In this document: piece by piece, positions 1-64,000 of the stretch
Position numbering within the stretch: the first letter of the stretch is position 1
How the letters are laid out: each line of letters opens with the position of its first letter
From: Escherichia coli
GTDB taxonomy: Bacteria > Pseudomonadota > Gammaproteobacteria > Enterobacterales > Enterobacteriaceae
Length of the DNA: 64,000 nt
Direction: 5' to 3' (one strand)
Assembly: GCF_003790525.1 (NCBI RefSeq)
Contig: NZ_CP033635.1
The notes under the pieces: model-generated
What the model was told of the DNA's origin: nothing
Databases searched by the model: none
The model's input: the letters and a program-made list of their open reading frames with translations, nothing else
Translations under genes and position numbers: made by a program

Positions 1-473
1 TGGAAAAAGCATTGTTTGGCGACAACACCACCAAAGGGATGGATAAGTACGCTGACCAGCTTTATACCGATGTGGTCGATTTGCAAAAACGCATCAGTGA
101 ACTGGCTTTCCCACCTTCAAAAGTGGTCGGCGGTGCAGCCGGACTGATTGAGGAAGTGGCAGCCAGCAAAATCAGCGGTGAAGAAGATCGCTACAGCCAC
201 ACCGATCTGTGGGATTTCCAGGCTAACGTTGAAGGCTCGCAGAAAATTGTCGATCTGCTGCGTCCACAACTACAAAAAGCGAATCCGGAACTGCTGGCAA
301 AAGTCGATGCCAATTTCAAAAAGGTCGATACCATTCTGGCGAAATACCGTACTAAAGACGGTTTTGAAACCTACGACAAATTGACCGATGCTGACCGTAA
401 TGCGCTGAAAGGGCCGATTACTGCGCTGGCGGAAGATCTGGCGCAACTTCGCGGTGTGCTGGGGCTGGACTAA
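1..473 (+). CDS. efeO: EfeO iron uptake component, C-terminal part (5' end lies upstream of window)
   Basis: ORF runs from window edge to stop at 471-473; sits immediately upstream of the Tat-signal peroxidase efeB as in the efeUOB operon; identity from recollection of K-12 gene order. Confidence 0.8.
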
Positions 474-478
474 GCGTT

Positions 479-1750
479 ATGCAGTATGAAGATGAAAACG
501 GCGTGAATGAACCGTCACGCCGACGTTTACTGAAAGGGATTGGTGCGTTGGCGCTGGCGGGAAGTTGTCCGGTCGCTCATGCACAAAAAACGCAAAGTGC
601 ACCGGGCACGCTTTCACCGGATGCGCGCAGTGAAGCGCAGCCGTTTTATGGCGAACATCAGGCGGGTATTCTGACGCCGCAGCAGGCGGCAATGATGCTG
701 GTGGCGTTTGATGTGCTTGCCAGCGATAAAACCGATCTTGAACGGTTGTTTCGCTTGTTGACTCAGCGTTTTGCTTTTCTGACTCAGGGCGGAGCGGCAC
801 CAGAAACGCCAAATCCGCGCCTGCCACCACTCGATTCCGGCATTCTTGGCGGCTACATTGCGTCCGATAATCTCACCATAACGTTATCGGTGGGCCATTC
901 ATTGTTTGATGAGCGGTTTGGCCTTACACCGCAGATGCCGAAAAAGTTGCAGAAAATGACGCGTTTCCCCAACGACTCGCTGGATGCGGCGTTATGTCAT
1001 GGTGATGTGTTGCTACAAATTTGCGCCAACACCCAGGACACGGTGATCCATGCGCTGCGCGATATCATCAAACACACGCCGGATTTGCTCAGCGTGCGCT
1101 GGAAGCGGGAAGGGTTTATTTCCGATCACGCAGCGCGTAGTAAAGGCAAAGAGACGCCGATAAATTTGCTGGGTTTTAAAGACGGCACAGCCAATCCCGA
1201 TAGCCAGAATGCGAAGTTGATGCAAAAAGTGGTGTGGGTGACGGCAGATCAGCAGGAGCCTGCGTGGACAATCGGTGGCAGCTATCAGGCGGTGCGGTTG
1301 ATTCAGTTTCGGGTGGAGTTTTGGGACAGAACGCCACTGAAAGAACAGCAGACGATTTTTGGTCGCGACAAACAAACTGGTGCGCCGCTGGGCATGCAGC
1401 ACGAGCATGATGTTCCCGATTACGCCAGCGATCCGGAAGGGAAGGTGATCGCGCTGGACAGCCATATTCGGCTGGCGAATCCCCGCACGCCAGAGAGTGA
1501 GTCAAGTCTGATGCTGCGTCGTGGCTACAGTTATTCACTGGGCGTCACCAACTCCGGGCAACTCGATATGGGGCTACTGTTTGTCTGCTACCAACACGAT
1601 CTGGAAAAGGGCTTCCTGACAGTACAAAAAAGGTTGAATGGCGAGGCGCTGGAGGAATATGTCAAACCTATCGGTGGCGGCTATTTCTTTGCGCTGCCGG
1701 GTGTGAAGGACGCGAACGATTATCTCGGAAGCGCATTATTGCGGGTTTAA
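479..1750 (+). CDS. efeB: Dyp-type peroxidase / deferrochelatase EfeB with Tat signal
   Basis: 423-aa ORF; N-terminal twin-arginine motif [16 protein letters not shown]; Dyp peroxidase-like length; operon context. Confidence 0.93.
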
Positions 1751-1759
1751 TGTTTTTAG

Positions 1760-1900
1760 GCGTATAAGGCATTCGTGCGCAGATGCCTGATGCGACGCTT
1801 GCGCGTCTTATCATGCCTACAATCGGTGCGGGTTCGGTAGGCTGAATAAGGCGGTCACGCCGCATCCGGCGTTCGTGCGTTGATGCCTGATGCGAATCCT
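1760..1900. repeat. REP/BIME palindromic repeat cluster
   Basis: repeated gcctgatgcga...cttatca / cacgccgcatccggc motifs typical of enterobacterial REP elements in the efeB-phoH intergenic region. Confidence 0.7.
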
Positions 1901-1927
1901 GCTGAAAGCACACAGCTTTTTTCATCA

Positions 1928-1945
1928 CTGTCATCACTCTGTCAT
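1928..1945 (+). promoter_or_regulatory. Pho box (tandem PhoB half-sites CTGTCAT) of phoH promoter
   Basis: sequence ctgtcatcactctgtcat read directly, followed by AT-rich -10 region about 40 bp downstream. Confidence 0.7.
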
Positions 1946-2094
1946 CTTTCCAGTAGAAACTAATGTCACTGAAATGGTGTTTTATAGTTAAATATAAGTG
2001 AATATATTGTTGCAATGAATGCGAGATCTGTTGTACTTATTAAGTAGCAGCGGAAGTTCCCGGCAGTGATAGTCAGTCACTATGGAGATCGCGG

Positions 2095-3159
2095 ATGGTA
2101 ACGTCCTGTACTGGACATGTTTTAGATAATCAACGCGCCACCACTCGCGGAGTTTTCTCCTCCGGTAGTCATCTCGTCACTTTGCATTTTCAACCTCATC
2201 CTTTCTTTTCATGTGTTACCGACGCCGCAAACGGTGTGCGTAGCCGTTTTTCGGCATTTTATCCAAAAGCAAACTATGGCTTACAAGGAAGCCAACCCTC
2301 TGATGTTCGTGCGCATAATCGCGCTGCCAACGGCGCGTGTGATGAATACAAACAACTCAAGGTGCTCTCCATGGGAAGACAAAAAGCAGTGATCAAAGCT
2401 CGTCGCGAGGCAAAACGTGTGCTGAGACGGGATTCGCGCAGCCATAAGCAGCGTGAAGAAGAATCGGTCACCTCGCTTGTGCAGATGAGCGGCGTAGAAG
2501 CCATTGGTATGGCCCGCGACAGTCGCGATACTTCGCCCATCCTCGCGCGAAATGAAGCGCAATTGCACTATCTGAAGGCTATTGAGAGTAAGCAGCTGAT
2601 ATTCGCCACGGGCGAAGCCGGGTGCGGAAAAACCTGGATCAGCGCAGCAAAAGCGGCAGAGGCCCTGATACATAAGGATGTCGACAGGATTATCGTCACC
2701 CGTCCAGTTCTGCAAGCCGATGAAGATCTTGGCTTCTTACCTGGTGATATCGCAGAAAAGTTTGCTCCCTATTTTCGCCCGGTCTACGATGTGCTGGTTC
2801 GGCGCTTAGGGGCTTCCTTTATGCAGTACTGCCTGCGACCAGAAATAGGGAAGGTGGAAATTGCGCCGTTCGCCTATATGCGTGGACGTACCTTTGAAAA
2901 TGCAGTCGTCATTCTTGACGAGGCGCAGAATGTGACTGCCGCGCAAATGAAAATGTTTTTAACCCGCCTCGGGGAGAACGTGACGGTTATCGTCAACGGT
3001 GATATCACGCAATGCGATTTGCCTCGCGGCGTGCGCTCCGGATTAAGTGACGCGCTGGAACGTTTCGAAGAAGATGAAATGGTCGGGATCGTCCGATTCG
3101 GTAAAGAGGATTGCGTACGTTCAGCACTTTGCCAACGTACGCTACATGCATACAGTTAA
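2095..3159 (+). CDS. phoH: PhoH, phosphate-starvation-inducible ATPase (PhoH/PhoL family)
   Basis: 354-aa ORF with Walker A GEAGCGKT; internal in-frame start at 2372 (MGRQKAVIKA...) could give a shorter product. Confidence 0.9.
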   Translation: MVTSCTGHVLDNQRATTRGVFSSGSHLVTLHFQPHPFFSCVTDAANGVRSRFSAFYPKANYGLQGSQPSDVRAHNRAANGACDEYKQLKVLSMGRQKAVIKARREAKRVLRRDSRSHKQREEESVTSLVQMSGVEAIGMARDSRDTSPILARNEAQLHYLKAIESKQLIFATGEAGCGKTWISAAKAAEALIHKDVDRIIVTRPVLQADEDLGFLPGDIAEKFAPYFRPVYDVLVRRLGASFMQYCLRPEIGKVEIAPFAYMRGRTFENAVVILDEAQNVTAAQMKMFLTRLGENVTVIVNGDITQCDLPRGVRSGLSDALERFEEDEMVGIVRFGKEDCVRSALCQRTLHAYS

Positions 3160-3174
3160 GTGTATTATCGGCGC

Positions 3175-3205
3175 AGAGCCCGGGCGAACCGGGCTTTGTT
3201 TTATT
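3175..3205 (+). terminator. rho-independent terminator after phoH
   Basis: GC stem agcccgggcgaaccgggct followed by T-run ttgttttatttc. Confidence 0.6.
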
Positions 3206-3721
3206 TCATTAACAGCAAAGACTTTCACTTCAGGTTAACGTTCTGGGGGGCGACTTTGAGCGTGTTGATAAGCTGAAATTAATTCTGGTTTAGATGCTTT
3301 TACCAGGCATTTTTCGTCATAGCACGCGACCAATGTAATGCCTCCAGCGCGGAGAGTTTTTTGCCTATCTTTTTCCAGCCATTCAACCTGTACAGGAGGT
3401 CTGGTGCCAATTTTGCGTATGAGGTTTAATCAACAATGAGCCAAAATTTGACTGACTGATTAACACCAAATATATTCTCCTGATTTTATTTTTTAGGGAT
3501 AATATTAAAAATATAAGGTTAATCTTAATTAAATTTTTGGCTAATATTGTGTCTTGTTATTTTTTGTGGACGGCAAGCCGCAATGGCAAAATAGGTATGG
3601 TTGTAATAATCAAAACATGATACTAACTATATATAGATCGTTGAATTGTTGGCATGTAACTCGCTACAGCGAGTAGCGTTAGTAATGAAATATAATCAAC
3701 ATGGATAGGTGAAGATTAATT

Positions 3722-4408
3722 ATGAGCTTTATGGTTTTTGTAACTTGTTTGACAATTGCATTTGTCGCCGGTTTTGCTGTTGCCAGAAAATTGACACTCC
3801 GAAAAGTTGCCTCATCGGTAATCATCACTAAATCGCAACCAGTTCCTTCCTCTGCAACTTCCCCTGCTGTTAAGGCGTCGACAAGGAGCTATACACCGCA
3901 GAAAACCTATCGTGACTCTCGTTGGCAAGAACGAGATGAGTTGTTCCAGGGAATGGTTGCCGAAGGTATTTTATTGGAAGGAAAAGAGTGGTTAATTACG
4001 CGTTGTGAAAAAATCTATTTTGATAATCTGGAGAAATGGTTTGGACATTATTGTCATATCCATTGCCAGGTCTCTCTGGGGCGCTTGATCAACTTTCCAG
4101 AACAACCCGAGTTTAGCGAAGAAGAAAGAAAGCGTTTCTTTGCAATTTATAATGGAATGGCAATGGATTATGTTCTGGTTTCAAAGAAGAACAATAAAAT
4201 AGTCTGTGTTATTGAGCTGGATGATCCGAGTCATGAAAGGGCAGATCGCATTATTCGTGACCGTTGGTTGAATACGATTATGACTATTGCACGGGTGCCT
4301 TTTGTACGAGCTTCTGTCACTAAATTGGATGAAATCCCTCCGGTCTGGGATACCCGTGACAAAATGCGCCCATTAGCCGCGGCGACAAAGGGTGAACCGT
4401 TGCATTAA
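3722..4408 (+). CDS. hypothetical membrane-anchored protein; N-terminal TM helix, Ser/Pro/Thr-rich linker, Cys/His cluster, DUF2726-like (PD-(D/E)xK-fold-like) C-terminal module; not present at this position in K-12
   Basis: 228-aa ORF preceded by very AT-rich leader; hydrophobic N-terminus MSFMVFVTCLTIAFVAGFAVA; motif MDYVLVSKKNNKIVCVIELDDPSHERADRIIRDRWL resembles the DUF2726 core; about 40% GC on hand count of first 120 nt. Confidence 0.6.
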   Translation: MSFMVFVTCLTIAFVAGFAVARKLTLRKVASSVIITKSQPVPSSATSPAVKASTRSYTPQKTYRDSRWQERDELFQGMVAEGILLEGKEWLITRCEKIYFDNLEKWFGHYCHIHCQVSLGRLINFPEQPEFSEEERKRFFAIYNGMAMDYVLVSKKNNKIVCVIELDDPSHERADRIIRDRWLNTIMTIARVPFVRASVTKLDEIPPVWDTRDKMRPLAAATKGEPLH

Positions 4409-4499
4409 CTAAGTACCCCGATCGGGGCTTCTCATCCCCCCGGTGTGTGCAATATACGAAAAAAAAGCCCGTACTTTCGTACGAGCTCTTCTTTAAAGA

Positions 4500-4587
4500 T
4501 GGCGGTGAGGGGGGGATTCGAACCCCCGATACGTTGCCGTATACACACTTTCCAGGCGTGCTCCTTCAGCCACTCGGACACCTCACC
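4500..4587 (-). tRNA. serX: tRNA-Ser (anticodon GGA), serX-like
   Basis: reverse complement reads GGTGAGGTGTCCGAGTGGCTGAAGGAGCACGCCTGGAAAGTG...GGTTCGAATCCCCCCCTCACCGCCA with long variable arm and CCA end; A-run on + strand 4462-4469 gives terminator on - strand. Confidence 0.9.
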
Positions 4588-4781
4588 AAATTGTTGTTCC
4601 TGTCTTGCTGGAACGGGCGCTAATTTAGGGAAATCATGACCTGAGGTCAACAAACTTTTTTAAAAAATCGCGCGTTTATTCAAACTTCAATCAATATGCA
4701 GTTTTAATAAGCGAAATTTGCTTTTTTTGCCACCGACCACGGATTTGTTATGCTGGTGGCTTTTGTAGATCATAACGATAA

Positions 4782-5759
<978 letters not shown>

Positions 5760-5813
5760 TAAAGCATCAGGTTTCCTGCTATCCTTGGCGGGAATTGAAT
5801 ACAGGAGAGAGTT

Positions 5814-6551
5814 ATGTATCCCGTCGACCTTCATATGCATACCGTTGCCAGCACGCATGCATATAGCACATTGAGTGATTACATTGCCCAGGCCAAACAA
5901 AAGGGCATTAAACTTTTTGCAATCACCGATCATGGCCCGGATATGGAAGATGCGCCGCATCACTGGCACTTCATTAACATGCGTATCTGGCCGCGAGTGG
6001 TTGATGGAGTAGGGATCCTGCGCGGCATCGAAGCTAACATTAAAAATGTTGATGGTGAAATTGATTGCAGCGGCAAAATGTTTGATTCGCTGGATCTGAT
6101 TATTGCCGGTTTTCATGAGCCGGTTTTTGCGCCGCATGATAAAGCGACCAATACACAAGCGATGATCGCCACTATTGCCAGCGGCAATGTGCATATAATA
6201 AGCCATCCCGGAAATCCGAAATATGAAATAGATGTTAAAGCCGTTGCTGAAGCAGCCGCGAAACATCAGGTGGCGCTGGAAATCAATAATTCCTCTTTTT
6301 TACACTCACGTAAGGGAAGTGAAGACAATTGTCGTGCGGTAGCCGCAGCGGTACGTGACGCTGGAGGTTGGGTGGCATTAGGCTCGGATTCTCACACCGC
6401 GTTTACCATGGGTGAATTTGAAGAGTGTCTTAAAATCCTCGACGCGGTAGATTTTCCGCCAGAGCGCATTTTGAATGTTTCTCCGCGCCGCTTACTGAAC
6501 TTCCTTGAATCTCGCGGTATGGCACCGATTGCGGAATTTGCAGACCTTTAA
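5814..6551 (+). CDS. ycdX: PHP-family zinc phosphatase YcdX
   Basis: 245-aa ORF, N-terminal DLHMHT PHP motif. Confidence 0.9.
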
Positions 6552-6574
6552 TTACTAGTAATGGAAATATATTA

Positions 6575-7129
6575 ATGAACGAGTTTTCTATCCTCTGTCG
6601 TGTGCTGGGTTCGCTCTATTACCGCCAACCACAAGATCCTTTACTGGTGCCGCTGTTTACCCTGATTCGTGAGGGGAAACTGGCTGCGAACTGGCCACTG
6701 GAGCAGGATGAGTTGCTGACACGTTTGCAGAAAAGCTGTGATATGACGCAAGTCTCTGCCGATTACAATGCGTTGTTTATCGGCGATGAATGTGCTGTGC
6801 CGCCATATCGTAGCGCATGGGTTGAGGGCGCGACGGAAGCGGAAGTGCGCGCTTTTCTTTCCGAACGGGGGATGCCATTAGCGGATACGCCAGCCGATCA
6901 CATCGGCACATTGCTGCTCGCGGCTTCCTGGCTGGAAGATCAGTCAACGGAAGATGAGAGCGAAGCACTGGAAACACTGTTCAGTGAGTATCTGTTACCC
7001 TGGTGTGGTGCGTTCCTTGGTAAAGTGGAGGCCCATGCAACTACGCCTTTTTGGCGCACCATGGCACCGCTAACCCGCGATGCTATTAGTGCAATGTGGG
7101 AAGAGCTGGAAGAAGATCCTGAAGAGTAA
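6575..7129 (+). CDS. ycdY: TorD-family chaperone YcdY
   Basis: 184-aa ORF directly downstream of ycdX. Confidence 0.88.
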   Translation: MNEFSILCRVLGSLYYRQPQDPLLVPLFTLIREGKLAANWPLEQDELLTRLQKSCDMTQVSADYNALFIGDECAVPPYRSAWVEGATEAEVRAFLSERGMPLADTPADHIGTLLLAASWLEDQSTEDESEALETLFSEYLLPWCGAFLGKVEAHATTPFWRTMAPLTRDAISAMWEELEEDPEE

Positions 7130-7230
7130 ATGTGATCTGCATCACTCATAACTGCAACAGATAATTTGTTGTTGCATAAAATGTGTGCTCGATCTCATTC
7201 ATGGCCGCGTTTTCTGCTATCATGCGCGGC

Positions 7231-7722
7231 ATGAACATACTTCTCTCTATTGCAATCACAACAGGTATTCTCTCCGGTATCTGGGGATGGGTGGCTGTTT
7301 CCCTGGGCTTACTAAGCTGGGCGGGCTTCCTGGGCTGTACGGCCTACTTTGCCTGCCCGCAAGGTGGGCTGAAAGGGCTGGCGATCTCCGCTGCAACCCT
7401 GCTTAGTGGCGTGGTGTGGGCGATGGTCATTATTTACGGTAGTGCACTGGCACCACATCTGGAAATTCTCGGTTATGTCATAACCGGTATTGTCGCGTTT
7501 CTGATGTGTATTCAGGCGAAACAGCTGCTGCTTTCATTTGTTCCGGGGACGTTTATAGGCGCATGCGCGACGTTTGCCGGGCAGGGTGACTGGAAACTGG
7601 TGTTACCTTCGCTGGCGCTTGGGCTGATATTTGGTTACGCAATGAAAAACAGCGGCCTGTGGCTGGCGGCGCGTAGTGCAAAGACGGCGCACCGTGAGCA
7701 GGAAATCAAAAATAAAGCGTGA
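7231..7722 (+). CDS. ycdZ: inner membrane protein YcdZ (DUF1097)
   Basis: hydrophobic 163-aa product starting MNILLSIAITTG; track ORF extends 16 codons upstream. Confidence 0.85.
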   Translation: MNILLSIAITTGILSGIWGWVAVSLGLLSWAGFLGCTAYFACPQGGLKGLAISAATLLSGVVWAMVIIYGSALAPHLEILGYVITGIVAFLMCIQAKQLLLSFVPGTFIGACATFAGQGDWKLVLPSLALGLIFGYAMKNSGLWLAARSAKTAHREQEIKNKA

Positions 7723-7785
7723 GGGGCACTCACGCTTTCGCTTAAACCGTAAAATGCCGGATGATAATTCCGGCTTTTTTATCTG

Positions 7786-8619
7786 TCAGGATTCCGGTGG
7801 AACCGACATATGGCGGTATTTCACCAGAATGTCGTTCTGCCGTTCTGCTTTGTTCTGCAAATCCCACAGACCACGGTCAATACCATCATTAATCAGGAAA
7901 ATGACCCCTGTTTCGATAGCCGACATCAGGCACAGCATAACGGGTTCGTTCGAGGTGTAACCCACTTCCCCTTCCAGCAAGCGCTGGTAGTCAATAAAGC
8001 GGAAAACCCCGGCCTGAACTTCATAGGAAAGTATCGTCTTACTGGTGTTCACCGAGGAGAGAATCTCACCGGTACTCACATTGACGACACGCAGGTTCAC
8101 GGCAATCTGATCAAGCTGGTATTGCGTGTCGGCACCGATCCCAAAATATCTTGCCCCAACACCGCCCGATTTAACGTTGCTTTCGTAACCGATAATCGAA
8201 CCTTCAACCATGATATTTGCCGCCGTTAAAGACTGCAGCGGGATTCGGTTATTAATGGCAACCGTACCGTTTTCTTGTGCCGCACGAATAATCTTGCGCT
8301 CGTTAAGCAGGTTTTGTAAGCCCTGGCGCTCCAGCGGTATAAACCAGCGAGAATCTTTCAATGCCGTGACCAGCATTGCCGTGGCGCTTTGCGGAACAGC
8401 AGTGGAGAAGTTACTTGCCGGGTAAGGTTTAAATTGCCCGGTTTCGTCCTGAATGTTGTATACCGAAACAAAGATCTTACCCGTCGGCGCTGGCAGATGG
8501 GTCAAATCTTTGTAGCTCTGAGCACGAGGCATTAATGTCGGTCTGGCTGCTTCTTTAGGCGGGGCGGTTAAGCATCCGCTCAGTAACATGACGGCAACCA
8601 AAAGAAATAAGCGCTGCAT
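7786..8619 (-). CDS. csgG: curli secretion channel lipoprotein CsgG
   Basis: 277-aa ORF, lipoprotein signal LLSGCLTAPPK; csgDEFG operon context. Confidence 0.93.
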   Translation of the reverse strand: MQRLFLLVAVMLLSGCLTAPPKEAARPTLMPRAQSYKDLTHLPAPTGKIFVSVYNIQDETGQFKPYPASNFSTAVPQSATAMLVTALKDSRWFIPLERQGLQNLLNERKIIRAAQENGTVAINNRIPLQSLTAANIMVEGSIIGYESNVKSGGVGARYFGIGADTQYQLDQIAVNLRVVNVSTGEILSSVNTSKTILSYEVQAGVFRFIDYQRLLEGEVGYTSNEPVMLCLMSAIETGVIFLINDGIDRGLWDLQNKAERQNDILVKYRHMSVPPES

Positions 8620-8645
8620 GATTATTTTCCTTATGAAGCTGGGGC

Positions 8646-9062
8646 TTAAAAATCGGTTGAGTTATTTTGTAAACCCGAAACCTGGATGGTCGAGGTTTGT
8701 CCGGTTTTACGATCTGTCACGTTCAACTGCAATTGACCATCGCGGTTAGCAATATCAACAATATAATCGTTGGTCACCATGCGGCCCGGTTTACCGGTAT
8801 TAATATTCGACAGTAGCCCACCTAAAATTTGTGACTGGATGGCCTGAGTAAAGTTATCTAACGCTGAGGGTGTTTCAATACCAAAGTCATCGTTATAGCT
8901 CGGATCTTTATACGAGTTTTGGGCCTGGGCGCTATTTAATAAAAAAGCGCCATTATTTGGGTTACCACCAAAGTTTGGGTTACGGAACTGAAAAGTCATT
9001 GTTCCAGCCCAACTTAATGGCGAAATAAGCATGAGTAGAACTACTGCATGTTTGACACGCAT
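8646..9062 (-). CDS. csgF: curli assembly protein CsgF
   Basis: 138-aa ORF with signal peptide, between csgE and csgG. Confidence 0.93.
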
Positions 9063-9086
9063 TGCAGCCTCCGAACAATTTTTTAT

Positions 9087-9476
9087 TTAGAATTCATCAT
9101 GCGCCAAATCGCCCGTACTTAATAACGCCTGATTTATCTGGCGACGATTTAGTGCTTCTTCAGTTTGAATCAGTGCAAAGACGACAGTTTTTTCGAAGTC
9201 TCTTTTCAACGGGAATAAAAAAGTCTGGAAAATAACGTCCTGATTGACCGTTATAGTGATCCAGCTTCCCCATCGTGCACTGGGCCTTTCATTAATCGTT
9301 AAGTTACCCGTATAGTCACTTTCCCATTTATCACTAAAGGCTCGGTAAAAATCATGGCCAATAGATGAAACAGTATGGTCAGTTAACAATCCCGGGACTT
9401 CTACCTCAACGGCGTGAAGATTCCCTGCGGCGAACAGAAATTCTGCCGCCACAATCCAGCGTAAATAACGTTTCAT
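9087..9476 (-). CDS. csgE: curli secretion specificity factor CsgE
   Basis: 129-aa ORF with signal peptide. Confidence 0.93.
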
Positions 9477-9480
9477 GGCT

Positions 9481-10131
<651 letters not shown>

Positions 10132-10885
10132 GATGAAACCCCGCTTTTTTTATTGATCGCACACCTGACAGCTGCCTCTAAAATAGAAGCACCAGAAGTA
10201 CTGACAGATGTTGCACTGCTGTGTGTAGTAATAAATCAGCCCTAAATGGGTAAAATATAAAACTAATGGATTACATCTGATTTCAATCTAGCCATTACAA
10301 ATCTTAAATCAAGTGTTAAACATGTAACTAAATGTAACTCGTTATATTGAAATGTTAATCTTAAGGTTTTATTAAGTTTAGAAATGATAGAAAAGTTGTA
10401 CATTTAGTTTTTATTGCACAATTTTAAAAAATCATACAAATGGTGCTAACTTGCTAATAATGCATATAAAAAATATTTCGGTGTAGTCCTTTCGTCATGT
10501 AAAACGTTCTTGTTTTTTCTCTACACCTCCTTGGACAATTTTTTACTGCAAAAAGACGAGGTTTGTCACGGCTTGTGCGCAAGACATATCGCAGCAATCA
10601 GCGACGGGCAAGAAGAATGGCTGTCTGGTGATTTTTGATTGCGAAAAACGGAGATTTAAAAGAAAACAAAATATTTTTTTGCGTAGATAACAGCGTATTT
10701 ACGTGGGTTTTAATACTTTGGTATGAACAAAAAAAGAAAAATACAACGCGCGGGTGAGTTATTAAAAATATTTCCGCAGACATACTTTCCATCGTAACGC
10801 AGCGTTAACAAAATACAGGTTGCGTTAACAACCAAGTTGAAATGATTTAATTTCTTAAATGTACGACCAGGTCCAGGGTGACAAC
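10132..10885. promoter_or_regulatory. csgD-csgB divergent intergenic regulatory region (csgDEFG and csgBAC promoters, long csgD 5' UTR)
   Basis: about 750 bp non-coding, strongly AT-rich with A/T tracts, between divergently transcribed csgD and csgB. Confidence 0.8.
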
Positions 10886-11341
10886 ATGAAAAACAAATTG
10901 TTATTTATGATGTTAACAATACTGGGTGCGCCTGGGATTGCAGCCGCAGCAGGTTATGATTTAGCTAATTCAGAATATAACTTCGCGGTAAATGAATTGA
11001 GTAAGTCTTCATTTAATCAGGCAGCCATAATTGGTCAAGCTGGGACTAATAATAGTGCTCAGTTACGGCAGGGAGGCTCAAAACTTTTGGCGGTTGTTGC
11101 GCAAGAAGGTAGTAGCAACCGGGCAAAGATTGACCAGACAGGAGATTATAACCTTGCATATATTGATCAGGCGGGCAATGCCAACGATGCCAGTATTTCG
11201 CAAGGTGCTTATGGTAATACTGCGATGATTATCCAGAAAGGTTCTGGTAATAAAGCAAATATTACACAGTATGGTACTCAAAAAACGGCAATTGTAGTGC
11301 AGAGACAGTCGCAAATGGCTATTCGCGTGACACAACGTTAA
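10886..11341 (+). CDS. csgB: minor curlin subunit / nucleator CsgB
   Basis: 151-aa product from MKNKLLFMMLTILGAPGIAAA; Q/N/G-rich repeats. Confidence 0.93.
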   Translation: MKNKLLFMMLTILGAPGIAAAAGYDLANSEYNFAVNELSKSSFNQAAIIGQAGTNNSAQLRQGGSKLLAVVAQEGSSNRAKIDQTGDYNLAYIDQAGNANDASISQGAYGNTAMIIQKGSGNKANITQYGTQKTAIVVQRQSQMAIRVTQR

Positions 11342-11381
11342 TTTCCATTCGACTTTTAAATCAATCCGATGGGGGTTTTAC

Positions 11382-11837
11382 ATGAAACTTTTAAAAGTAG
11401 CAGCAATTGCAGCAATCGTATTCTCTGGTAGCGCTCTGGCAGGTGTTGTTCCTCAGTACGGCGGCGGCGGTAACCACGGTGGTGGCGGTAATAATAGCGG
11501 CCCAAATTCAGAGCTGAACATTTACCAGTACGGTGGCGGTAACTCTGCACTTGCTCTGCAAGCTGACGCCCGTAACTCTGATCTGACCATTACCCAGCAC
11601 GGCGGCGGTAACGGCGCAGATGTTGGCCAAGGTTCTGATGACAGCTCAATCGATCTGACTCAGCGTGGTTTCGGCAACAGCGCTACTCTTGATCAGTGGA
11701 ATGGTAAAGATTCTACTATGACTGTTAAACAGTTCGGTGGCGGTAACGGTGCTGCTGTTGACCAGACTGCATCTAACTCCAGCGTTAACGTCACTCAGGT
11801 TGGCTTTGGTAACAACGCGACCGCTCATCAGTACTAA
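11382..11837 (+). CDS. csgA: major curlin subunit CsgA
   Basis: 151-aa ORF; signal peptide; repeated S-x5-Q-x-G-x-G-N-x-A-x3-Q amyloid repeats. Confidence 0.95.
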   Translation: MKLLKVAAIAAIVFSGSALAGVVPQYGGGGNHGGGGNNSGPNSELNIYQYGGGNSALALQADARNSDLTITQHGGGNGADVGQGSDDSSIDLTQRGFGNSATLDQWNGKDSTMTVKQFGGGNGAAVDQTASNSSVNVTQVGFGNNATAHQY

Positions 11838-11856
11838 TACACATCTGTATTAAAGA

Positions 11857-11883
11857 AACAGGGCGCAAGCCCTGTTTTTTTTC
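11857..11883 (+). terminator. rho-independent terminator after csgA
   Basis: hairpin acagggcgcaagccctgt followed by T8. Confidence 0.7.
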
Positions 11884-11894
11884 GGGAGAAGAAT

Positions 11895-12659
<765 letters not shown>

Positions 12660-12753
12660 GTTTCTGAACAACTCACCTTGCTGAGCAGAAAAATGCGATT
12701 TAACCAAAAAGCCTGCTGTACACTTAAGAAACAAGAAGGTGTAAGGAGGCGTT

Positions 12754-13287
12754 ATGAAAACGCGTATTCATGTTGTGCAGGGTGATATTACCAAACTGGC
12801 CGTTGATGTGATTGTGAATGCGGCTAATCCGTCATTAATGGGAGGCGGCGGCGTCGATGGGGCCATTCATCGCGCAGCGGGTCCGGCGCTGCTGGATGCC
12901 TGTTTAAAAGTCAGGCAACAGCAGGGCGATTGCCCTACGGGGCATGCCGTTATTACGCTTGCAGGCGATCTTCCCGCTAAAGCCGTAGTGCACACCGTCG
13001 GGCCAGTCTGGCGTGGTGGTGAACAAAACGAAGACCAGCTTTTGCAGGATGCCTATCTCAATAGCCTACGACTGGTGGCGGCAAACAGCTATACGTCAGT
13101 GGCTTTTCCTGCAATTAGTACTGGGGTTTATGGTTACCCTCGTGCGGCAGCGGCTGAAATCGCAGTAAAAACCGTTTCAGAATTTATTACCCGTCACGCT
13201 TTACCCGAACAGGTATACTTTGTCTGTTATGATGAAGAAAACGCCCACCTCTACGAAAGACTCCTTACTCAACAAGGAGATGAATGA
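12754..13287 (+). CDS. ymdB: macro-domain O-acetyl-ADP-ribose deacetylase YmdB
   Basis: 177-aa ORF; macro domain motifs [19 protein letters not shown]. Confidence 0.92.
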
Positions 13288-14710
13288 TTTGCCCCGGCTG
13301 GCGAGCGCGGTGCTGCCACTGTGTTCGCAACATCCCGGTCAGTGTGGCCTTTTTCCTCTGGAGAAAAGTCTGGATGCGTTTGCCGCCCGGTATCGTCTGG
13401 CCGAAATGGCAGAGCATACGCTGGATGTTCAGTATTACATCTGGCAGGACGATATGTCGGGTCGGTTACTGTTTTCCGCCCTGTTAGCCGCAGCAAAGCG
13501 TGGCGTTCGCGTCCGTTTGTTGCTGGACGACAACAATACGCCCGGACTTGACGACATTTTACGCTTGCTTGACAGTCATCCACGCATTGAAGTCCGGCTT
13601 TTTAATCCTTTCTCGTTTCGCTTGCTACGTCCGCTTGGTTATATCACCGACTTTTCCCGTCTCAATCGCCGTATGCACAATAAAAGTTTCACTGTCGATG
13701 GCGTGGTTACCCTGGTGGGAGGACGAAATATTGGTGATGCCTATTTTGGGGCAGGGGAAGAGCCACTTTTTTCGGATTTAGATGTCATGGCAATAGGACC
13801 GGTGGTAGAGGACGTTGCCGATGATTTCGCCCGCTACTGGTATTGCAAATCGGTTTCACCCTTACAGCAGGTGCTGGATGTCACGGAAGGTGAAATGGCG
13901 GATCGCATCGAGTTACCCGCCTCCTGGCATAACGATGCCATGACGCATCGTTATTTACGCAAAATGGAATCCAGTCCGTTTATAAATCATCTGGTTGATG
14001 GAACGTTGCCGCTTATCTGGGCGAAGACACGTTTATTAAGTGATGATCCGGCGAAAGGGGAGGGCAAGGCAAAACGGCATTCACTGTTACCGCAGCGCCT
14101 GTTCGATATCATGGGCTCACCCAGTGAACGCATCGATATTATCTCTTCCTATTTTGTACCGACACGCGCAGGTGTGGCGCAACTCTTACGTATGGTGAGA
14201 AAAGGGGTAAAGATTGCGATCCTAACCAATTCTCTTGCCGCTAACGATGTTGCTGTCGTCCATGCCGGATACGCACGCTGGCGCAAAAAATTGCTCCGCT
14301 ACGGCGTGGAATTATATGAACTCAAGCCGACGCGTGAACAAAGTAGTACGTTACACGATCGCGGCATCACCGGTAATTCCGGTGCCAGCCTGCATGCTAA
14401 AACCTTTAGCATCGATGGTAAAACGGTGTTTATCGGCTCTTTCAATTTCGATCCGCGTTCGACATTGCTCAATACTGAAATGGGCTTCGTGATAGAGAGC
14501 GAAACGCTGGCACAGTTAATTGATAAACGCTTTATTCAGAGCCAGTATGATGCGGCCTGGCAGCTCCGTCTGGACAGGTGGGGACGGATCAACTGGGTTG
14601 ATCGTCATGCAAAGAAAGAGATTGTTCTCAAAAAAGAACCCGCCACCAGTTTCTGGAAGCGGGTTATGGTCAGACTGGCGTCGATATTGCCCGTGGAATG
14701 GTTATTATAA
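13280..14710 (+). CDS. clsC: cardiolipin synthase C (phospholipase D family)
   Basis: ORF overlapping ymdB stop; two HxK(x4)D motifs (HNKSFTVDG and HAKTFSIDG); start ambiguous between ATG 13280 and TTG 13289. Confidence 0.88.
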
Positions 14711-14717
14711 GCATGGC

Positions 14718-15875
14718 TTAACGGGCTGGTGCTTTATCGTTCTCACGCTTAACAACCGGTTTACCAGAGAACAAAAACTTCAGTAACGGGATGCGTAAAT
14801 GAATTTCATACAGAATTATCGCAATCCCTACTACGAATATCAGGCCACAGAGAAAACCAAGCCAGTTGGAGGTGATGTGCGGTGTAATGTACGCGCCGAA
14901 AAACAGCGTTAACGGGTGGTGAACCAGATAGATAAACAGCGATGCATTAACAAAGTAAGTCACCCGCGCTGACTGGAAGTTAAGCAAACGGTGGCCGAAG
15001 GAGAAGACCACATTCACCATCCACAGACCGAGGACCATGGTGATCACAGACTCGGTTTCGTACATCCAGGCATCGCCACTGCCATAGCGCTGGTTGAGTA
15101 AGTAAGCGACAAATGCCAATGCTGCTGCAAGGGTACAGCCACGAGACGGCGTGGTAAACAAGGCTTTAAGATGAGGGAAAATGAAAGCCAGTGCGCCGAG
15201 GATAAAGAACGGCAAATAAAATAGCGTTTGCATGACAATAAAATTGAACATGCCGTTACTCAGAATGGGCGGATACACAATAAAAATCGTTCTTCTTATT
15301 ACCGCATAACCGATGCCGAGGCACAAAAAAATCACCGATAGTTTTACCATCGAGAATTTTTTATTCGTTTTATCAGAATTTTCTAAATTATTTCTGATGC
15401 GTTTAAATATCCATACGCACAGCGTCGTCATGACTACTAACACCAGTAAAAACCACAGGTGTGATATTAATTCCCAGGCCAACGTATTATATTTGTCATA
15501 CAATGACAGTCCAGGCCAACTTTCCGCTTTCCCTTTGACGTATTGCAGCATAATAAATTGCGGCAATGTCAGTAGGGGGATGGCTGTTAACATCGGGATC
15601 CCTACACGTTTGACACGTACTTTCCACCATTTTTTCAAGGGATAGCGTAAAAAAAGCATGTAGGAAAAGTACCCGGATATAACGAAAAATACCTGCATGC
15701 GGAACGAGTGGATGAAGTCATTAAAAAGGGTCAGCCATAATGACGGTTCGGCGCTATTCACATGCCATGTATGGCTCGAATAGATTAAAGAAATATGAAA
15801 AGGGATCCCTAACAACATCAGCCAGGCGCGGATGGAGTCGAGGAAATATTCACGTTGCGCGGGTACTGGGTTCAT
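14718..15875 (-). CDS. opgC: osmoregulated periplasmic glucan succinyltransferase OpgC (acyltransferase-3 membrane protein)
   Basis: 385-aa polytopic membrane ORF, divergent from opgGH. Confidence 0.9.
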
Positions 15876-16157
15876 ATATGGTTAACTAATCTCGGATTTT
15901 TCGTCTTATCCCTGTCGGGTTATGCCTTTAGGCTTGTTGCCATAGCGACACCGACCTGACCGCGCCAGGCGCAGGCTTCAAGGTTTTTATGCATAGCATC
16001 ATCGCTACCACTAACCAGAATGGAAGCGTCTGTAAGACGGTTGATAAATAAATTTGCTGGCAAACCCTACACGAAGTCGATGCTTCTGTCTTTAGGAGAA
16101 GCACGGAAAGTGAAAACGGTTGCAATCAGGTGCTTAATCCATGAGCCAGCGTGCTGA

Positions 16158-20340
<4,183 letters not shown>

Positions 20341-20350
20341 AAACGTAGTT

Positions 20351-20450
20351 GCCTGATGCGCTACGCTTATCAGGCCTACATCGCTCCTGCAATGTATTGA
20401 TTTTGCAAGATTTTGTGGGTCGGATAAGGCGTTCACGCCACATCTGGCAA
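20351..20450. repeat. REP palindromic elements downstream of opgH
   Basis: gcctgatgcgctacgcttatcaggcctaca and ggataaggcgttcacgccacatc REP-like motifs. Confidence 0.65.
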
Positions 20451-20465
20451 AAACAACGAGCCAAT

Positions 20466-20497
20466 AAAAATACCGGCGTTATGCCGGTATTTTTTTA
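20466..20497 (+). terminator. rho-independent terminator
   Basis: hairpin taccggcgttatgccggta followed by T7. Confidence 0.65.
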
Positions 20498-20512
20498 CGG
20501 AAGAGGTATCAA

Positions 20513-20740
20513 ATGCGTTTAATTGTGGTGAGCATCATGGTGACCTTGCTGAGTGGCTGTGGCAGCATTATTAGTCGCACTATACCGGGGCAGGGGCATG
20601 GCAACCAATATTATCCCGGTGTGCAATGGGATGTGCGTGACTCCGCCTGGCGTTATGTCACGATCCTTGATCTGCCATTCTCCCTGGTTTTTGATACTTT
20701 ACTGCTGCCGATCGACATTCATCATGGCCCGTATGAGTAA
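20513..20740 (+). CDS. yceK: lipoprotein YceK
   Basis: 75-aa ORF with lipobox LLSGC. Confidence 0.85.
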   Translation: MRLIVVSIMVTLLSGCGSIISRTIPGQGHGNQYYPGVQWDVRDSAWRYVTILDLPFSLVFDTLLLPIDIHHGPYE

Positions 20741-21115
20741 TTAACGTTCATCCCACTCATCAGCTGCTGCGCGTCCTTCCTCGGTATCCAGCGGTGGCTC
20801 AAGCTGAAATTCCCCCTCGTCCCATTCATGTAATGTATTCTCTTCCTGCCACTCCTGGCGGATCTCTATCTCATCATAGTCGCCGTCAAAGACACTTTGC
20901 GCAGCTTCACCGCTAAGCATGGGTAAACATTCACCTTCTTCCCCTTCGTCGGCAAAAAACTCAACTTGCCACATGATGTCGCCGTCCTGCAAAACGTATT
21001 TTTGGGCATTGAACTGTTGCACATTCGCGTTTTCGGCGTCGATGCCGGGGTTGTCTGCAAGAAATTCTTCGCGTGCAGCGTCAATGGCTTCTTCAAGCGT
21101 TGCGTACATGGTCAT
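20741..21115 (-). CDS. msyB: acidic protein MsyB
   Basis: about 124-aa highly acidic (D/E-rich) ORF. Confidence 0.88.
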   Translation of the reverse strand: MTMYATLEEAIDAAREEFLADNPGIDAENANVQQFNAQKYVLQDGDIMWQVEFFADEGEEGECLPMLSGEAAQSVFDGDYDEIEIRQEWQEENTLHEWDEGEFQLEPPLDTEEGRAAADEWDER

Positions 21116-21197
21116 CACGATTCTCCCTTTGAGTTGATGAGGTTTCAGGGAAAAGGATAGCTGATTCTCCGCTTTTGCAAGTATGAAAGGCGAAAAA

Positions 21198-22424
21198 TCA
21201 GTTCGATACCTGGGGTATTCGACGACGACGTAGACTGTTCCATGAATAGACTGCGTTGAATAACACTACGCCAGCGGTGACGAGAAATACCGCTCTGAAA
21301 CCGTAGTTCGCTGAAATCGCGGCTCCCATCAATGGTCCGGTAACGTTTCCAATATCACGAAACGACTGGTTATAGCTGAAGATACGCCCGGCGATTTGGT
21401 TGCTCGAGTTGTAAACCAACAGTGTCTGTACGGCGGGGAGTAGTGCACCATCGGCGGCACCGAGCAAAAAACGTAAAATCCCAAGTTGTAATGGCGTCTG
21501 AACGTATGACATTGGGATCAACAGCAGTACAGAAAAGATCAGCGCCGTAATCAGGATCTTTTCGGGGCCGATTCGATCGCCAAGTTTGCCGAGTCGTGGT
21601 GCACTCAGCAGAGCCGCCACGCCTGGCACCGAGGCGATCATGCCACTGATAAAAGCGACGTTACTGACGTTACCCGCCAGTTCGCGGACATACAGCGTCA
21701 GAATGGGGGCAATTGAGCCCGTCGCCACCTGGATGATTAACGTGGTGACAAACAGGCTGAGTATCAGTTTCGGGTTTTTAAGTGATGTCACCACTTCCCG
21801 CATATGCAGCATCTCTTTTTTGCTGACCGGCTGGAATTTTTCTCTGATGCAAAACAGGGTGACGAAAAAGCAGAGTATGAGCACACTGGCGGTAATAAAG
21901 AATACCGGACGTAAGCCGTAGCTATCAGCGAGCAAACCGCCAGCCATTGGGCCGAGCAACGCGCCGCTAACGCCGCCTGTGGAGAGCGTACCCAGCGCCC
22001 AGCCGCTTTTATTACGCGGTACTTGTGTGGCGATAAGAGCATTAGCGTTGGGGACAAATCCGCCAAGTAAACCAAGAAGCGCCCGCAGGATCAAAAACTG
22101 CCAGATATTTTGTGCCAGTCCCATCAACACCATCACGATGCCCATGCCGAGAGCAGAGCGTAATAGCATGAGTTTTCGGCCTTTACGGTCGGCGAGTCCA
22201 CCCCAAAACGGTGAGGCGATGGCCGAAAATAAAAATGTAATGCTGAAGACAATACCGGACCACATATTCAGGGCGGAGTGACCGGTAACGCCAAGCTGCT
22301 CAACGTAGAGGGGTAAGAAGGGCATTACCAGACTGAAGGCGGCACCGGTAAGAAAACAGCCTAGCCAGGCGACGATCAGGTTTCGTTTCCAGTTTATAGG
22401 GGTGTCATTTTCACAGGGTGACAT
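21198..22424 (-). CDS. mdtG: MFS multidrug efflux transporter MdtG
   Basis: 408-aa 12-TM MFS-like ORF. Confidence 0.92.
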
Positions 22425-22595
22425 AGCAATCCGCTGTTGGTGCGCCAGGCGCGGTGAACATAAGAAGAAAAGATAAGCACACTAATTATGCGCCCGACTT
22501 CCAGGGGGCGCAATCCAGAGAGCTTTTATCGCTAAATCAGGGGGATTTGCTGTGGTAATGCCGGATGCCATTCTGAAGCATCCAGCATGGAAGAT

Positions 22596-23516
22596 TTAAT
22601 AGCGTGAAGGAACGCCTTCCGGGCGTGTTTTAAAGCGACGGTGTAACCACATATACTGCTCTGGTGCCATCATGATGCATTTTTCGACCACTTTGTTCAT
22701 CCACGCGGCGGTGGTTTCGGCATCATCCAGCGGCGGAGAACACTCTGGCGGCAGTATAATCAACTGATACCCTTTGCCATCTGGCTTACGGCATGGAACG
22801 AAGGGCACCAGACATGCGCCGGACATCCGTGCCAGCATCCAGGTTCCGGTCGTGGTCGCAGCCTGCTCAACGGCAAACAACGGGACGAAAACGCTTGAGC
22901 GCGGGCCGTAATCATGATCCGGTGCGTACCAGACCACTTCGCCTTTTTTCAGGGCTTTAATCATGCCTTTTAAATCTTTGCGGTCGAGCATCGATTTATT
23001 TGAGCGTAAACGGCCCCAGGTTTGTAGCCAGTCAATCAGTGGATTATCGTTCGGGCGGTAAACGCCAATCCCCGGTTCCTGCATACCAAACTGCCGCGCA
23101 CCAAGCTCCAGTGTCAGAAAATGGATGCCAACTAACAGGATGCCGCGTTTTTGCGCCTGCACGTCACGAATGTGTTCCATGCCGATCACTTCCGTCCAGC
23201 GGGCGATTCTGCGGTCCGACCAGAACCACGCCATGCCAGTTTCCATCAGTCCCATGCCAACGGATTCGAAATTCTTCACCACCATTTTACGGCGTTCTTG
23301 TTCGCTCATTTCCGGGAAGCACAGTTCCAGGTTGCGATGCACAATTTTTGCGCGTCGTTTCATAAAACGTAACGCAAGTTTTCCTAATCCACAACCGAGG
23401 CGGTAGATAACCGGGTAGGGCAATTGCACGACTAACCAAAGTACGCCAATACCCAACCAGGTTAACCAATAACGCGGATGAAGCAGTGCGGTGGAGAACT
23501 TGGGTAGATTCGTCAT
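22596..23516 (-). CDS. lpxL: lipid A biosynthesis lauroyltransferase LpxL (HtrB)
   Basis: 306-aa product from [17 protein letters not shown]; track ORF extends 21 codons upstream. Confidence 0.92.
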
Positions 23517-23740
23517 ATCAATCCTGTTTTTCAACCTATACGGGCAATTGTATGTATTGTCGCATTTTTTCGTCCGCAACCAAAATTTGTGACTGAAGAC
23601 TGGGCGAAATTGCCGCGATTGTAAATAACAAATAATTTTTAATGCGCAAATGTAGCGTAAAATGTGTGGATGTTAATTATCGATAATTGCTATATCATGC
23701 CGCGGATTTTTACTTTCCCATCTCGCAGGAACCGTACACC

Positions 23741-24793
23741 ATGCCAGTGTTACACAACCGCATTTCCAACGACGCGTTAAAAGCCAAAATGTTGGCTGAG
23801 AGCGAACCGCGAACCACCATTTCGTTTTATAAGTATTTCCACATCGCCGATCCTAAGGCGACCCGTGACGCTTTATATCAGCTGTTTACCGCGCTGAATG
23901 TTTTTGGGCGAGTGTATCTGGCGCATGAGGGCATTAACGCGCAAATCAGCGTACCTGCGAGCAATGTTGAAACATTTCGCGCGCAGCTTTATGCCTTCGA
24001 CCCGGCTTTAGAGGGCTTACGCCTGAATATCGCGTTGGAAGATGACGGGAAATCCTTCTGGGTACTGCGCATGAAGGTCCGCGATCGTATCGTTGCCGAC
24101 GGTATTGACGATCCTCACTTTGATGCCAGCAATGTGGGTGAGTATCTGCAAGCGGCGGAAGTGAACGCCATGCTTGACGATCCCGATGCATTGTTTATCG
24201 ACATGCGTAACCACTATGAGTATGAAGTGGGGCACTTTGAAAACGCGCTGGAAATTCCGGCAGATACCTTCCGTGAGCAGCTGCCAAAAGCAGTTGAGAT
24301 GATGCAGGCACATAAAGATAAAAAAATCGTCATGTACTGCACCGGCGGCATTCGTTGTGAAAAAGCCAGTGCCTGGATGAAACATAACGGATTCAATAAA
24401 GTCTGGCATATCGAGGGTGGAATTATTGAATACGCCCGTAAGGCGCGCGAGCAGGGCTTGCCGGTGCGTTTTATTGGCAAAAATTTTGTTTTTGACGAGC
24501 GGATGGGCGAACGTATATCTGATGAGATTATCGCGCATTGCCACCAGTGCGGTGCGCCGTGCGACAGCCATACCAACTGTAAAAATGATGGCTGCCATCT
24601 GCTTTTTATTCAGTGTCCAGTATGTGCGGAAAAATACAAAGGTTGTTGTAGTGAGATTTGCTGCGAAGAAAGCGCGTTACCGCCAGAGGAACAGCGACGC
24701 CGTCGGGCAGGACGTGAAAATGGCAATAAGATCTTTAATAAGTCTCGTGGACGTCTGAATACAACACTGGGCATTCCTGATCCAACAGAGTAA
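23741..24793 (+). CDS. trhO: rhodanese-domain tRNA uridine(34) hydroxylase TrhO (YceA)
   Basis: 350-aa product from [17 protein letters not shown]; rhodanese active-site Cys ([11 protein letters not shown]) and C-terminal Cys-rich tail. Confidence 0.9.
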
Positions 24794-24834
24794 ATATCAT
24801 TGCCGGATGCGTGCCATCCGGCAACATTTCACTC

Positions 24835-25410
24835 TTACTTCTGCTGTACGCCTTCCACTGAAATAATCAGATCCACTTCCTGAGAAGCTGGACCTAAATC
24901 TGTTTTGATATTGAAGTCCTTGAGCTTAATTTTGCCTTCGGCCTCGAAGCCTGCACGTTTACCACCCCACGGGTCGTCGCCTTGACCAATTAATTTCGCT
25001 TCCAGCGTGACGGGTTTGGTTACGCCATTCAGCGTCAGATCGCCGGTAATATCCAGTTCGTCACCGTCTTTCTTCACGCTGGTGGAGGTGAATGTTGCCT
25101 GTGGATATTTTGCAGTATTGAGGAAATCTGCACTGCGAAGATGTTTATCGCGTTCGGCGTGATTAGTATCGACGCTGGTGGTGTTAATTGTCACATTCAC
25201 TTTATCGGCAGCCGGATTTTTTTCATCAAAGGTAAAAGTACCGTCGAAATCTTTAAAGGTGCCATATAACCAGCTATAGCCAAGATGCTGGATGCGGAAG
25301 TTAACAAAGGCGTGCTGACCTTCTTTGTCAATTTTGTAATCGGCGGCAACCGCTGAACCGGCAGAGAACATCAGGGAAGCGAAGGTTAAACCAAGCAGGC
25401 TTTTTTTCAT
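24835..25410 (-). CDS. yceI: periplasmic polyisoprenoid-binding protein YceI
   Basis: 191-aa ORF with signal peptide. Confidence 0.9.
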
Positions 25411-25413
25411 TTT

Positions 25414-25980
25414 TTATACTCCATAGTCAGATGACGACTTTCCCAGCATGCGCTTCAGAGTGTCGTCTTTATCGATGAAATGATGCTTCAGGGCCATAAA
25501 TCCATGCATAACGGACAGTACTACGACGCTCCACGCGAGCCAAAAATGCAGGGCACCGGCAAAGTCAGCCTGTGCGCCAGCGTCGGCGAGGGTCGCGGGG
25601 ACGTCAAACCAGCCAAAAACGCTGATCGGTTTACCATCGGCAGTTGAGATCAGATAGCCGCTGATGCCGATGGCGAACAGCAATAGGTACAATGCGAGAT
25701 GTCCAGCCTTTGCGCCAAGACGAGTCATTGACGAATAACTTTGCAGCGGACCCGGCGGTGGAGATATGACGCGCCACAGAACGCGAATAACCAGCCCCAT
25801 CATTAACAAAATACCGATGCTTTTATGCAGTTCGGGTGCTTTGTGATACCAGCCATCGTAATAACTGAGCGTGACCATCCACAGACCTAAAGCAAACATG
25901 CCGTAGACAATAATTGCGCTTATCCAATGTAAGGCCGCAGATATAACACCATAGCGTTCAGGGGTATTTGTGAATGACAT
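25414..25980 (-). CDS. yceJ: cytochrome b561 family protein YceJ
   Basis: 188-aa membrane ORF from MSFTNTPERYG. Confidence 0.88.
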   Translation of the reverse strand: MSFTNTPERYGVISAALHWISAIIVYGMFALGLWMVTLSYYDGWYHKAPELHKSIGILLMMGLVIRVLWRVISPPPGPLQSYSSMTRLGAKAGHLALYLLLFAIGISGYLISTADGKPISVFGWFDVPATLADAGAQADFAGALHFWLAWSVVVLSVMHGFMALKHHFIDKDDTLKRMLGKSSSDYGV

Positions 25981-26217
25981 AAGTGCATCCAAAACGAATT
26001 TGCGAGAGAAAGAAAATGGCGTGTCGGAGAATGAATTGCAACACAAAAATAACAAATCGAATGATATTTATTTTTATTTCAATAATTTTGAATTAATAAT
26101 GAAAGAATCTTCATAAGTTTAGTGGGTTCAGCATCAGAGATGTCTGGTGAGTGCTGTTGAAGCAGGAATAATCTCATTCAATTTTTCACGCTAAATGAAA
26201 GGGAGATTAAATATTTG

Positions 26218-26382
26218 TCAGTTTATGTCAGTGCGGAAAACTAAAAATAAAACACATAGATCAGATCCATAATTGCCAACAATCCCCAGAGAAAAAGATA
26301 AAGCATCAGATGCTCGCGAATATTATTGATGAGATAGTGCAACAGCCGACGCATTAAATACTCCTGTAAAAACGGCCTCATT
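26218..26382 (-). CDS. yceO: small protein YceO (short ORF, start uncertain)
   Basis: short ORF translated by hand ([34 protein letters not shown]...), between yceJ and solA; not in ORF track because under 60 aa. Confidence 0.4.
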
Positions 26383-26401
26383 CTGGAGGCCGTAATGATG
26401 A

Positions 26402-27520
26402 TTATTGGAAGCGGGAAAGCCTGAATGGCGTCAAATCAAAATCGCTTTTTTTGTCTTGCGCAAAATCGGCAGCTATTTCCCCTAAAACTGACGCAAATTT
26501 AAAACCGTGCCCACTCAGGCCGGTAATGAGCAGTGTATTATCGTGGGCGGGTAGAGTATCGATAATAAAATCCTCGTCAGGAGAATTATCATAGGTGCAG
26601 GCAGCGCCGTACAGGCAGCAACCGATACCCGGCAACACATTGCGCAAGAACGGGAAGGCTTCCGAACCATCGCTGACCACTTCCGCAAACGGAACACGTT
26701 CATCCGCTGAATGGATAACCTGGCCTCCGTTATGTTTGCCAATCTTCAACGCGTCGTTTTCTGCCGGAAAACCATAATATTGATCGCCATTGGGCAGTTC
26801 ACCGGTAAACGCCGGGAATTTATTCTTCACGCTATAGCGACCATCGGCCTGATACCAGGCAAATACTTTGCGTACGGGCTGGACAGGCAGCTCCGGGAGT
26901 AGGTCTTTTACCCATGTTCCCGCGCAGACAATCGCTTTTTTCGCCTGATACTCACCGTCTGCCGTTTCAATAGTTACGCCATCATCGTCATGACGAATTT
27001 CGGTGACCGGGCAGTTGAACAGCTGCGCACAGCCCGCTTCCTTCGCCAGTTGGATCCAGGTTTTAATCGCCAGTTCGCTGCGCAAAAAACCGGAATCAGT
27101 TTCAAATAAACCGATGTAGTTGTCCGGGACGCGTATTTCTGGCCAGCGGGCCATAATCCCTTGCGCGTCGAGCTGTTCAACGTTGAGTTGCCACTGTTCG
27201 GCGCTGTGGGCGACGTTGGCGAGAAATGCTGAGTCAGCCGGACCGAGGTTAATGACACCAGAGCGTACAAAAATGGGATCATCTTCGTTGTGGCGGGAAA
27301 GTTCATCCCACAGCATTTGCGCGCGGAGGACCAGCGGGACATACTTTTCGCCTTCACCATAAGCATGGCGAATTAATCGCGTATCGCCGTGGTGGCTGCC
27401 GTGTTGATGCGGTGGCATATGGGCGTCGGTCATTAGCACGTTTAAACCGGCGCGGGTTGCATAATACCCGGCGGCAGCGCCTACGGAACCGCTGCCAATA
27501 ATGATGAGATCGTATTTCAT
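26402..27520 (-). CDS. solA: N-methyl-L-tryptophan oxidase SolA (FAD-dependent)
   Basis: 372-aa ORF; N-terminal FAD Rossmann motif [16 protein letters not shown]. Confidence 0.93.
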
Positions 27521-27634
27521 TTTTTTCTCTCTGCTCTCATGGTTTAAGCAGAGTAATTAACTGAATGCAGATATACAACCCAGAAATGGTAAAGGCACCG
27601 GTGAGGTGCCTTTTGGGTGGATGGTCATGTCATG

Positions 27635-27889
27635 TTAATGACGCCGATACTCGTTTACCGGGAAATCACCGGATTCAATTTTGGCGATTCCTGCTTCTAA
27701 TATCGAAATAAATTGTCTGGCAACATCAGTGGTTAACCAGAGCGTCTGACCAACTTCAGTCCCTTCCTGCTCGGACTTATTTGGGGTCTGGTAGTGCAAA
27801 CGCAACATCAGCGCATCATAGCTATCAACGGTGCTGATGTCCCACCCTACGAGCGGATGAGTCTGAATGACTTCATTATTTTTTTCCAT
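27635..27889 (-). CDS. bssS: biofilm regulator BssS
   Basis: 84-aa ORF MEKNNEVIQTHPLVGW. Confidence 0.88.
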   Translation of the reverse strand: MEKNNEVIQTHPLVGWDISTVDSYDALMLRLHYQTPNKSEQEGTEVGQTLWLTTDVARQFISILEAGIAKIESGDFPVNEYRRH

Positions 27890-28178
27890 CATGGCCCCCT
27901 AATTCGTGTTACTAGACAACGTTATTCGAGGTTCAATGCGTTTTTATCTGAAGCAACTTCAGTATACCAATAAGTAAGGGTATTCACCGAATTTTTAAAG
28001 GGGGGAACAGATAAATTTCTGCTTTTAAGATTTATATGAACAATAAAACAGCATGTCATTCATATTTTTTTAGCATATTGTGCAATTATTTTGAGGAAGT
28101 GTAGAAATTTTGTACTCACAATTCGCAAGTAAAATAAAAAAGCCGGGGCGACCCGGCAAAAACAAAAATCACTGCATA

Positions 28179-28424
28179 TTATTCGCTGACAAACCAGTCA
28201 TCGGCGCTTTCCCACGTTTCCTGGAGAATTTCGCTAATGCGCTGTTTATCTTCTTTTGTTGCGCCAATAACCGATAAATTATTCGCTGCGGCATAACGTA
28301 CCGATACGTGGCCTTCATTATCAGGAAACGCATACTGAATACGGCGGGAAAGTTCGCCAGCCAGGGCGTCAATAGCCCCAGCTGGCAATGGAGAAGTTTT
28401 CGCTATGGTGACTTCAATTCGCAT
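28179..28424 (-). CDS. dinI: DNA damage-inducible protein DinI
   Basis: 81-aa product from MRIEVTIAKTSPL; LexA box immediately upstream. Confidence 0.92.
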   Translation of the reverse strand: MRIEVTIAKTSPLPAGAIDALAGELSRRIQYAFPDNEGHVSVRYAAANNLSVIGATKEDKQRISEILQETWESADDWFVSE

Positions 28425-28445
28425 AATAGCCCCCTGTTGAATATA

Positions 28446-28461
28446 CTGGTTATTTATACAG
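28446..28461 (-). promoter_or_regulatory. LexA (SOS) box of dinI
   Basis: minus-strand reads CTGTATAAATAACCAG, matching CTG-N10-CAG. Confidence 0.8.
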
Positions 28462-28497
28462 GCAAAATAACCTAATGACAACAGGAAGCTACGATTT

Positions 28498-29544
28498 TTA
28501 TTGTTTAACGGACCAGCGTACCGTTTCCCCAGCGAGGAATGGCACCAGGGTGTCATCAGTCAGTGCGATGCTTTCAGCAACCTGTTGCTCTTCACGTACC
28601 AGTTCGATGAATGTGTCGTTGACCGGCAAGCCATAGAACTGCGGGCCGTTTACAGAACAGAATGCTTCAAAGTGCTGCAAAGCATTCATCTCTTCAAAGA
28701 CGGTAGCGTAACTGCCCAGCGCGGTTGGGGCGTTGAAACAGCCCGCGCAGCCGCAGCTGCTCTCTTTGCGATGACGTGCATGTGGCGCAGAATCCGTTCC
28801 GAGGAATACACGATTAAAACCGCTGGCGACCAGTTCACGCAATGCCTGTTGGTGGATATTGCGTTTGAGGATGGGTAGACAATACAGGTGCGGACGCACG
28901 CCACCAACCAGCATATGGTTGCGGTTAAACATCAGATGCTGCGGAGTGATGGTGGCAGCCAGCCGTTCATTTCCGTCACGGACATAGTCGGCAGCATCTT
29001 TGGTGGTGATGTGCTCAAAAACGACTTTCAGCGCAGTCAGACGCTGGCGTAGCGGTTCCATCACGCTTTCTATAAAGCGCGCTTCACGATCAAAAATGTC
29101 GATATCTGCATGTGTCACTTCACCATGCACCAGTAGCGGCATACCGATTTTTTCCATGCGCTCAAGTACCGGCATGATTGCGTCAACTGACGTAACGCCG
29201 TGGCTGGAGTTAGTGGTTGCGTTTGCCGGATAAAGTTTTGCAGCGGTGAACACGCCTTCGTTAAATCCGCGCTCCAGCTCATTAGGATCCAGCGAATCTG
29301 TTAAATAACAGGTCATCAGCGGGGTGAAATCGTGCCCGGCAGGTACGGCGTCAAGAATGCGCTGGCGATACGCCACGGCAGCCTCAACGGTGGTCACGGG
29401 CGGAGCCAGATTGGGCATTACGATAGCCCGTCCATAAATTTCGCTGGTATACGGCACGACAGTTTTTAACATGTCGCCATCGCGGAGGTGAAGGTGCCAG
29501 TCGTCTGGGCGGCGGATCTTTAATACCTGGGATGGTGCAGTCAT
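28498..29544 (-). CDS. pyrC: dihydroorotase PyrC
   Basis: 348-aa ORF; amidohydrolase motifs (DDWHLHLRD). Confidence 0.95.
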
Positions 29545-29649
29545 TAATCTCTATGCTCCGGCTGAAGGGATGTTTTTGCCGGACACAAAGGATAAGCGGA
29601 AACGTTTTCCTTTGCACGAAAAATAAAGGGCGCGAATGCGCCCTCGTGA

Positions 29650-30210
29650 TTAATCAGTAAACGGAATGACAATTTCGCCTGGCTTCACTTCAATGCCTTT
29701 CGCCAGTTTCTTCGCCATTGCTTCGCCCTGGCTGCCATCTTCGCGCAGGACGTAAGCAGGTTGCTGGTTAAAGTAATTGCGTAATGCCTGGTTCAAATAG
29801 GGGAGCAACGTTTGCATCACCGTTTGCATTTTTTCCGGTTGTACCGTCGCATCGACCACTTCAATCTCTTTCAGGAAGATCGCGCCTTTTTCTTTATCAA
29901 ACACGGGCAGCGCTTTCAGCTTCAGTTTCATGGTCGCTTTCTGGCTACCGAACAGGGAGTTCATGTCCAGATTGGCGTCTCCGGTTAGGGTAACCTTATT
30001 CGGCTCTTCGCGACCAATTTGGCTGGTCAGGTTTGTCAGAACAATATGGGCGTCAGCCACGCCGGGTAAACCGATATCTTTTGAGAAATTATTATGTTTC
30101 GCAAGCGACTGGTTAATTTCTTGTTCGGTGATGGTGTATTGGGTGAGTTGATTACAGCCAACGAGCAGGCCACTGACGATCAATGCAGCGGCAAATAAAA
30201 ACTTGTTCAT
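29650..30210 (-). CDS. yceB: lipoprotein YceB
   Basis: 186-aa product from MNKFLFAAALIVSGLLVGC (lipobox); track ORF extends 67 codons upstream. Confidence 0.88.
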   Translation of the reverse strand: MNKFLFAAALIVSGLLVGCNQLTQYTITEQEINQSLAKHNNFSKDIGLPGVADAHIVLTNLTSQIGREEPNKVTLTGDANLDMNSLFGSQKATMKLKLKALPVFDKEKGAIFLKEIEVVDATVQPEKMQTVMQTLLPYLNQALRNYFNQQPAYVLREDGSQGEAMAKKLAKGIEVKPGEIVIPFTD

Positions 30211-30343
30211 GGTAGTCCTCGACATGAAATCTGCGTCAATATCCTGACACAACGCAGCATGTGTCACCAGCGATAAACGCGCCAGCAGAAAAAACTGAAA
30301 ACGGCGGCAACCCGCGAATACAGGCTGCCGCGGCGGGTCAGTA

Positions 30344-30991
30344 TTAAATCGCCATTGATGATAACAAATTGATTTGTGTCTGTTTCGCCATATTATCGCG
30401 GTAATCAGCAACGCGGCTTGGCCAGTTAATTCCGGCTACCAGCGTCAGATTACGCAGCAGCGGAAATAGCTGAATATCATCTTCCGAAAGTTCGCCATTC
30501 ACGGCGTTCGGTTTGACGATCAGTTTGTCCAGCGCACGTAAATCATCGCTGATATTCTTAATCAGACCGTCAGAGTGGGCCAGCAGGTCGGCAAAATTAC
30601 CCGCGCTGGCCTCTTTCTTGTCGACGAAATATTTGCGCGCGGCAGGAGTAGAAAACTCATCAAATGCCGATTTGGCAAAACGCGGCAACAGCAGTTTGTT
30701 GGCGTAGCCATTGACCTTGCGCAGCCACTCTTCAATGGCAGGGGAACGTTTGCCGGTCAGTAACGGTTTGCCGTCGAGTTTATCGACATAGTGAACGATG
30801 TCCATGCTTTCTGGCATATAGCGGCTGTCATCTTTTTGCAGAATGGGAACCTGTTTTTGACCGACCATCCGGGTGGGTGTTTCTGCGTCGTCGTTGAGCA
30901 GAACATGTAATTCGACGGGGATATTTTTCAGGCCGAAAATCATGCGGGCTTTGAGGCAGTAAGGGCAGTGATCGTAAATGTATAGCTTCAC
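30344..30991 (-). CDS. grxB: glutaredoxin 2
   Basis: 215-aa ORF with CPYC active site (MKLYIYDHCPYCLKARM). Confidence 0.93.
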   Translation of the reverse strand: MKLYIYDHCPYCLKARMIFGLKNIPVELHVLLNDDAETPTRMVGQKQVPILQKDDSRYMPESMDIVHYVDKLDGKPLLTGKRSPAIEEWLRKVNGYANKLLLPRFAKSAFDEFSTPAARKYFVDKKEASAGNFADLLAHSDGLIKNISDDLRALDKLIVKPNAVNGELSEDDIQLFPLLRNLTLVAGINWPSRVADYRDNMAKQTQINLLSSMAI

Positions 30992-31054
30992 GTGACTCCT
31001 CCATTTGGCTGTCAGTTCACTTTCAGTATGGAGGAGTCAGGGGGGAGTATCAAA

Positions 31055-32263
31055 TCAGGCGTCGCGTTCAAGCAAACGACGCGCGGTGCGTTTCTGGCTA
31101 AACTGCCAACCCAGCGCAAGGAAAGTGAAGATGCCAATAATGCCCAGCATCATCCACGGAAGCTCTGGCTGGTGCGCCGATTTGCCCAGGTCAAACAGCC
31201 AGCCGCCACCGATATAACCAATAGCGCCGCCAATCGCCAGACCCAGACGGCTAAACCCCATATAGCTGCCGCGAGCTCTTGCGTCTGCCAGCGAAGCACT
31301 TAAGGTTTCACGCGCAGGCTCGGCAATGATCGACCCGATATAAAACAGACAAATCAGGGTGAAAAGTTGTTGCAGACCGCTGACCATGCCCACTGGCATC
31401 ATGCTTAATGACATTATCAACAGCCCAGCCATCAACCGATGTTCCAGACGAAAATGCTTTTCACTCCAGCGGGCGATAGGATAGAGCAACGTTAACGACA
31501 GACACGCTTCAATGGCATACATCCATTTAACGGCAGAGGGCGCGCCAGCCACGTCGTTGACCATAATTGGCAGCATCAGCATCACTTGTACAGCCAGCAT
31601 GTAGTAACCCGCCAGCGTCAGGACATAGGTGACAAAACGCTTGTCGCGCATCACGCGGGTCATGCCTTCGCGAACGGGCGTGCGTACGGTGGAGAGTTTC
31701 CATGCCGGTAACAACCACGCATTGAACGCTGCACACAGCACAAACAAAACTGCCCCTGTGGCGCAGACCAGGCGAAAGTCGTATTGCAACAGCCAGCTCC
31801 CCAACAATGCGCCAATGACCGCACCGGCACTGTCCTGCATCATCAACAGCGAAAAAAAACGACCACGCTGTTGTGGACGGATTAGTTTCACCACCAGCGC
31901 CGAACGCGGAGGATCAAACAACGTGCCGCCGAGTCCCGAAAGCAGGCATGAAAACCACAGTAGCCACGGTTCGTGGGCGATACCCATTGTGGCGAATCCG
32001 GCGGCACGCATCAGCATACCGGTAACAATCATCGGTTTGGCACCAAAGCGGTCGGCAATTGCTCCGCCGAAAATACCCAGACCTTGCTGAATAAACTGGC
32101 GTAGGCCGAGGGCAATACCGACCATGACGGCGGCCCAGCCCATTTGATCAACGAAGCGGATAGAGATCAGCGGGAAGACAACAAAGAACCCCAGCACGAC
32201 CAGCATATTATCGATGAGCAGGAAATATTTACCCAGGTTCCTCGCCTGCGACACGCGGGACAT
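31055..32263 (-). CDS. mdtH: MFS multidrug transporter MdtH
   Basis: 402-aa product from [21 protein letters not shown]. Confidence 0.9.
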
Positions 32264-32498
32264 TTCCCCTCCCGGGAAATAAAAGATGAGCACTTTCTAT
32301 TCTGCATTGCCGCTAAGACTTTTCCCATCACTTCGGGGACAATATTTTTTTATCAAAACGTCGCTTTGATAGAGAGTTTTTATCAAATATGTGAATAATG
32401 CAGAAAATGGCATTCTGGACTTTTCACAGGGTCTGGTTGCGCAGGTATAGTAATACTTACAGCGTATTAAAGACGTTACGGGAAGGAGTAGGTATAGA

Positions 32499-33741
<1,243 letters not shown>

Positions 33742-33742
33742 A

Positions 33743-34666
33743 GTGAAAAAATTACGTATCGGCGTAGTGGGGTTAGGCGGCATCGCGCAAAAAGCGTGGT
33801 TACCGGTGCTGGCGGCAGCGTCTGACTGGACGTTACAAGGTGCGTGGTCGCCTACGCGCGCCAAAGCCCTGCCAATTTGTGACAGCTGGCGCATTCCTTA
33901 TGCTGATTCGTTATCCAGCCTTGCCGCCAGTTGCGATGCGGTTTTTGTGCATTCCAGCACCGCCAGCCACTTTGACGTGGTCAGTACGTTACTCAATGCG
34001 GGGGGACATGTCTGTGTCGATAAACCGCTGGCAGAAAATCTGCGCGATGCTGAACGGCTGGTGGAACTGGCGGCGCGGAAAAAATTGACGTTGATGGTCG
34101 GTTTTAACCGTCGTTTCGCACCACTCTACGGTGAGTTAAAAACGCAACTCGCCACCGCAGCCTCGCTAAGAATGGATAAACATCGTAGCAATAGCGTCGG
34201 GCCACACGATCTTTATTTCACGTTGCTGGATGATTATCTGCATGTGGTGGATACCGCGCTGTGGTTGTCGGGCGGTAAAGCCTCTCTGGATGGCGGTACG
34301 CTACTGACTAATGACGCTGGCGAAATGCTGTTTGCCGAGCACCATTTTTCGGCCGGTCCTTTGCAGATCACCACCTGTATGCATCGCCGTGCCGGAAGTC
34401 AGCGTGAAACCGTGCAGGCCGTGACTGACGGTGCGCTCATCGACATTACGGATATGCGCGAATGGCGTGAGGAGCGCGGGCAGGGCGTAGTGCATAAACC
34501 GATTCTTGGTTGGCAGAGTACGCTTGAGCAACGTGGATTTGTCGGCTGTGCGCGGCACTTCATTGAATGCGTGCAAAATCAGACAGTTCCGCAAACCGCC
34601 GGCGAACAGGCAGTGCTGGCGCAACGTATCGTTGACAAGATCTGGCGCGATGCGATGAGTGAATAA
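33743..34666 (+). CDS. yceM: Gfo/Idh/MocA-family oxidoreductase YceM (MviM)
   Basis: ORF with probable GTG start just after yceH stop (VKKLRIGVVGLGGIAQKAW Rossmann motif). Confidence 0.85.
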   Translation: MKKLRIGVVGLGGIAQKAWLPVLAAASDWTLQGAWSPTRAKALPICDSWRIPYADSLSSLAASCDAVFVHSSTASHFDVVSTLLNAGGHVCVDKPLAENLRDAERLVELAARKKLTLMVGFNRRFAPLYGELKTQLATAASLRMDKHRSNSVGPHDLYFTLLDDYLHVVDTALWLSGGKASLDGGTLLTNDAGEMLFAEHHFSAGPLQITTCMHRRAGSQRETVQAVTDGALIDITDMREWREERGQGVVHKPILGWQSTLEQRGFVGCARHFIECVQNQTVPQTAGEQAVLAQRIVDKIWRDAMSE

Positions 34667-34688
34667 ACCCTGTAACATCTGGCGGTAG

Positions 34689-36311
<1,623 letters not shown>

Positions 36312-36350
36312 CAATGCATTCCGGCCTGCAGTGCAGGCCGGAGATAATCT

Positions 36351-36767
36351 TCAGATCGAAATCTTTTTACTGCCGCGATGGGTTGTTGAGGTCTGACCGT
36401 TCGCCCCATATAGCGTCGGTTCCTGATGCGGTTTCAACATTTCCAGCGCCTGTTGATTGCGCTCAATCTGTCCTTCCAGTAACCAGCCGTTATGTTGATT
36501 CATTTGACGTAGTTGCTGCGTTTTCACAGTAATTTCCTGCCAGCGTTGACTAATATCAACGCTATTTGCTGAATTGGGTTCTTTCCTGCGTAACTGTTCG
36601 AGGTAATCCAGCGTCGCCAGCAGTGAGCTTTTTTGTTCTGTAATCCATTGCAACTGGCTGCCGTTGATCTGCCCCATTGAGAGATGTTGCTGCTCTTGAT
36701 CCATTACCGTTTTGAGATCGTTAAGCACAGCGGACATCTGGTCGAGGATCTCTGCAAGACGCGTCAT
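36351..36767 (-). CDS. flgN: flagellar export chaperone FlgN (for FlgK/FlgL)
   Basis: 138-aa ORF downstream of flgM. Confidence 0.9.
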   Translation of the reverse strand: MTRLAEILDQMSAVLNDLKTVMDQEQQHLSMGQINGSQLQWITEQKSSLLATLDYLEQLRRKEPNSANSVDISQRWQEITVKTQQLRQMNQHNGWLLEGQIERNQQALEMLKPHQEPTLYGANGQTSTTHRGSKKISI

Positions 36768-36771
36768 ACGA

Positions 36772-37065
36772 TCAGTTACTCTGCAAGTCTTGCTGCGCTT
36801 CGTTGATCAGCGCATCGGCAATTTTGCCGGTGTCCATTTTTAGTTCACCGTTACGAATCGCCAGCTTTAACGCTTCGACACGTTCAGGATTGATATCACT
36901 GCTGCCGGGTTGCATCAGTTTTGCTTGCGCGTCGCTTAACGTCACACTGGTGCTGGTGGCGGCGGTTGTTTTTGCCGCCCGGGTATTCGTTACCGGCGCG
37001 TCAGTGGTTTCACGCGGTTGAACGGTGCTTACGGGCTTCAGAGGTGAAGTGCGGTCAATACTCAT
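36772..37065 (-). CDS. flgM: anti-sigma-28 factor FlgM
   Basis: 97-aa ORF. Confidence 0.92.
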
Positions 37066-37140
37066 GGTTTATTCCTCATTGAGGGCGCTTTTATCATGTG
37101 TTGCTTATTTATCGGCAAGGGACGGGTAATCTTTAACAGC

Positions 37141-37800
37141 TTACAGGTTTATAAGAATATTCCCATCTGCATCAACAACGCCGCTGACCACCTGTCCCGA
37201 TACCATGCGCACCCGCGCATTCTGTGCGACGGCAGCATTGTTCAGCGCCTGACCTTCTGCGTTGGCGCTAAACCCATCACCGCTGGCGATCACGTTGACG
37301 CGTTGTCCCGCTTTTACCCGCCATGCCTGGCGAAACTGGGTTAACTGGATAGGTTGATCGGGTGATATATCGCGCAGGCTAACGGCATCAACAAGTTGAT
37401 TGATATCCAGCACCGTACGCGGTGGCAGGGTATCCAGCCTGCCGCGTTTCAGTTTGACATTGCCAGCTTCCAGTTTTCCTCCCCGCACAATGGGCATCGC
37501 GGCAACCACATAATTTCCTGTAGCCTGCACATTAACTTGTAAATATCGTTTGTCGTTACCGCAGCGAGCCAACACATTCACATTGCCCCACAGGCGGGAA
37601 TTATTGCTCATCGAAAGCAATGGCTGCTCGCACGGCGGTAGTAGATTGGGCGCTGTACGAATAGAAACACGAACCTCATCACTTACCCCCGCGAGCTGGG
37701 CGCTAAAAAAGGTGTGCAATTGCGATGTGAGATTGCTCGCCGCACTTAACGGACTGAACAGTATCGCGATGATCGCCACGCGACGTTTTATTGCCAGCAT
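37141..37800 (-). CDS. flgA: flagellar P-ring assembly chaperone FlgA
   Basis: 219-aa product from MLAIKRRVAIIAILFSPLSAAS (signal peptide); divergent from flgB. Confidence 0.9.
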   Translation of the reverse strand: MLAIKRRVAIIAILFSPLSAASNLTSQLHTFFSAQLAGVSDEVRVSIRTAPNLLPPCEQPLLSMSNNSRLWGNVNVLARCGNDKRYLQVNVQATGNYVVAAMPIVRGGKLEAGNVKLKRGRLDTLPPRTVLDINQLVDAVSLRDISPDQPIQLTQFRQAWRVKAGQRVNVIASGDGFSANAEGQALNNAAVAQNARVRMVSGQVVSGVVDADGNILINL

Positions 37801-37955
37801 TTTCGCCCCCCAGCCATTTCTACAACGTGAATTGTACCTGTCCGCAATGACCATCAACGGCATAAATAGCGACCCATTTTGCGTTTATTCCGCCGATAAC
37901 GCGCGCGTAAAGGCATTTAAGCTGATGGCAGAATTTTGATACCTGCGGAGGAGAT
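37801..37955. promoter_or_regulatory. flgA-flgB divergent promoter region (FlhDC-dependent class 2 promoters)
   Basis: 155-bp non-coding spacer between divergent flgA and flgB; function assigned from established flagellar regulon organisation. Confidence 0.6.
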
Positions 37956-38372
37956 ATGCTCGATAAGCTCGACGCCGCCTTACGTTTTCAACAAGAGGCG
38001 CTCAATCTGCGCGCCCAGCGTCAGGAAGTGCTGGCAGCAAACATCGCCAATGCCGATACCCCTGGTTATCAGGCTCGCGATATCGATTTTGCCAGTGAAC
38101 TTAAAAAAGTCATGCAACGTGGACGGGATGCAACAAGTGTGGTTGCACTGACGATGACCTCAACGCAACACATTCCGGCGCAGGCGCTGACGCCTCCTAC
38201 CGCAGAACTGCAATACCGTATTCCGGACCAGCCTTCGCTTGACGGTAATACCGTCGATATGGATCGCGAACGCACCCAGTTTGCCGATAACAGCCTGCAA
38301 TACCAGATGAGCCTTAGCGCGTTGAGCGGGCAAATCAAAGGCATGATGAACGTTTTACAGAGCGGAAATTAA
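37956..38372 (+). CDS. flgB: flagellar basal-body rod protein FlgB
   Basis: 138-aa ORF. Confidence 0.93.
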
Positions 38373-38375
38373 CGG

Positions 38376-38780
38376 ATGGCACTGCTGAATATTTTTGATA
38401 TCGCCGGTTCGGCGTTAACTGCCCAGTCCCAGCGCCTGAACGTGGCGGCCAGTAATCTGGCGAATGCTGATAGCTTGACCGGTCCCGATGGACAGCCATA
38501 TCGGGCAAAACAGGTGGTATTTCAGGTTAACGCTGCGCCAGGTGCTGCGACAGGCGGCGTAAAAGTTGCCGATGTTATAGAAAGTCAGGCCCCGGACAAA
38601 CTGGTTTATGAACCGGGTAATCCGCTGGCGGATGCAAAGGGCTACGTGAAAATGCCAAACGTTGATGTCGTCGGGGAGATGGTTAACACCATGTCGGCGT
38701 CACGCAGTTATCAGGCCAATGTTGAAGTGCTCAACACGGTGAAAAGCATGATGCTGAAAACCCTTACGCTCGGTCAATAA
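38376..38780 (+). CDS. flgC: flagellar basal-body rod protein FlgC
   Basis: 134-aa ORF. Confidence 0.93.
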
Positions 38781-38791
38781 AGGAGAAAGCT

Positions 38792-39487
38792 ATGTCCATT
38801 GCGGTAACAACCACCGATCCGACAAATACCGGCGTCAGCACCACCAGTAGTAGTTCGCTCACGGGCAGCAACGCCGCAGATTTACAAAGCAGTTTTCTGA
38901 CTTTGTTGGTGGCGCAGCTGAAAAACCAGGACCCGACCAATCCAATGGAAAACAACGAGCTGACGTCGCAATTGGCACAAATCAGCACGGTCAGCGGGAT
39001 TGAAAAACTCAATACCACGCTCGGATCTATTTCCGGACAGATTGATAACAGCCAGTCGTTACAGGCCAGTAACCTGATCGGTCACGGTGTGATGATCCCC
39101 GGTACCACAGTTCTTGCGGGAACCGGCAGTGATGAAGGGGCTGTGACCACGACCACGCCGTTTGGTGTTGAGCTGCAACAGGCGGCAGACAAAGTTACGG
39201 CCACCATCACCGATAAAAACGGTGCAGTTGTCCGTACCATTGATATCGGTGAACTGACTGCCGGAGTCCACAGTTTCACCTGGGACGGTACGTTGACTGA
39301 CGGCAGCACTGCGCCGAACGGTTCTTACAATGTAGCGATTAGCGCCAGTAGCGGTGGTACACAACTGGTTGCCCAGCCGCTGCAGTTTGCTCTGGTGCAG
39401 GGTGTGATCCGCGGCAACAACGGTAATACGCTGGATCTCGGCACTTACGGCACCACCACCCTCGACGAAGTACGGCAGATAATTTAA
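38792..39487 (+). CDS. flgD: flagellar hook capping/assembly protein FlgD
   Basis: 231-aa ORF. Confidence 0.93.
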   Translation: MSIAVTTTDPTNTGVSTTSSSSLTGSNAADLQSSFLTLLVAQLKNQDPTNPMENNELTSQLAQISTVSGIEKLNTTLGSISGQIDNSQSLQASNLIGHGVMIPGTTVLAGTGSDEGAVTTTTPFGVELQQAADKVTATITDKNGAVVRTIDIGELTAGVHSFTWDGTLTDGSTAPNGSYNVAISASSGGTQLVAQPLQFALVQGVIRGNNGNTLDLGTYGTTTLDEVRQII

Positions 39488-39511
39488 GCCTTCACATTTC
39501 AGGAGTCAGTC

Positions 39512-40717
39512 ATGGCCTTTTCTCAAGCGGTTAGCGGATTAAACGCTGCCGCCACCAACCTCGATGTTATTGGCAACAATATCGCCAACTCCGCCACCTA
39601 CGGCTTTAAATCAGGCACGGCCTCTTTTGCCGATATGTTTGCCGGTTCGAAAGTGGGACTGGGGGTAAAAGTTGCCGGTATCACTCAGGACTTTACCGAT
39701 GGCACGACCACCAACACCGGGCGAGGTCTGGACGTTGCTATCAGCCAGAACGGTTTTTTCCGTCTGGTAGACAGCAACGGTTCGGTGTTCTACAGCCGTA
39801 ACGGACAATTTAAGCTGGATGAAAACCGTAACCTGGTGAATATGCAAGGTTTACAGCTGACGGGTTACCCGGCAACCGGTACGCCGCCGACTATTCAGCA
39901 AGGGGCGAATCCGACCAATATTTCGATCCCGAATACCCTGATGGCAGCGAAAACTACCACCACGGCGTCGATGCAGATCAACCTGAATTCCAGTGATCCG
40001 CTTCCCTCTGTTAAAGCATTCGATGCCAGCAATGCGGATAGCTATAACAAAAAAGGTTCGGTGACTGTTTTCGATAGTCAGGGTAATGCTCATGATATGA
40101 GCGTTTATTTTGTGAAGACCGGGGATAACAACTGGGATGTTTACACCCTGGATAGCAGTGATCCAACAGGCACAGCTAACCCTGCAACGACGCTGGTGTT
40201 TAATGCCAATGGCGTTCTGACCTCAGATCCAACAAAGGATATTACCACCGGCGCAATTAACGGCGCAGATCCCGCCACGTTTAGCCTGAGCTTCCTCAAC
40301 TCCATGCAGCAAAATACCGGCGCGAACAACATTGTGGCAACCACCCAGAACGGCTACAAACCGGGCGATCTGGTGAGTTATCAAATCAATGATGACGGTA
40401 CGGTTGTCGGCAACTATTCCAACGAACAAACCCAACTGCTGGGGCAGATTGTACTGGCGAACTTTGCCAACAACGAAGGTCTGGCATCCGAAGGCGACAA
40501 CGTCTGGTCTGCGACGCAATCTTCTGGCGTGGCGCTGTTGGGGACAGCCGGGACGGGCAACTTTGGCACCCTGACCAACGGTGCGCTGGAAGCGTCCAAC
40601 GTCGATCTCAGTAAAGAACTGGTCAATATGATCGTTGCCCAGCGTAACTATCAGTCTAACGCCCAGACCATCAAAACCCAGGACCAGATCCTCAACACGC
40701 TGGTTAACTTACGCTAA
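39512..40717 (+). CDS. flgE: flagellar hook protein FlgE
   Basis: 401-aa ORF with conserved N-terminal MAFSQAVSGLNAA and C-terminal rod/hook motif. Confidence 0.93.
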   Translation: MAFSQAVSGLNAAATNLDVIGNNIANSATYGFKSGTASFADMFAGSKVGLGVKVAGITQDFTDGTTTNTGRGLDVAISQNGFFRLVDSNGSVFYSRNGQFKLDENRNLVNMQGLQLTGYPATGTPPTIQQGANPTNISIPNTLMAAKTTTTASMQINLNSSDPLPSVKAFDASNADSYNKKGSVTVFDSQGNAHDMSVYFVKTGDNNWDVYTLDSSDPTGTANPATTLVFNANGVLTSDPTKDITTGAINGADPATFSLSFLNSMQQNTGANNIVATTQNGYKPGDLVSYQINDDGTVVGNYSNEQTQLLGQIVLANFANNEGLASEGDNVWSATQSSGVALLGTAGTGNFGTLTNGALEASNVDLSKELVNMIVAQRNYQSNAQTIKTQDQILNTLVNLR

Positions 40718-40736
40718 TCGCTGACGGGATAGCTCA

Positions 40737-41492
40737 ATGGATCACGCAATTTATACCGCGATGGGAGCAGCCAGCCAGACGCTGAATCAACAGGCGGTAA
40801 CCGCCAGTAATCTGGCCAATGCCTCTACGCCCGGTTTTCGCGCGCAGTTAAACGCCTTGCGCGCAGTGCCGGTGGAAGGGCTTTCACTGCCCACGCGCAC
40901 GCTGGTAACGGCGTCAACGCCGGGTGCAGACATGACGCCCGGTAAGATGGATTACACCTCGCGCCCGCTGGACGTTGCGTTGCAGCAGGATGGCTGGCTG
41001 GCCGTGCAGACCGCTGACGGTAGCGAAGGGTATACGCGTAATGGCAGCATTCAGGTTGATCCCACCGGGCAACTGACAATTCAGGGACATCCGGTGATAG
41101 GCGAGGCTGGGCCAATTGCTGTGCCGGAAGGGGCGGAAATCACTATTGCTGCCGATGGCACAATCTCGGCGCTGAATCCGGGCGATCCGGCAAATACGGT
41201 TGCGCCAGTGGGGCGTCTGAAACTGGTGAAAGCCACGGGCAGCGAAGTGCAGCGCGGTGACGACGGCATTTTTCGTTTAAGCGCGGAAAGCCAGGCCACG
41301 CGTGGGCCGGTACTGCAGGCAGATCCAACCTTGCGTGTGATGTCGGGAGTTCTGGAAGGCAGTAACGTCAATGCCGTTGCGGCAATGAGCGACATGATTG
41401 CCAGCGCGCGGCGTTTTGAAATGCAGATGAAGGTGATCAGCAGCGTCGATGATAACGCAGGCCGTGCCAACCAACTGCTGTCGATGAGTTAA
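40737..41492 (+). CDS. flgF: flagellar basal-body rod protein FlgF
   Basis: 251-aa ORF. Confidence 0.93.
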   Translation: MDHAIYTAMGAASQTLNQQAVTASNLANASTPGFRAQLNALRAVPVEGLSLPTRTLVTASTPGADMTPGKMDYTSRPLDVALQQDGWLAVQTADGSEGYTRNGSIQVDPTGQLTIQGHPVIGEAGPIAVPEGAEITIAADGTISALNPGDPANTVAPVGRLKLVKATGSEVQRGDDGIFRLSAESQATRGPVLQADPTLRVMSGVLEGSNVNAVAAMSDMIASARRFEMQMKVISSVDDNAGRANQLLSMS

Positions 41493-41610
41493 TTAAACGA
41501 TTGATGACATTGCAATAAAAGCGCGCGGACTATTCTCTCGCCCATTTTGGGAGAGGTTAGGGTGAGGGGAAATTCGCACCGTCGCGTGCTTCTGCTCTGC
41601 TTGTCACTAA

Positions 41611-42411
<801 letters not shown>

Positions 42412-42463
42412 GGCATAACCGGTGGCAGATTCACCGGTTTACTGATTTTTGAAGATGATAGCC

Positions 42464-43162
42464 ATGCAAAAAAACGCTGCGCATACTTATGCCATTTCCA
42501 GCTTGTTGGTGCTTTCACTAACCGCCTGCGCCTGGATACCCTCCACGCCGCTGGTACAGGGGGCGACCAGTGCACAACCGGTTCCCGGTCCGACGCCCGT
42601 CGCCAACGGTTCTATTTTCCAGTCTGCTCAGCCGATTAACTATGGCTATCAACCGCTGTTTGAAGATCGTCGACCACGCAATATTGGCGATACGCTGACC
42701 ATCGTGTTGCAGGAGAACGTCAGCGCCAGCAAAAGCTCCTCTGCGAATGCCAGCCGTGACGGTAAATCTAATTTTGGCTTTGATACTGTGCCGCGCTATT
42801 TGCAGGGGCTGTTTGGTAACGCTCGTGCCGATGTCGAAGCCTCCGGTGGTAACACGTTCAACGGAAAGGGCGGGGCCAATGCCAGCAATACCTTTAGCGG
42901 CACGTTGACGGTGACGGTTGACCAGGTACTGGTCAACGGCAACCTACATGTGGTGGGTGAAAAACAGATTGCCATTAATCAGGGTACCGAATTTATTCGC
43001 TTCTCTGGCGTGGTTAATCCACGCACCATCAGCGGCAGCAATACCGTACCGTCTACTCAGGTGGCGGATGCGCGCATTGAATACGTAGGCAATGGCTACA
43101 TTAACGAAGCGCAAAATATGGGCTGGTTGCAGCGTTTCTTCCTTAACCTGTCGCCAATGTAA
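42464..43162 (+). CDS. flgH: flagellar L-ring lipoprotein FlgH
   Basis: 232-aa product with lipobox LSLTAC. Confidence 0.92.
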
Positions 43163-43173
43163 GTGAGGCTGTG

Positions 43174-44271
43174 GTGATTAAATTTCTCTCTGCATTAATT
43201 CTTCTACTGGTTACGACGGCGGTTCAGGCTGAGCGTATTCGCGATCTCACCAGTGTTCAGGGGGTAAGGCAAAACTCACTGATTGGCTATGGCCTGGTGG
43301 TGGGGCTGGATGGCACCGGTGACCAGACAACTCAGACGCCGTTTACCACACAAACGCTTAATAACATGCTCTCACAGCTGGGAATTACCGTTCCGACGGG
43401 CACCAATATGCAGCTAAAAAACGTCGCTGCGGTAATGGTGACGGCGTCACTTCCACCGTTTGGACGCCAGGGGCAAACCATTGACGTGGTGGTTTCTTCC
43501 ATGGGAAATGCCAAAAGTCTGCGTGGCGGTACGTTATTGATGACACCGCTTAAGGGCGTTGACAGTCAGGTGTATGCGCTGGCACAGGGCAATATTCTGG
43601 TTGGCGGCGCAGGGGCCTCCGCTGGCGGTAGCAGTGTTCAGGTGAACCAACTGAACGGTGGACGGATCACCAATGGTGCGGTTATTGAACGTGAATTGCC
43701 CAGCCAGTTTGGCGTCGGGAATACCCTTAATTTGCAACTTAACGACGAAGATTTCAGTATGGCGCAGCAAATCGCTGACACCATCAACCGCGTGCGTGGA
43801 TATGGCAGCGCCACCGCGTTAGATGCGCGGACTATTCAGGTGCGCGTACCGAGTGGCAACAGTTCCCAGGTCCGTTTCCTTGCCGATATCCAGAATATGC
43901 AGGTTAATGTTACCCCGCAGGACGCTAAAGTAGTGATTAACTCGCGCACTGGTTCGGTGGTGATGAATCGCGAAGTGACCCTCGACAGCTGCGCGGTAGC
44001 GCAGGGGAATCTCTCGGTTACGGTAAATCGGCAGGCCAATGTCAGCCAGCCAGATACACCGTTTGGTGGCGGGCAGACTGTGGTTACTCCACAAACGCAG
44101 ATCGATTTACGCCAGAGCGGCGGTTCGCTGCAAAGCGTACGTTCCAGCGCCAGCCTCAATAACGTGGTGCGTGCGCTCAATGCGCTGGGCGCTACGCCGA
44201 TGGATCTGATGTCCATACTGCAATCAATGCAAAGTGCGGGATGTCTGCGGGCAAAACTGGAAATCATCTGA
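43174..44271 (+). CDS. flgI: flagellar P-ring protein FlgI
   Basis: 365-aa product, probable GTG start ([20 protein letters not shown] signal peptide). Confidence 0.92.
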
Positions 44272-45212
44272 TGATCAGCGACAGCAAACTACTGGCAAGT
44301 GCGGCCTGGGATGCACAATCGCTCAACGAACTTAAGGCGAAAGCGGGCGAAGATCCGGCGGCAAATATCCGTCCGGTGGCCCGCCAGGTGGAAGGGATGT
44401 TCGTGCAGATGATGTTGAAAAGCATGCGCGACGCTTTACCAAAAGATGGCCTGTTCAGCAGCGAGCACACTCGCCTGTATACCAGTATGTATGACCAGCA
44501 GATTGCCCAACAGATGACGGCGGGCAAAGGTCTGGGGCTGGCAGAGATGATGGTTAAACAGATGACGCCAGAACAACCATTGCCAGAGGAGTCCATGCCA
44601 GCAGCACCGATGAAATTCCCGCTCGAAACCGTGGTGCGTTATCAAAATCAGACGCTTTCGCAGCTGGTGCAAAAGGCCGTACCACGTAACTACGATGATT
44701 CGCTGCCGGGTGACAGTAAAGCATTCCTCGCGCAACTCTCGTTGCCCGCCCAACTGGCAAGCCAGCAAAGCGGTGTGCCACATCATTTGATCTTCGCTCA
44801 GGCGGCGCTGGAATCTGGCTGGGGACAACGGCAAATCCGCCGTGAAAACGGCGAGCCGAGCTATAACCTGTTTGGCGTCAAAGCCTCTGGCAACTGGAAA
44901 GGGCCAGTCACTGAAATCACCACGACTGAATATGAAAATGGCGAAGCGAAGAAAGTAAAAGCGAAGTTTCGGGTCTACAGCTCGTATCTGGAAGCATTGT
45001 CGGATTACGTTGGGCTGTTAACGCGTAACCCGCGCTACGCCGCCGTGACGACCGCCGCGAGTGCGGAGCAGGGGGCGCAGGCCCTACAGGACGCGGGCTA
45101 TGCCACCGATCCTCACTATGCCCGCAAACTCACCAGCATGATTCAGCAGATGAAATCGATAAGCGACAAGGTGAGCAAAACCTACAGCATGAACATTGAT
45201 AATCTGTTCTGA
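44271..45212 (+). CDS. flgJ: flagellar rod-assembly protein / peptidoglycan hydrolase FlgJ
   Basis: 313-aa product from [14 protein letters not shown]; ATG overlaps flgI stop (ATGA). Confidence 0.92.
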   Translation: MISDSKLLASAAWDAQSLNELKAKAGEDPAANIRPVARQVEGMFVQMMLKSMRDALPKDGLFSSEHTRLYTSMYDQQIAQQMTAGKGLGLAEMMVKQMTPEQPLPEESMPAAPMKFPLETVVRYQNQTLSQLVQKAVPRNYDDSLPGDSKAFLAQLSLPAQLASQQSGVPHHLIFAQAALESGWGQRQIRRENGEPSYNLFGVKASGNWKGPVTEITTTEYENGEAKKVKAKFRVYSSYLEALSDYVGLLTRNPRYAAVTTAASAEQGAQALQDAGYATDPHYARKLTSMIQQMKSISDKVSKTYSMNIDNLF

Positions 45213-45277
45213 ATAACTCAAGTCCGGCGGGTCGCTGCCGATAATACTCTGTAATTGAAGGCTTATAAGGAACCTCC

Positions 45278-46921
45278 ATGTCCAGCTTGATCAATAACGC
45301 CATGAGCGGACTGAACGCGGCCCAGGCGGCGTTAAATACGGCAAGTAATAATATCTCCAGCTATAACGTTGCCGGATATACCCGCCAAACCACTATTATG
45401 GCGCAGGCCAATAGCACGTTGGGCGCTGGCGGCTGGGTTGGCAATGGCGTCTACGTTTCTGGTGTGCAGCGTGAGTATGATGCGTTTATTACCAACCAGT
45501 TACGTGCTGCGCAGACGCAAAGTAGCGGCCTGACTGCCCGCTATGAGCAGATGTCGAAAATCGACAATATGCTCTCCACCAGTACCTCTTCGTTGGCAAC
45601 ACAGATGCAGGATTTCTTCACCAGCCTGCAAACGCTGGTGAGTAACGCGGAAGACCCGGCAGCGCGCCAGGCGCTGATTGGGAAATCAGAAGGGTTGGTG
45701 AATCAGTTTAAAACCACCGATCAATATCTGCGCGACCAGGACAAACAGGTCAATATCGCGATAGGTGCCAGCGTTGATCAGATCAACAATTACGCTAAAC
45801 AAATCGCCAGCCTGAACGATCAGATCTCCCGCCTGACAGGCGTGGGGGCAGGGGCGTCACCTAACAATCTGCTGGATCAACGCGATCAACTGGTGAGCGA
45901 ATTAAACCAGATTGTTGGCGTAGAAGTCAGCGTTCAGGATGGTGGCACTTATAACATCACGATGGCCAATGGCTACTCACTGGTTCAGGGAAGTACGGCG
46001 CGGCAGCTGGCGGCAGTTCCTTCCAGCGCCGACCCTTCTCGTACGACTGTCGCTTATATTGATGGGACGGCTGGCAATATTGAGATCCCGGAGAAATTGC
46101 TGAATACCGGGTCGCTGGGCGGCATTCTGACATTCCGTTCTCAGGATCTGGACCAGACGCGTAATACGCTCGGACAACTGGCGCTGGCATTTGCCGAGGC
46201 TTTCAACACCCAACACAAAGCCGGATTTGATGCTAACGGCGATGCCGGTGAAGATTTCTTTGCTATCGGTAAGCCCGCGGTTCTGCAAAACACGAAAAAC
46301 AAAGGTGACGTTGCGATCGGTGCAACGGTAACTGATGCCTCCGCGGTACTGGCGACAGATTACAAAATCTCGTTCGATAATAATCAGTGGCAGGCCACCC
46401 GCCTTGCCAGCAATACCACTTTTACGGTGACGCCGGATGCCAACGGTAAAGTGGCATTTGATGGTCTGGAGTTGACGTTTACAGGAACGCCTGCCGTTAA
46501 CGACAGCTTCACGTTGAAACCGGTAAGTGACGCCATCGTCAACATGGATGTATTAATCACTGACGAAGCGAAAATCGCCATGGCGAGCGAAGAAGATGTG
46601 GGTGATAGCGACAACCGCAACGGTCAGGCCCTGCTGGATCTGCAAAGCAACAGTAAAACGGTGGGCGGTGCGAAATCCTTTAACGACGCTTATGCCTCGT
46701 TAGTGAGTGATATCGGTAATAAAACCGCGACGTTGAAAACCAGTAGCGCCACGCAAGGTAATGTGGTGACGCAGCTTTCCAATCAGCAGCAGTCGATTTC
46801 CGGTGTCAATCTCGATGAGGAGTACGGAAATCTGCAACGTTTTCAGCAGTATTACCTGGCGAATGCGCAGGTTCTGCAGACGGCAAACGCGATTTTTGAT
46901 GCGCTGATTAACATTCGCTAA
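45278..46921 (+). CDS. flgK: flagellar hook-associated protein 1 FlgK
   Basis: 547-aa ORF. Confidence 0.93.
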   Translation: MSSLINNAMSGLNAAQAALNTASNNISSYNVAGYTRQTTIMAQANSTLGAGGWVGNGVYVSGVQREYDAFITNQLRAAQTQSSGLTARYEQMSKIDNMLSTSTSSLATQMQDFFTSLQTLVSNAEDPAARQALIGKSEGLVNQFKTTDQYLRDQDKQVNIAIGASVDQINNYAKQIASLNDQISRLTGVGAGASPNNLLDQRDQLVSELNQIVGVEVSVQDGGTYNITMANGYSLVQGSTARQLAAVPSSADPSRTTVAYIDGTAGNIEIPEKLLNTGSLGGILTFRSQDLDQTRNTLGQLALAFAEAFNTQHKAGFDANGDAGEDFFAIGKPAVLQNTKNKGDVAIGATVTDASAVLATDYKISFDNNQWQATRLASNTTFTVTPDANGKVAFDGLELTFTGTPAVNDSFTLKPVSDAIVNMDVLITDEAKIAMASEEDVGDSDNRNGQALLDLQSNSKTVGGAKSFNDAYASLVSDIGNKTATLKTSSATQGNVVTQLSNQQQSISGVNLDEEYGNLQRFQQYYLANAQVLQTANAIFDALINIR

Positions 46922-46932
46922 GGGGAGATAAA

Positions 46933-47886
46933 ATGCGTTTCAGTACCCAGATGATGTACCAGCAAAACATGCGCGGCATCACCAATTCTCAGGCAGAATG
47001 GATGAAGTACGGTGAACAGATGTCGACGGGTAAGCGAGTCGTTAACCCTTCAGATGATCCCATTGCTGCATCACAAGCTGTTGTTCTCTCCCAGGCACAG
47101 GCGCAAAACAGCCAGTACACGCTGGCGCGTACTTTCGCCACTCAAAAAGTGTCACTGGAAGAGAGTGTACTTAGCCAGGTCACCACTGCTATCCAGAATG
47201 CTCAGGAAAAAATTGTCTACGCCAGCAATGGCACCTTGAGTGACGATGACCGGGCCTCGCTGGCTACGGATATTCAGGGGCTTCGTGACCAGTTGCTGAA
47301 TCTGGCGAACACCACTGACGGTAACGGGCGCTACATTTTTGCCGGTTATAAAACAGAATCCGCACCGTTTAGCGAGGTGGATGGCAAATACGAAGGCGGA
47401 GCAGAAAGTATTAAACAACAGGTCGATGCTTCGCGTTCGATGGTGATAGGGCACACGGGGGACAAAATTTTCGACAGTATTACCAGCAACGCGGTAGCGG
47501 AACCAGACGGTAGCGCTTCTGAAACCAATCTTTTTGCCATGCTGGATAGCGCCATCGCAGCCCTGAAAACGCCGGTCGCGGATAGCGAAGCGGATAAAGA
47601 AACCGCCGCTGCGGCACTGGATAAAACCAACCGCGGACTGAAAAACTCGCTGAACAATGTGCTGACTGTTCGCGCGGAATTAGGCACGCAGCTGAACGAA
47701 CTGGAGTCGCTGGATTCATTAGGTAGCGATCGCGCTTTAGGGCAAACGCAGCAGATGAGCGATCTGGTTGATGTGGACTGGAATGCAACTATTTCATCTT
47801 ACATCATGCAGCAAACGGCATTGCAGGCGTCGTATAAAGCATTTACCGATATGCAGGGATTGTCGCTCTTCCAGCTCAACAAATAA
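46933..47886 (+). CDS. flgL: flagellar hook-associated protein 3 FlgL
   Basis: 317-aa ORF. Confidence 0.93.
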   Translation: MRFSTQMMYQQNMRGITNSQAEWMKYGEQMSTGKRVVNPSDDPIAASQAVVLSQAQAQNSQYTLARTFATQKVSLEESVLSQVTTAIQNAQEKIVYASNGTLSDDDRASLATDIQGLRDQLLNLANTTDGNGRYIFAGYKTESAPFSEVDGKYEGGAESIKQQVDASRSMVIGHTGDKIFDSITSNAVAEPDGSASETNLFAMLDSAIAALKTPVADSEADKETAAAALDKTNRGLKNSLNNVLTVRAELGTQLNELESLDSLGSDRALGQTQQMSDLVDVDWNATISSYIMQQTALQASYKAFTDMQGLSLFQLNK

Positions 47887-47980
47887 TTTCGCTTTAAAAC
47901 ATATCATGAAACTGGGTATGTTTTGTCTGCCTGCTCTGGGATCGCCGGGGCGGGCATTTTTTTGCATGAGACATAACGAA

Positions 47981-48764
<784 letters not shown>

Positions 48765-48847
48765 AAATATATCCTTCGGCTTTGCGTGGATGATAATTAT
48801 ACAGCACATGTAACGCTAATGTCATTACAGCAAAGATGCTACCCCTG

Positions 48848-48880
48848 AAATAAAAAAGCCCTGGCAGTTACCAGGGCTTG
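48848..48880 (-). terminator. rho-independent terminator downstream of rne
   Basis: minus strand hairpin gccctggtaactgccagggc followed by T-run ttttttattt. Confidence 0.65.
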
Positions 48881-48897
48881 ATTACTTGAGCTAATTA

Positions 48898-51800
48898 TTA
48901 CTCAACAGGTTGCGGACGCGCAGGAGCGGCAGAGGCATGATGCGTTGCCGTATGACCTCCTGCGGCACCTTTGCCTTCGAAGGCAAAAGTAGGGCGCTGC
49001 CAGTCACTGTGACGCGGTGCCTCCGGAACATATTCCGGTGCCGGAGCGCGCGTCATTGGCGCGGTAGCGTGGTTATGCTCAACGGTGATCTCTGGTTCAA
49101 CCGCGGCTACCGTTTCAACTTCTGCTGCGACTGGTGCGGCAGGTTGAGCAACAACTTCAGGTTCAGCAACCACAACCTCAGCAGTTTCGGCAACTTCTTC
49201 AATATCAGCCGTCTCTTCCTGCGGTTCAACTACCGGTTCTGCGTGTTCTGCAACTTCCTGGGCTACGGCAACATCAGACTCGGTAATCACCTGCGGCTGT
49301 TCAGTTACCGCGGCGGCAATTACTTCAGGATGCGTCGTTTCAACCACTTCCGGTTGCGGTTCGGCAACGTGAACGGGGGCTTCTACGACTTCAGCCACTT
49401 CTTCAACAACCGGTGCGCTAACAACCGGTTCGACAGCGGCGGCGACAGGGACCTCAGTCACCATCGGCTGCACTTGTACTTCTTCCTGTTCGCGCTGCTC
49501 TTCAACCTGTACATCTTGTGGACGTACAATCGGATAGCGGATCCAGACTTTGCCAGAGGCCAGTTCCGGAGACGCGCACGCTACGGTCAACGGCATTGGC
49601 GATTGGGTTGGATAACGCTCGTCACGATAGCGACGACGACGCTGACCACTCACGCGCAGGTGACGAGGCGAGCGGCGAGAACGACGCGGCATGCCACCGT
49701 TGTCACGGTTATCGGCATTGTTCTCTTCTTGCTGTTCTGGTGCAGCTTGCGCTACGACTGGCAGCGGGACTTTCACCAGTTCTGTGCGTGGAGCTGGCGC
49801 TTCCTGAACAATTGGTTCGCCAGCGACAGTTTCTTCAACCACCGGTGCGACTACCGCTTCTTCGGCTACGCTTTGCTCGTAACGCACTTTCTGATTGAGC
49901 TGACGCTGTTTACGACGCGGCTGAACCGGACGTACACGTTCTTCCTGTTCGGTTTCCTGAACAGATTGCTCTTCAACATTCAGCGCCTTCGCTTCTTGTT
50001 GCGCCTGACGTTTATCATCGTTACGGCGGCGGCTACGTTCACGACGCGGCGCTTGCTGCTCGTCGGTGGTACGCGCTTTTTCCGTTACCTCAGCCTGCTG
50101 ACGGCTCTCACGCGTCTCGACAGTCTGCTGCTGTGCCTGGCGACGATTACGACGGTTTTCTTCGCGATTATCGCTGCCTTCTGTACGTTCACTACGGGAG
50201 TCGCGGCGCTCATTACGGTCACGGCGGTTGTTCTGACGAGGCTTGCGACGATCCTGTTGACGTTCCGGTTTCGCTTCTGCTTTCGGTGCTGGTTGCTCGG
50301 CCGGTTTGGTTTCTTCACCACCGCTGAACAGCGCTTTCAGTGCGCCGAAGAAGCGGCTCAACAACCCTGGTTGTGCAGGAGATGCTGGTGTTGCCGTTGC
50401 AGCTTTAGGTGCTGGGGCTACAACAGGCGCGGCAGGTTCAGCTGGGGTTGGCGCTGGCGGCACATCCGGCATGGCAAAGGTTGCCAGCGCAGGTTGTTCC
50501 GGACGCTTACGTTCAGCGAACTCTTCTTCAGACGGCAGCGCCATCGCTTCTTCATGCAGCTTCGGCAGCATGTAGCTTAAGGTTGGAGTTTCTTCCCCTT
50601 TACGCACGCGCAGCACATGGTAGTGCGGGGTTTCCATCTGATCGTTTGGCACAATCACACAGCGCACGCCGTCCTGACGAGTTTCAATCGCATTCACTGC
50701 AGAACGTTTTTCATTCAGCAGGTAAGACGCGATTGGCACAGGAACAATGGCGTGAACTTCCTGAGTGTTCTCTTTCAGCGCTTCTTCTTCGATCAGACGC
50801 AGAATAGAGAGCGACAACGATTCGTTGTCACGCACGGTACCAGTACCGGAGCAGCGCGGGCAGACGTGATGGCTGGATTCACCCAGTGATGGGCTCAGAC
50901 GCTGACGGGACATTTCCAGCAGGCCAAAGCGAGAAATATGGCTGATTTGAATACGCGCACGGTCCTGACGCACCGCTTCACGCAGACGATTTTCTACCGC
51001 ACGCTGGTGGCGTACAGGCGTCATGTCGATGAAGTCGATAACAATCAGGCCGCCGAGGTCACGCAGGCGCAGCTGACGAGCAATCTCATCGGCAGCTTCG
51101 AGGTTAGTGTTAAACGCGGTTTCTTCGATATCGCCGCCGCGGGTCGCGCGTGCGGAGTTGATGTCGATGGCCGTTAACGCTTCGGTGCTGTCGATAACAA
51201 TCGAACCACCGGATGGCAGACGAACTTCACGCTGGAAGGCGGACTCGATCTGCGACTCGATCTGGTAGTGGCTGAACAGCGGGATCTCGCCGGTGTACAG
51301 TTTGATTTTGCTGCTGAAATCCGGGCGGCCTAATGCAGCGATATGCTGACGTGCCAGTTCGAGCACTTTCGGGTTATCGATAAGGATTTCACCGATGTCC
51401 TGGCGTAAGTAATCGCGGAATGCGCGAACGATTACGTTGCTCTCCTGATGAATCAGGAACGGAGCCGGGCGGCTTTCAGCGGCTTTTTTGATGGCTTCCC
51501 AGTGTTTCAGACGGAAGCTTAAATCCCATTGCAGCGCCTCAGCAGATTTGCCGACGCCAGCGGTGCGCACGATAAGCCCCATGCCTTCCGGCAGTTCAAG
51601 GCTTGCCAGTGCTTCTTTTAATTCGGTACGGTCGTCGCCTTCGATACGACGAGAAATGCCACCCGCGCGCGGGTTGTTCGGCATCAGAACCAGATAGCTA
51701 CCCGCCAGACTGATAAAGGTGGTTAATGCCGCGCCTTTGTTGCCGCGCTCTTCTTTATCGATCTGAACAATGACTTCCTGACCTTCACGCAACACATCTT

Positions 51801-52071
51801 TAATGTTGGGACGACCATGAGCACTGTAGTTAGCAGGGAAATATTCGCGGGCAATTTCTTTTAGTGGGAGGAAACCGTGACGTTCAGCGCCGTAATCAAC
51901 AAAAGCAGCTTCCAGACTCGGTTCAATGCGGGTGATTTTACCTTTGTAGATGTTTGCCTTTTTCTGCTCGTGCCCTGGACTTTCGATATCCAGGTCATAC
52001 AGACGCTGCCCATCTACAAGGGCAACGCGCAACTCTTCCTGCTGAGTTGCGTTGATTAACATTCTTTTCAT
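48898..52071 (-). CDS. rne: ribonuclease E
   Basis: 1057-aa ORF; N-terminal [32 protein letters not shown]1/catalytic domain; Arg-rich and acidic low-complexity C-terminal scaffold half. Confidence 0.95.
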
Positions 52072-52432
52072 CGTAACTTACTCATTATTCTTACATTGAC
52101 GACTAAGCTGCGGGCAAAGTAACGCCTTTCCGGGTGTGAACCGATGGCCTCGTGTCTAGTCGCGTCGCCAACCTCACGGTTATCGTCAGCTCAAAGAGGC
52201 GCAGAGTGTCGGTTGCCCGTTTTTCATGCGGAAAAACAGCGCAATTATCAAAGAAACAGACTGGGTATTACTCTCCAGAAATATTTCCATCTACCGGTAA
52301 GGACTGCAACCCGCAGCCCGCTAACTGCCTGAAAGATCAATACGTCTTACGCCATTGCTGCGTGGATGATCGGTCGGGCAAAATGGGTTATTCCGTAAAA
52401 TTTCTTGTTTTAACAAGGATGGACACGGAAAC
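52072..52432 (-). promoter_or_regulatory. rne 5' untranslated leader (autoregulatory) and promoter region
   Basis: long non-coding region upstream of rne start; extent assigned from established knowledge of the roughly 360-nt rne leader, not resolved from sequence. Confidence 0.55.
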
Positions 52433-52526
52433 GGCCTCATTATTCCACTGCAAGCCTTGTTATAGCAAGATGACTTTTACCATTTATCACCCGCTTACTC
52501 ACAGTTTTTTCACTTCTTGCTGGTGA
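52206..52526 (+). CDS. yceQ: questionable ORF opposite the rne leader (yceQ-like)
   Basis: ORF on + strand overlapping rne leader/promoter; no recognisable domain; weak call. Confidence 0.25.
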
Positions 52527-52643
52527 TTGGTTTAATAACCATCAATAAAGTGATCACGTAGTGAAGTAATAAGGTGCAAAACTAAATATAAGCATAGAAA
52601 AATGAGTGGCGCGAATCCTGTTGGCTAATTAGAATCGCCCACC

Positions 52644-53603
52644 ATGAAAACAGAGACTCCATCCGTAAAAATTGTTGCTATCACCGCTGACGAAGCGGGG
52701 CAACGTATCGATAACTTTTTGCGTACCCAATTGAAAGGTGTACCAAAAAGTATGATTTACCGTATTTTGCGTAAAGGCGAAGTGCGGGTGAACAAAAAAC
52801 GTATTAAGCCTGAATATAAACTCGAAGCGGGTGATGAGGTACGTATCCCACCGGTTCGCGTTGCTGAACGGGAAGAAGAGGCGGTTTCGCCACATCTGCA
52901 AAAGGTGGCAGCGCTGGCGGACGTCATCTTATATGAAGATGACCATATCCTGGTGCTGAATAAACCTTCCGGTACGGCGGTACATGGCGGCAGTGGTTTA
53001 AGCTTCGGCGTTATCGAAGGTTTGCGGGCGTTGCGCCCGGAAGCGCGGTTCCTTGAACTGGTTCATCGTCTCGACCGGGACACTTCAGGTGTGTTGCTGG
53101 TAGCGAAAAAACGCTCGGCGTTGCGTTCTCTGCATGAGCAATTACGTGAAAAAGGGATGCAAAAAGATTACCTGGCGCTGGTGCGCGGTCAGTGGCAGTC
53201 GCATGTGAAGAGCGTTCAAGCGCCGTTATTGAAAAATATTTTGCAAAGCGGCGAACGTATCGTGCGTGTCAGTCAGGAAGGCAAACCGTCGGAAACACGC
53301 TTTAAAGTGGAAGAACGCTATGCATTTGCCACCCTGGTGCGTTGTAGCCCGGTAACAGGGCGTACTCATCAGATCCGTGTGCATACACAATATGCGGGTC
53401 ATCCGATTGCCTTTGACGATCGCTACGGTGACCGTGAATTTGACAGACACCTCACTGAAGCAGGCACGGGATTAAATCGCCTGTTCCTGCACGCCGCAGC
53501 GTTGAAGTTTACTCATCCGGGGACCGGTGAGGTGATGCGTATTGAAGCGCCGATGGATGAAGGTTTGAAGCGTTGTTTGCAAAAGCTGCGTAACGCGCGC
53601 TAA
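52644..53603 (+). CDS. rluC: 23S rRNA pseudouridine synthase RluC
   Basis: 319-aa ORF; S4 domain plus RluA-family catalytic motif (HRLDRDTSGVLLVAK). Confidence 0.93.
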   Translation: MKTETPSVKIVAITADEAGQRIDNFLRTQLKGVPKSMIYRILRKGEVRVNKKRIKPEYKLEAGDEVRIPPVRVAEREEEAVSPHLQKVAALADVILYEDDHILVLNKPSGTAVHGGSGLSFGVIEGLRALRPEARFLELVHRLDRDTSGVLLVAKKRSALRSLHEQLREKGMQKDYLALVRGQWQSHVKSVQAPLLKNILQSGERIVRVSQEGKPSETRFKVEERYAFATLVRCSPVTGRTHQIRVHTQYAGHPIAFDDRYGDREFDRHLTEAGTGLNRLFLHAAALKFTHPGTGEVMRIEAPMDEGLKRCLQKLRNAR

Positions 53604-53713
53604 TACAAGCATATAAACCTGATAATGGGTGTTGGGGTTCAGTTCAGTTTACGCCGCATCAGGCCGCCAGCACCGATTGCCGGATGCGACGTAACCGCAT
53701 CCGGCGCAAACAA

Positions 53714-54298
53714 CTATCCCATCAGCGGGTTTTTCCCTTCCCGACGTAACATCTGACACAGCGCGATTAGCGGTAAACCAACCAGCGTGTTAGGATCACG
53801 CCCCTCTAAACGCTCAAACAGCGTAATGCCAAATCCTTCACTCTTAAAGCTACCCGCGCAGTGCAGAGGATGCTCCTTACGCACGTAATTATCAATCTCC
53901 GCCTCGCTCAGGTGACGGAAATGGACGTCAAAAGGCTCCACTTCTGTTTGCAGATGCCCATTCGCCGAATTAAACAACGCCAGTCCAGTATAGAAGGTGA
54001 CGATATTGCCGCTGGCTTTGCGTAATTGCAGACGGGCATTTTCTTCCGTTAACGGTTTACCGGTGATTTCGCCATCAAGAACACATACCTGGTCTGAACC
54101 AATAATTAAATGATCCGGATAACGTGACGCCAGAGATTGCGCTTTTTCTTGTGCCAGTCGAAGCACCAACTGTCGCGGTGATTCGTCGCTGCGTGGGGTT
54201 TCGTCGACCTCTGGTGCTGCACATTCAAAAGAGATTTGCAGTTTTTCCAGAAGAGCGCGACGCCAGGGCGAAGTGGAGGCTAAAATAAGTTTAGGCAT
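53714..54298 (-). CDS. yceF: Maf-like nucleotide pyrophosphatase YceF
   Basis: 194-aa product from [20 protein letters not shown] (Maf family). Confidence 0.9.
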
Positions 54299-54339
54299 AT
54301 TTTTTTCCATCAGATATAGCGTATTGATGATAGCCATTT

Positions 54340-55018
<679 letters not shown>

Positions 55019-55057
55019 TTGGTGCTCCCCGTTGGATCGGGGATAAACCGTAATTGA

Positions 55058-55243
<186 letters not shown>

Positions 55244-55323
55244 TCACGCGTCTGCGTGATGAAGCTTAGTGAGGATTTTCCCCAGGCAACTGGGGAAAGA
55301 CCAAACCGGGCGGCGACGATACC

Positions 55324-56394
55324 TTGACACGTCTAACCCTGGCGTTAGATGTCATGGGAGGGGATTTTGGCCCTTCCGTGACAGTGCCTGCAGCATTGCA
55401 GGCACTGAATTCTAATTCGCAACTCACTCTTCTTTTAGTCGGCAATCCCGACGCCATCACGCCATTACTTGCTAAAGCTGACTTTGAACAACGTTCGCGT
55501 CTGCAGATTATTCCTGCGCAGTCAGTTATCGCCAGTGATGCCCGGCCTTCGCAAGCTATCCGCGCCAGTCGTGGGAGTTCAATGCGCGTGGCCCTGGAGC
55601 TGGTGAAAGAGGGTCGAGCGCAAGCCTGTGTCAGTGCCGGTAATACCGGGGCGCTGATGGGGCTGGCAAAATTATTACTCAAGCCCCTGGAGGGGATTGA
55701 GCGTCCGGCGCTGGTGACGGTATTACCGCATCAGCAAAAGGGCAAAACGGTGGTCCTCGATTTAGGGGCCAACGTCGATTGTGACAGTACAATGTTGGTG
55801 CAATTTGCCATTATGGGCTCAGTTCTGGCTGAAGAGGTGGTGGAAATTCCTAATCCTCGCGTGGCGTTGCTCAATATTGGTGAAGAAGAAGTAAAGGGTC
55901 TCGACAGTATTCGGGATGCCTCAGCGGTGCTTAAAACAATCCCTTCTATCAATTATATCGGCTATCTTGAAGCCAATGAGTTGTTAACTGGCAAGACAGA
56001 TGTGCTGGTTTGTGATGGCTTTACAGGAAATGTCACATTAAAGACGATGGAAGGTGTTGTCAGGATGTTCCTTTCTCTGCTGAAATCTCAGGGTGAAGGG
56101 AAAAAACGGTCGTGGTGGCTACTGTTATTAAAGCGTTGGCTACAAAAGAGCCTGACGAGGCGATTCAGTCACCTCAACCCCGACCAGTATAACGGCGCCT
56201 GTCTGTTAGGATTGCGCGGCACGGTGATAAAAAGTCATGGTGCAGCCAATCAGCGAGCTTTTGCGGTCGCGATTGAACAGGCAGTGCAGGCGGTGCAGCG
56301 ACAAGTTCCTCAGCGAATTGCCGCTCGCCTGGAATCTGTATACCCAGCTGGTTTTGAGCTGCTGGACGGTGGCAAAAGCGGAACTCTGCGGTAG
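55324..56394 (+). CDS. plsX: phosphate acyltransferase PlsX
   Basis: 356-aa ORF (apparent TTG start) [17 protein letters not shown]. Confidence 0.9.
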
Positions 56395-56461
56395 CAGGAC
56401 GCTGCCAGCGAACTCGCAGTTTGCAAGTGACGGTATATAACCGAAAAGTGACTGAGCGTAC

Positions 56462-64000: not shown

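Follow-up and report, generated by a model that had tools for sequence, protein, structure and literature searches.

A REP is defined as an imperfect palindrome that folds into a hairpin with an internal mismatch and carries a conserved GTAG or CTAC at its foot (PMC3333891), and its consensus has been given as GCC(G/T)GATGCG(G/A)CG ... CG(C/T)CTTATC(C/A)GGCCTAC (PMC12306157). Two classes of composite element are relevant to the locus described here. In BIME-1 elements a long, conserved L linker that carries an IHF site stands between a single Y REP and a single Z1 REP. BIME-2 elements are tandem arrays in which Y and Z2 REPs alternate, with a short S linker and s, l or r flanks, and their length is polymorphic among isolates (PMC3333891, PMC1187871). 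The model BIME-2 array is REP325 of K-12, located between yjdM and yjdN, which contains 12 REPs, is the source of the Rfam family naRNA4 and has been shown both to terminate transcription partially in a Rho-dependent manner and to stabilise the upstream mRNA (bioRxiv 10.64898/2026.03.23.713779). REP325 and the BIMEs that flank rayT in K-12 (the REPtron), both of which are Y/Z2 arrays in the literature, were used as references for subtyping. Both repeat at exactly 100 bp and are built from 36-nt Y REPs and 34-nt Z2 REPs, joined by linkers that measure 17 and 13 nt. The closest described element by position is REP95 of K-12, which is listed as 'Tandem' at NC_000913.3 1084683-1084768, between efeB and phoH (supplement table, bioRxiv 10.64898/2026.03.23.713779).

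The window (the whole 64,000-nt stretch of Escherichia coli DNA analysed here) was 100% identical to the chromosome of E. coli SMS-3-5 (NC_010498.1), and gene names and limits around the efeB-phoH spacer were taken from the SMS-3-5 RefSeq annotation (NC_010498.1) together with the list of open reading frames. The annotated gene ahead of efeB in the window is the 3′ end of efeO. The efeB coding sequence occupies 479-1750 (+), with its TAA stop codon at 1748-1750, and is followed on the same strand by phoH, a long open reading frame at 2095-3159 for which RefSeq gives a start at 2371. Slightly beyond the limits of the window is efeU, which the SMS-3-5 annotation gives as an intact gene and that of K-12 MG1655 as a pseudogene. 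According to the initial annotation, the efeB-phoH spacer holds a BIME/REP cluster. This was borne out by matches to the REP consensus, by significant although sub-threshold matches to the Rfam family naRNA4, by alignment to BIME-2 arrays and by orthology to REP95, and the cluster is almost certainly the SMS-3-5 counterpart of K-12 REP95, a single BIME-2 unit. It is extragenic, being situated in the 3′ untranslated region of efeB between the stop codon and phoH. A 115-aa open reading frame on the minus strand (1668-2015) merely traverses the repeats and was rejected as a feature. The spacer that is open to the repeat is limited downstream by the sequence CTGTCATCACTCTGTCATC (1928-1946, +), which we take to be the Pho box of the phoH promoter from the Pho-box consensus, and which was the same in all aligned alleles. 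The regulation of phoH and its Pho box were reportedly described by Kim et al. in 1993.

Following the efeB stop codon, the cluster is made up of a REP remnant, a head-side linker, a Y REP, an S linker, an inverted Z2 REP, the head-side linker again and half of a Y REP. The remnant (1757-1771, TAGGCGTATAAGGCA), which had been overlooked in the initial annotation, derives from a Z2-type inverted REP and lacks 18 nt, comprising the loop and the 3′ arm, relative to strains with a full copy. In UTI 4/0, M00057 and E69 the alignment contains a full inverted REP at this position (TAGGCG.ATAAGGCGTTTACGCCGCA.C.GGCG). The 18-nt deletion is flanked by direct repeats of AGGCGTT, and the deleted form is common to SMS-3-5, K-12 and O157. 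The first copy of the head-side linker (1772-1784, TTCGTGCGCAGAT) is an s/l-type BIME-2 flanking motif, to which TTGTGCGCAGAT corresponds when the BIME-2 of the K-12 REPtron is aligned. The complete Y-type REP (1785-1820, +), which begins 34 nt past the efeB TAA, is 36 nt long and reads GCCTGATGCGACG-CTTGCG-CGTCTTATCATGC-CTAC, with the loop CTTGCG and the foot tetranucleotide CTAC at 1817-1820. It is joined tail to tail, through a 16-nt S-type linker (1821-1836, AATCGGTGCGGGTTCG), whose position and length class match those of the 17-nt linkers in REP325 and the REPtron, to a complete Z2-type REP of 34 nt in inverse orientation (1837-1870, −; GTAGGCTGAATAAGGCGGTCACGCCGCATCCGGC). On the plus strand the latter reads GTAG-GCTGAATAAGGCG-GTCA-CGCCGCATCCGGC, its foot GTAG occupying 1837-1840. 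The second copy of the head-side linker (1871-1884, GTTCGTGCGTTGAT) lies inside a 42-nt direct repeat, and the truncated Y REP (1885-1896, +) retains only its first 12 nt, the 5′ arm (GCCTGATGCGAA), which runs directly into the unique flank, GCGAATCC. The two copies of the direct repeat (1761-1802 and 1861-1902) are 79% identical, are spaced by exactly 100 bp and frame the unit, of which the SMS-3-5 locus holds about 1.4 copies.

This corrected anatomy separates complete REPs from remnants. The three strings that the initial annotation had quoted as REP palindromes were each found at the place given for them (1785-1821, 1852-1871 and 1884-1899), and only the first can stand as such, being the complete Y REP plus one base. 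The second is confined to the loop and 3′ arm of the inverted REP at 1837-1870. The third consists of the 5′ arm of the truncated Y REP and the adjoining flank, and forms no palindrome alone. Of the REP-derived pieces, only two are complete.

Two checks had been proposed along with the initial annotation, a formal search for REPs and a comparison of their copy number between strains, and both were carried out. For the former, the pattern GCCKGATGCGRCG, a loop of N6 or N4 and CGYCTTATCMGGCCTAC was searched for in the window, with 100 dinucleotide shuffles of the window as a control. One match to the consensus, at 1785-1820 (+), had a single mismatch and another, at 1837-1870 (−), had two, and these were the sole matches with three mismatches or fewer in the 64 kb. 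The number expected from the shuffled windows was 0.00, which excludes chance palindromes. The structural definition holds as well, in that the Y REP forms a hairpin with an internal mismatch, and the Z2 REP folds, but weakly on the plus strand. Moreover, the sequence is present in multiple copies; the query region matched a median of five places per genome (megablast), and other REPs were found elsewhere in the window and at K-12 loci. The only Rfam family to match the cluster was naRNA4 (RF02564), the model of a Z2-linker-Y unit of REP325, with hits at 1744-1817 (39.8 bits, E = 5.7e-6) and 1840-1887 (26.1 bits), the latter placing the model's first hairpin on the Z2 REP. Both fell below the gathering score of 59.5, the left unit having lost its first hairpin, and the family was missing from a scan of the whole window at gathering thresholds.

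A 113-nt unit from the window aligned without gaps to REP95, to the 3′ BIME-2 of the K-12 REPtron and to a unit of REP325, with a mean identity of 88%, and the period was 100 bp in the window unit and in all of the aligned references. The linkers in the window are 16 nt (S) and 13-14 nt (head-side). On sequence grounds, the efeB-phoH element is a BIME-2 and not a BIME-1, with the Z2 label assigned from context and from alignment to the Y/Z2 arrays. A BIME-1 was excluded, as the linker is 16 nt long without an IHF-like motif and the Y REP is of the long, 36-nt kind. Two inverted REPs between genes are also found in BIME-1 and RIB/RIP elements. However, the BIME-1 that occurs elsewhere in the window (~20351-20449) has a 29-nt Y REP and a 35-nt linker with AATCAATACATTG on the complementary strand. 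This second locus (20349-20453) is a clear BIME-1 in its own right, composed of the short Y REP GCCTGATGCGCTACGCTTATCAGGCCTAC, the linker with its IHF-like motif and an inverted Z REP, and its linker was matched above threshold by the Rfam family ES036/CssrF (RF02751) at 20372-20414 (−).

With REP325 the efeB-phoH element shares the alternation of Y REPs with Z2 REPs, a Y REP of 36 nt whose loop is CTTGCG, a 34-nt Z2 REP, short linkers and the 100-bp period, and the Y REPs of the two loci differ by a single base. It differs from REP325 in having two complete REPs rather than 12, in the sequences of its linkers and in the loop of the Z2 REP (TGAC in the window, TAAA in REP325). The functional tests concern REP325. 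The REPtron carries the same Y variant with the foot CATGCCTAC, its Y REPs differing from that of the window only in the loop, and the same head-side linker (TGTGCGCAGA followed by TGCC); its S linker is similar. Unlike the REPtron, the efeB-phoH copy has no adjoining transposase gene. Of the 5,426 complete E. coli genomes, 3,574 had a K-12-like rayT that megablast could detect; in those without a match the gene is either absent or too diverged for megablast.

The interval catalogued as REP95 maps to 1786-1871 of the window, that is, to the two complete REPs. REP95 is in the orthologous position, has equal length and arrangement and an identical Y REP, and aligned without gaps over 371 bases. 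Ten substitutions separate K-12 from SMS-3-5 in the 144-nt repeat region. Three of these lie in the Z2 REP (1845, 1854) or adjoin it (1835), and they weaken the Z2 hairpin in SMS-3-5 (−12.1 kcal/mol, against −15.1 kcal/mol in K-12). The next 206 nt, which contain the phoH promoter, differ at only two positions between the same strains. The repeat is not unusually fast to change, because neighbouring coding DNA is likewise several percent diverged, and in this comparison it is the phoH promoter, rather than the repeat, that departs from the norm, in being unusually conserved. The element has already been catalogued, it belongs to the most abundant repeat family of E. coli, and its behaviour is that expected from published work on BIME-2.

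For the comparison between strains, 5,426 complete E. coli genomes were searched with a 351-nt query centred on the repeat. The locus was found in 5,425 of them, in 4,975 at a coverage of at least 80%, and allele structures were established from representatives fetched across the match ranking. About 70% of genomes, including K-12, O157:H7 and SMS-3-5, carry one unit as in the window (allele A). A three-REP form (allele B), with a full left inverted REP, a Y REP and a right inverted REP, and with no right half-Y, accounts for ~1,182 genomes (22%), a count that corresponds to the 80-90% identity band; Nissle 1917 and NRG 857C carry this form with a span longer by 6 bp. In allele C (FDAARGOS_1284, AR_0013) a precise deletion of 100 bp between the 42-nt repeats has left a 44-nt scar and no complete REP. 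Its frequency is roughly 2-3%, as estimated from rank sampling and arithmetic on the coverage counts. Allele D, found in 246 genomes (4.5%; e.g. STLEFF_29 and S1-IND-02-A), is a degenerate BIME-1-like element with a short palindrome, a ~30-nt linker and an inverted REP. An expanded allele of four exact 100-bp units and eight REPs is present in at least one strain, TB06052, in which the position of the half Y continues as full Y REPs inside the array. The half Y (1885-1896) is absent from alleles B and D. The flank GCGAATCC is present in every allele, and the unique sequence GCGAATCCTGCTG... 3′ of the repeat is likewise common to all. The right flank was missing in 44 genomes. A scan of species-representative genomes with a 24-mer of the Pho box yielded two more loci only, in Escherichia sp. 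E1V33, which has the arrangement of allele A with a different S linker, and in E. coli E69, which has the left inverted REP and two units.

Unit number at this one locus is therefore 0 (FDAARGOS_1284, AR_0013), 1, 2 (E69) or 4 (TB06052), always in steps of 100 bp, with two further allele types besides. The tandem arrangement and variable copy number that typify BIME-2 are both found here, and the length polymorphism is that reported for BIME-2 loci (PMC1187871, PMC3333891). The extremes are the four exact units of TB06052 and the 44-nt scar of FDAARGOS_1284 and AR_0013. Natural alleles with 0, 1, 2 and 4 units at the same position would be convenient for testing the effects of REPs on neighbouring genes. 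The description of the cluster as a hot spot for IS insertion, on the other hand, gained no support at this locus. No IS-interrupted allele was seen among the ~140 matches listed, in which the same genome may recur. With a 651-nt query, 5,102 of the 5,425 genomes were covered to at least 80%, and once the 246 genomes with allele D and the 44 without the right flank are subtracted, ~33 remain unexplained. Since the coverage counts leave only these, insertions longer than ~825 bp are present in at most ~33 genomes (0.6%).

The predicted RNA structures are uneven in strength. On the efeB strand the Y REP forms a hairpin of −14.8 kcal/mol (z = −3.6), and the Y and Z2 REPs together form a long joint hairpin of −42.4 kcal/mol (z = −3.2). 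The hairpin of the Z2 REP on its own (−12.1 to −13.4 kcal/mol) is no better than those of shuffled sequences (z = −0.95). In allele B the right-hand Z REP is a perfect hairpin of −21.3 kcal/mol. In E69 the stem of the Y REP, at −20.0 kcal/mol, contains one compensatory change from C-G to U-A. In the O157:H7-type allele of 6535NalR and Z0117EC0133 the Y and Z hairpins have been eroded to −7.5 and −8.7 kcal/mol, with no compensation. The remnant (1761-1772) could instead pair with the 5′ arm of the Y REP (1783-1794), in an alternative hairpin that would start 10 or 11 nt from the stop codon (z = −1.3).

Directly 3′ of the repeats lies a C-rich, G-poor tract (1895-1975, +) with 21 C and 10 G and a GC skew of −0.36 to −0.48, which is a candidate region for Rho loading. 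In K-12, in vitro Rho peaks on the sense strand overlap REP95 both without NusG (P_R10_760, 1084737-1084880) and with NusG (P_N10_988, 1084727-1084869) (bioRxiv 10.64898/2026.03.23.713779). These peaks are equivalent to 1830/1840-1972/1983 of the window and include the C-rich tract. The supplement table of the same study contains no in vivo bicyclomycin-sensitive transcript overlapping REP95 (bioRxiv 10.64898/2026.03.23.713779), and nothing relevant was found in the literature on termination between efeUOB and phoH.

Taken as a whole, the data are probably best explained by a REP95-type BIME-2 unit in the 3′ untranslated region of efeUOB that serves as a leaky operon boundary and modest stabiliser. 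The REP hairpins that close the efeUOB transcript would slow 3′-to-5′ exonucleases and make RNA polymerase pause, and the C-rich tract at 1895-1975 would allow Rho to stop read-through ahead of phoH, so that the element would act as a leaky boundary of the operon and would modestly stabilise efeB mRNA. The roles of operon boundary and mRNA stabiliser are general properties of REPs, which we infer by analogy for the efeB-phoH copy, and for the role of this particular copy as a terminator or stabiliser we consider the chances to be about even. Among the functional readings, a leaky, Rho-assisted boundary is the best supported, from the hairpins, the excess of C over G and the in vitro Rho peak of K-12. 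In its favour are the significant Y and Y plus Z2 hairpins, the C-rich sequence downstream and the compensatory change in E69. Several observations argue against a strong role. The copy has been deleted (2-3%), replaced (4.5%) or has decayed in many lineages, the Z2 hairpin is no more stable than those of shuffled sequences, fragments of REP325 with 2-4 hairpins had no detectable Rho dependence, and REPs do not prolong half-lives genome-wide (bioRxiv 10.64898/2026.03.23.713779). At the level of DNA, units could be gained and lost when the 42-nt repeats, 100 bp apart, recombine or slip or, alternatively, through cleavage and strand transfer by RayT (PMC3333891). It is also possible, by analogy, that the element is a gyrase site, since binding and cleavage by DNA gyrase in vivo, preferentially in Y REPs, has been reported for BIME-2 elements (PMC6379681).

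The chief alternative is that the repeat is a selfish or neutral BIME-2 copy without a function specific to this locus, which is kept because the spacer tolerates it and whose copy number drifts by slippage or through RayT. This is a plausible explanation, although we hold it to be appreciably less probable than a leaky boundary. In its favour, at least five structural alleles share the one spacer, among them the clean 100-bp deletion (~2-3%) and the degenerate element of 246 genomes, and the hairpins have eroded in the O157:H7-type allele. The near-invariance of the phoH promoter (2 of 206 nt between SMS-3-5 and K-12) beside a repeat that differs at 10 of 144 nt fits the same explanation, as does the finding that REP-associated genes do not have longer half-lives genome-wide (bioRxiv 10.64898/2026.03.23.713779). 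However, some REP-derived element has been kept at this position in more than 99% of complete genomes, the in vitro Rho peak lies over the K-12 copy and one stem in E69 has changed in a compensatory manner. Moreover, the ratio of upstream to downstream expression is raised genome-wide in tandem gene pairs separated by REPs (bioRxiv 10.64898/2026.03.23.713779). An extension of the boundary reading, in which the allelic series (0, 1, 2 or 4 units, three-REP and BIME-1-like forms) would set different levels of Rho-dependent insulation between iron- and acid-regulated efeUOB and phosphate-regulated phoH, appears improbable. If it were true, the copy number of REPs would be an inherited control that adjusts both read-through into phoH and the stability of efeB mRNA.

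It is very unlikely that efeUOB is instead bounded by an intrinsic terminator with the REPs as bystanders, whether formed by the hairpin and T6 run at 1901-1922 (+) or by a REP hairpin with that T run. A T6 run is present, and nearly every allele examined, the 0-unit and BIME-1-like forms among them, has the sequence GCTGAAAGCACACAGCTTTTTT unchanged, with slight variation in M00057 and E69. The hairpin with its T6 run was unchanged in 7/8 aligned strains, and the same two genomes, M00057 and E69, were slightly different. Such conservation may equally reflect the upstream region of the phoH promoter. The stem, which lies outside the BIME, has just 4-6 pairs (−4.9 kcal/mol, z = −1.4), and a scan of the plus strand from 1500 to 2500 found no site at which a G+C-rich stem of at least five pairs was followed by a T run. 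The T run, furthermore, begins 47 nt beyond the Z2 hairpin, which is too distant to serve it.

REPs that start within 15 nt of a stop codon have been proposed to stall terminating ribosomes (PMC12306157), which at this locus would lower the translation of efeB. The alternative hairpin between the remnant and the arm of the Y REP does begin 10 nt past the stop codon, but it is no better than those of shuffled sequences (z = −1.3) and competes for bases with the more specific Y hairpin, and the complete Y REP begins 34 nt past the stop, beyond the proposed 15 nt; we regard stalling as highly unlikely. Least credible of all is that the cluster is the gene for a naRNA4-like, nucleoid-associated small RNA, since naRNA4 (RF02564), although the sole Rfam family matched, scored 39.8 and 26.1 bits against a gathering score of 59.5 and the match simply reflects shared REP sequence.

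Other features were observed in the window. Antisense to the 3′ end of phoH, at 2961-3154 (−), the Rfam family Ysr251 (RF02855, 'Yersinia sRNA 251') was matched with 192 bits against a gathering score of 100. Beyond phoH (3160-4650), SMS-3-5 is without the block of pgaD, pgaC, pgaB... that follows this gene in K-12 and most of the strains fetched. In its place are a gene for a 228-aa DUF2726 protein (3722-4408, +) and a tRNA-Ser gene (~4500-4587, −), and then ghrA. Further Rfam matches above threshold were the ES056 sRNA (10187-10278, −), the PyrC leader (29545-29594, −), the RNase E 5′ UTR element (52096-52432, −) and SraB (54292-54460, +). Lastly, a REP-derived pair is located at 53640-53706. 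In it the 3′ half of an inverted REP (TTTACGCCGCATCAGGC) is accompanied by a palindrome, GCCGGATGCG-ACGTAAC-CGCATCCGGC, that is nearly perfect and is unusual in having the complement of its 5′ arm where REPs usually have the CTTATC arm.

Follow-up and report, generated by a model that had tools for sequence, protein, structure and literature searches.

Canonical Pho boxes, such as those of pstS and phoA, consist of two 7-bp direct repeats with an 11-bp periodicity and follow the consensus CTGTCATA(A/T)A(T/A)CTGTCA(C/T). For Escherichia coli phoH, a Pho box and two promoters, P1 and P2, are known from earlier work, including Park et al. (2013) and Fitzgerald et al. (2023), and P1 has reportedly been mapped. 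Translated leader ORFs that are coupled to a downstream gene are known from mgtL-mgtA, and overlapping stop-start coupling is known from operons. Genes with two starts, such as infB and arcB, preserve an in-frame internal AUG with its own Shine–Dalgarno (SD) sequence, and synonymous sites around this internal start are more conserved (Meydan et al. 2019). The text of that Ribo-RET study lists phoH as one of the E. coli genes in which an in-frame internal initiation site is conserved, and does not give its codon. Elsewhere in the literature, work on the proteins that MazF induces and on the genome of DGF-298 mentions only ybeZ or a deletion containing phoH.

We analyzed phoH in a 64-kb stretch of DNA (64,000 nucleotides; hereafter the window) that matches E. 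coli SMS-3-5 (NC_010498.1) at 100% identity. The same locus in K-12 (b1020, psiH) has an identical Pho box and shares the leader type and the in-frame ORF of 354 codons; the two phoH regions share ~98% identity. Downstream of phoH, SMS-3-5 carries a DUF2726 gene and a tRNA-Ser gene, whereas K-12 carries pgaDCBA. The annotation is also split: SMS-3-5 and 11 other PGAP-annotated RefSeq records of E. coli give a PhoH of 262 aa starting at an internal ATG, whereas K-12 MG1655 is annotated with 354 aa. The following features define the gene.

2095–3159, + strand: long phoH ORF (354 aa, 39 kDa)
2371–3159, + strand: phoH coding sequence in its conserved form (262 aa, 29 kDa), a PhoH-type P-loop ATPase
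3173–3209, + strand: phoH intrinsic terminator, a GC-rich stem of 11 pairs followed by a T run

The long protein scored above the curated cut-offs of PF02562 in Pfam (residues 149–353, 257.5 bits, cut-off 27, E 1e-76) and of the NCBIfam equivalog NF007827 (residues 101–353, 510.9 bits, cut-off 380), indicating that it belongs to the PhoH family of P-loop ATPases. PDB entry 3b85 spans residues 152–353 of the 354-aa PhoH. Judged by sequence, it is the short protein that is conserved throughout Enterobacterales and that represents the PhoH family protein. PhoH ATPases are widespread and are common in phages too.

We consider it probable, at roughly three in four, that phoH is controlled by PhoB at P1 and by a second promoter, P2, that is repressed by ArcA-P, that it has two usable start codons, and that its long form is a leader ORF fused to phoH. 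The Pho box and the dual starts of phoH are already known, and the translated, structured leader is the only part that is possibly new; the finding as first stated restates the biology of a classic Pho-regulon gene and therefore matters little by itself. For annotation, it means that the 354-aa and 262-aa models are not errors of one another; they would reflect two real start sites, the long one being strain-dependent.

Pho box, ArcA site and promoters

The regulatory elements upstream of both start codons were located as follows.

1928–1945, + strand: Pho box (PhoB site of promoter P1), CTGTCAT CACT CTGTCAT, that is, CTGTCATCACTCTGTCAT
1963–2016, + strand: ArcA-P binding region with direct repeats GTTAA/GTGAA/GTTGC at 11-bp spacing and a distal repeat, overlapping P2
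2010–2047, + strand: predicted region of the constitutive promoter P2, with a start site placed near 2037–2047 from the ArcA footprint coordinates

The preliminary description had reported tandem CTGTCAT half-sites upstream of the long ORF and had taken them as consistent with PhoB control. Both half-sites are perfect 7-bp matches with an 11-bp period and a 4-bp spacer, and the box, on the + strand, is the only match in the window at up to one mismatch, where 0.02 would be expected (100 shuffles). The long ATG follows 150 nt downstream of the box and the internal ATG 426 nt downstream, and a Pho-box-like repeat was present 427–448 nt 5' of the short ATG in most of 80 Enterobacteriaceae loci. 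Like the boxes of pstS and phoA it is built from two 7-bp direct repeats with 11-bp periodicity; unlike them, its spacer is CACT rather than A/T-rich. A Pho box is expected to stand in for the -35 element, with a -10 hexamer some 10 bp further on; the candidates for this hexamer, TAGAAA at 1954–1959 or ACTAAT at 1959–1964, are weak or ambiguous. The promoter scan gave nothing at the positions of these two hexamers.

In K-12, the PhoB ChIP-seq motif upstream of phoH is TGTCATCACTCTGTCATC, and deletion of phoB lowered phoH RNA 2.8-fold (from 37,076 in the wild type to 13,375) and reduced sigma-70 occupancy at phoH (Fitzgerald et al. 2023). The 18-bp Pho box of the window is identical to this motif. 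The half-sites described earlier were recovered, and PhoB control gained support from the K-12 literature. Under phosphate limitation, PhoB bound at 1928–1945 would activate P1.

P2 would act independently of PhoB, ~90 nt downstream of the Pho box, and would be repressed by ArcA-P. Park et al. (2013) footprinted ArcA from -80 to -21 relative to the start site of P2 and observed a 25-fold derepression of phoH in an arcA mutant. The ArcA site of the window and the footprinted sequence, like the sites of the window and K-12, differ by one base. Two blocks, TGTTGCA and TGATGTACTTA, are conserved in the ArcA/P2 region. We also considered GTGA-N-TCAC at 2066–2080 as a CRP site and rejected it; its spacing varies between 4 and 9 nt among species, and it is therefore better read as an RNA hairpin than as a fixed DNA site.

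An internal promoter that would give a short-only transcript was likewise rejected, as a scan for sigma-70-like sites between 2095 and 2371 found none and P2 maps 5' of the long ATG. Since both promoters lie upstream of both start codons, every transcript would carry the whole leader.

Two start codons and two possible forms of PhoH

Two SD-ATG pairs open the same reading frame.

2084–2087 and 2095–2097, + strand: SD GGAG and ATG of the upstream (long) start
2359–2364 and 2371–2373, + strand: SD AAGGTG and ATG of the internal (short) start, at which the RefSeq PGAP coding sequence begins

The internal ATG is codon 93 of the long ORF and in frame with it, and its product begins MGRQKAVIKARREAKR... 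The preliminary description had noted this codon, correctly as to its presence and frame; the position given, 2372, was off by one, the ATG starting at 2371. The purine-rich sequence it had noticed before this codon is AAGGTG, 6 nt upstream of the ATG. Its predicted duplex with the 3' tail of 16S rRNA (-8.2 kcal/mol) ranks in the top 7% of ATGs on the + strand of the window, and that of the upstream GGAG (-7.1 kcal/mol) ranks in the top 13%. The short ATG and AAGGTG were invariant in all 81 sequences compared, and three Yersiniaceae keep the short start as AAGGTGCC-ATGGGAAGACA. The internal ATG therefore shows what in-frame internal initiation would be expected to leave in the sequence: a start codon with an SD at a working distance, conserved among relatives. 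The upstream start is also strongly conserved. Its motif, GGAGATCGCG(G/A)ATGG, occurs in 79 loci of the Enterobacteriaceae set of 80, and the remaining one (L045) has too little upstream DNA; the upstream ATG and the GGAGA core form invariant columns of the 80-sequence alignment, and a related version of the motif occurs in the three Yersiniaceae. The supplements of a tetracycline start-site study and of a ribosome-signature study hold no phoH entry.

We weighed the possibility that only the 354-aa protein is made in the window strain, Met93 being an ordinary methionine and AAGGTG simply coding sequence. The 354-aa annotations of K-12 MG1655 and in UniProt agree with this, as does the integrity of the long ORF in the window and in 54 sequences of the 80-sequence alignment. 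In addition, a 39-kDa PhoH product has reportedly been observed and its N-terminus sequenced, confirming the 39-kDa form; if this is correct, the long form is made when overexpressed. However, 26 of the 80 sequences, the three Yersiniaceae and ~36% of E. coli genomes can translate the PhoH domain only from the short ATG, this ATG and its SD are invariant everywhere, and both PGAP and the NCBIfam equivalog use the short form. The Ribo-RET data also place an internal start in phoH. We regard production of the long form alone as highly improbable. The earlier suggestion that a long and a short protein are possible is strengthened by SDs at both ATGs, by the split annotation and by the Ribo-RET listing.

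In the reading that we prefer, the internal SD-ATG at 2371 would give the 262-aa, 29-kDa protein. The upstream SD-ATG at 2095 would open a hairpin-rich leader of ~276 nt, which is in frame with phoH here, as in K-12, apparently by chance, and would thus give the 354-aa, 39-kDa protein. We infer that both starts are used in the window strain.

The leader ORF in fused and separate form

The leader was compared among 80 Enterobacteriaceae species (the 80-sequence alignment) and three Yersiniaceae. Three positions of the window are needed for this comparison.

2095–2370, + strand: putative translated leader, whose 92 codons extend the N-terminus of PhoH to give 354 aa in the window strain
2192, + strand: base that the second leader type of E. 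coli lacks in an alignment of eight E. coli leaders; its loss breaks the long ORF
2390–2392, + strand: TGA in the +1 frame, unused in the window strain, which ends the ORF of 97–98 codons where the leader is frameshifted

The leader ORF was in frame with phoH in 54 of the 80 species, and in these fused sequences, drawn from many genera, the extension has a nearly constant length of 90–94 codons. It was separate in the other 26 (84–98 codons). In 21 of these the ORF is frameshifted to 97–98 codons and stops 22 nt into phoH, and in five it ends after 84 codons, 23 nt before the short start. The three Yersiniaceae have a separate ORF of 87–133 codons that ends 21–64 nt upstream. A separate ORF that ends close to the main start or overlaps it is found in these 26 species and in the three Yersiniaceae, whereas in the window the ORF is fused to phoH with no stop between them.

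The two states also occur within E. coli. All six sampled genomes with the leader type of the window are fused, and all seven with the second type are frameshifted and have a 98-codon ORF instead of the 354-aa protein. Among 5,426 complete genomes, the leader type of the window was counted in 3,462 and the second type in 1,967, so that ~36% would be frameshifted; these counts come from a 131-nt probe rather than from full sequences. Among the genomes compared, the long ORF is thus lineage-specific and even strain-specific, whereas the short start is universal. We rejected the +1-frame ORF at 2213–2392 as a separate gene in the window strain, since codons 58–92, read in the phoH frame, differ mainly by synonymous changes; the +1 frame comes into use only with a frameshifted leader.

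This pattern sets phoH apart from the dual-start genes of Meydan et al. (2019). In phoH, the internal start would be ancestral and is universal, and it is the upstream start that varies; the extension is without protein-level constraint and is missing from many relatives.

If only the 262-aa protein were real, the upstream ORF would be an untranslated 5' UTR that is open by chance, and the K-12 annotation would be a mis-call. The dN/dS of the extension (0.85 for codons 2–57 and 0.9 for codons 58–92, compared with 0.034 for the core) would fit this, together with the lack of a Pfam match within the extension, the PGAP annotation, which ignores it, the repeated loss of the fusion, and the covarying hairpins, which resemble those of a non-coding leader. 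The openness of the ORF speaks against it. None of the 80 aligned sequences has an early stop, compared with at least 17 expected (17–85; P ~3e-8 at the lower bound, which is conservative), and the 21 frameshifted species alone have none compared with 9–21 expected. The other two frames of the leader hold 2.8–7.3 stops. After frameshifting, stops have appeared in the abandoned frame of at least four lineages, and the frame in use is free of them. As the +1 frame is stop-poor even where it is unused, with several Enterobacter species having no stop in it at all, an open ORF just after a frameshift is unsurprising in itself. The upstream ATG and its GGAGA core are, moreover, invariant. We consider an untranslated leader very unlikely; a conserved upstream SD-ATG followed by an ORF that appears to be selected for openness and not for its peptide is what a translated leader would be expected to show.

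The extension could instead be a functional, fast-evolving part of the protein, for example a disordered regulatory or targeting tail, with long and short forms having distinct roles where the ORFs are fused. Its open frame and near-constant length in 54 sequences over many genera would agree with such a tail, as would the invariant residues G7, R14 and G19 and the GLxGSQ and HxR motifs. However, these residues coincide with invariant RNA stems, and dN/dS is near 1, although the value for codons 58–92 is inflated because synonymous change is reduced there (dS only 0.25). In addition, independent losses of the fusion have occurred several times, and one-third of E. coli genomes lack it, with phoH itself showing no sign of decay. 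AlphaFold2 with a 24-sequence alignment was uninformative on folding of the extension, the mean pLDDT being 37.8 even for the core. A functional tail therefore seems unlikely to us, and in these comparisons the 92-codon extension is without sign of protein-level selection.

In our preferred view, the extension arose by fusion of a translated leader ORF to phoH, the long form looking like an evolutionary by-product. Selection would preserve an open, translated leader as far as the short start and leave its peptide sequence unconstrained.

Predicted structure of the leader RNA and its possible role

Helices of the leader were predicted from the RNAalifold consensus of the 80 sequences and are listed at their positions in the window.

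2058–2088, + strand: helix 1, hairpin GTGA-loop-TCAC; CCC (2059–2061) pairs with the GGAG SD of the upstream start
2103–2116, + strand: helix 4, hairpin GTCC-TGTACT-GGAC just 3' of the upstream ATG; stem kept, loop variable
2145–2166, + strand: helix 6, hairpin CGGAG-loop-CTCCG; both-side changes in 4 of 7 pairs
2221–2258, + strand: helices 8 and 9, nested hairpin, GACGCC/GGCATT around CGGT/GCCG
2277–2294, + strand: hairpin TGGCTT-ACAAGG-AAGCCA with an AAGGA motif in the loop
2297–2362, + strand: long-range helix (helices 12, 14 and 15) between CCTCTGATGTT (2297–2307) and AACTCAAGG (2354–2362)

In the consensus, 95% of cells are paired, compared with 30–50% in slid controls, and 24 pairs changed on both sides, compared with 9–17 in controls. 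The covariation score was 0.143 (controls at most 0.064), and none of 500 shuffles reached the observed values. The leader RNA of the window alone showed no excess stability over shuffled sequence (z = +0.43).

Compensatory changes were distributed along the leader. In helix 1 the stem is conserved around a loop of 4–9 nt, with two pairs changed on both sides; helix 4 is GCCC/GGGC in Phytobacter, and helix 6 is GCGGTA/TACCGC in one of the sequences (L048). All six pairs of helix 8 and three of the four pairs of helix 9 changed on both sides. The hairpin at 2277–2294 hardly varies among the 80 sequences, even at third codon positions, and is replaced in Rahnella by the compensatory GGUCU/AGACC. 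In helix 12, CCT (2297–2299) pairs with AGG of the short-start SD; it is 94% paired, with one pair changed on both sides. It encloses the hairpin CAT..CGCGCTG-loop-CGGCGCG..ATG at 2314–2344, which has four covarying pairs (CGTGCC/GGCACG, CGCGTT/AACGCG and CGCGTC/GACGCG). The two helices that would mask the SDs are almost invariant, and covariation therefore neither supports nor refutes them.

A search of the leader against Rfam 15 matched no family up to E = 10. Separately, sub-threshold matches to the REP-type naRNA4 were seen at 1744–1887, the sole Rfam hits.

We tentatively propose, giving it somewhat less than an even chance, that phoH of Enterobacterales is preceded by a previously undescribed translated and structured leader, that the 354-aa PhoH of K-12 is an in-frame fusion of this leader to phoH, and that the leader acts as a coupling or sensing device controlling PhoH post-transcriptionally. 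Such a leader would measure ~280 nt in Enterobacteriaceae and more in Yersiniaceae, and would hold no fewer than six conserved hairpins, several with covarying pairs. Its ORF of 84–133 codons would in every case extend to ~65 nt or less from the true start of phoH, and its peptide would drift almost neutrally. About two-thirds of E. coli genomes would carry the fusion; the other E. coli genomes, Salmonella, Citrobacter and Yersiniaceae would lack it. Translation of the leader would probably melt the helix in which CCU (2297–2299) pairs with AGG of the short-start SD. This melting would couple PhoH synthesis to leader translation; alternatively, leader translation would shield the long leader from premature termination.

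The hairpins may serve another purpose, such as protein binding (by CsrA, for example, or by PhoH itself), targeting by a small RNA, or entry of RNase or Rho, with the ORF only shielding the RNA. CsrA could bind at the ACAAGGA loop and the AUGGAG Shine–Dalgarno. The AAGGA in the loop of hairpin 2277–2294 is invariant and both SDs are predicted to be partly paired, in agreement with this idea, and PhoH-family proteins have been named among candidate RNA binders. The absence of any Rfam family match speaks against it, and a literature search for a link between phoH and CsrA found no supporting paper. We find this explanation rather doubtful.

Returning to the proposed translated leader, it resembles leaders of the mgtL-mgtA type in its conserved SD-ATG and in an ORF that seems to be kept open for reasons other than its peptide. 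In addition, the unfused leaders end between -64 and +22 nt from the main start, and the main SD is predicted to be paired. It differs from them in that the leader ORF is very long (84–133 codons), in that the fusion in the window strain would yield an extended protein instead of a separate peptide, and in that coupling is putative. If the proposal holds, the leader would offer a testable handle on post-transcriptional control of PhoH and a clear natural example of an upstream ORF flipping between separate and fused forms.

The phoH gene and its promoters

The gene is phoH. On the long ORF, PF02562 (Pfam) matched residues 149-353 (E 1e-76), the NCBIfam equivalog for phosphate starvation-inducible PhoH covered residues 101-353, and the sole solved relative, 3b85, spanned residues 152-353. 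Positions 1750-3200 matched E. coli SMS-3-5 (NC_010498.1) at 100% identity, and the phoH region was present in almost all complete E. coli genomes. The features are as follows.

479-1750: efeB, upstream neighbour of phoH
1928-1945: Pho box, CTGTCATCACTCTGTCAT
2095-3159, + strand: long phoH ORF, 354 aa
downstream of phoH: DUF2726 gene, tRNA-Ser, then ghrA

The tandem CTGTCAT half-sites proposed upstream of phoH were confirmed as CTGTCATCACTCTGTCAT, which is unique in the window: no other match with one mismatch or fewer was found on either strand of the 64 kb (0.02 expected from shuffles). The proposed PhoB control is supported by Fitzgerald et al. (2023), who reported a PhoB ChIP-seq site (motif TGTCATCACTCTGTCATC) upstream of K-12 phoH, phoH RNA of 37,076 in the wild type versus 13,375 in the phoB deletion strain, and reduced sigma-70 occupancy in that strain, and who placed phoH in the agreed set of pho regulon operons. 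The literature shows that PhoB on the Pho box activates the promoter P1. For a second promoter, P2, Park et al. (2013), citing Kim et al. (1993), showed an ArcA-P footprint from -80 to -21 relative to P2 and a 25-fold derepression of phoH in an arcA mutant; repression of P2 by ArcA-P is likewise shown in the literature. The ArcA site in their supplement corresponds to window 1963-2016, which places the P2 start at approximately 2037-2047, upstream of the long ATG; therefore, each of P1 and P2 serves the two ATGs. No promoter-like site was found between ATG2095 and ATG2371, and the mapped positions suggest that the leader (2095-2370, 92 codons) is carried by all transcripts.

E. albertii has a single CTGTCAT half-site, the promoter-proximal one, some 430 nt before its short ATG; unrelated sequence replaces the distal half-site and the DNA upstream of it, and PhoB control of phoH may be weaker there. 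Between efeB and the Pho box (1744-1887) are two REP-type palindromic elements, which scored 39.8 and 26.1 bits against Rfam naRNA4, below the gathering score of 59.5. In some E. coli genomes, the alignment to this spacer begins no earlier than query position 35-38 or 119, so its content differs among strains. Downstream of phoH, SMS-3-5 (3160-4780) carries the DUF2726 gene (3722-4408) and tRNA-Ser on the minus strand, whereas K-12 has pgaD and pgaC immediately after phoH; the neighbourhood has been rearranged between strains.

Two start codons and their conservation

The preliminary description placed an in-frame internal ATG at 2372. The in-frame start stands, but its first base is 2371, one base earlier (2371-2373, codon 93 of the long ORF). 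The purine-rich sequence noted before it is AAGGTG, 6 nt upstream, which pairs with the 16S rRNA 3' tail at -8.2 kcal/mol (top 7% of the window's + strand ATGs); the GGAG of the upstream start reaches -7.1 kcal/mol (top 13%). The Shine-Dalgarno sequences at both ATGs, the split annotation and a Ribo-RET internal start all support the suggestion of two PhoH forms. The Ribo-RET text of Meydan et al. (2019) names phoH, but not the codon, in a list of E. coli genes where translation also starts at an internal in-frame site, and describes the sites of this list as preserved in relatives, with raised synonymous-site conservation around them. K-12 MG1655 phoH is annotated as 354 aa, and PGAP gives 262 aa from ATG2371 in SMS-3-5 and in 11 of 11 other E. 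coli records examined. A 39-kDa PhoH product was reportedly identified in 1993. In a protein cluster of 1,357 members (P0002, 307 aa), phoH begins at GTG 2236-2238 (codon 48), a third start picked by an automatic gene caller; no conservation was found in its support. The Pho box and the dual start are already in the literature and are ordinary as stated.

We fetched 80 loci across Enterobacteriaceae, one per species, and aligned the window with 79 of them, one locus having too little upstream DNA. The short ATG and its AAGGTG were invariant in 81 of 81 sequences. The upstream start motif GGAGATCGCG(G/A)ATGG occurred in 79 of 80 loci, and its ATG and GGAGA core were invariant in the 80-sequence alignment. 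These conservation data oppose two alternatives, that the long form alone is made and that the short form alone is made from an untranslated leader. Together with Ribo-RET, they suggest that ribosomes start at both 2095 and 2371; in SMS-3-5, the former would give the 354-aa form and the latter the conserved 262-aa PhoH.

The leader ORF was fused in frame with phoH (352-356 aa) in 54 of the 80 aligned sequences, including the window, Enterobacter, Kosakonia, Klebsiella and Buttiauxella. In 21, including Citrobacter, Salmonella, E. albertii and E. whittamii, it was frameshifted (97-98 codons) with a TGA stop 22 nt inside phoH; in five, including Kluyvera and Pseudescherichia, it had 84 codons and ended at ATG-TAA 23 nt upstream of the short ATG. 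In three Yersiniaceae, the leader motifs were retained and the ORF stood apart from phoH (100, 87 and 133 codons), its end lying 21-64 nt ahead of the short start; a separate ORF may thus predate the fused form.

A structured and probably translated leader

No early stop was seen in the leader ORF of the 80 aligned sequences, where 17 nonsense events were expected from at least 517 substitutions (a conservative bound; P ~3e-8) and 85 by a spanning-tree estimate; the 21 frameshifted species alone showed 0 versus 9-21 expected. The two other leader frames held 2.8-7.3 stops on average, and the abandoned frame of frameshifted lineages gained stops at least four times. Stops are scarce in the +1 frame even where it is unused, so it is unremarkable that the ORF should survive initially after shifting frame. 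Over the 54 fused sequences, dN/dS was 0.85 at codons 2-57 and 0.9 at codons 58-92, versus 0.034 in the core (dS 0.95); dS was only 0.25 at codons 58-92, indicating that constraint there acts on nucleotides. No Pfam match was found in the extension. Alternatively, the extension could be a functional, fast-evolving tail. The ORF stays open while its peptide is unconstrained, a pattern in keeping with a leader needing translation rather than a functional domain.

RNAalifold gave 16 helices for the 80 sequences as aligned with MAFFT, without fitting of the alignment to a structure. Compared with controls in which partners were slid by 1-3 columns, 95.1% of cells were paired (30-50%), 24 pairs were changed on both sides (9-17), 207 cells had both-side changes (27-82), and the covariation score was 0.143 (at most 0.064); none of 500 shuffles reached any observed pairing or covariation value. 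The best-supported hairpins were 2145-2166, 2221-2258 and 2320-2337; hairpin 2277-2294 is nearly invariant in Enterobacteriaceae, with compensatory changes in Rahnella. The window's leader alone showed no extra stability over shuffled sequence (z = +0.43), and no Rfam family matched it. C-rich 2059-2061 is predicted to pair with the upstream Shine-Dalgarno GGAG (2084-2087), and C-rich 2297-2299 with 2360-2362 in that of the short start; both helices are almost unchanging, so covariation says nothing on either.

Leader translation would unpair the Shine-Dalgarno of the short start or shield the long leader from premature termination; either would account for an ORF that, fused or not, extends to the short start in every case. 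The hairpins could instead serve protein or small-RNA binding. The loop ACAAGGA of hairpin 2277-2294 resembles the CsrA-bound GGA-in-loop motif, and the upstream Shine-Dalgarno AUGGAGA likewise carries GGA; no phoH-CsrA link was found in the literature searched. An out-of-frame ATG at 2342-2347 (GTGATGAAT here, ATG-TAA in many genera) is conserved because it pairs with CAT 2314-2316, and its TAA is the upstream-ORF stop codon in five species.

Leader types within E. coli

About 25 clustered substitutions at ~2110-2215 and a 1-nt deletion at ~2192 separate two leader types found in E. coli. The 354-codon ORF was found in 6 of 6 sampled genomes of the window's type (K-12 and O157:H7 included) and a 98-codon upstream ORF in 7 of 7 of the other (O103 RM8385 included). 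Among 5,426 complete E. coli genomes, type-specific 131-nt probes matched 3,462 for the window's type and 1,967 for the other; extrapolating from the 13 fully read sequences, ~36% of E. coli genomes are probably unable to make the long form. The leader, which sequence analysis suggests is translated and structured, and which is fused or separate by lineage and split within E. coli, appears undescribed in the literature searched. The differences lie within ~100 nt between identical flanks (loci L087, L088 and L090-L094), and the two types are also identical over the 160 nt that directly precede the short ATG. The split looks like an old, recombining polymorphism, not a recent mutation.

Follow-up and report, generated by a model that had tools for sequence, protein, structure and literature searches.

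Escherichia coli K-12 MG1655 carries an 11.4-kb block (pgaDCBA-dgcT-IS3-ymdE-ycdU) between the core gene phoH and the tRNA gene serX, with the order phoH-pgaD-pgaC-pgaB-pgaA-dgcT(ycdT)-IS3D-ymdE-ycdU-serX-ghrA. The whole block is missing from the phoH-serX interval of another E. coli strain, of which we analyzed a 64-kb stretch (the window; all positions refer to it). In its place there is a single AT-rich gene. A preliminary description of the window proposed that this gene belongs to an islet that integrated at the 3' end of serX and replaced the pga genes. Is the short arrangement an insertion, a deletion, or the original state of the locus?

Content and boundaries of the interval

The flanks on both sides are core sequence. 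Positions 2600-5200 of the window are 100% identical to E. coli SMS-3-5 and to about 20 further complete genomes. RefSeq annotates the locus of SMS-3-5 as efeU-efeO-efeB-phoH, a "DUF2726 domain-containing protein", tRNA-Ser, and ghrA-ycdX-ycdY-ycdZ-csgGFED, which agrees with the colinear flanks (efeB-phoH on the left and serX-ghrA on the right) of the preliminary description. The K-12 gene content that it gave for phoH-serX also matches the MG1655 annotation. On the left, phoH lies at 2371-3159 on the plus strand (this is the RefSeq start from the SMS-3-5 record; the program-made open reading frame begins at 2095). It is followed by an intrinsic terminator at 3173-3202, also on the plus strand, which was found by a terminator scan (hairpin at 3173-3199; fold dG -21.2, z -3.73). 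By BLAST, the phoH side is 98.6% identical to K-12 up to position 3202. On the right, serX encodes tRNA-Ser(GGA) (ARAGORN and the Rfam tRNA model) at 4500-4587 on the minus strand, with its 3' end towards the interval, as had been noted. Farther right is ghrA (4821-5759, plus strand; RefSeq annotation), which is 98.3% identical to its K-12 counterpart.

We located both junctions by comparison with other haplotypes. Homology to K-12 covers 2001-3202 and resumes at 4415; between these, 3203-4414 has no match to the K-12 block and contains no pga or dgcT sequence (BLAST against positions 3101-13961 of the K-12 locus). Strain RS571, whose order is phoH-pgaDCBA-dgcT-serX without ycdU, gives the same boundary on the left (3202|3203), and its homology resumes at 4418, so the right end falls at 4414 or 4417 depending on the comparison strain (K-12 or RS571). 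The left junction directly follows the T-run of the phoH terminator: all of the haplotypes align through GGGCTTTGTTTT and diverge after it. At the right junction, CCCCG(G/A)TCGGGGCTTCTCATCCCCCCGG... is common to all of the haplotypes, as is the sequence from there to the tRNA. BLAST against K-12 and RS571, the population search, and the outgroups (see below) together define a haplotype-specific segment of 1,212 bp, at 3203-4414.

This segment is shorter than the variable interval that was originally delimited (3206-4499). Only the part up to 4414 is haplotype-specific. Positions 4415-4499 (minus strand) are a conserved serX trailer, identified by BLAST and alignment, which is present in K-12 as well; since all of the haplotypes share it, it is not part of the variable DNA. 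The trailer includes a T-arm-like sequence at 4421-4441. The intrinsic terminator of serX is also here, on the minus strand at 4459-4494, and consists of a hairpin plus U-run (dG -20.4 kcal/mol, z -5.85). The trailer further includes, at 4416-4427, the perfect palindrome CCCCGATCGGGG, just where the preliminary description had placed it. The palindrome and the nearby hairpin and A-run had been taken as marks of the right-hand junction, but they are conserved trailer sequence and the serX terminator. The palindrome site reads CCCCGGTCGGGG in all other copies of the DUF2726 haplotype and in the serX-proximal copy of K-12. The palindrome is a one-base variant of the conserved trailer whose perfect form is particular to the allele in the window. 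We also considered the palindrome as a structural signal, but its fold is no better than those of shuffled sequences (z -1.46).

The segment's sole substantial open reading frame is the one that had been reported, with 228 amino acids (3722-4408, plus strand). We will refer to it as the DUF2726 gene. Upstream of it is an AT-rich region (3420-3721, plus strand; 29.9% GC) with promoter-like sites at 3448-3476 and 3583-3610, which were found by a promoter scan and may function as promoters. Farther upstream, translation of the minus strand reveals 64 codons of open frame that contain no ATG (3235-3430). We considered this as a second gene and rejected it: it has no start codon, a Pfam search of it found no match, and the O26, cryptic-clade, and E. 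albertii copies contain stop codons within it. Also, the window's allele has a 27-bp deletion in this frame relative to the other alleles. We regard it as a probable remnant of a pseudogene or as non-coding sequence.

The base composition of the segment is unusual. As described, the first 120 nt of the DUF2726 open reading frame are 40.0% GC (43.1% for the whole frame), and 3420-3720 is far more AT-rich than the flanking core (29.9% GC vs. 50.6% for the entire window). The interval 3206-4499 is 40.6% GC. The GC content at third codon positions (GC3) is 39% for the DUF2726 gene vs. 54-64% for the flanking genes. At 40% GC as compared to 50.6%, the segment has the atypical composition that is expected of a genomic island. 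Across the 64 kb, only about 2% of windows of 1,212 bp are below 40% GC, and these either overlap 3203-4414 or lie within the core csgD-csgB region, which has lower GC still. The K-12 block is AT-rich too (44.8% GC, with dgcT at 38.6%). So both of the alternatives at this locus look foreign by composition, and low GC cannot tell us which of them came first. Taken by themselves, the low GC and GC3 of the DUF2726 segment are the typical look of a foreign gene and count against its being ancestral.

Alternative states among E. coli genomes

Variation at this locus has been published before. Goldstone et al. 2016 described pgaABCD-ycdT-insEF-ymdE-ycdU as a "region of genomic heterogeneity" that is missing from 10-20% of genomes of phylogroup A, with core flanks efeB/phoH and ghrA/ycdXYZ (PMC4951805). 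Cimdins et al. 2017 reported strains that lack ycdT, pga, and the insertion sequence between phoH and csgG but retain serX and ghrA (PMC5635171). The window shows this very presence/absence polymorphism, at the locus that both papers describe. The passages of these papers that treat the locus do not state what occupies the interval in such strains or which state is ancestral; both are given here. Since the polymorphism was already published and the DUF2726 gene was already annotated by RefSeq, our results are a clarification rather than a discovery. Our contribution is to identify the occupant, to set the direction of change, to map the junctions exactly, and to give frequencies.

To tabulate what other strains carry, we searched 5,426 complete E. 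coli genomes for each state of the locus. (A match required at least 80% coverage of the query; for pgaC, any match was counted.) The DUF2726 segment was found in 1,043 genomes (1,043-1,051), or about 19%. The phoH-pgaD junction was found in 4,373 genomes, and ymdE-ycdU in 2,603. There are three main haplotypes: the DUF2726 segment (~19%), pga-dgcT (~33%), and pga-dgcT-(IS3)-ymdE-ycdU (~48%). The first two of these counts sum to 5,416 of the 5,426 genomes (1,043 + 4,373), so the DUF2726 segment and the pga block are effectively alternative states, and they look mutually exclusive. Furthermore, pga is missing entirely from strains in the DUF2726 state: pgaC had some match in 4,382 genomes and none in the other 1,044. 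These counts and the K-12 alignment bear out the core of the preliminary description, which is that the locus is variable and that pga-ycdT-ycdU is absent from the window, with a single AT-rich gene there instead.

The DUF2726 state occurs in unrelated lineages, including SMS-3-5, O26:H11, O111:H8, and others, with allele identities of 93%-100%. The flanks do not sort with it. In the left flank, K-12 (pga) is nearest to O26 (DUF2726), while in the right flank, RS571 (pga) is nearest to the window (DUF2726), with 99.1% identity. By this comparison, the haplotype is independent of the lineage of its flanks. As the similarity of the flanks does not follow the haplotype, the two alleles may have been swapped through homologous recombination within the conserved flanks, or they may have been sorted from an old polymorphism.

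In practical terms, roughly a fifth of the complete E. coli genomes (among them SMS-3-5 and strains of O26:H11 and O111:H8) have neither the genes for the PGA biofilm polysaccharide nor the gene for the cyclase DgcT.

Ancestry and direction of change

The preliminary description had the DUF2726 gene replacing pga. The outgroups reverse this. We compared one genome each from E. albertii, a cryptic Escherichia clade, and Salmonella enterica. The window and the type strain of E. albertii are colinear across efeO-efeB-phoH-DUF2726-serX-ghrA, at ~87% identity (alignments cover 1-4518 and 4415-8999); the sole difference is that E. albertii has two extra ~181-bp units of the RtT type between the DUF2726 gene and serX. 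In the genome from the cryptic Escherichia clade, phoH and the DUF2726 gene are adjacent as well (92% identity). In Salmonella enterica, the order is putA-putP-phoH-DUF2726-(rve-family gene)-serX-ghrA-ycdX-ycdY-ycdZ-csgG, and the protein is 73% identical to that of the window over its full length (219-aa form) or 83% identical over the 151-aa form at the syntenic locus. The Salmonella synteny implies that the DUF2726 gene has been at this site since before the split of Escherichia and Salmonella.

Synonymous divergence gives the same picture. Between the window and E. albertii, dS is 0.40 for the DUF2726 gene, which is similar to the 0.33 for phoH. Together with the synteny of the outgroups, this core-like dS implies vertical inheritance since before E. 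coli and E. albertii separated. (We also considered that the DUF2726 gene might have been transferred recently from E. albertii, and rejected this because the synonymous divergence is core-like.) In each of the six taxa compared, the reading frame runs for 228 codons, uninterrupted by gaps or stops. The dN/dS ratio ranges from 0.14 to 0.35, which indicates that the gene is constrained. The DUF2726 gene is intact and under purifying selection.

We are therefore confident, if not certain, that phoH-DUF2726-serX-ghrA is the ancestral arrangement, which has been kept by the strain in the window and by ~19% of E. coli, and that the pga block is derived. We propose that the DUF2726 gene was displaced by an AT-rich, foreign pga-dgcT block, which was inserted between the phoH terminator and the serX trailer or RtT repeats. 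This would have given rise to the derived majority state, which is pgaABCD-dgcT with or without IS3-ymdE-ycdU. Our proposal implies that the absence of pga and dgcT is the original state of the locus and not a loss, which corrects a reading centered on K-12. This should be useful for interpreting the presence or absence of pga and dgcT in pangenome or biofilm studies, although it has little significance beyond that. The preliminary description had named, as grounds for abandoning the islet, a single-gene arrangement that is the common ancestral state across Escherichia and has a host-like composition. The arrangement does seem to be ancestral, but its composition is not host-like, and within E. 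coli it is the minority state (19%).

How the block would have entered is suggested by what lies downstream of serX. K-12, A25, O26, and E. albertii have tandem units of ~181 bp there, and each unit opens with a copy of the tRNA's last 19 nt. These units resemble the RtT repeats of the tyrT operon (Rfam RF00391): K-12 has two matches to RtT at the gathering score, and RefSeq annotates the units of O26 and A25 as RtT sRNA. The window differs in having no such unit and just the single native trailer; the RtT covariance model has no match in 3000-4900, even at E up to 1. In RS571, dgcT directly abuts the last ~20 nt of a repeat unit, which suggests that pga may have entered illegitimately, in an ancestor where such repeats were already present. 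Also, neither junction shows site-specific integration. On the phoH side of the pga haplotypes (K-12 and RS571), we found no att-like repeat; the left junction of RS571 lacks a copy of the serX 3' end; and the extra copies of the serX 3' end in K-12 are all within the RtT array beside serX. As the junctions have no site-specific signature, we infer that pga entered by illegitimate recombination.

The DUF2726 gene itself might be the remnant of a very old mobile element that was acquired beside serX before the Escherichia/Salmonella split and was inherited vertically thereafter. Its GC and GC3 are still low. Relatives with 37-57% identity have a fixed place in conjugative elements, where TraG_N precedes them and an integrase follows, and further relatives are found inside type VI secretion clusters or beside vgrG. 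A family of phage proteins, PHROG 14167, also gives a weak match, an rve-family gene sits between the DUF2726 gene and serX in Salmonella, and the upstream frame at 3235-3430 could be a decayed remnant. However, no mobility gene or repeat survives in Escherichia, and AT-richness alone is no proof, as the core csgD-csgB region is more AT-rich. We consider this origin to be possible but doubtful. It concerns an earlier event than the ancestral arrangement that we propose, and the two are compatible rather than opposed.

As for the islet of the preliminary description, that is, a strain-specific, site-specific integration at the 3' end of serX in place of a K-12-type pga block, it is easy to see why it was suggested. 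The tRNA's 3' end faces the interval, the segment is AT-rich, and serX is a documented site of island integration: examples are PAI-CFT073-serX and the SRL island, which has 14-bp direct repeats (PMC7545054). E. coli O26:H11 also has an integrase-bearing island at serX. These islands and the window's segment have in common the tRNA gene and the side of it that faces variable DNA. But the islands have a tyrosine integrase, the last 14 nt of serX repeated at their boundary, and an insertion point within the 3' end of the tRNA, and the segment has none of these. There is no integrase gene in 3203-4414, where the sole substantial open reading frame is the DUF2726 gene, which has no integrase domain. 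The 19-nt 3' end of serX occurs just once in the 64-kb window, even with up to 3 mismatches allowed, so the direct repeat that the preliminary description had proposed to look for at the left junction is absent; nor did we find any relevant direct repeats in 3000-4800. The right junction is outside of the tRNA, as the sequence is again homologous to K-12 and RS571 from 4415-4418 on, 82-85 bp past the tRNA's end. In O26:H11, the DUF2726 gene and the repeats come first, and the island lies to the right of both. Its tyrosine integrase gene starts ~160 bp past a copy of the trailer, and this copy ends in the last 14 nt of serX, which are equivalent to 4500-4513 of the window. True islands at serX would thus enter to the right of the segment, outside of the interval that was originally flagged, and in the window this attachment site is empty. 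Finally, an island should be absent from the same site in relatives, but the DUF2726 gene follows phoH in E. albertii, in the cryptic Escherichia clade, and in Salmonella enterica, and its synonymous divergence from E. albertii is like that of core genes. A tRNA-targeted islet is therefore very improbable, and the locus illustrates that a variable segment beside a tRNA need not be a tRNA-integrated island.

Least probable of all is a secondary deletion from an ancestor that had both pga-dgcT and the DUF2726 gene, with some lineages losing one and some the other: Goldstone et al. do report that the pga region is prone to attrition (PMC4951805), and insertion sequences are common there, but with 1,043 + 4,373 = 5,416 of 5,426 genomes accounted for there is no room for a class with both, pgaD directly abuts the phoH terminator and dgcT directly abuts the RtT remnant, and in the outgroups phoH and the DUF2726 gene are separated by just 350-560 bp, in which there is no remnant of pga.

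The DUF2726 protein

The protein matches Pfam's DUF2726 (PF10881, from the PD-(D/E)XK clan) at residues 90-205 (E = 2.8e-18; model positions 3-116 of 126). An AlphaFold2 model of it has a mean pLDDT of 77, with most of the core at 84 or above. In the model, a transmembrane helix at the N terminus (residues 3-26) is followed by a disordered linker (27-56) and an alpha/beta domain. The model suggests that this domain (about residues 94-215) has a Vsr-like PD-(D/E)XK fold, with the alpha/beta core that is expected of restriction-endonuclease-like proteins. Across 17 homologues, with identities as low as 37%, residues E96, Q116, E165, D168, H171, R176, R179, and D180 are invariant and D149 is nearly so. 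These include acidic and histidine residues that could form an active site (E165, D168, H171, and the near-invariant D149). Every homologue has a cluster of positively-charged residues just after the helix. By the positive-inside rule, these charges place the nuclease-like domain in the cytoplasm, so we predict that the protein is anchored in the inner membrane with its domain on the cytoplasmic side. With low confidence, we suggest that it may be a membrane-tethered endonuclease that cuts nucleic acid at the inner membrane, possibly incoming DNA.

Unlike the Vsr/DUF559/I-Bth0305I branch, the DUF2726 protein has a membrane anchor and a linker at its N terminus. It also differs in that it has no sequence-level match to solved structures (a sequence search against these gave chance-level matches only). 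A scan of the protein against NCBIfam gave no family, and the anti-phage defense models of PADLOC gave no match at E up to 1. Among the PHROGs, the only match was the weak one to PHROG 14167, whose entry lists no function.

Close orthologues of the protein are exclusively chromosomal. We considered a plasmid origin, but the only close matches on plasmids are to records of 0.7-4.9 Mb, which we read as mislabeled chromosomes. A phage origin was also rejected, as the matches in phages are to distant Vibrio elements (~35% identity).

The more distant relatives have a different setting. They have a fixed place after TraG_N in conjugative elements from E. coli, Dickeya, and Pectobacterium. In a type VI secretion cluster, another relative is flanked by tssA and tssF, and its protein family occurs in Enterobacter, Pantoea, Klebsiella, and Citrobacter. 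And in Erwinia, a relative adjoins vgrG. We speculate that the DUF2726 family could be an unrecognized accessory of transfer machines that span the envelope, perhaps a membrane-tethered nuclease that acts on DNA as it enters or leaves the cell, and that the copy between phoH and serX could be a domesticated member which was lost from most E. coli as pga was gained. This is a long shot, but the presence of relatives in conjugative elements and type VI clusters is a modest lead as to what the DUF2726 protein does.

Repeats and insertions beside serX

Downstream of serX, which encodes tRNA-Ser(GGA), are tandem units of about 181 bp, and the 19-nt 3' end of the tRNA is repeated at the start of every unit. 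By score or by annotation, these units are RtT RNA (the repeat RNA of the tyrT operon, RF00391). They lie at 13962–14565 of the K-12 locus (L001), at 15311–15685 of the E. coli O26:H11 11368 locus (L003), and at 15298–15661 and about 6800–7145 of two other comparison loci (L004 and L008, respectively). Their copy number varies: the window has none; A25, O26, and E. albertii have two each; and K-12 has two full units along with partial copies. The serX trailer contains a T-arm-like sequence in inverted orientation, shortly downstream of the tRNA gene: positions 4421–4441 of the window are 86% complementary to 4510–4530, which is the T-arm region of the gene.

In E. coli O26:H11 11368, an island with an integrase is inserted at serX (L003 15846–29225), with the DUF2726 gene and the RtT units both on its left. 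The island starts after a copy of the trailer whose end matches the last 14 nt of serX. Among its genes are one with a "TOTE conflict system" primase domain and one of the YfjI family, and it also contains IS elements. In Salmonella enterica (L014 and L015, about 6490–7760), an rve-family gene of 418 amino acids (with HTH_28, rve, and rve_3 domains) has the DUF2726 gene on one side and serX on the other. This gene is absent from the Escherichia copies of the locus.

The phoH side of the locus

On the minus strand at 3235–3430 of the window is an open frame of 64 codons that lacks an ATG but looks protein-like when translated. A Pfam search with this frame gave no match. The copies from O26, the cryptic clade, and E. 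albertii are interrupted by stop codons, and the window's allele has a 27-bp deletion within this region. The frame is probably the remnant of a decayed gene.

Opposite the 3' end of phoH, there is a 192-bit match to Rfam Ysr251 ("Yersinia sRNA 251", antisense; 2961–3154, minus strand). K-12 gives the same match. A conserved phoH coding sequence may be all that lies behind it.

Relatives of the DUF2726 protein in other systems

Membrane-anchored relatives of the DUF2726 protein occupy conserved positions within other systems (L016 and L017, 7001–7645; L013, 6001–6612; L019, 7001–7606; L022–L024, 7001–7660; L021, 7001–7636). In conjugative elements their place is after TraG_N, in a type VI secretion cluster it is between tssA and tssF, and elsewhere it is immediately upstream of vgrG. 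None of the relatives at these conjugative, type VI secretion, and vgrG loci has a functional annotation.

A toxin-antitoxin pair between flgL and rne

Elsewhere in the window, the flgL–rne interval contains an 880-bp insertion (47966–48845) relative to K-12, whose interval is just 63 bp. The insertion encodes a GNAT-family toxin (47981–48490, minus strand) and, upstream of it, a DUF1778/TacA-like antitoxin. It is found in 686 of 5,426 complete E. coli genomes, and nearly all of the copies are at least 99% identical.

What the first reader, a model, noticed from the sequence alone, without database searches (positions are those of the whole stretch)
3400..3721. Strongly AT-rich 300-bp leader with A/T tracts and a hairpin upstream of the islet gene
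3420-3720 is dominated by A/T runs (ttttattttttagggataatattaaaaatataaggttaatcttaattaaatttttgg...), which typically gives curved DNA that H-NS binds and silences. A 6-bp-stem inverted repeat actcgc-taca-gcgagt (3659-3674) lies about 47 nt upstream of the ATG and could be an operator or 5'-UTR structure. This suggests the gene is normally silenced and conditionally expressed, which matters for phenotype tests.
Basis: partly seen in the sequence, partly recalled or inferred. Interest (0 to 1): 0.35.

Follow-up and report, generated by a model that had tools for sequence, protein, structure and literature searches.

The report
AT-rich promoter leader of orphan gene
This is the very AT-rich promoter and leader of a small accessory E. 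coli gene of unknown function; it is a plausible but untested H-NS silencing target, and the noted hairpin is a strain-specific coincidence.

Summary
The window is E. coli SMS-3-5-like chromosome. A 1.2-kb islet (about 3203-4415) lies between phoH and tRNA-Ser serX. It carries one gene, 3722-4408, encoding a 228-aa membrane-anchored DUF2726 protein. The same slot in K-12 holds pgaABCD-dgcT-ycdU.

The AT-richness is real. Positions 3441-3721 are 70.5% AT, in the top 0.3% of the window and far below the 45% GC median of non-coding segments. This composition is kept in orthologues: 29-31% GC in Escherichia, 24-27% GC in Salmonella and Citrobacter. About 230 nt of the leader is homologous in all three genera, including Citrobacter, where the flanking genes differ. 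It is therefore the gene's own regulatory region.

Conserved blocks are TGAAATATAAT (3686-3696, a perfect -10), ATCAAAACATGATACT (3609-3624) and the ribosome-binding and start region.

The curvature claim is not supported, because AA/TT dinucleotides show no 10-11 bp phasing. H-NS binding is plausible from composition alone but was not testable here.

The hairpin at 3659-3674 exists but does not hold up:
- Its count is at chance level.
- It is perfect in only 270 of 1045 carrier genomes.
- It arose from one derived A-to-T change.
- It is broken in E. albertii and absent in Salmonella and Citrobacter.
- No Rfam hit, folding signal or covariation supports it.

Verdict: an ordinary feature of low interest.

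The parts
3173..3199 (+). phoH intrinsic terminator. It is the last sequence shared with E. coli genomes that lack the islet.
   Evidence: Terminator scan found 11 pairs followed by a T-run. Only query bases 1-43 (window 3160-3202) match in genomes without the islet.
3203..3440 (.). Escherichia-specific filler or remnant with broken minus-strand ORF fragments. It carries a 27-bp indel between lineages and is absent from Salmonella and Citrobacter.
   Evidence: Alignments. Identity to E. albertii is 71%, below the CDS third-position identity. No protein homologues exist outside this locus.
3441..3721 (+). AT-rich leader and promoter region of the DUF2726 gene (70.5% AT).
   Evidence: The AT-richness is kept in orthologues.
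3495..3721 (+). The part of the leader that is homologous in Salmonella and Citrobacter and so travels with the gene.
   Evidence: MAFFT alignments. Global-alignment z-scores against shuffles: E. coli vs Salmonella 5.0, E. coli vs Citrobacter 4.5, Salmonella vs Citrobacter 30.8. Citrobacter has different flanking genes.
3448..3476 (+). Candidate promoter P1, TTGACT-17-TATATT (10 of 12). It is only partly conserved.
   Evidence: The -35 becomes TTGCCT or TTGATT, and the -10 becomes TATATG in E. albertii. It lies outside the part shared with Salmonella and Citrobacter.
3583..3610 (+). Candidate promoter P2, ATGGCA-16-TGtAATAAT (extended -10).
   Evidence: GTAATAAT is invariant within Escherichia but is not kept in Salmonella.
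3609..3624 (+). Conserved block ATCAAAACATGATACT. In Salmonella and Citrobacter it reads ATAAAAATAtTATACT and includes a TATACT -10-like hexamer.
3659..3674 (+). It is lineage-specific.
   Evidence: The exact 46-nt allele is present in 270 of 1045 carrier genomes. Other E. coli lineages, Escherichia sp. MOD1-EC7003 and E. albertii all have A at 3661. E. albertii keeps only 3 of 6 pairs. Salmonella and Citrobacter have unrelated sequence here.
3662..3678 (+). Overlapping alternative inverted repeat CGCTAC-AGCGA-GTAGCG, also lineage-specific.
   Evidence: It is broken in the other lineages (GTAACA or GTAACG).
3686..3696 (+). TGAAATATAAT, the most conserved upstream element, containing a perfect -10 hexamer TATAAT at 3691-3696 (candidate promoter P3). 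The inferred transcription start is near 3703. No -35 match is present.
   Evidence: TATAAT is invariant in Escherichia, Salmonella and Citrobacter; the flanking TGAAA has a single A-to-G change in Citrobacter. Positions 3675-3721 are 91.5% identical to E. albertii, against 80% at CDS third positions. The start site is an inference.
3707..3714 (+). Shine-Dalgarno-like AGGTGAAG, 8 nt upstream of the ATG.
   Evidence: Read from the sequence. Conserved within Escherichia.
3722..4408 (+). DUF2726 gene: 228 aa with an N-terminal hydrophobic helix and a PD-(D/E)XK/Vsr-like domain.
   Evidence: Pfam PF10881, E = 1.9e-18. RefSeq product WP_012311993.1. Classified in the PD-(D/E)XK superfamily with unknown function (PMC3424549).
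4500..4587 (-). tRNA-Ser(GGA) serX, on the right-hand side of the islet.

Best explanation
Positions 3441-3721 are the DUF2726 gene's own AT-rich promoter and leader. About 230 nt of it (roughly 3495-3721) has stayed attached to the coding sequence in Escherichia, Salmonella and Citrobacter.

The functional core is most likely the short conserved proximal part. It consists of a perfect -10 hexamer (TATAAT, 3691-3696, within the conserved TGAAATATAAT), an inferred transcription start near 3703, a Shine-Dalgarno sequence at 3707-3714 and the ATG at 3722. A second conserved block at 3609-3624 may be an alternative -10 or a protein-binding site.

The rest of the leader evolves at about the neutral rate but stays 70-76% AT. 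By composition, the leader and the 43% GC gene are a likely target for H-NS/StpA filament formation, which would keep this weak promoter (it has no -35) low unless counter-silenced. This step is inferred, not shown.

The 6-bp hairpin has no conserved role. It became perfect through a single derived A-to-T substitution at 3661 in the SMS-3-5 lineage.
For: - Composition: the leader is in the top 0.3% for AT content, and W-runs and TpA steps are extreme for the window.
- Accessory status: the islet is present in about 1045-1051 of 5426 complete E. coli genomes, including O26 and O111 STEC and several ETEC strains. It replaces the K-12 pga-dgcT-ycdU block.
- Composition is conserved across orthologues: leader GC is 0.29-0.31 in Escherichia, 0.25-0.27 in Salmonella and 0.24-0.26 in Citrobacter.
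- Leader homology holds across genera even though the Citrobacter flanks differ.
- The proximal blocks are conserved and TATAAT is invariant.
- The identity gradient against E. albertii is 74% (3441-3580), 84% (3581-3721) and 91.5% (3675-3721), against 80% at CDS third positions.
- H-NS binding follows AT content rather than curvature (PMC1550270).
- Hairpin non-conservation.
- No RNA structure signal: fold z-scores are 0.15 and -0.38, the consensus fold energy is -0.23 kcal/mol with no compensatory pairs, and Rfam gives no hit.
Against: - No transcription start, expression or ChIP data were available for any strain carrying the locus, so the active promoter (P1, P2 or P3) and H-NS occupancy are both unproven.
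- P3 has no recognisable -35 and no correctly spaced TG.
- There is no good H-NS nucleation motif and no phased A-tracts.
- H-NS does not bind all AT-rich DNA.
- Away from the conserved blocks, the E. coli-Salmonella alignment lies in low-complexity AT-rich sequence and is only moderately above shuffles (z about 5).
Confidence: 0.58

Rival explanations
1. This is an ordinary AT-rich promoter region that H-NS does not silence. The gene would be expressed constitutively at a low level, or controlled by some other factor that binds the conserved blocks at 3609-3624 and 3686-3696.
For: - H-NS does not bind all AT-rich genes, and it bound only 42% of laterally acquired genes in Salmonella.
- There is no nucleation motif above chance and no curvature signal.
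- The AT-rich stretch is short, about 280-330 bp, and the gene itself is a moderate 43% GC.
Against: At 70.5% AT, the leader is comparable to the csgD/csgB intergenic region in the same window, which from established knowledge is H-NS-bound. Composition is the best single predictor of H-NS binding.
Confidence: 0.27
2. The inverted repeat at 3659-3674 is a functional element. It would act either as an operator for a dimeric regulator, sitting at about -44 to -29 of the P3 promoter, or as a 5'-UTR hairpin if transcription starts at P1 or P2.
For: - The repeat is perfect in the window, and a G+C-rich stem is unusual in this AT-rich context (P about 0.01).
- It overlaps the -35 position of the conserved TATAAT.
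- Salmonella has a different 5-bp repeat, TGATA-N6-TATCA, at nearly the same distance from TATAAT (read from the alignment).
Against: - The count of such repeats is at chance level.
- It is perfect in only 270 of 1045 carrier genomes.
- The A at 3661 shared by the other E. coli lineages, Escherichia sp. MOD1 and E. albertii shows that the perfect form is derived.
- E. albertii has two further uncompensated changes.
- Salmonella and Citrobacter share no sequence similarity here.
- The loop varies and there is no covariation.
- The islet contains no regulator gene.
- A 5-bp AT-rich repeat in Salmonella is expected by chance.
Confidence: 0.03
3. The leader is transcribed as a long 5'-UTR of about 105-240 nt from P2 or P1, and acts after transcription. 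One possibility is pairing of AUGAAAUAUAAU (3685-3696) with the start-codon region to mask translation initiation.
For: - P1 and P2 score 10 of 12 and 9 of 12.
- The consensus fold pairs the conserved TATAAT block with AUUAAUUAUG around the start codon in all 7 sequences.
Against: - The consensus energy is essentially zero (-0.23 kcal/mol).
- All pairs are A-U or G-U and invariant, so nothing covaries.
- Single-sequence folds are no better than shuffles.
- P1 lies outside the part of the leader shared with other genera, and its -10 is damaged in E. albertii.
Confidence: 0.07
4. The stretch is non-functional decaying DNA. Its AT-richness would reflect only mutational bias in a relic islet left next to the serX integration hotspot.
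For: - The adjacent segment 3203-3440 looks like a decayed remnant.
- The distal leader evolves at or above the neutral rate.
- serX is used by integrases in other strains.
Against: - The ORF is intact in E. coli, E. albertii, Salmonella and Citrobacter.
- The proximal leader is more conserved than synonymous sites.
- The leader accompanies the gene into a different genomic context in Citrobacter.
Confidence: 0.05

Closest known systems
H-NS/StpA xenogeneic silencing of AT-rich acquired genes, as at the proU, bgl and csgD regulatory regions and the Salmonella pathogenicity islands
   Same: The leader is about 70% AT in a 50.6% GC genome and rich in TpA steps and W-runs. It sits upstream of a patchily distributed, lower-GC gene. 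Its composition matches the csgD/csgB region in the same window.
   Different: Occupancy and de-repression data are lacking. There is no good match to the tCGATAAATT nucleation motif and no phased A-tracts. The AT-rich tract is short, and the gene body is only moderately AT-rich.
Sigma-70 promoters with a consensus -10 and no -35, which typically depend on an activator or on an extended -10
   Same: An invariant TATAAT lies 25-30 nt upstream of the ATG in three genera, followed by a Shine-Dalgarno sequence.
   Different: There is no -35 match. The TG dinucleotide sits 3 nt upstream of the hexamer rather than the 1 nt of a canonical extended -10. The transcription start is unmapped.
Structured 5'-UTR cis-regulators such as riboswitches, RNA thermometers and attenuators
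   Same: Only that a small stem-loop can be drawn upstream of the start codon.
   Different: There is no Rfam match, no excess folding energy and no conservation or covariation.

Membership tests
H-NS-silenced xenogeneic regulatory region | AT content well above the genome average over at least 100-300 bp | tested here: met
   Positions 3441-3721 are 70.5% AT against 49.4% for the window, in the top 0.3% of windows. The median GC of non-coding segments is 44.9%.
H-NS-silenced xenogeneic regulatory region | Associated with accessory or horizontally mobile DNA | tested here: met
   The islet is in about 1045 of 5426 E. coli genomes and is an alternative to the pga-dgcT-ycdU block. The same gene and leader occur in a different genomic context in Citrobacter.
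H-NS-silenced xenogeneic regulatory region | High-affinity nucleation motif tCGATAAATT with a central TpA step | tested here: inconclusive
   There is one 2-mismatch hit, TCGTTGAATT at 3638-3647, which lacks the central TpA. Window-wide, 81 hits were found against 64.5 expected. The motif is as given in PMC2094087.
H-NS-silenced xenogeneic regulatory region | Intrinsic curvature from helically phased A-tracts.
   AA/TT power at 10-11 bp is 0.20 against a shuffle mean of 0.50, P = 0.91. A full wedge-model curvature calculation was not run.
H-NS-silenced xenogeneic regulatory region | H-NS occupancy in vivo and de-repression in an hns mutant | not testable with these tools
   No ChIP or transcriptome data for a carrier strain were found. 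The supplementary tables of PMC1550270 are not held. STM1127 turned out to be a different gene.
Structured cis-regulatory RNA in a 5'-UTR | Match to a curated RNA family | tested here: not met
   Rfam gave no hit in 3200-3721 at E <= 1.
Structured cis-regulatory RNA in a 5'-UTR | Structure conserved, with compensatory changes, among orthologues | tested here: not met
   Zero of 14 consensus pairs are compensatory, the consensus energy is -0.23 kcal/mol, and the hairpin is not in the consensus. The stem is broken in most lineages.
Structured cis-regulatory RNA in a 5'-UTR | Folding energy better than shuffled controls | tested here: not met
   z = 0.15 for 3617-3760 and z = -0.38 for 3484-3760.
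Palindromic operator of a dimeric transcription factor | Inverted repeat conserved at orthologous loci | tested here: not met
   The perfect allele is in 270 of 1045 E. coli carrier genomes. E. albertii keeps 3 of 6 pairs. Salmonella and Citrobacter have unrelated sequence at this position.
Palindromic operator of a dimeric transcription factor | Cognate regulator encoded nearby | tested here: not met
   The islet has a single annotated gene. The upstream ORF fragments have no homologues outside the locus.
Sigma-70 promoter | Conserved -10 hexamer at a suitable distance from the start codon | tested here: met
   TATAAT at 3691-3696 is invariant in 7 of 7 sequences from three genera.
Sigma-70 promoter | A -35 hexamer 16-18 bp upstream, or a TGn extended -10 | tested here: not met
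   At spacings of 16-18 bp the hexamers are GCGAGT, AGCGAG and CAGCGA, matching TTGACA at 0-2 of 6 positions. The TG lies 3 nt upstream of the hexamer (read). The site was not reported by the scan.
Sigma-70 promoter | Mapped transcription start site | not testable with these tools
   No start-site data were available.

The most novel reading that the evidence does not exclude
The roughly 230-nt AT-rich leader could be a dedicated regulatory module that moves together with this membrane-anchored DUF2726 (PD-(D/E)XK-like) gene. Its conserved blocks at 3609-3624 and 3686-3696 would be bound by a specific counter-silencer or activator. The gene itself would be an orphan copy of a type VI secretion accessory, effector or immunity-type gene: a 57%-identical homologue sits between tssA and tssF, and another lies next to vgrG. 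Under this reading, expression would be silenced by H-NS and switched on together with inter-bacterial competition functions.
Probability: 0.1. Interest if true: 0.35.

Novelty: new member of a known kind. Interest (0 to 1): 0.12.

Why it matters
This matters little beyond annotation. It adds one uncharacterised accessory locus to the many AT-rich regions likely to be targeted by xenogeneic silencing. The locus is present in about one fifth of E. coli (including O26 and O111 STEC), in E. albertii and in many Salmonella.

The practical points are these:
- In these strains the DUF2726 islet occupies the slot that carries the pga biofilm operon in K-12.
- The gene may be poorly expressed under laboratory conditions.
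- The hairpin should not be treated as a regulatory element.
- The conserved TGAAATATAAT and ATCAAAACATGATACT blocks are the sensible targets for promoter dissection.

Tried and rejected
1. An Rfam scan of 3000-4800 at E <= 1 found nothing in the leader.
2. Single-sequence RNA folds of two candidate 5'-UTRs were no better than shuffles.
3. A consensus fold over three genera showed no structure.
4. Small ORFs in the leader, for example 3554-3676 (40 aa, TTG start), are truncated in other lineages, so they are not conserved.
5. The minus-strand ORF fragments in 3203-3440 were tested as a possible decayed divergent regulator. tblastn against plasmids and a 5.8-billion-protein search found only the same locus.
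6. The H-NS motif scan was at chance level.
7. The test for A-tract phasing was negative.
8. PADLOC and NCBIfam gave no hit for the protein. PDB sequence search gave no meaningful hit. PHROGs returned only a family of unknown function.
9. In the literature, DUF2726 appears only in classification papers and plasmid gene lists.
10. I suspected STM1127 might be the Salmonella orthologue, but it is a MurR-type repressor of a ManNAc cluster and unrelated to this gene.
12. By-eye checks for Fur, PhoB and IHF boxes in the conserved blocks found nothing convincing. These were not formal scans.
13. Homologues from Erwinia, Dickeya and a T6SS cluster are not syntenic, so they could not be used for leader comparison.

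Full report
**Locus**

The window is 100% identical to the E. coli SMS-3-5 chromosome over the region tested. The gene order is efeUOB, phoH (stop at 3159), the phoH terminator (3173-3199), a 1.2-kb islet, tRNA-Ser(GGA) serX (4500-4587, minus strand), then ghrA-ycdXYZ-csgG.

The islet holds one annotated gene, 3722-4408 on the plus strand. It encodes 228 aa with a hydrophobic N-terminal helix and a DUF2726 domain (Pfam PF10881, E = 1.9e-18). DUF2726 belongs to the PD-(D/E)XK superfamily and has no known function (PMC3424549).

In K-12 the same phoH-serX slot holds pgaDCBA, dgcT, IS3, ymdE and ycdU. The pga-less arrangement has been noted in the literature without mention of this gene (PMC5635171).

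The islet is single-copy and present in about 1045-1051 of 5426 complete E. coli genomes. Carriers include O26 and O111 STEC and several ETEC strains. Genomes without it share only the phoH terminator (window 3160-3202) and a 66-nt repeat/terminator piece at 4415-4480.

**The observation**

The AT-richness is real and strong.
- Positions 3441-3721 are 29.5% GC and 3420-3719 are 30.0% GC, in a 50.6% GC window.
- Only 0.3% of 300-bp windows are this low.
- The only comparable places are the csgD/csgB intergenic region (10069-10930) and the yceO/yceJ region (25941-26365).
- Non-coding segments in the window have a median GC of 44.9%.
- W-runs of at least 6 nt cover 114 nt, and there are 35 TpA steps. 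Both values are in the top 0.2%.

The inverted repeat ACTCGC-TACA-GCGAGT is at 3659-3674, with 47 nt between it and the ATG.
- As a count it is unremarkable: two 6-bp repeats are observed in 3400-3721 against 1.13 expected from dinucleotide shuffles (P = 0.31).
- A stem with at least 4 G/C is rare in this composition (P about 0.01).
- A second, mutually exclusive repeat overlaps it: CGCTAC-AGCGA-GTAGCG at 3662-3678.

**Hairpin conservation**

I aligned the intergenic region from E. coli lineages at 93-98% identity, Escherichia sp. MOD1-EC7003, E. albertii, Salmonella enterica and Citrobacter.
- Every lineage except the SMS-3-5 and THO-008 type has A, not T, at 3661. That gives an uncompensated A-A mismatch.
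- The loop varies (TACA, TTCA, TGCA).
- E. albertii has two more uncompensated changes (ACACAC-TTCA-ACGAGT), leaving 3 of 6 pairs.
- Salmonella and Citrobacter have unrelated sequence at this position.
- Across complete genomes, the exact 46-nt allele containing the perfect stem occurs in 270 of 1045 carriers. The rest differ at 3 or 5 positions.

Because the outgroups share the A, the perfect palindrome is a derived single-base change.

No RNA-level evidence supports it either. Folds of the candidate 5'-UTRs are no better than shuffles (z = 0.15 and -0.38). The cross-genus consensus fold has an energy of -0.23 kcal/mol, no compensatory pairs, and does not include this hairpin. Rfam finds nothing in 3200-3721.

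**What the leader is**

The interval between phoH and the ATG has two parts.

*3203-3440.* This part is specific to Escherichia.
- It contains broken minus-strand ORF fragments and a 27-bp indel between lineages.
- It is only 71% identical to E. albertii, less than CDS third positions at 80%.
- It has no homologue outside this locus.
- It looks like decayed filler.

*About 3495-3721.* This part belongs to the gene.
- Salmonella has the same phoH-DUF2726 adjacency. There the ORF is often mis-called as 151 aa, but the 219-aa frame is intact.
- In Citrobacter the orthologue sits among tdc/sda-type genes rather than next to phoH, yet it carries the same leader.
- Global-alignment scores against shuffles are z = 30.8 for Salmonella vs Citrobacter, 5.0 for E. 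coli vs Salmonella and 4.5 for E. coli vs Citrobacter.
- Composition is maintained everywhere: 0.29-0.31 GC in Escherichia, 0.25-0.27 in Salmonella and 0.24-0.26 in Citrobacter.

Sequence conservation is concentrated in three places:
- TGAAATATAAT at 3686-3696. Its TATAAT hexamer is invariant in all seven sequences from three genera.
- ATCAAAACATGATACT at 3609-3624. Salmonella and Citrobacter read ATAAAAATAtTATACT here.
- The Shine-Dalgarno and start region.

Against E. albertii, identity rises towards the gene: 74% (3441-3580), 84% (3581-3721) and 91.5% (3675-3721).

**Promoter candidates**

- The consensus scan lists P1 (3448-3476, TTGACT-17-TATATT) and P2 (3583-3610, ATGGCA-16-TGtAATAAT). 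P1 lies outside the part shared between genera, and its -10 is damaged in E. albertii.
- The best-conserved element is the TATAAT at 3691-3696 (P3). It has no -35 and no properly spaced TG, so it would be weak or activator-dependent. The inferred start is near 3703, giving a leader of about 19 nt.
- On that reading the inverted repeat sits at about -44 to -29.
- Which promoter is actually used is inference. I found no start-site data.

**H-NS**

What can be said from sequence is that the leader falls in the composition class H-NS prefers.
- Genome-wide in Salmonella, H-NS binding correlated best with AT content and much less with curvature.
- AT-rich genes were about 20 times more likely to be H-NS-repressed.
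- H-NS bound 42% of laterally acquired genes, and it does not bind every AT-rich gene (PMC1550270).

AA/TT dinucleotides show no 10-11 bp periodicity (P = 0.91).

The published high-affinity motif tCGATAAATT (PMC2094087) has one 2-mismatch hit, TCGTTGAATT at 3638-3647. It lacks the central TpA step, and window-wide the hit count is only slightly above chance.

Occupancy and de-repression could not be tested. I found no data for this locus. STM1127, which I suspected might be the Salmonella orthologue, is an unrelated MurR-type repressor. I put H-NS/StpA binding in vivo at roughly 55-60%.

**Comparison with known systems**

In kind, this is an AT-rich regulatory region of an accessory gene, the standard substrate for xenogeneic silencing.
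- It meets the composition and accessory-distribution criteria.
- It is inconclusive for the nucleation motif.
- It fails the weak curvature correlate.
- It is untested for the defining in vivo properties.
- It is not a member of any curated RNA family, and it fails every test for a structured 5'-UTR or a conserved palindromic operator.

**Verdict**

The AT-richness is confirmed, and H-NS targeting is plausible but unproven. The curvature argument and the hairpin are not supported. The feature is ordinary: a new instance of a well-known kind. Interest is low (0.12).

The one mildly interesting by-product concerns the gene rather than the leader. Homologues of this protein occur inside a type VI secretion cluster between tssA and tssF (57% identity), next to vgrG in Erwinia, and at the ends of integrative conjugative elements. 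The phoH-adjacent copy may therefore be an orphan of a conflict-system gene.

Noticed in passing
L020 and L021 2501-3160; L018 2501-3136; L019 and L022 2501-3145: Homologues of the DUF2726 protein lie inside a T6SS cluster between tssA (ImpA_N/VasJ) and tssF, with 57% identity over the domain. Another sits directly upstream of vgrG in Erwinia. Others sit near the integrase end of ICE-like elements in Dickeya and E. coli. The phoH-adjacent gene may be an orphan of a T6SS-associated gene.
   Followed up: partly
L024 2770-3693 (Citrobacter portucalensis / C. freundii complex): The orthologue sits among tdcE/tdcF/serine-dehydratase-type genes instead of next to phoH, yet it keeps about 230 nt of the same AT-rich leader. 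Gene and leader have therefore moved as a unit, and I saw no recognisable mobility gene nearby.
   Followed up: partly
window 3203-3440: This Escherichia-specific segment lies between the phoH terminator and the leader. It has broken minus-strand ORF fragments and a 27-bp indel (present in the THO-008, B1 and E. albertii types, absent in the window). Its origin is unknown, and no homologue was found anywhere outside this locus.
   Followed up: yes
window 3000-3154, minus strand: Rfam RF02855 (Ysr251, a Yersinia antisense sRNA) matches at 144.8 bits, above its gathering score of 100. The match is antisense to the 3' end of phoH and was cut by my search boundary at 3000.
   Followed up: no
window 4415-4480; L005 2858-2994; L011 3807-4123: The 66 nt downstream of the DUF2726 gene is a piece of a repeat found in nearly all E. 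coli genomes (median 2 matching places per genome) and annotated in RefSeq as RtT sRNA. B1-type strains carry one or two full 137-nt RtT units here, and many have a tyrosine integrase (an island or prophage) inserted next to serX.
   Followed up: partly
L015-L017 2797-3456 (Salmonella enterica): The Salmonella orthologue is frequently annotated as a 151-aa protein starting at an internal codon. The full 219-aa ORF, with the conserved MSFM... start and the AT-rich leader, is intact.
   Followed up: yes
window 2095-3159: The longest phoH ORF is 354 aa, starting at 2095, whereas RefSeq annotates a 262-aa product starting at about 2371. K-12 is annotated with the 354-aa form.
   Followed up: no
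window 25941-26365 and 10069-10930: These are the only other stretches in the window as AT-rich as the leader: the yceO/yceJ intergenic region and the csgD/csgB intergenic region.
   Followed up: partly
window 3606-3613 and 3692-3699: The octamer ATAATCAA occurs twice, 86 bp apart, each time followed by (AA)CATG(G)AT, and both copies fall inside conserved blocks. They could be two related -10 and start modules or paired binding sites.
   Followed up: no

Follow-up and report, generated by a model that had tools for sequence, protein, structure and literature searches.

A putative membrane-tethered nuclease of the DUF2726 family encoded between phoH and serX in Escherichia coli

Within the window (the whole stretch of 64,000 nucleotides of E. 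coli DNA analysed here), the ORF list contains a coding sequence at 3722–4408 on the plus strand, with an ATG start and 228 codons for amino acids, whose translation is identical to that of the original prediction. The product is 100% identical to WP_012311993 of E. coli SMS-3-5, which RefSeq names "DUF2726 domain-containing protein". A Shine-Dalgarno sequence (AGGTGA, 3708–3713) stands 8 nt 5' of the ATG. On the left, homology with K-12 stops at 3202, next to the intrinsic terminator of phoH (3173–3199, plus strand; terminator scan), and the break point at 3202/3203 opens a segment specific to this allele, 3203–4414. The upstream part of the segment (3203–3721, plus strand) is AT-rich, with a GC of 0.36, and is found by comparison with K-12 only in the DUF2726 allele; a promoter scan placed promoter-like sites at 3448–3476 and 3583–3610 (plus strand). 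The right boundary is a unit of a ~104-bp repeat (4415–4518, located by blastn) that includes the 3' end of serX. This tRNA-Ser(GGA) gene, predicted by ARAGORN and Rfam at 4500–4587 on the minus strand, has its 3' end toward the DUF2726 gene. When K-12, O111, LR-48 and E. albertii were compared by blastn, four copies of the repeat were counted in K-12 and two to three in the other strains. The additional copies are annotated as "RtT sRNA" in an O111 record, and a hairpin at 4421–4441 bears a mere resemblance to a tRNA T-arm. A search for island att repeats around the gene turned up nothing on the left and, on the right, the serX-3' repeat unit alone.

In K-12 the site is occupied by pgaABCD-dgcT-ycdU in place of the DUF2726 gene, and this, with the position beside serX, is consistent with the tRNA-linked variable spot originally proposed. 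The gene also stands alone, as had been claimed: no partner ORF is adjacent to it, and the list of small ORFs in 3203–4414 holds neither a plausible partner nor an antitoxin or immunity gene. Its neighbours in E. coli are phoH and serX/ghrA, with no methyltransferase for restriction-modification beside it. A functional link to phoH is not supported, since the two genes are set apart by a strong terminator and by an AT-rich spacer of 520 bp, and homologues elsewhere lie away from phoH.

The gene was found directly after phoH in 1049 of 5426 E. coli genomes and is missing in about 80% of the species. The reading frame is unbroken in 1043 of the 1049 carriers, and IS1 occasionally interrupts it. 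Carriage of the ortholog on plasmids was discarded: the three "plasmid" matches, at 93–99%, come from records of 0.7–4.9 Mb that are evidently chromosomal. The order phoH, then the gene, is common to E. coli, E. albertii, another Escherichia species and Salmonella, and the dS of the gene is similar to that of phoH. Because of this synteny in four taxa and the phoH-like dS, we dropped the reading of a recent acquisition; with purifying selection also acting on the gene, "horizontally acquired", as it had first been described, does not hold in any recent sense. Against its orthologues the whole coding sequence has a dN/dS of 0.16–0.32, and the alignment columns that contain the linker (1–68) have 0.4–0.55. 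For the DUF2726 domain the value is 0.04–0.19 over a divergence as deep as Salmonella, which we read as evidence that the gene is functional. The gene may have had a foreign source long ago, in view of the GC of 0.43 for the ORF versus 0.51–0.53 for its neighbours.

The serX gene is a hot spot for island integration. In O111:H8 an integrase-bearing island lies between the DUF2726 gene and serX, and the Salmonella island SPI-19 had inserted at serX (PMC2907695). The Salmonella copy of the gene does not belong to the type VI secretion (T6SS) island SPI-19: coming from phoH, one meets the gene and then an IS before the serX-3' scar (10028–10080 of the Salmonella locus), so that the gene is on the phoH side, outside SPI-19, which moreover carries a different type of T6SS in convergent orientation. 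In a Salmonella genome whose interval from the gene to ghrA is free of T6SS genes, the order is phoH, gene, IS, ghrA. The Salmonella ortholog is an unbroken ORF of 219 residues; entries of 151 residues, considered as possible natural evidence on the toxicity of proteins without the transmembrane helix, are start-codon annotation artefacts.

The protein begins with a predicted signal-anchor (3728–3805, plus strand), made up of a hydrophobic stretch at residues 3–21 (FMVFVTCLTIAFVAGFAVA; Kyte-Doolittle 19-residue mean 2.4) and the basic flank R22–K28 (RKLTLRK). The AF2 model has a helix at residues 3–29 with pLDDT above 90, and the position of this helix is kept in all close homologues in the alignment. 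Lysines and arginines are more numerous after the helix than before it in 114 out of 114 family members (mean 4.3 versus 0.2). The membrane anchor of the original prediction is thus upheld, with a predicted single-pass topology, N-out/C-in, that puts the DUF2726 domain in the cytoplasm. An N-terminal hydrophobic segment is present in 123 of 137 full-length family representatives, so that a transmembrane helix plus DUF2726 appears to be the usual architecture of the family. Residues 29–62 (3806–3907, plus strand) form the Ser/Pro/Thr-rich, flexible linker that had been noticed, with pLDDT of 52–68 at residues 30–60 and with length and sequence that differ between homologues. It is followed by a motif specific to the subfamily, Y63–G82 (YRDSRWQERDELFQGMVAEG; 3908–3967, plus strand), which is kept as SRWExRDELFWGM in 18 close homologues and does not occur in the wider-family consensus; it includes an AF2 helix at residues 71–80, ahead of the nuclease core.

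Residues 90–205 (3989–4336, plus strand) match Pfam PF10881, DUF2726, with an i-Evalue of 2.8e-18 over model positions 3–116 of 126, which turns the suspected resemblance to DUF2726 into a family assignment, in agreement with the RefSeq name. The Pfam scan of the protein gave DUF2726 only, with no PAAR and no MIX; NCBIfam gave no match, and PHROGs only a family of unknown function, phrog_14167. More than 1000 structural matches in AFDB50 are all named DUF2726, and sequence searches of the PDB with two profiles detected no solved structure. Steczkiewicz et al. (2012) grouped DUF2726 with the Vsr / DUF559 / I-Bth0305I clade of the PD-(D/E)xK superfamily (PMC3424549). On the predicted AF2 model (pLDDT 88), the domain has a restriction-endonuclease-like alpha/beta core of the Vsr type, as the original prediction had it. 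Among 114 diverse family members, E96, E165, H171 and D180 are invariant, and D149, D167, D168, R176 and R179 are at least 90% conserved. By alignment, this is a conserved acidic/His constellation of catalytic type, E165-L-D167-D168-x-S-H171 plus E96, D149, R176, R179 and D180, and the gene product keeps every one of these residues.

A further element proposed at first, a metal-binding Cys/His cluster, is not supported. The residues C95-x13-H109-Y-C111-H112-I-H114-C115 are present in the protein, but we rejected a conserved metal site: no conserved Cys/His ligands were found among 18 close homologues or 114 family members. The Salmonella ortholog has a Ser in place of C95. The close homologues have H109 in 5, H112 in 4 and H114 in 9 cases, and across the family C111 occurs in 25 of the 114 members (where the residue is mostly Tyr) and C115 in 38. 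In the AF2 model the residues run along a core beta-strand (E111–118), away from any knuckle or loop.

The DUF2726 family comprises 5656 representative clusters at 50% identity, about 25 of which (E<1e-30) form the subfamily of E. coli, Salmonella, integrative and conjugative elements (ICEs) and T6SS loci. In PFGI-1-type ICEs, close homologues have a constant place, with TraG_N on one side and the integrase on the other (E. coli P0029, Dickeya, Pectobacterium, P0017 and P0021), and the position after TraG_N is fixed in at least six ICE instances. In T6SS loci the homologue precedes tssF and follows tssA or, in the absence of tssA, tssM. In Citrobacter, Rahnella woolbedingensis and Ca. Pantoea deserta it reads in the same direction as tssA and tssF and is closely packed between them, and the gaps of 18 and 28 bp leave no room for an antitoxin or immunity gene. 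The corresponding position in the T6SS of E. coli is either taken by a PAAR toxin and a small ORF or vacant, as it also is in Rahnella aceris. An Erwinia homologue lies upstream of a vgrG effector module. We considered it unlikely that the protein is a T6SS effector, since it comes with no immunity gene, PAAR, VgrG, MIX or chaperone. More distant relatives are found on conjugative plasmids, near traG or traN, and on viral contigs, 33 out of 48 of which are inoviruses. The E. coli, Xenorhabdus and Anaerobiospirillum copies are flanked by housekeeping genes. For the wider family we inspected three ORFs on either side at 46 loci. This survey (crude ORF calls, top 20 families, no control set) gave mostly housekeeping neighbours, such as tRNA synthetases, SecA, PolA and MoeA, with antitoxin or defence domains (ParD, HicB, MqsA, GmrSD_N) only scattered and no clear defence-island signal. 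In none of the homologue contexts, these 46 loci included, was there a conserved neighbour or partner gene. We regard the E. coli gene as a chromosomal copy that stands alone and has long been passed on vertically, of a gene that elsewhere travels as one-gene cargo of ICEs and of a T6SS locus.

Comparison with catalogued defence systems speaks against the defence candidacy first put forward: with the 5027 models of PADLOC-DB v2.0.0 the gene product had no match at E≤1, nor did the T6SS and ICE homologues match; distant relatives gave weak matches to HEC-02B or PDC-M47B (E from 3e-4 to 2e-2). A literature search for "DUF2726" and "PF10881" found no functional study of any DUF2726 protein; genes of the family are mentioned in transposon-library work on Avibacterium (biofilm) and P. 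putida (fluoride). Other members have been recorded on IncX4/IncI2 mcr-1 plasmids, F-type plasmids, Vibrio inoviruses and in AbiJ-NTD3 fusions (PMC12915395, PMC3710099). They mostly share the layout of a transmembrane helix plus domain, all are uncharacterised, and it is the SRWExRDELFWGM motif that the E. coli/Salmonella/ICE/T6SS subfamily has in addition. The enzymes of the Vsr/DUF559/I-Bth0305I clade (PDB 1cw0, 3hrl, 3r3p) differ in being soluble repair, homing or uncharacterised proteins that lack a membrane anchor. RAP domains (FASTKD4, apicomplexan mitoribosomal RAP proteins), also among the closest known systems, have a sequence identity of 7–9%; they belong to large multidomain proteins of eukaryotic organelles and are associated with RNA.

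The nearest functional parallel is SNIPE (surface-associated nuclease inhibiting phage entry) of E. coli, in which a single transmembrane helix, N-out, is joined to DUF4041, a domain that binds DNA and the tape measure protein, and to a cytoplasmic GIY-YIG nuclease that cleaves injected lambda DNA (bioRxiv 10.1101/2025.11.03.685801). A review counts membrane localisation as one specificity class of anti-phage nucleases. Like SNIPE, the protein described here is predicted to be a single polypeptide with an N-terminal N-out/C-in helix that holds a cytoplasmic nuclease domain at the inner membrane, with no partner gene. The original claim of an architecture with no characterised precedent therefore has to be narrowed: SNIPE is a membrane-tethered single-protein defence nuclease, but it has no sequence similarity to the gene product, whose domain is Vsr-like DUF2726 (PD-(D/E)xK) rather than GIY-YIG and which lacks DUF4041 or any obvious sensor or adaptor domain. 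The function of SNIPE is experimental, whereas that of the DUF2726 protein is predicted.

By analogy, our leading reading, to which we would give somewhat less than an even chance, is that the protein works by a SNIPE-like logic, as a nuclease tethered to the membrane that targets nucleic acid on its way in. From the predicted transmembrane tether, the nuclease-fold domain and the SNIPE precedent we infer that foreign nucleic acid would be cut at the inner membrane; nuclease activity, substrate, membrane localisation in vivo and a defence or exclusion phenotype are all predictions of this proposal. The short N-terminus would lie in the periplasm; a single transmembrane helix and some 35 residues of flexible linker would connect it to a putatively competent Vsr/DUF559-like endonuclease domain in the cytoplasm, at the membrane surface. 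There it would cut nucleic acid emerging through the inner membrane: an injected phage genome, incoming single-stranded DNA of a conjugative element or filamentous phage, or possibly RNA. The tether would hold the enzyme off the nucleoid, a spatial distinction of self from non-self as in SNIPE. The association of homologues with mobile elements and conflict loci (ICEs, T6SS loci, inoviruses, conjugative plasmids) also speaks for this reading; the missing PADLOC match, the housekeeping neighbours of the E. coli copy and of most loci in the wider family, and the lack of an obvious sensor or adaptor domain speak against it. The T6SS context fits an entry nuclease poorly, because a T6SS locus has no DNA-entry step.

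Three alternatives in which the gene has another function were weighed. The tether could instead restrain a non-specific nuclease that infection or stress frees, for example by cleavage of the linker, so that host nucleic acid is degraded and the cell is killed or arrested. Such a release-activated abortive-infection or toxin effector would suit the long, disordered, fast-evolving Ser/Pro/Thr-rich linker and a gene found alone in variable and mobile-element contexts, and SNIPE deprived of its transmembrane helix is toxic through cleavage of the chromosome (bioRxiv 10.1101/2025.11.03.685801). We nevertheless think it improbable: no context examined shows a protease, sensor or antitoxin partner, there is no sign of a trigger, and the gene has persisted through vertical descent and purifying selection with no immunity gene. 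Alternatively, the target of the tethered protein may be RNA at the membrane, such as co-translationally inserted transcripts or incoming RNA, with the protein working as an endoribonuclease or by binding RNA. RNase Y has an analogous layout, and we put the chances of this reading equally low. Still more doubtful is an accessory of envelope-spanning machines, the T6SS and the conjugative type IV secretion systems of ICEs, with a part in DNA/RNA processing or in the regulation of assembly. The tight, co-oriented packing between tssA and tssF, the retention of the gene in one T6SS cluster that lacks tssA and the fixed place after TraG_N argue for it. However, related T6SS clusters work with the slot empty or filled with toxin cargo, no machine lies near the E. 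coli, Salmonella, Xenorhabdus or Anaerobiospirillum copies (the SPI-19 T6SS being past the serX scar and of a different type), and the E. coli copy, which would be an orphan with no machine, is still under purifying selection. Finally, a functionless remnant of an old serX island that survives by chance, as the low GC, the patchy presence in E. coli and the occasional IS1 disruption might suggest, is highly improbable in view of the intact frame in nearly all carriers, the low dN/dS of the domain to Salmonella depth and the retention of every catalytic-type residue.

The reading as a nuclease against incoming nucleic acid may extend to the family. The DUF2726 family is large and lacks a characterised member; its usual form is predicted to be a nuclease-fold domain tethered at the cytoplasmic face of the membrane. 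It is conceivable, though on balance rather unlikely, that these proteins form a minimal, very widely distributed class of Vsr-like nucleases, tethered to the inner membrane as generic "gatekeepers" against nucleic acid that crosses it. They would serve in entry or superinfection exclusion, or in defence against pilus-specific phages, on ICEs, conjugative plasmids and inoviruses, as cargo in a T6SS lineage and as chromosomal innate immunity in Escherichia and Salmonella. They would then be a second, independent family after SNIPE to use the spatial principle, here with no sensor domain. As K-12 lacks the gene, gain-of-function tests are simple. Should the enzyme prove to be an RNase or a machine accessory instead, this would still be the first function for a large orphan family. 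If it cuts incoming DNA, this would account for its recurrence on ICEs, plasmids (the mcr-1 IncX4/IncI2 backbones among them) and filamentous phages, and about one fifth of E. coli and many Salmonella would hold a one-gene determinant that touches phage therapy, conjugation and transformation. Membrane localisation would then be a general and ancient self/non-self device for nucleases, beyond SNIPE.

The ORF at window positions 3722-4408 (+ strand) translates into exactly the 228-aa protein of the original prediction, annotated in RefSeq as "DUF2726 domain-containing protein" (WP_012311993). Pfam PF10881 (DUF2726) matched residues 90-205 (i-Evalue 2.8e-18), in agreement with the family proposed originally and with the existing annotation. 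Published analyses group Vsr, DUF559 and DUF2726 together in the PD-(D/E)xK superfamily (PMC3424549) and describe the last as a DNase with a restriction endonuclease (REase) fold (PMC3710099). Sequence searches against solved structures gave no match to the protein, and its more than 1000 structural neighbours in AFDB50 were all named just DUF2726. An AlphaFold2 model was obtained from an alignment of 114 diverse family members (mean pLDDT 88.3). The top Foldseek matches in PDB, with weak E-values, were all restriction-endonuclease-like (BstEII, BsaWI, TnsA, BpuSI, the RAP module of FASTKD4 and I-Bth0305I), which fits the published placement. Across the 114 members E96, E165, H171 and D180 are invariant, and D149, D167, D168, R176 and R179 are at least 90% conserved. 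Given the REase-like fold and these conserved residues, the predicted E. coli enzyme looks catalytically competent.

The proposed N-terminal membrane helix was well supported: residues 3-21 are strongly hydrophobic (19-residue Kyte-Doolittle mean of 2.4) and followed by RKLTLRK, AlphaFold2 gave a confident helix at residues 3-29, and all close homologues carry an equivalent helix, of different sequence, at the same position. The Ser/Pro/Thr-rich linker was also recovered (residues 29-62, pLDDT 52-68), variable in length and sequence across homologues, while a SRWExRDELFWGM motif ahead of the domain is common to the close subfamily. Searching 1.84 billion representative proteins with a subfamily profile yielded 5656 proteins at E<=1e-3, only 25 of them at E<=1e-30. 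Among the matches listed, 123 of the 137 representatives of at least 140 aa had an N-terminal hydrophobic segment, a ranking possibly biased slightly by the helix contained in the profile. Lys and Arg were more abundant in the 15 residues after the helix than before it in all 114 aligned members (mean 4.3 vs 0.2), so that by the positive-inside rule the nuclease-fold domain is predicted to be cytoplasmic. From these two counts, a predicted membrane tether with a cytoplasmic DUF2726 domain is the normal architecture of the family, not a peculiarity of the E. coli gene.

The residues of the Cys/His cluster (C95-x13-HYCHIHC) are indeed present in the E. coli protein; the metal site suggested for them was rejected, since the ligands are not conserved and are spread along a core beta-strand of the AlphaFold2 model. 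C95 is Ser in the Salmonella orthologue, and among 18 close homologues H109, H112 and H114 were found in 5, 4 and 9 sequences, respectively. Family-wide, position 111 is mostly Tyr, and C115 is Cys in 38/114 members.

Window 3200-4700 is 100% identical to the E. coli SMS-3-5 chromosome, with the local gene order efeB, phoH, DUF2726 ORF, serX (tRNA-Ser GGA; 4500-4587, - strand), ghrA, ycdX, ycdY, ycdZ and csgGFED. The allele-specific segment (3203-4414) starts directly after the phoH terminator (3173-3199) and ends at a serX-3' repeat unit (~104 bp); a search for a partner gene found no other plausible coding ORF within it. Of 5426 complete E. coli genomes, 1049 carry the gene, in every case between phoH and serX, and its alleles fall into two groups, one at about 99-100% and the other at about 95-96% identity; K-12 has pgaDCBA, dgcT, IS3, ymdE and ycdU at the same site. 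Orthologues lie right after phoH in E. albertii (87% aa identity), another Escherichia species (93%) and Salmonella (75%). Synonymous divergence is close to that of phoH (0.40 vs 0.33 for E. albertii; saturated for both genes in Salmonella), and dN/dS rises from 0.04-0.19 in the domain to 0.4-0.55 across the helix and linker. The gene has thus long been present at this locus: it has descended vertically and evolves under purifying selection, with repeated loss or replacement, and the horizontal acquisition originally proposed does not hold as a recent event. Its low GC (0.43; GC3 0.40 vs 0.54 in phoH) suggests an ancient foreign origin. The structural reading of the original prediction largely stands; the metal cluster and a recent transfer do not.

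Thousands of assemblies list 151-aa Salmonella proteins (P0009/P0010), but this length results from a misannotated start codon: the 219-aa ORF is intact, with its transmembrane helix (locus L141, 2797-3456). The orthologue is therefore widespread in Salmonella. There, the SPI-19 T6SS adjoins the gene. Membership in SPI-19 was ruled out: the serX scar marking the island border (PMC2907695) lies beyond both the gene and an IS, and a genome with no T6SS genes from the gene to ghrA keeps the order phoH, gene, IS, ghrA. The adjacency thus follows from the serX hot spot.

The serX repeat unit (window 4415-4518) comprises the last 19 nt of serX and the downstream terminator region, and bounds the variable phoH-serX interval on its right side. 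It is reiterated in tandem with ~180-bp spacing, with 4 copies in K-12, 2-3 in other strains and one in the window (loci compared: L082 12962-13584, L002 9873-10150, L003 from 9876 and L019 from 10877); extra copies are labelled "RtT sRNA" in one RefSeq record. These repeats may have been left by successive integration or excision events at serX. The DUF2726 gene of O111:H8 is separated from serX by an island (L002 10311-18687) that encodes an integrase as well as YfjI-family, inovirus Gp2-type and "TOTE conflict system" primases, which shows continued activity of the hot spot. Just past the DUF2726 stop codon, a GC-rich hairpin (4421-4441) is similar to the T-arm of serX (86% complementarity to 4510-4530 over 21 nt, no T-run after); it could be the terminator of the gene or a tRNA-fragment scar. 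Antisense to the phoH 3' end, we also noted a strong match to the Yersinia antisense sRNA Ysr251 in Rfam (2961-3154, - strand; 192 bits, gathering score 100).

Homologues were found in diverse contexts, with no neighbour gene conserved from one surveyed context to another. The close subfamily occurs in integrative conjugative elements, at T6SS loci and as solo genes. In integrative conjugative elements of the PFGI-1 type (an E. coli paralogue with 37% identity in 10 genomes, Dickeya, Pectobacterium, and two metagenomic or MAG instances) the gene always lies between a TraG_N gene and the integrase, an interval that in Dickeya also holds a MazE/PIN pair. Filamentous phages and conjugative plasmids carry more distant relatives (25-35% identity), which likewise have an N-terminal helix. 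Of 48 IMG/VR contigs that encode a relative (L092-L139; a further locus is L004 7794-8435), 33 carry Zot/pI, usually together with pIV, and the DUF2726 gene usually adjoins this secretin gene; it is a recurrent accessory gene of these phages. Plasmid relatives are close to traG or traN, and DUF2726 is also recorded on IncX4 and IncI2 backbones in published mcr-1 surveys. The F-type conjugative E. coli plasmid pLD91-1-76kb has two TM-DUF2726 genes near traG and dnaB (L085 5857-6381 and 8527-9036): one with the full IELDDPSH motif, the other with LAVDFATADDE instead, the motif being lost, which may be an inactive paralogue. Solo copies of the close subfamily, amid housekeeping genes, are found in Xenorhabdus (frmB/yegD) and Anaerobiospirillum (pdxH/purU).

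In enterobacterial T6SS core clusters, a single clade of close-subfamily DUF2726 genes is found directly upstream of tssF (L014/L023 7001-7660, L020 9983-10630, L028 10007-10603, L091 7001-7657). The order is tssA-DUF2726-tssF in Citrobacter, Rahnella woolbedingensis and Ca. Pantoea deserta, whose copy looks degraded past about residue 125. A further metagenomic contig lacks tssA, and the gene is kept between tssM, with a 56-aa ORF that is a reduced tssA, and tssF. At the same junction, E. coli clusters have nothing or a PAAR toxin with a small ORF, and Rahnella aceris has nothing (loci for comparison: L084 3886-5719 and L083); in this T6SS type the junction is thus a cargo slot of variable content and no core position. 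In Erwinia a close-subfamily gene is directly upstream of a vgrG, DUF2169 and PAAR-like toxin module.

PADLOC and NCBIfam gave no family match, PHROGs no functional family match, and our literature search found no paper characterising a DUF2726 protein. [quoted passage not shown] Like SNIPE, the DUF2726 protein combines a predicted anchor and a nuclease-fold layout in a stand-alone gene; unlike SNIPE, it has neither DUF4041 nor GIY-YIG, and is thus not a SNIPE.

The likeliest reading, which we hold tentatively and at a little under an even chance, is a membrane-tethered putative nuclease: the domain, held at the inner membrane, would act on nucleic acid crossing it, resulting in defence or exclusion of entry. 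This reading is suggested by the conserved anchor and active site, by the lack of an immunity partner, and by the repeated carriage of the gene by elements centred on DNA crossing a membrane. Its weak points are the RAP-like structural matches, the T6SS context, which is an awkward fit, and the wider family, in which no defence-island signal emerged: a rough count of the three ORFs flanking the gene to either side at 46 loci gave mainly housekeeping neighbours, few antitoxin or defence domains and, among the 20 most frequent families, no partner gene that recurred. Less probable alternatives are an abortive-infection toxin activated by release, a membrane RNase and an accessory factor of T6SS/T4SS; the least probable is a remnant without function, against which the low dN/dS of the domain speaks. 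Membrane localisation is now a recognised route to specificity for anti-phage nucleases, and a defence role for the DUF2726 protein, while unproven, is a reasonable hypothesis for which SNIPE now offers a characterised conceptual precedent.

Follow-up and report, generated by a model that had tools for sequence, protein, structure and literature searches.

The 754 bp at positions 10132-10885 are almost certainly the orthologue of the csgDEFG/csgBAC control region of Escherichia coli K-12, a divergent promoter hub, present here in a phylogroup F-type allele. They constitute an already known region in a common lineage allele, with nothing new in kind. The stretch of E. coli DNA analysed, hereafter the window, covers 64,000 nucleotides (assembly GCF_003790525.1, contig NZ_CP033635.1). 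By established knowledge, the csgD-csgB region switches curli and biofilm production and is among the most densely regulated promoters of E. coli. In this SMS-3-5-like phylogroup F strain, the leader and the core activator sites are unchanged and lineage alleles occur in the CpxR/MqsA zone. The value of the analysis is modest and lies in a precise map, in window coordinates, of known curli control elements.

In the literature, the same 754-bp region is described as 65.5% AT, curved and bound by at least 12 proteins and five sRNAs (PMC5745457, PMC12713406, PMC12388358, PMC4894380). An earlier note on this DNA had named it the csgD-csgBAC control region, integrating regulators and sRNAs that act on the csgD 5' UTR. 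This assignment holds, the diagnostic elements sought (OmpR/RstA box, MlrA palindrome, csgD leader, sRNA pairing cluster and CsgD box) appearing at their published K-12 positions.

Boundaries and composition of the divergent curli region

The region and the two genes that delimit it are listed below.

10132..10885, no strand assigned: csgD-csgB intergenic control region, 754 bp, 34.2% GC
9481..10131, minus strand: csgD coding sequence, 216 aa, intact
10886..11341, plus strand: csgB coding sequence, 151 aa, intact

Both coding sequences are supported by the list of open reading frames (ORFs), by comparison with K-12 and by the SMS-3-5 annotation. Exactly 754 bp of non-coding DNA separate the csgD ATG (10131, minus strand) from the csgB ATG (10886, plus strand), and the published length of the K-12 gap is also 754 bp (PMC5745457; bioRxiv 10.64898/2026.04.22.719398). 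Relative to K-12, CsgD carries S19P and S110A, and CsgB carries S98N; a mechanical 160-aa ORF starting at 10859 includes the annotated start of the 151-aa CsgB at 10886. All seven genes of csgDEFG and csgBAC are full-length ORFs, with nucleotide identities to K-12 of 93-99.8%, and curli gene order and synteny are those of K-12 and of the SMS-3-5 annotation. The two operons are intact and, as the earlier note had stated, diverge from the gap. A side observation concerns csgA (11382-11837), which shares just 93.0% nucleotide identity with K-12 (32 differences, three amino-acid changes) beside csg genes that reach 97.2-99.8%; such a drop points to a csgA allele that is recombinant or divergent.

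Intergenic gaps of the window were defined via the annotation of the near-identical genome SMS-3-5. Among 64 such gaps, the one between csgD and csgB ranks first in length, followed by gaps of 620, 572 and 562 bp; the initial estimate of about 750 bp, among the longest non-coding stretches, was accurate. Its GC content is 34.2% versus 50.6% window-wide; of the 25 gaps measuring 100 bp or more (mean 43.4%, sd 6.1%), just one is poorer in GC. Runs of at least five A or T number 13, i.e. 17.2/kb versus 4.05/kb in the whole window, and dinucleotide shuffles of the gap contain 8.5 +/- 2.2 runs, 3.6% of them reaching 13. The AT-richness and the many A/T tracts noticed at the outset are real, and both strings quoted as examples are present, near 10414 and 10709; but since 13 runs are only modestly above the shuffles, they are explained largely by composition. 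A simple Fourier test revealed no global 10-11 bp AA/TT periodicity across the gap.

Control elements from the csgD promoter to csgB

The identity, position and conservation of the elements described here, as well as the predicted hairpins and the sRNA complementarity, were observed directly in the window and its relatives. The csgD transcription start was set at 10279, a choice that gives the published 148-nt leader and reproduces all published coordinates. Promoter and protein-binding features are numbered from this start.

10285..10312, minus strand: putative csgD core promoter P1, TTGATT, 16-bp spacer, TAGATT, read relative to the published start
10319..10338, minus strand: OmpR activating site D1, overlapping the RstA box, centred at -49.5 (-40..-59), exact 20-mer
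10347..10381, no strand assigned: zone of the K-12 CpxR boxes and MqsA palindrome, from K-12 site coordinates, with SNPs at 10349 (-70) and 10359 (-80)
10360..10376, no strand assigned: BasR-like direct repeat, from a motif scan
10392..10425, no strand assigned: MlrA palindrome AAAGTTGTACA-N12-TGCACAATTTT, -113..-146

The TTGATT and TAGATT hexamers are probably the core promoter elements, in a block (10285-10312) that is invariant or nearly so across seven genera. The OmpR/RstA box matches both GTTACATTTAGTTACATGTT and TACATNTNGTTACA exactly, and the MlrA palindrome agrees with its consensus at all but 2 of 22 specified bases; both sites are conserved across genera and have zero matches in shuffles. 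In the urine isolate E. coli FDAARGOS_448 (locus L020), a natural 10-bp deletion, equivalent to window positions 10322-10331, drops one repeat unit of the OmpR box; this deletion in the csgD promoter is expected to abolish OmpR activation.

The scan for OmpR, CpxR and IHF sites proposed in the earlier note succeeded for OmpR, with an exact box at the published position, but not for CpxR and IHF: loose consensus scans of the gap for IHF, CpxR, CRP, Cra, RcsAB and RcdA found these motifs no more often than in shuffles. For K-12, published sources, in part quoting at second hand, give footprints at -37..-96 for IHF, -68..-80 and -90..-102 for CpxR, +28..-201 for H-NS, -31..+54 for RcsB and -192..-20 for RcdA (PMC4894380, PMC12388358, PMC3535384). 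These coordinates carry over to the window because there are no indels relative to K-12, and its IHF, CpxR, H-NS, RcsB and RcdA sites are putative sites placed solely by such transfer.

According to PMC4894380, which quotes Ogasawara 2010, the MqsA palindrome of K-12 begins at -78 and lies between the two CpxR boxes. At its position (10357-10368) the window reads AATCTTAAGGTT and K-12 reads AACCTTAAGGTT. The site definition, also from PMC4894380, specifies perfect inverted ACCT/AGGT half-sites at -78 (AACCT-N2/3-AGGTT); in the window, the SNP at 10359 mutates one half-site.

The csgD leader, 148 nt long in the literature (PMC4152358), contains the following features, positions of the hairpins being given relative to the AUG.

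10132..10279, minus strand: csgD 5' untranslated leader, 148 nt, no substitution versus K-12
10116..10141, minus strand: predicted hairpin SL2, -10..+16, enclosing the Shine-Dalgarno sequence and the AUG, from the minimum free energy (MFE) fold
10158..10215, minus strand: predicted hairpin SL1, about -84..-27, from the MFE fold
10191..10242, minus strand: predicted sRNA pairing cluster, with the best local duplexes of OmrA, OmrB, McaS, RprA and GcvB

The two hairpins as predicted match the published SL1 (-83..-28) and SL2 (-10..+16 relative to the AUG; PMC4152358). In an RNAalifold consensus, the SL2 stem is invariant across six genera, and SL1 is present too, with some compensatory changes. 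Scanned permissively against Rfam, 9000-12500 gave one match, RF02752 (ES056 sRNA), spanning 10187-10278 of the minus strand (119.7 bits versus a gathering score of 43, E = 8.5e-23). The full model, positions 1-92, is matched, but here the matched RNA corresponds to the 5'-most two-thirds of the csgD leader, from 1 nt after the published start. The match is the csgD leader itself, and nothing in the sequence points to a separate gene.

Pairing between K-12 sRNA sequences and the leader of the window was assessed by windowed RNAduplex, with shuffled sRNAs as the null; the latter used a slightly coarser step, which entails a small bias favouring the observed energies listed below. Duplexes of whole sRNAs with the whole leader had been tried and were dropped as long and unrealistic. 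Positions are relative to the AUG.

OmrA (first 21 nt), -80..-60: -25.9 kcal/mol versus shuffles -21.0 +/- 3.1, marginal
OmrB (first 25 nt), -84..-60: -30.2 kcal/mol versus shuffles -20.0 +/- 3.2
McaS, -97..-72: -34.1 kcal/mol versus shuffles -21.4 +/- 2.8
RprA, -111..-84: -29.6 kcal/mol versus shuffles -18.7 +/- 2.2
GcvB, -93..-67: -23.6 kcal/mol versus shuffles -21.7 +/- 2.4, not distinguishable
RydC, -35..-8: -16.9 kcal/mol versus shuffles -19.5 +/- 2.5, not distinguishable

The McaS and RprA duplexes use the ACACACAGCAG tract of the leader and are far stronger than the shuffled controls; together with those of OmrA/B, they fall at or near the published positions. As the leader is 100% identical to that of K-12, all K-12-mapped sRNA sites are retained. 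The search for these sites, also advised at the outset, gave strong complementarity for OmrB, McaS and RprA and a marginal case for OmrA, but for GcvB and RydC complementarity to the leader was no better than that of shuffled sRNAs in this simple windowed duplex scan.

On the csgB side, three features stand out.

10751..10761, plus strand: CsgD box CGGGTGAGTTA, exact match to CGGGKGAGNKA, upstream of csgB
10781..10786, plus strand: candidate csgB -10 element CATACT, within an invariant GACATAC block
10867..10885, plus strand: csgB translation-initiation region CCAGGTCCAGGGTGACAAC, conserved across genera

Shuffles average 0.05 matches to the CsgD box, the GGTGAG core of which is invariant across seven genera. 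Conservation of the surrounding block (about 10713-10812) extends from Escherichia to Enterobacter and, in part, to Cronobacter. Cross-genus conservation makes CATACT at 10781-10786 the candidate csgB -10 element.

Experiments in K-12 and Salmonella, transferred to the strain of the window, suggest how proteins would bind these elements and what the regulatory output would be. Transcription of csgD would start at 10279, from a weak promoter that published work shows to depend on sigma-S, and would be activated by OmpR, from the box centred at -49.5, and by MlrA, from -113..-146. IHF, H-NS, CpxR, RstA, RcsB, RcdA and others would modulate csgD through footprints that overlap between about +54 and -200. 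The 148-nt leader is predicted to fold into SL1 and SL2, and the Hfq-dependent OmrA/B, McaS, RprA, GcvB and RydC may pair with it, lowering csgD translation or stability. CsgD protein would bind its box just upstream of the csgB promoter and turn on the curli subunit genes. The central ~250 bp is best described as a weakly constrained AT-rich spacer.

The phylogroup F haplotype

Over its 64 kb, the window differs from E. coli SMS-3-5 (phylogroup F) by five mismatches and one gap (about 99.99% identity). By megablast, the csgD-csgB region is found at >=97.5% identity in 5,329 of 5,426 complete E. coli genomes (98%), in agreement with the conservation that had been expected. Its exact 754-bp haplotype recurs in 60 or more complete E. 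coli genomes, among them SMS-3-5, IAI39 and CE10, which we take to be phylogroup F reference strains. The haplotype is a lineage allele and is not strain-specific. The alignment to K-12 called for in the earlier note gives 98.4% identity with 12 substitutions and no indels. The strain-specific change that the note saw in the rest of the window does not extend to this region: these substitutions are ordinary lineage polymorphisms in a haplotype common to at least 60 genomes. At 10631 and 10729, it is K-12 that is the outlier among 10 sampled haplotypes.

Related genomes provide some side observations. E. coli AR_0013 has an intergenic region identical to that of the window (L002:11350-12000), a csgD annotated as a pseudogene (internal stop) and a frameshifted dgcT; its pgaA, pgaB and dgcT lie beside the tRNA-Ser gene that in the window closes an interval starting at phoH (~3160-4590). 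This interval contains just a DUF2726 gene in the window, as in SMS-3-5, and in K-12 it contains pgaABCD-dgcT; the PGA polysaccharide locus appears to be absent from the window. At ~47981-48765, between rne and flgL, the SMS-3-5 annotation gives a DUF1778 and GNAT-acetyltransferase gene pair that resembles a toxin-antitoxin system.

Three of the 12 substitutions fall inside characterised K-12 sites, as located by PMC4894380 and PMC13304067: -70 (10349) in the proximal CpxR box, -80 (10359) in the MqsA palindrome and -127 (10406) in the 12-nt MlrA spacer. It is tempting to ask whether the phylogroup F haplotype is functionally rewired, these changes altering csgD repression or activation and curli timing, in which case curli could be, for example, less dependent on temperature or stress. 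At -70, the window has G where Salmonella, Citrobacter, Enterobacter and Trabulsiella (the four closest genera) and 8 of the 10 sampled E. coli haplotypes have A; its allele is rare (30-mer exact in 291 of 5000 genomes) and lies close to where the inhibitory OmpR D2 site of Salmonella would map (PMC13304067). Only OmpR site D1 has been observed in E. coli, which weighs against rewiring (PMC10002515). At -127 the window allele is rare as well, being exact in 88 of 5341 genomes, which bounds the full window haplotype to 60-88 genomes; but the substitution falls in a non-contacted spacer and the base is that of Salmonella. The -80 allele, AATCTTAAGGTT, is not special, since it is exact in 2475 of 5319 genomes (about 47%), so that at least about half of sequenced E. 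coli genomes lack a perfect K-12 MqsA operator.

Published precedents point in both directions. Single-base changes in the curli control region are known to alter curli or rdar expression (PMC11278976, PMC6611641), and a 2026 preprint associates the semi-constitutive rdar of clinical E. coli with intergenic haplotypes (10.64898/2026.04.22.719398). Conversely, a recent systematic study found csgBA expression unaltered in K-12 when cpxR or mqsR was deleted (PMC12713406), and the importance of the repressor sites hit by the window polymorphisms is itself debated. Functional rewiring of the phylogroup F allele is unsupported, and we consider it unlikely; the haplotype is best read as an ordinary lineage allele of the known control region.

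The variable centre and comparison with known systems

Loci with CsgD homologues in eight genera were gathered by a CsgD protein search followed by exact-protein contig look-ups. The csgD-csgB lengths are as follows.

Salmonella (L021:2247-3000): 754 bp
Citrobacter: 761 bp
Trabulsiella: 759 bp
Enterobacter: 742 bp
Rahnella: 718 bp
Cronobacter: 705 bp
Kosakonia sp. BYX6: 426 bp, the exception

The blocks kept across genera are the leader core, the promoter with its OmpR box, the MlrA site, and the CsgD box with the csgB promoter; they are seen in Salmonella, Citrobacter, Enterobacter, Trabulsiella and partly Cronobacter, but the centre is not. Retention of length (705-761 bp in most genera) despite a diverged centre may hint at a spacing or architectural constraint. 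Kluyvera (L009, CP162271.1) has an orphan csgD homologue (65% identity) beside ycdZ, without csgEFG or csgBAC. For Salmonella, locus L021 was used in place of L003, which has a deletion across the csgD start codon. The replaced locus, from Salmonella enterica GCA_006533655.1 (L003:2975-3010), lacks ~24 bp over the csgD Shine-Dalgarno region and ATG, and for this reason its CsgD is called from MKKKVHS and not MFNEVHS, in a protein cluster of 99 members.

Within E. coli, variation was measured on ten haplotypes sampled evenly down the identity ranking, one 10-bp deletion being set aside. The central features and the density of variable sites along the region are given below.

10445..10700, no strand assigned: variable centre, unalignable between genera and the most polymorphic part within E. 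coli
10549..10581, no strand assigned: conserved island CAAAAAGACGAGGTTTGTCACGGCTTGTGCGCA, 33 bp, inside the variable centre
Leader: 0.7 per 100 bp
Promoter-proximal 160 bp: about 4 per 100 bp
Centre: 8.5 per 100 bp
csgB-proximal part: 2.2 per 100 bp

The centre contains 7 of the 12 differences from K-12. Inside it, the island is identical at 27 of 33 positions between E. coli and Salmonella, at a similar offset from csgD (417 versus 418 bp); none of 300 shuffles reached 27, the best giving 19/33. It gave no match to the known motifs tried. Two more novel readings are rather improbable: that the phylogroup F haplotype, through its broken MqsA palindrome, its -70 substitution and its rare MlrA-spacer allele taken together, measurably shifts curli control away from that of K-12, and that the island is an unmapped regulator-binding site.

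The length and AT-richness of the gap might also hide an unannotated small-protein gene or an independent sRNA. Mechanical ORFs of 40-64 codons do exist at 10263-10403(-), 10454-10597(-), 10510-10638(+), 10598-10792(-) and 10635-10757(+), but no internal ORF lies in sequence alignable between genera, and the centre is the part that varies most within E. coli. Promoter-like and terminator-like scans yielded no more sites than shuffles, the Rfam scan recovered the csgD leader alone, and the 33-bp island is too short for a gene. A hidden gene is very unlikely. Weaker still is the view that low GC content (34.2% versus 50.6%) and H-NS coverage, reported over +28..-201 in PMC12388358, betray horizontally acquired, H-NS-silenced foreign DNA, which is next to inconceivable and effectively refuted by species-wide presence (the same locus is occupied in 98% of complete E. 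coli genomes) and cross-genus synteny and conservation (Salmonella, Citrobacter, Enterobacter, Trabulsiella, Cronobacter and Rahnella all have a region of similar length, with conserved flanking blocks, between their csgD and csgB orthologues), the borders being devoid of repeats, tRNA or mobile-element genes.

The reading retained, that of the curli control region in a phylogroup F-type allele, is best appreciated against the two reference systems. The K-12 region (reviews: PMC5745457, PMC4152358) shares its flanking genes, orientation and 754-bp length with that of the window, and is 98.4% identical to it without gaps; the 148-nt leader is identical, and there is no difference in the OmpR/RstA box, the MlrA half-sites, the CsgD box or the core promoter. 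The window differs by its substitutions at -70, -80, -127, -167, -174, -243, -252, -341, -352, -361, -365 and -450, and by an imperfect MqsA palindrome.

The Salmonella enterica region (agfD-agfB; PMC13304067) has the same architecture and, in L021, the same 754 bp. Its leader core, promoter with OmpR D1, MlrA site, CsgD box and csgB initiation region are conserved at 80-97%. By contrast, the leader diverges over its initial ~50 nt (10235-10279), though identity falls roughly to chance level in no more than the first ~30 nt, and the central ~270 bp are near chance-level identity, the island at 10549-10581 excepted. The MqsA palindrome is absent from Salmonella, where regulation of the curli region also differs for H-NS, RcsB and cAMP-CRP (PMC12388358, PMC7409106).

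Follow-up and report, generated by a model that had tools for sequence, protein, structure and literature searches.

What ends transcription of the opgGH (mdoGH) operon of Escherichia coli, and what do the palindromes that lie at its 3' end add to that ending? At the ends of E. coli genes, REP/BIME elements and intrinsic terminators are textbook material, and a preliminary description of the spacer between opgH and yceK had proposed that both occur here: two REP-like palindromes followed by a strong hairpin with a run of seven T residues, which would close the opgGH operon just before yceK. We analysed this spacer in a window of 64,000 nucleotides (the whole stretch of E. coli DNA under study, from contig NZ_CP033635.1; coordinates below are those of the window) and compared it with complete E. 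coli genomes and with other Enterobacteriaceae.

The spacer between opgH and yceK

In the E. coli window the locus is the 172-nt spacer that separates opgH (mdoH) from yceK; both genes had been named rightly in the preliminary description, opgH ending at 20340 and yceK starting at 20513. The flanking landmarks are as follows.

20338-20340, + strand: stop codon TAA of opgH (mdoH) (ORF list; RefSeq annotation of identical or near-identical E. coli records)
20503-20515, + strand: Shine-Dalgarno sequence GAGG (20503-20506) and start codon ATG (20513-20515) of yceK, 16 nt past the T-run
20741-21118, - strand: msyB, tail to tail with yceK

Used as a query, the 451 nt that surround the feature are 100% identical to the chromosome of E. 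coli strain FDAARGOS_497, and the locus, always flanked by mdoH and yceK, is present with at least 80% coverage in 5,389 of 5,426 complete E. coli genomes, among which the element keeps 95-100% identity. Aligned with MG1655 (MG1655 coordinate = window coordinate + 1,093,066), the spacer differs from that of K-12 at six of its 172 positions. The RefSeq annotation of MG1655 records no REP in this spacer, a silence that is uninformative because REP325 likewise lacks a REP annotation; the number of annotated REP elements in K-12 is given as 355, and the opgH-yceK copy is expected to be among them.

The order of elements in the spacer is a Y-type REP, an L linker, an inverted Z-type REP, and a hairpin framed by A5 and T7. 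When the RNA of the whole spacer is folded (-58.8 kcal/mol, z -4.25), both REPs together form one long hairpin and the terminator hairpin stands separate. Folded individually, the REPs and the terminator reach z values of about -4, at most 2 of 200 shuffles being as good, and an inverted-repeat finder recovers the Y stem (7/7), the pairing of the Y and Z arms, and a 12/12 palindrome, AAAAATACCGGC/GCCGGTATTTTT, at the terminator.

Elsewhere in the window, the following Rfam matches score above the gathering score.

2961-3154, - strand: Ysr251
4503-4587, - strand: tRNA
10187-10278, - strand: ES056
29545-29594, - strand: PyrC leader
52096-52432, - strand: RNase E 5' UTR element
54292-54460, + strand: SraB

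The hairpin downstream of opgH

The part of the spacer adjacent to yceK contains three features.

20466-20470, + strand: A-tract (A5) adjoining the stem, a U-run when read on the minus strand (sequence, inverted-repeat finder)
20471-20489, + strand: terminator hairpin, stem TACCGGC (20471-20477), loop GTTAT (20478-20482), stem GCCGGTA (20483-20489) (fold, conservation, covariation)
20490-20496, + strand: T-run (T7), the U-tract (sequence, conservation)

The string taccggcgttatgccggtattttttt, which had been singled out as a strong hairpin with T7, lies at 20471-20496. It has the structure of an intrinsic terminator, with a 7-bp stem containing 5 G-C pairs and U7 directly after it, and the stability claimed for it is borne out, since the core folds at -11.2 to -11.8 kcal/mol (z -3.95) and none of 200 shuffles folds as well; with the A/U extension the fold reaches -16.0 kcal/mol. 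A simple terminator scan of the window did not list this plus-strand hairpin. Run on orthologous loci, the same scan detects the hairpin in Cedecea, where the A-tract is missing, and fails to detect it in two loci with an A-tract; the likely cause is that the stem extension pairs the A-tract with the T-run and so consumes the T-run.

The 3' end of opgH and its flanks were then compared in 80 species representatives of Enterobacteriaceae, in all of which yceK lies downstream of opgH. The hairpin and its T-run are present in 82 of the 82 loci examined, from about 20 genera. Of 81 orthologous loci, 69 have a T-run of exactly 7 nt adjoining the stem and none has one shorter than 5 nt; an A-run of at least 4 nt adjoins the stem in 60 of the 81. 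In the core helix 95% of the cells of the alignment are paired and four pairs covary, with a covariation score that none of 500 shuffles reached; compensatory changes replace an A-U pair by G-C in 11 sequences and a G-C pair by A-U in 5. The pattern by which the segments were picked accepted either base at each variable position independently, so that complementarity was not forced. Sliding the 3' pair partners along the alignment lowers pairing to about 40-55%, and RNAalifold, which was not supplied with the helix, predicts it as well. The loop varies freely among orthologous loci, the hairpin lies 11 to 67 nt ahead of yceK, and its distance from the opgH stop codon shifts with insertions; the hairpin and its U-run are constant. 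In an uncultured Buttiauxella (locus L065, positions 2236-2464) the terminator hairpin occurs twice, with about 115 nt between the copies and a palindrome, aaaatcaattcattgatttt, in the insert.

These results support the view that the hairpin and U7 are the ancestral intrinsic (Rho-independent) terminator of opgGH, the structure and its conservation being computed and termination being predicted from them. The terminator reading of the preliminary description thus gains strong support from the conservation and covariation across 80 species. Its further statement that the hairpin closes the opgGH operon was an extrapolation and has to be softened: some read-through past the hairpin is likely, because only 16 nt separate the T-run from the start of yceK and our scan for promoter-like sites detected none of the sigma-70 kind between 20000 and 21300 of the window. 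Published maps add little at this site. The supplement text of a 3'-end map (PMC7815308), in a possibly incomplete form, contains no entry for opgH, mdoH or yceK, for a corresponding b-number, or for K-12 positions 11134xx-11135xx, and that of a SMRT-Cappable-seq map of full-length operons (PMC6131387), also possibly incomplete, does not contain opgH, mdoH or yceK. Our literature search yielded no usable documented mdoGH terminator or yceK promoter, and it retrieved no transcript-end, half-life or IHF-binding data for the opgH-yceK site.

The palindromes upstream of the hairpin

The part of the spacer adjacent to opgH is occupied by the following elements.

20351-20379, + strand: Y-type REP in 'iREP' orientation, with a CTAC foot at 20376-20379 (exact string, inverted repeat, fold)
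20380-20414, no strand assigned: L linker of the BIME-1, 35 nt (match to Rfam RF02751; collinear with the dacB-obgE linker)
20390-20402, - strand: IHF core consensus WATCAANNNNTTR (AATCAATACATTG) (exact pattern match, inside the linker)
20415-20449, + strand: Z-type REP in 'REP' orientation, with a degenerate foot, GTGG instead of GTAG, at 20415-20418 (consensus, alignment, fold)

Both palindromes that had been called REP-like are REPs. The first, gcctgatgcgctacgcttatcaggcctaca, was found at 20351-20380. The second, ggataaggcgttcacgccacatc, is present at 20422-20444, but the preliminary description had quoted it incompletely: the full unit, which consists of the GTGG foot and GTCGGATAAGGCGTTCACGCCACATCTGGCA, extends from 20415 to 20449. 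A REP pattern search matches the Y string and the Z consensus (at most 3 mismatches allowed), with 0 matches expected from 100 shuffles of the window. The sole other REP-like match in the window is a Z-type fragment with 3 mismatches to the consensus, at 1843-1870 on the minus strand.

The Y REP begins 10 nt downstream of the opgH stop codon. Its stem pairs GCCTGAT (20351-20357) with ATCAGGC (20369-20375) at 7 of 7 positions, the palindrome having an internal mismatch, and it folds at -13.2 kcal/mol (z -3.95). It has the palindrome of a Y sequence, is extragenic, belongs to a family with many copies per genome, and carries CTAC as its foot, the REP foot being a conserved GTAG/CTAC tetranucleotide (PMC3333891). 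From 20351 to 20379 it is identical to the Y REP of the dacB-obgE BIME of MG1655.

The Z REP has 2 mismatches to the Z consensus, where 0 matches are expected by chance, and differs from its K-12 counterpart by two substitutions in the alignment to MG1655. Its fold is much better in the opgH-sense RNA (-15.0 kcal/mol, z -4.5) than in the antisense RNA (-9.0 kcal/mol), whereas a canonical-like Z sequence composed from other copies reaches about -21 (-20.9) kcal/mol on both strands. Two substitutions in the stem, one common to K-12 and one specific to the window strain, turn pairs into G.U wobbles when the RNA is opgH-sense and into C.A mismatches when it is antisense. That the structure has been retained in the mRNA is at most hinted at by this pattern, which involves two events only and would arise by accident about one time in four. 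The foot is GTGG in the window strain and in K-12, and GTAG is kept in Escherichia sp. E1V33 and in E. whittamii; since the transposase that acts on REPs requires GTAG, the Z arm of the opgH-yceK element is probably no longer a substrate of this enzyme.

The reverse complement of 20349-20451 is collinear with, and equal in length to, the Z-L-Y unit of the MG1655 dacB-obgE spacer, without gaps within the element. The spacer holds one Y, one L and one Z, hence a single unit and no tandem array; the arms are a Y and a Z-type REP in inverse orientation (the Z arm is typed here at the level of Z, the definition of BIME-1 calling for a Y and a Z1), and they enclose the conserved long linker with its IHF consensus. 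Judged from this alignment and from the linker, the two palindromes are the arms of a single BIME-1 (RIB/RIP), a unit that the preliminary description had missed. The family is dispersed: the 451-nt query finds a median of 17 places per genome with megablast, the 103-nt BIME at least 40 places per genome (E<=1e-8), and the 35-nt linker family consensus by itself a median of 12 places per E. coli genome. When the 45 nt from 20376 to 20420 (the linker and a few REP bases) served as a BLAST query (E<=1e-3), the orthologous locus alone was retrieved, owing to the low sensitivity of so short a query.

The IHF pattern has 6 matches in the 64 kb of the window against 2.3 expected, and one of them falls within the 35-nt linker. 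The consensus is perfect in the opgH-yceK linker and has one mismatch in the linker family consensus. On the strength of this match the linker is likely to be an IHF binding site on DNA.

Two further observations concern this element. A 15-nt inverted repeat with 87% complementarity (20397-20411/20442-20456) joins part of the L linker with the end of the Z REP and the A-rich spacer, and is probably due to chance. A BIME-1 copy with 79% identity over 97% of the 103-nt element lies on plasmid pMTY18781-2, between paeA and msrA (locus L084, positions 2501-2600); this plasmid carries a block of chromosomal genes from ytfJ to tamA.

A slot of variable content upstream of the hairpin

The segment between the opgH stop codon and the hairpin is only about 15 nt long in most Citrobacter, Kosakonia and other genera. 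Unrelated REP-type palindromes occupy it in Enterobacter, Citrobacter sedlakii, Leclercia, Superficieibacter and Buttiauxella noackiae, and a single Y-like REP is found there in Salmonella. The BIME occurs in this slot in Escherichia only, E. albertii having a degenerate copy. Within E. coli, about 10 complete genomes (pig and cattle isolates; e.g. NZ_CP075462.1) carry an alternative spacer allele of 160 nt (locus L006, positions 2251-2410), in which the Y REP is unchanged, the linker is 18 nt long and devoid of the IHF site, and the Z-like REP is a different one. In the genome labelled E. coli E69 the linker and the Z REP are present and the Y REP is missing; the set of complete genomes gave no match to this allele with both high identity and full coverage. 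The genus-specific REP palindromes were seen in loci L010, L022, L029-L037, L030, L039, L076, L077 and L079, at locus positions of about 2235-2350.

Because the slot is empty or filled with other REPs depending on the genus, and the hairpin is constant, this comparison indicates that the terminator is ancestral and that the BIME was inserted later, in the Escherichia lineage, between the stop codon and the terminator. It likewise indicates that REPs have landed repeatedly in the slot upstream of the terminator, which makes it a recurrent insertion site.

Proposed function of the 3' end module

We propose that the 3' end module of opgGH (mdoGH) combines an ancestral intrinsic terminator with a later BIME-1, and that both parts act on the opgH transcript or its DNA as described below; we give this reading a probability of about 0.85. 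The hairpin and U7 would release RNA polymerase at the end of opgH. Upstream of the terminator, the Y and Z REPs would fold in the opgH mRNA into hairpins of their own or, alternatively, into a single long one (about -39 kcal/mol). By analogy with REPs that have been studied, such structures may slow 3'-to-5' exonucleases and thereby protect the opgH mRNA, and they could add a partial, Rho-assisted block to read-through. On the DNA, IHF would bind the linker. In addition, the Y REP, which begins 10 nt past the stop codon, lies within the range reported for the stalling of terminating ribosomes by REPs: Liang, Rudd and Deutscher are said to have observed in 2015 that REPs within 15 nt of a stop codon stall terminating ribosomes and trigger trans-translation.

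Roles of REPs in 3' UTRs as terminators and as mRNA stabilisers have been described, together with the genome-wide observation that REP effects depend on context and that mRNA half-life is not uniformly lengthened (bioRxiv 10.64898/2026.03.23.713779). As REPs do not uniformly lengthen half-life, a stabilising role of the opgH REPs is an analogy. Other observations also speak against a function of the BIME, namely that most genera have no REP here, that about 10 E. coli genomes carry an allele without the IHF site, and that the Z REP is decayed.

These points lead to a competing explanation, to which we give somewhat less than even odds, in which only the hairpin and T7 matter and the BIME is a functionless, selfish repeat, spread by the REP-associated transposase, that became fixed in a permissive slot and is now decaying. 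Such a history would agree with a slot that most genera leave empty and others fill with unrelated REPs, with the existence of an alternative allele in about 10 E. coli genomes, with the loss from the Z REP of the GTAG foot that the transposase needs, with the weakening of the Z stem (-15.0 against -20.9 kcal/mol for the composed canonical-like Z), and with the absence of a uniform change of half-life by REPs genome-wide. It is less easily reconciled with the 95-100% identity kept in 5,389 of 5,426 genomes, although vertical descent alone could explain this, and with the IHF consensus, which is perfect here when the family consensus has one mismatch; that both stem substitutions spare pairing in the sense RNA through G.U wobbles is also against it, as a weak hint that accident would produce about once in four.

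Transcription of yceK and msyB

Returning to the module of terminator and BIME-1 that we favour, the position of yceK raises the question of how this gene is transcribed. Its start lies 16 nt past the T-run in the window and 11 nt past it in Enterobacter; lacking room for a promoter of its own after the T-run, yceK may depend on read-through of the terminator. In Buttiauxella, Cedecea and relatives (loci L059, L069, L075 and L077), but not in Escherichia, the segment that separates the terminator from yceK contains a conserved GTTATACTCAGCCGGAA-like stretch with TATACT, about 30-40 nt past the T-run. We considered whether other genera have a clear yceK promoter and rejected this, because the TATACT visible by eye in Buttiauxella, Cedecea and Citrobacter is not called as a promoter by the scan.

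On its other side yceK meets msyB. The stop codons of yceK (+) and msyB (-) adjoin at 20740/20741, and among the 80 Enterobacteriaceae examined (loci L004-L083) the gap between them is 0 nt in most species and 0-30 nt wherever msyB was found, which leaves no terminator between the two genes, so that they must be transcribed into each other. For MG1655, yceK-msyB is listed among the convergent excludons that occur in at least half (50%) of 58 transcriptomes (PMC12288877). Transcription leaving msyB on the minus strand would meet no terminator-like feature before the opgH-yceK hairpin; on that strand the hairpin folds at -16.2 kcal/mol and is followed by U5. Since the hairpin is flanked by both A5 and T7 and msyB adjoins yceK tail to tail, transcription from msyB that has passed through yceK in the antisense direction may also end at this hairpin. 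Across loci, conservation is lower for the A-tract than for the T-tract, which makes the evidence for termination on the minus strand the weaker of the two.

An extension of these ideas, which we offer tentatively and regard as rather unlikely, is that opgGH and msyB share one bidirectional terminator, that yceK is expressed through read-through only and is gated by antisense msyB transcription, and that in Escherichia the BIME-1 tunes the amount of read-through that reaches yceK. If true, Enterobacteriaceae would share a conserved 'embedded gene' arrangement of three genes.

We consider it improbable that the hairpin is mainly a leader element of yceK or a terminator of msyB, with opgGH and yceK forming a single read-through operon. 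The start of yceK 16 nt past the T-run with no promoter-like site nearby, the lack of any msyB terminator before the hairpin, and the presence of the A-tract in most species would all be expected in that case. However, conservation is far stronger for the plus-strand T-run (T7 in 69 of 81 loci) than for the A-tract, and a hairpin followed by U7 has the geometry of a canonical intrinsic terminator. The distance from hairpin to yceK start, which varies from 11 to 67 nt, is moreover unfit for a structure that acts on the yceK ribosome binding site, and for this reason a terminator of opgGH fits the hairpin better than a yceK leader structure does.

The match to ES036/CssrF

The minus strand of the spacer matches Rfam RF02751 (ES036/CssrF) at 20372-20414 with 49.9 bits, above the gathering score of 37.6, and CssrF gives a Northern band of about 290 nt in Shigella, where it lies between dacB and yhbZ (PMC3071730); yhbZ is obgE. 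The 43-nt model, as it turns out, consists of the L linker and the first REP bases, and is repeated many times per genome. The MG1655 dacB-obgE spacer, which corresponds to the CssrF site of Shigella, scores just 31.5 bits, so the model reflects the repeat family rather than a single gene. We thus read the match in the opgH-yceK spacer, from its sequence context, as the signal of a repeat family and not as evidence for a small-RNA gene specific to this locus. That the minus strand encodes an independent small RNA is extremely improbable, and we rejected it as the main explanation, because the matching segment is the linker of a dispersed repeat, neither strand has a promoter-like site, and the Shigella RNA is most simply a 3' UTR fragment protected by a REP.

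Relation to known elements

In kind, the element is already known: it is an ordinary gene end made of a REP/BIME and an intrinsic terminator. It shares with BIME-1 (also called RIB, 'reiterative ihf BIME', or RIP, 'repetitive IHF-binding palindromic') the inverse Y and Z REPs and the IHF linker of about 35 nt; like other BIME-1 it is single, extragenic and placed at the 3' end of a transcription unit, and it aligns base for base with the MG1655 dacB-obgE BIME. It departs from BIME-1 in the GTGG foot of its Z REP, in place of GTAG, and in the substitutions that create wobbles in this REP; its IHF site is predicted. The hairpin resembles intrinsic terminators, including bidirectional ones, in its G+C-rich 7-bp stem, short loop, U7, A5 and covariation. 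In contrast with canonical terminators, a gene on the same strand, yceK, begins only 16 nt past the U-tract, and the convergent gene, msyB, is a whole gene away.

The REP325 element in the yjdM-yjdN spacer, the source of naRNA4, is similar in that REPs lie in a 3' UTR between tandem genes, and it has been reported to act as a partial terminator and mRNA stabiliser (bioRxiv 10.64898/2026.03.23.713779). REP325 is a 12-unit tandem Z2/Y array of the BIME-2 type, devoid of an IHF linker and of an intrinsic terminator, whereas the opgH-yceK spacer has a single BIME-1 and a separate canonical terminator. The Z REP and terminator hairpin score 34.7 bits against naRNA4, below the gathering score of 59.5.

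The locus offers a clear natural case for telling apart an old, covarying terminator and a younger REP insertion. The slot upstream of the terminator, filled independently in several genera, is useful for studying where REPs land and what they add. Finally, the succession of opgH, terminator, yceK and msyB poses a testable question, that of how yceK, a small lipoprotein gene, gets transcribed.

Follow-up and report, generated by a model that had tools for sequence, protein, structure and literature searches.

The LexA-controlled dinI promoter in the pyrC-dinI spacer of Escherichia coli and a conserved inverted repeat around it

The LexA box in the short spacer between pyrC and dinI is almost certainly the operator of the chromosomal E. 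coli dinI gene, placed over a LexA-controlled sigma-70 promoter. The operator is already known, dinI is among the best-documented LexA targets, and nothing of substance speaks against this assignment. We observed the sequence of the box, how strongly it scores, where it lies over the promoter and how well it is conserved in a 64-kb stretch of E. coli DNA (64,000 nucleotides, the window in the following) and in related genomes; LexA binding and SOS induction are taken from the literature. The promoter is bracketed by a conserved inverted repeat, one arm of which is complementary to the Shine-Dalgarno sequence (SD) of dinI, and we regard this anti-SD/SD repeat as a modest, testable lead.

The genes and signals of the junction, in the direction of transcription, are as follows.

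28498-29544, minus strand: pyrC coding sequence, dihydroorotase, 348 aa (open reading frame, annotation, Pfam Amidohydro_1)
28500-28498, minus strand: pyrC stop codon TAA (open reading frame)
28494-28506, minus strand: A-rich tract AAACAATAAAAAT spanning the pyrC stop codon, candidate UP element
28476-28481, minus strand: putative dinI -35 hexamer TTGTCA (read from the sequence)
28444-28463, minus strand: LexA (SOS) box, 20-mer GCCTGTATAAATAACCAGTA (read directly from the sequence)
28446-28461, minus strand: LexA box, 16-bp core CTGTATAAATAACCAG (read directly from the sequence)
28453-28458, minus strand: dinI -10 hexamer TATAAA, within the LexA box (read from the sequence)
28445-28447, minus strand: predicted dinI transcription start, at the 3' edge of the LexA box (from the position of the -10 hexamer)
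28430-28435, minus strand: dinI Shine-Dalgarno sequence AGGGGG
28424-28422, minus strand: dinI start codon ATG (open reading frame)
28179-28424, minus strand: dinI coding sequence, DNA damage-inducible protein I, 81 aa (open reading frame, annotation, Pfam PF06183)
28134-28157, minus strand: canonical intrinsic terminator after dinI, GCCGGGTCGCCCCGGC followed by TTTTTTATTT (terminator scan, fold)

The pyrC-dinI spacer is 73 bp long (28425-28497), and its minus strand reads AAATCGTAGCTTCCTGTTGTCATTAGGTTATTTTGCCTGTATAAATAACCAGTATATTCAACAGGGGGCTATT, followed by the ATG. The DinI protein matches Pfam PF06183 with 102.1 bits (cut-off 24.2) over profile positions 1-63 of 63. A 501-bp segment with the box matched E. 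coli SMS-3-5 and further strains at 100% identity, and the locus, annotated as pyrC and dinI, was found in 5425 of 5426 complete E. coli genomes. The sequence-only reading of this DNA had placed a LexA box at 28446-28461 on the minus strand, between a pyrC stop at 28498 and a dinI start at 28424; direct reading of the sequence and the open reading frames confirmed all of these positions exactly. Its naming of the site as the dinI SOS operator is fully supported by the annotation, Pfam, the identity to the K-12 box, the overlap with the -10 hexamer and the literature.

The core CTGTATAAATAACCAG is a palindromic CTG-N10-CAG sequence with an A/T-rich interior, as is characteristic of gamma-proteobacterial LexA boxes. 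The CTGT-N9-CAG skeleton was found 7 times in the 64-kb window against 6.4 expected, which is the chance level, so the skeleton by itself is not significant. A search for the idealised 20-mer palindrome TACTGTATATATATACAGTA, with up to 3 mismatches allowed, gave no match in the window; the dinI box was missed because it differs from this palindrome at 5 positions, and a matrix was therefore needed. We used a symmetrised, leave-one-out LexA position weight matrix (PWM), built from 17 of the 18 E. coli boxes in Table 4 of PMC3009722, with dinI removed. On this matrix the dinI box scored 19.57 bits, within the range of the real LexA boxes (13.4-28.6 bits), and the runner-up position in the 64 kb scored 9.42 bits, so that the LexA motif scan proposed as a check on the box returned a clear match. 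The best score per shuffle averaged 11.2 +/- 2.4 bits over 200 dinucleotide shuffles, and first-order Markov simulations of the window reached 19.57 bits anywhere in 5 of 1000 runs. The dinI box is the sole window position scoring above the weakest real LexA box, and no other position in the window is a credible LexA site. The earlier description of the box as near-consensus is somewhat generous in view of the 5 mismatches to the ideal palindrome.

The TTGTCA and TATAAA hexamers are 17 bp apart, and in dinI promoter coordinates the A-rich tract covers about -46 to -59, a position occupied by an A-run or a T-run in every species (mean column information 1.04 bits). The consensus promoter scan did not call the dinI promoter, because the scan demands T at position 6 of the -10 hexamer. 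The start site given above for E. coli is a prediction, consistent with the transcription start mapped in Klebsiella (PMC10907235).

For the conservation scan one genome was taken per species, and 80 Enterobacteriaceae loci were returned; the figures for the box, the spacing and the column information come from a 75-sequence alignment of Enterobacteriaceae species. The pyrC gene is directly upstream of dinI on the same strand in 80/80 species, with the same gene order in Klebsiella. The spacer is 65-81 bp long in 76 of the 80 loci, and the other 4 carry insertions (Trabulsiella, 116-118 bp; Buttiauxella, 199-201 bp). Each of the 75 aligned species has the LexA box, with scores of 19.6-30.0 bits (median 26.7). 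The -10 hexamer is TATAAA in 70 of them and TATATA in 5, TTGTAA, TTGTCA or TTGCAA is conserved at the -35 position, the -35/-10 spacing is 17 bp in 75/75, and the 20-mer box ends 19 nt from the ATG in 64/75. The protein homologue search returned only Enterobacteriaceae DinI with at least 74% identity, and so gave no new gene contexts.

The window spacer is identical to that of K-12 MG1655 except for an A to G change at 28463, the first base of the 20-mer. The K-12 dinI box thus shares with the window locus the 16-bp core, the promoter and the flanking genes, and differs from it by the A at this first position. The G lowers the PWM score to 19.6 bits, from 21.3 for the K-12 box ACCTGTATAAATAACCAGTA, and the window allele ties for the lowest score among the 75 aligned sequences (median 26.7). 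From the lower score, dinI repression in this strain may be slightly weaker than in K-12.

The K-12 dinI LexA box is reportedly included in the lists of Lewis 1994 and Fernandez de Henestrosa 2000. It is also in the list of Courcelle 2001, and ACCTGTATAAATAACCAGTA is listed among the UV-induced LexA motifs (PMC3009722). In K-12, dinI showed 49-fold induction by AZT, 39-fold dependent on LexA cleavage, with a heterology index of 4.8 (PMC11228462). In Salmonella, dinI is induced 22.8-fold and its box lies as far from the ATG as here, at 19 bp (PMC8072944). In Klebsiella the dinI transcription start was mapped with dRNA-seq and primer extension and is overlapped by the LexA box, and the occupancy of dinI by LexA in ChIP drops after mitomycin C (PMC10907235). 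The plasmid-borne qnrD promoter carries a box whose 16-mer is identical to CTGTATAAATAACCAG; its LexA/RecA-dependent induction was shown by mutation, since mutating the CTG of the box abolished SOS induction (PMC8789287). The gene and the replicon differ from those of dinI, and the likeness is that of the 16-mer.

According to this literature, a LexA dimer would bind the CTG-N10-CAG box and cover the -10 TATAAA and the start point, so that RNA polymerase would be unable to initiate with LexA bound. Upon DNA damage, activated RecA leads to LexA self-cleavage and dinI is transcribed, probably into a short, monocistronic mRNA ending at the hairpin and T-run terminator at 28157-28134. The DinI protein then modulates RecA filaments. 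AZT reportedly also induces pyrC, together with the other de novo pyrimidine genes, in a LexA-cleavage-dependent manner although these genes have no LexA box (PMC11228462); the dinI box, to which pyrC lies upstream, cannot account for this induction.

The sequence-only reading further held that transcription of pyrC comes to its end essentially within the dinI promoter. The adjacency of the pyrC 3' end and the dinI promoter is real, but termination there is unsupported: the terminator scan detected no canonical intrinsic terminator on the minus strand of the spacer (28425-28497), and the only canonical one downstream of pyrC on this strand is that after dinI. Our analysis corrects the assumption of a pyrC terminator in the spacer. 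A hairpin can be drawn across the spacer, but it has a loop of 39 nt followed by CUAUUAUG, and differs from an intrinsic terminator with its loop of 3-8 nt and its U-run. The curated Term-seq list (Adams 2021) has no 3' end at K-12 1,121,100-1,121,699, and its sole entry nearby is an internal Rho site close to the pyrC 5' end; the list is uninformative on the pyrC 3' end, because the dinI terminator is absent from it as well. Supplementary tables of the SMRT-Cappable-seq and TERMITe papers show no pyrC or dinI rows. In Klebsiella, a Northern blot with a dinI 3' probe detected a primary transcript of about 350 nt and processing products, with no longer species (PMC10907235). This RNA would fit an end or a cleavage of pyrC RNA close to the spacer, although it does not locate the end, and as the only dinI RNA reported it argues against an abundant pyrC-dinI RNA.

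The hairpin is formed by the inverted repeat around the promoter, which has the following parts.

28479-28492, minus strand: 5' arm GTAGCTTCCTGTTG, complementary to the dinI SD (inverted-repeat search, RNA fold)
28448-28472, minus strand: inner perfect 8-bp inverted repeat GGTTATTT/AAATAACC (inverted-repeat search; part of the minimum-energy fold)
28426-28439, minus strand: 3' arm CAACAGGGGGCTAT, containing the SD AGGGGG (inverted-repeat search)

The 5' arm is upstream of, and overlaps, the -35 hexamer. Across species the consensus of the arms is GCCCCCTGT...ACAGGGGGC, bracketing the promoter, and ACAGGGGG in the 3' arm is nearly invariant in the 80 species. The inner 8-bp repeat, whose 3' arm is inside the LexA box, is Escherichia-specific and not conserved in other genera. 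As minus-strand RNA, the 161 nt from the pyrC 3' end into dinI fold with -49.4 kcal/mol (z = -3.0), with predicted pairing of GUAGCUUCCUGUUG (28492-28479) with CAACAGGGGGCUAU (28439-28426). The repeat of 13 nt has 85% complementarity as DNA and pairs completely as RNA when U.G pairs are allowed. The Rfam scan of the window gave no family covering the pyrC-dinI spacer.

We considered three readings of this repeat. The spacer hairpin may insulate dinI from pyrC, a tentative reading that we hold to be somewhat unlikely and that would add to the operator explanation rather than replace it. The polymerase coming from pyrC, meeting no canonical terminator, would transcribe the spacer, and the 5' arm GUAGCUUCCUGUUG (consensus GCCCCCUGU) would pair with CAACAGGGGGCUAU and bury the dinI SD, so that no DinI would be made from such RNA; the untranslated dinI RNA might also become a Rho target. 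RNA started at the dinI promoter would begin downstream of the 5' arm, leaving the ribosome-binding site free. A simpler reading, which we find quite possible if still short of probable, is that the repeat has no paired function: the left arm would belong to the upstream promoter region or to the site of another DNA-binding factor, the right arm would be a strong ribosome-binding site, and their complementarity would be incidental. In its favour, the arms overlap two separately constrained elements, the -35 hexamer and the SD. Against it, 9-14 nt of the arm are complementary to the SD in almost every one of the 80 species, and the C-rich block at -38 to -44 fits no known sigma-70 promoter element; UP elements are A/T-rich, and we know of no G/C-rich element upstream of the -35 hexamer in sigma-70 promoters. 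The core of the 5' arm is conserved like the -35 hexamer itself (1.41 and 1.50 bits of column information, against 0.44 in the promoter spacer), which, together with the complete pairing of the 13-nt repeat and the fold z-score, favours the insulating hairpin. Explicit pair counting across species points the same way: 75.8% of cells pair, against 34-64% with the partner slid, and a 9-bp core is paired in about 90% of the species. At the three outer pairs, 30 both-side changes were counted against 19.2 +/- 3.8 in shuffled data (3/500), with many unpaired cells and a shuffle control that ignores the relatedness between species. The nine core pairs showed no both-side changes and give no covariation signal, because there is hardly any variation in them, and the spacer stem was not recovered by RNAalifold from the 75-species alignment; both results suit an incidental complementarity better. 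As covariation support is this weak, we treat the insulating hairpin as hypothetical. The sense and antisense folds are equally stable overall and thus do not identify the strand under selection, and many species of Escherichia, Citrobacter and Salmonella have 1-2 arm mismatches, which also counts against the insulating hairpin.

The predicted accessibility of the SD also speaks for insulation. In partition-function folds, the median probability of an unpaired SD over 81 loci was 0.01 in the read-through RNA, 0.34 in the promoter-started RNA and 0.24 with shuffled upstream sequence, and the read-through value was below the shuffle mean in 78 of the 81 loci. In the window the predicted value for dinI read-through RNA is 0.00, and the dinI SD ranks first among 25 co-directional window junctions both in occlusion and in the length of its complement (13 nt), ahead of pyrC with 0.18 in the same calculation. 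However, comparable occlusion at 2 of the 24 other junctions, grxB (0.02) and msyB (0.06), leaves room for an incidental origin, and in Trabulsiella the stem persists despite a new SD further downstream. The eight phage dinI genes compared kept the box and the G-rich SD and have no SD-complementary arm, and a clear canonical terminator is present just upstream of the dinI promoter in Chris1 and mEp237 (a possible one in SPN3UB); this substitution, in at least the first two, fits the insulating hairpin, and the absence of the arm from promoters of otherwise shared architecture counts against a chance complementarity. In the third reading, pyrC transcripts would be ended or stabilised inside the spacer, either by its hairpin or by box-bound LexA acting as a roadblock; the pyrC 3' end would then fall within the dinI promoter or at its edge, and the two genes would be transcriptionally separate. 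We consider it unlikely. The stable fold across the spacer and the A-run before the hairpin with the weakly U-rich CUAUUAUG after it, which together resemble a poor terminator, speak for it, as does the Klebsiella Northern blot, where the ~350-nt dinI RNA and its products suggest that little read-through RNA accumulates. The pyrC to dinI read-through that insulation presupposes is hypothetical, and the same blot (PMC10907235), which mentions only the ~350-nt dinI RNA, counts against it. On the other side, the terminator scan did not call the hairpin, given its 39-nt loop, in 74 of 75 species T makes up just 1-4 of the 8 bases that follow the stem, the Term-seq list has no 3' end at the locus (nor the dinI terminator), and LexA is not known to block elongating polymerase. 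The hairpin could equally be a poor, non-canonical pyrC terminator or a 3' stabiliser, which would rescue the termination idea. Taking these possibilities as one, that the repeat is a functional RNA element which hides the dinI ribosome-binding site and may promote 3'-end formation seems to us a doubtful proposition.

Two further known systems are close, the first to the dinI promoter and the second to the hypothetical hairpin. The dinI promoters of Gifsy-1/2/3, mEp237, SPN3UB and Chris1 share with the chromosomal one a box ending 19-21 nt from the ATG, a G-rich SD and a DinI-family protein; they differ in that these phage and prophage genes are not downstream of pyrC and are without the SD-complementary arm, with the upstream terminator in Chris1 and mEp237. 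The second is the Rfam PyrC_leader (RF02372), detected directly upstream of pyrC (29545-29594, minus strand, 68.7 bits), 1 kb away from the spacer. It is a known hairpin that hides the pyrC ribosome-binding site depending on the start site used; burial is decided by the presence or absence of the 5' arm in the transcript, as it would be in the hypothetical dinI hairpin. In the PyrC leader the start sites are 2-3 nt apart and belong to one promoter, whereas at dinI the choice would be between the pyrC and dinI promoters.

The pyrC-dinI junction is compact, with promoter, operator and ribosome-binding signals within 73 bp after the pyrC stop, and this arrangement is conserved throughout the Enterobacteriaceae examined. 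If the insulating hairpin is real, DinI would be made only from LexA-controlled transcripts, and not when pyrimidine limitation raises pyrC. The junction would then illustrate in simple form how the choice of promoter can insulate the translation of an SOS gene from a metabolic neighbour, and it would be relevant to users of dinI reporters and to the deletion or engineering of pyrC.

Several spacers of other genera have been rearranged. In two Buttiauxella loci (L063, L081) about 125 bp are inserted in the dinI 5' UTR between the LexA box and the SD, with the box and both inverted-repeat arms kept on either side; we take this insertion (…GAGCTTACATAGGTAAGTGA…) to resemble an ERIC-type enterobacterial repeat. 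In the two Trabulsiella loci (L034, L035) about 45 bp are inserted between the ACAGGGGG arm and the dinI ATG; a new SD, AAGGA, is found near the ATG, and the old arm pair is kept and no longer covers the SD. Six loci of the Citrobacter freundii group (L006, L008, L009, L012, L013, L016) have a 10-bp deletion between CTG repeats, which removes the -35 TTGTCA and brings TAGCCA to 17 bp from the -10 hexamer. The outer 5' arm GTAGCC is kept in this group, and the 3' arm has become GGCTAC in four of the six (L006, L008, L009, L016).

Other features of the window were also noted. At the mdtH-grxB spacer (30992-31054, minus strand), the grxB SD GGAGGA is occluded in the modelled read-through RNA as strongly as that of dinI (probability unpaired 0.02, z = -3.9, 11-nt complement), and the occlusion of the msyB SD, after mdtG, is weaker (0.06). 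A DUF1778/GNAT-acetyltransferase gene pair at about 47981-48765, is annotated between rne and flgL in the identical sequence of SMS-3-5 and is probably a type II toxin-antitoxin module; we presume that these genes are absent from the rne-flgL position in K-12. The other Rfam or ARAGORN matches, taken at the gathering score, were the following.

2961-3154, minus strand: Ysr251 (Rfam)
4500-4587, minus strand: tRNA-Ser(GGA) (Rfam or ARAGORN)
10187-10278, minus strand: ES056 (Rfam)
20372-20414, minus strand: ES036 (CssrF) (Rfam)
52096-52432, minus strand: rne 5' UTR element (Rfam)
54292-54460, plus strand: SraB sRNA (Rfam)
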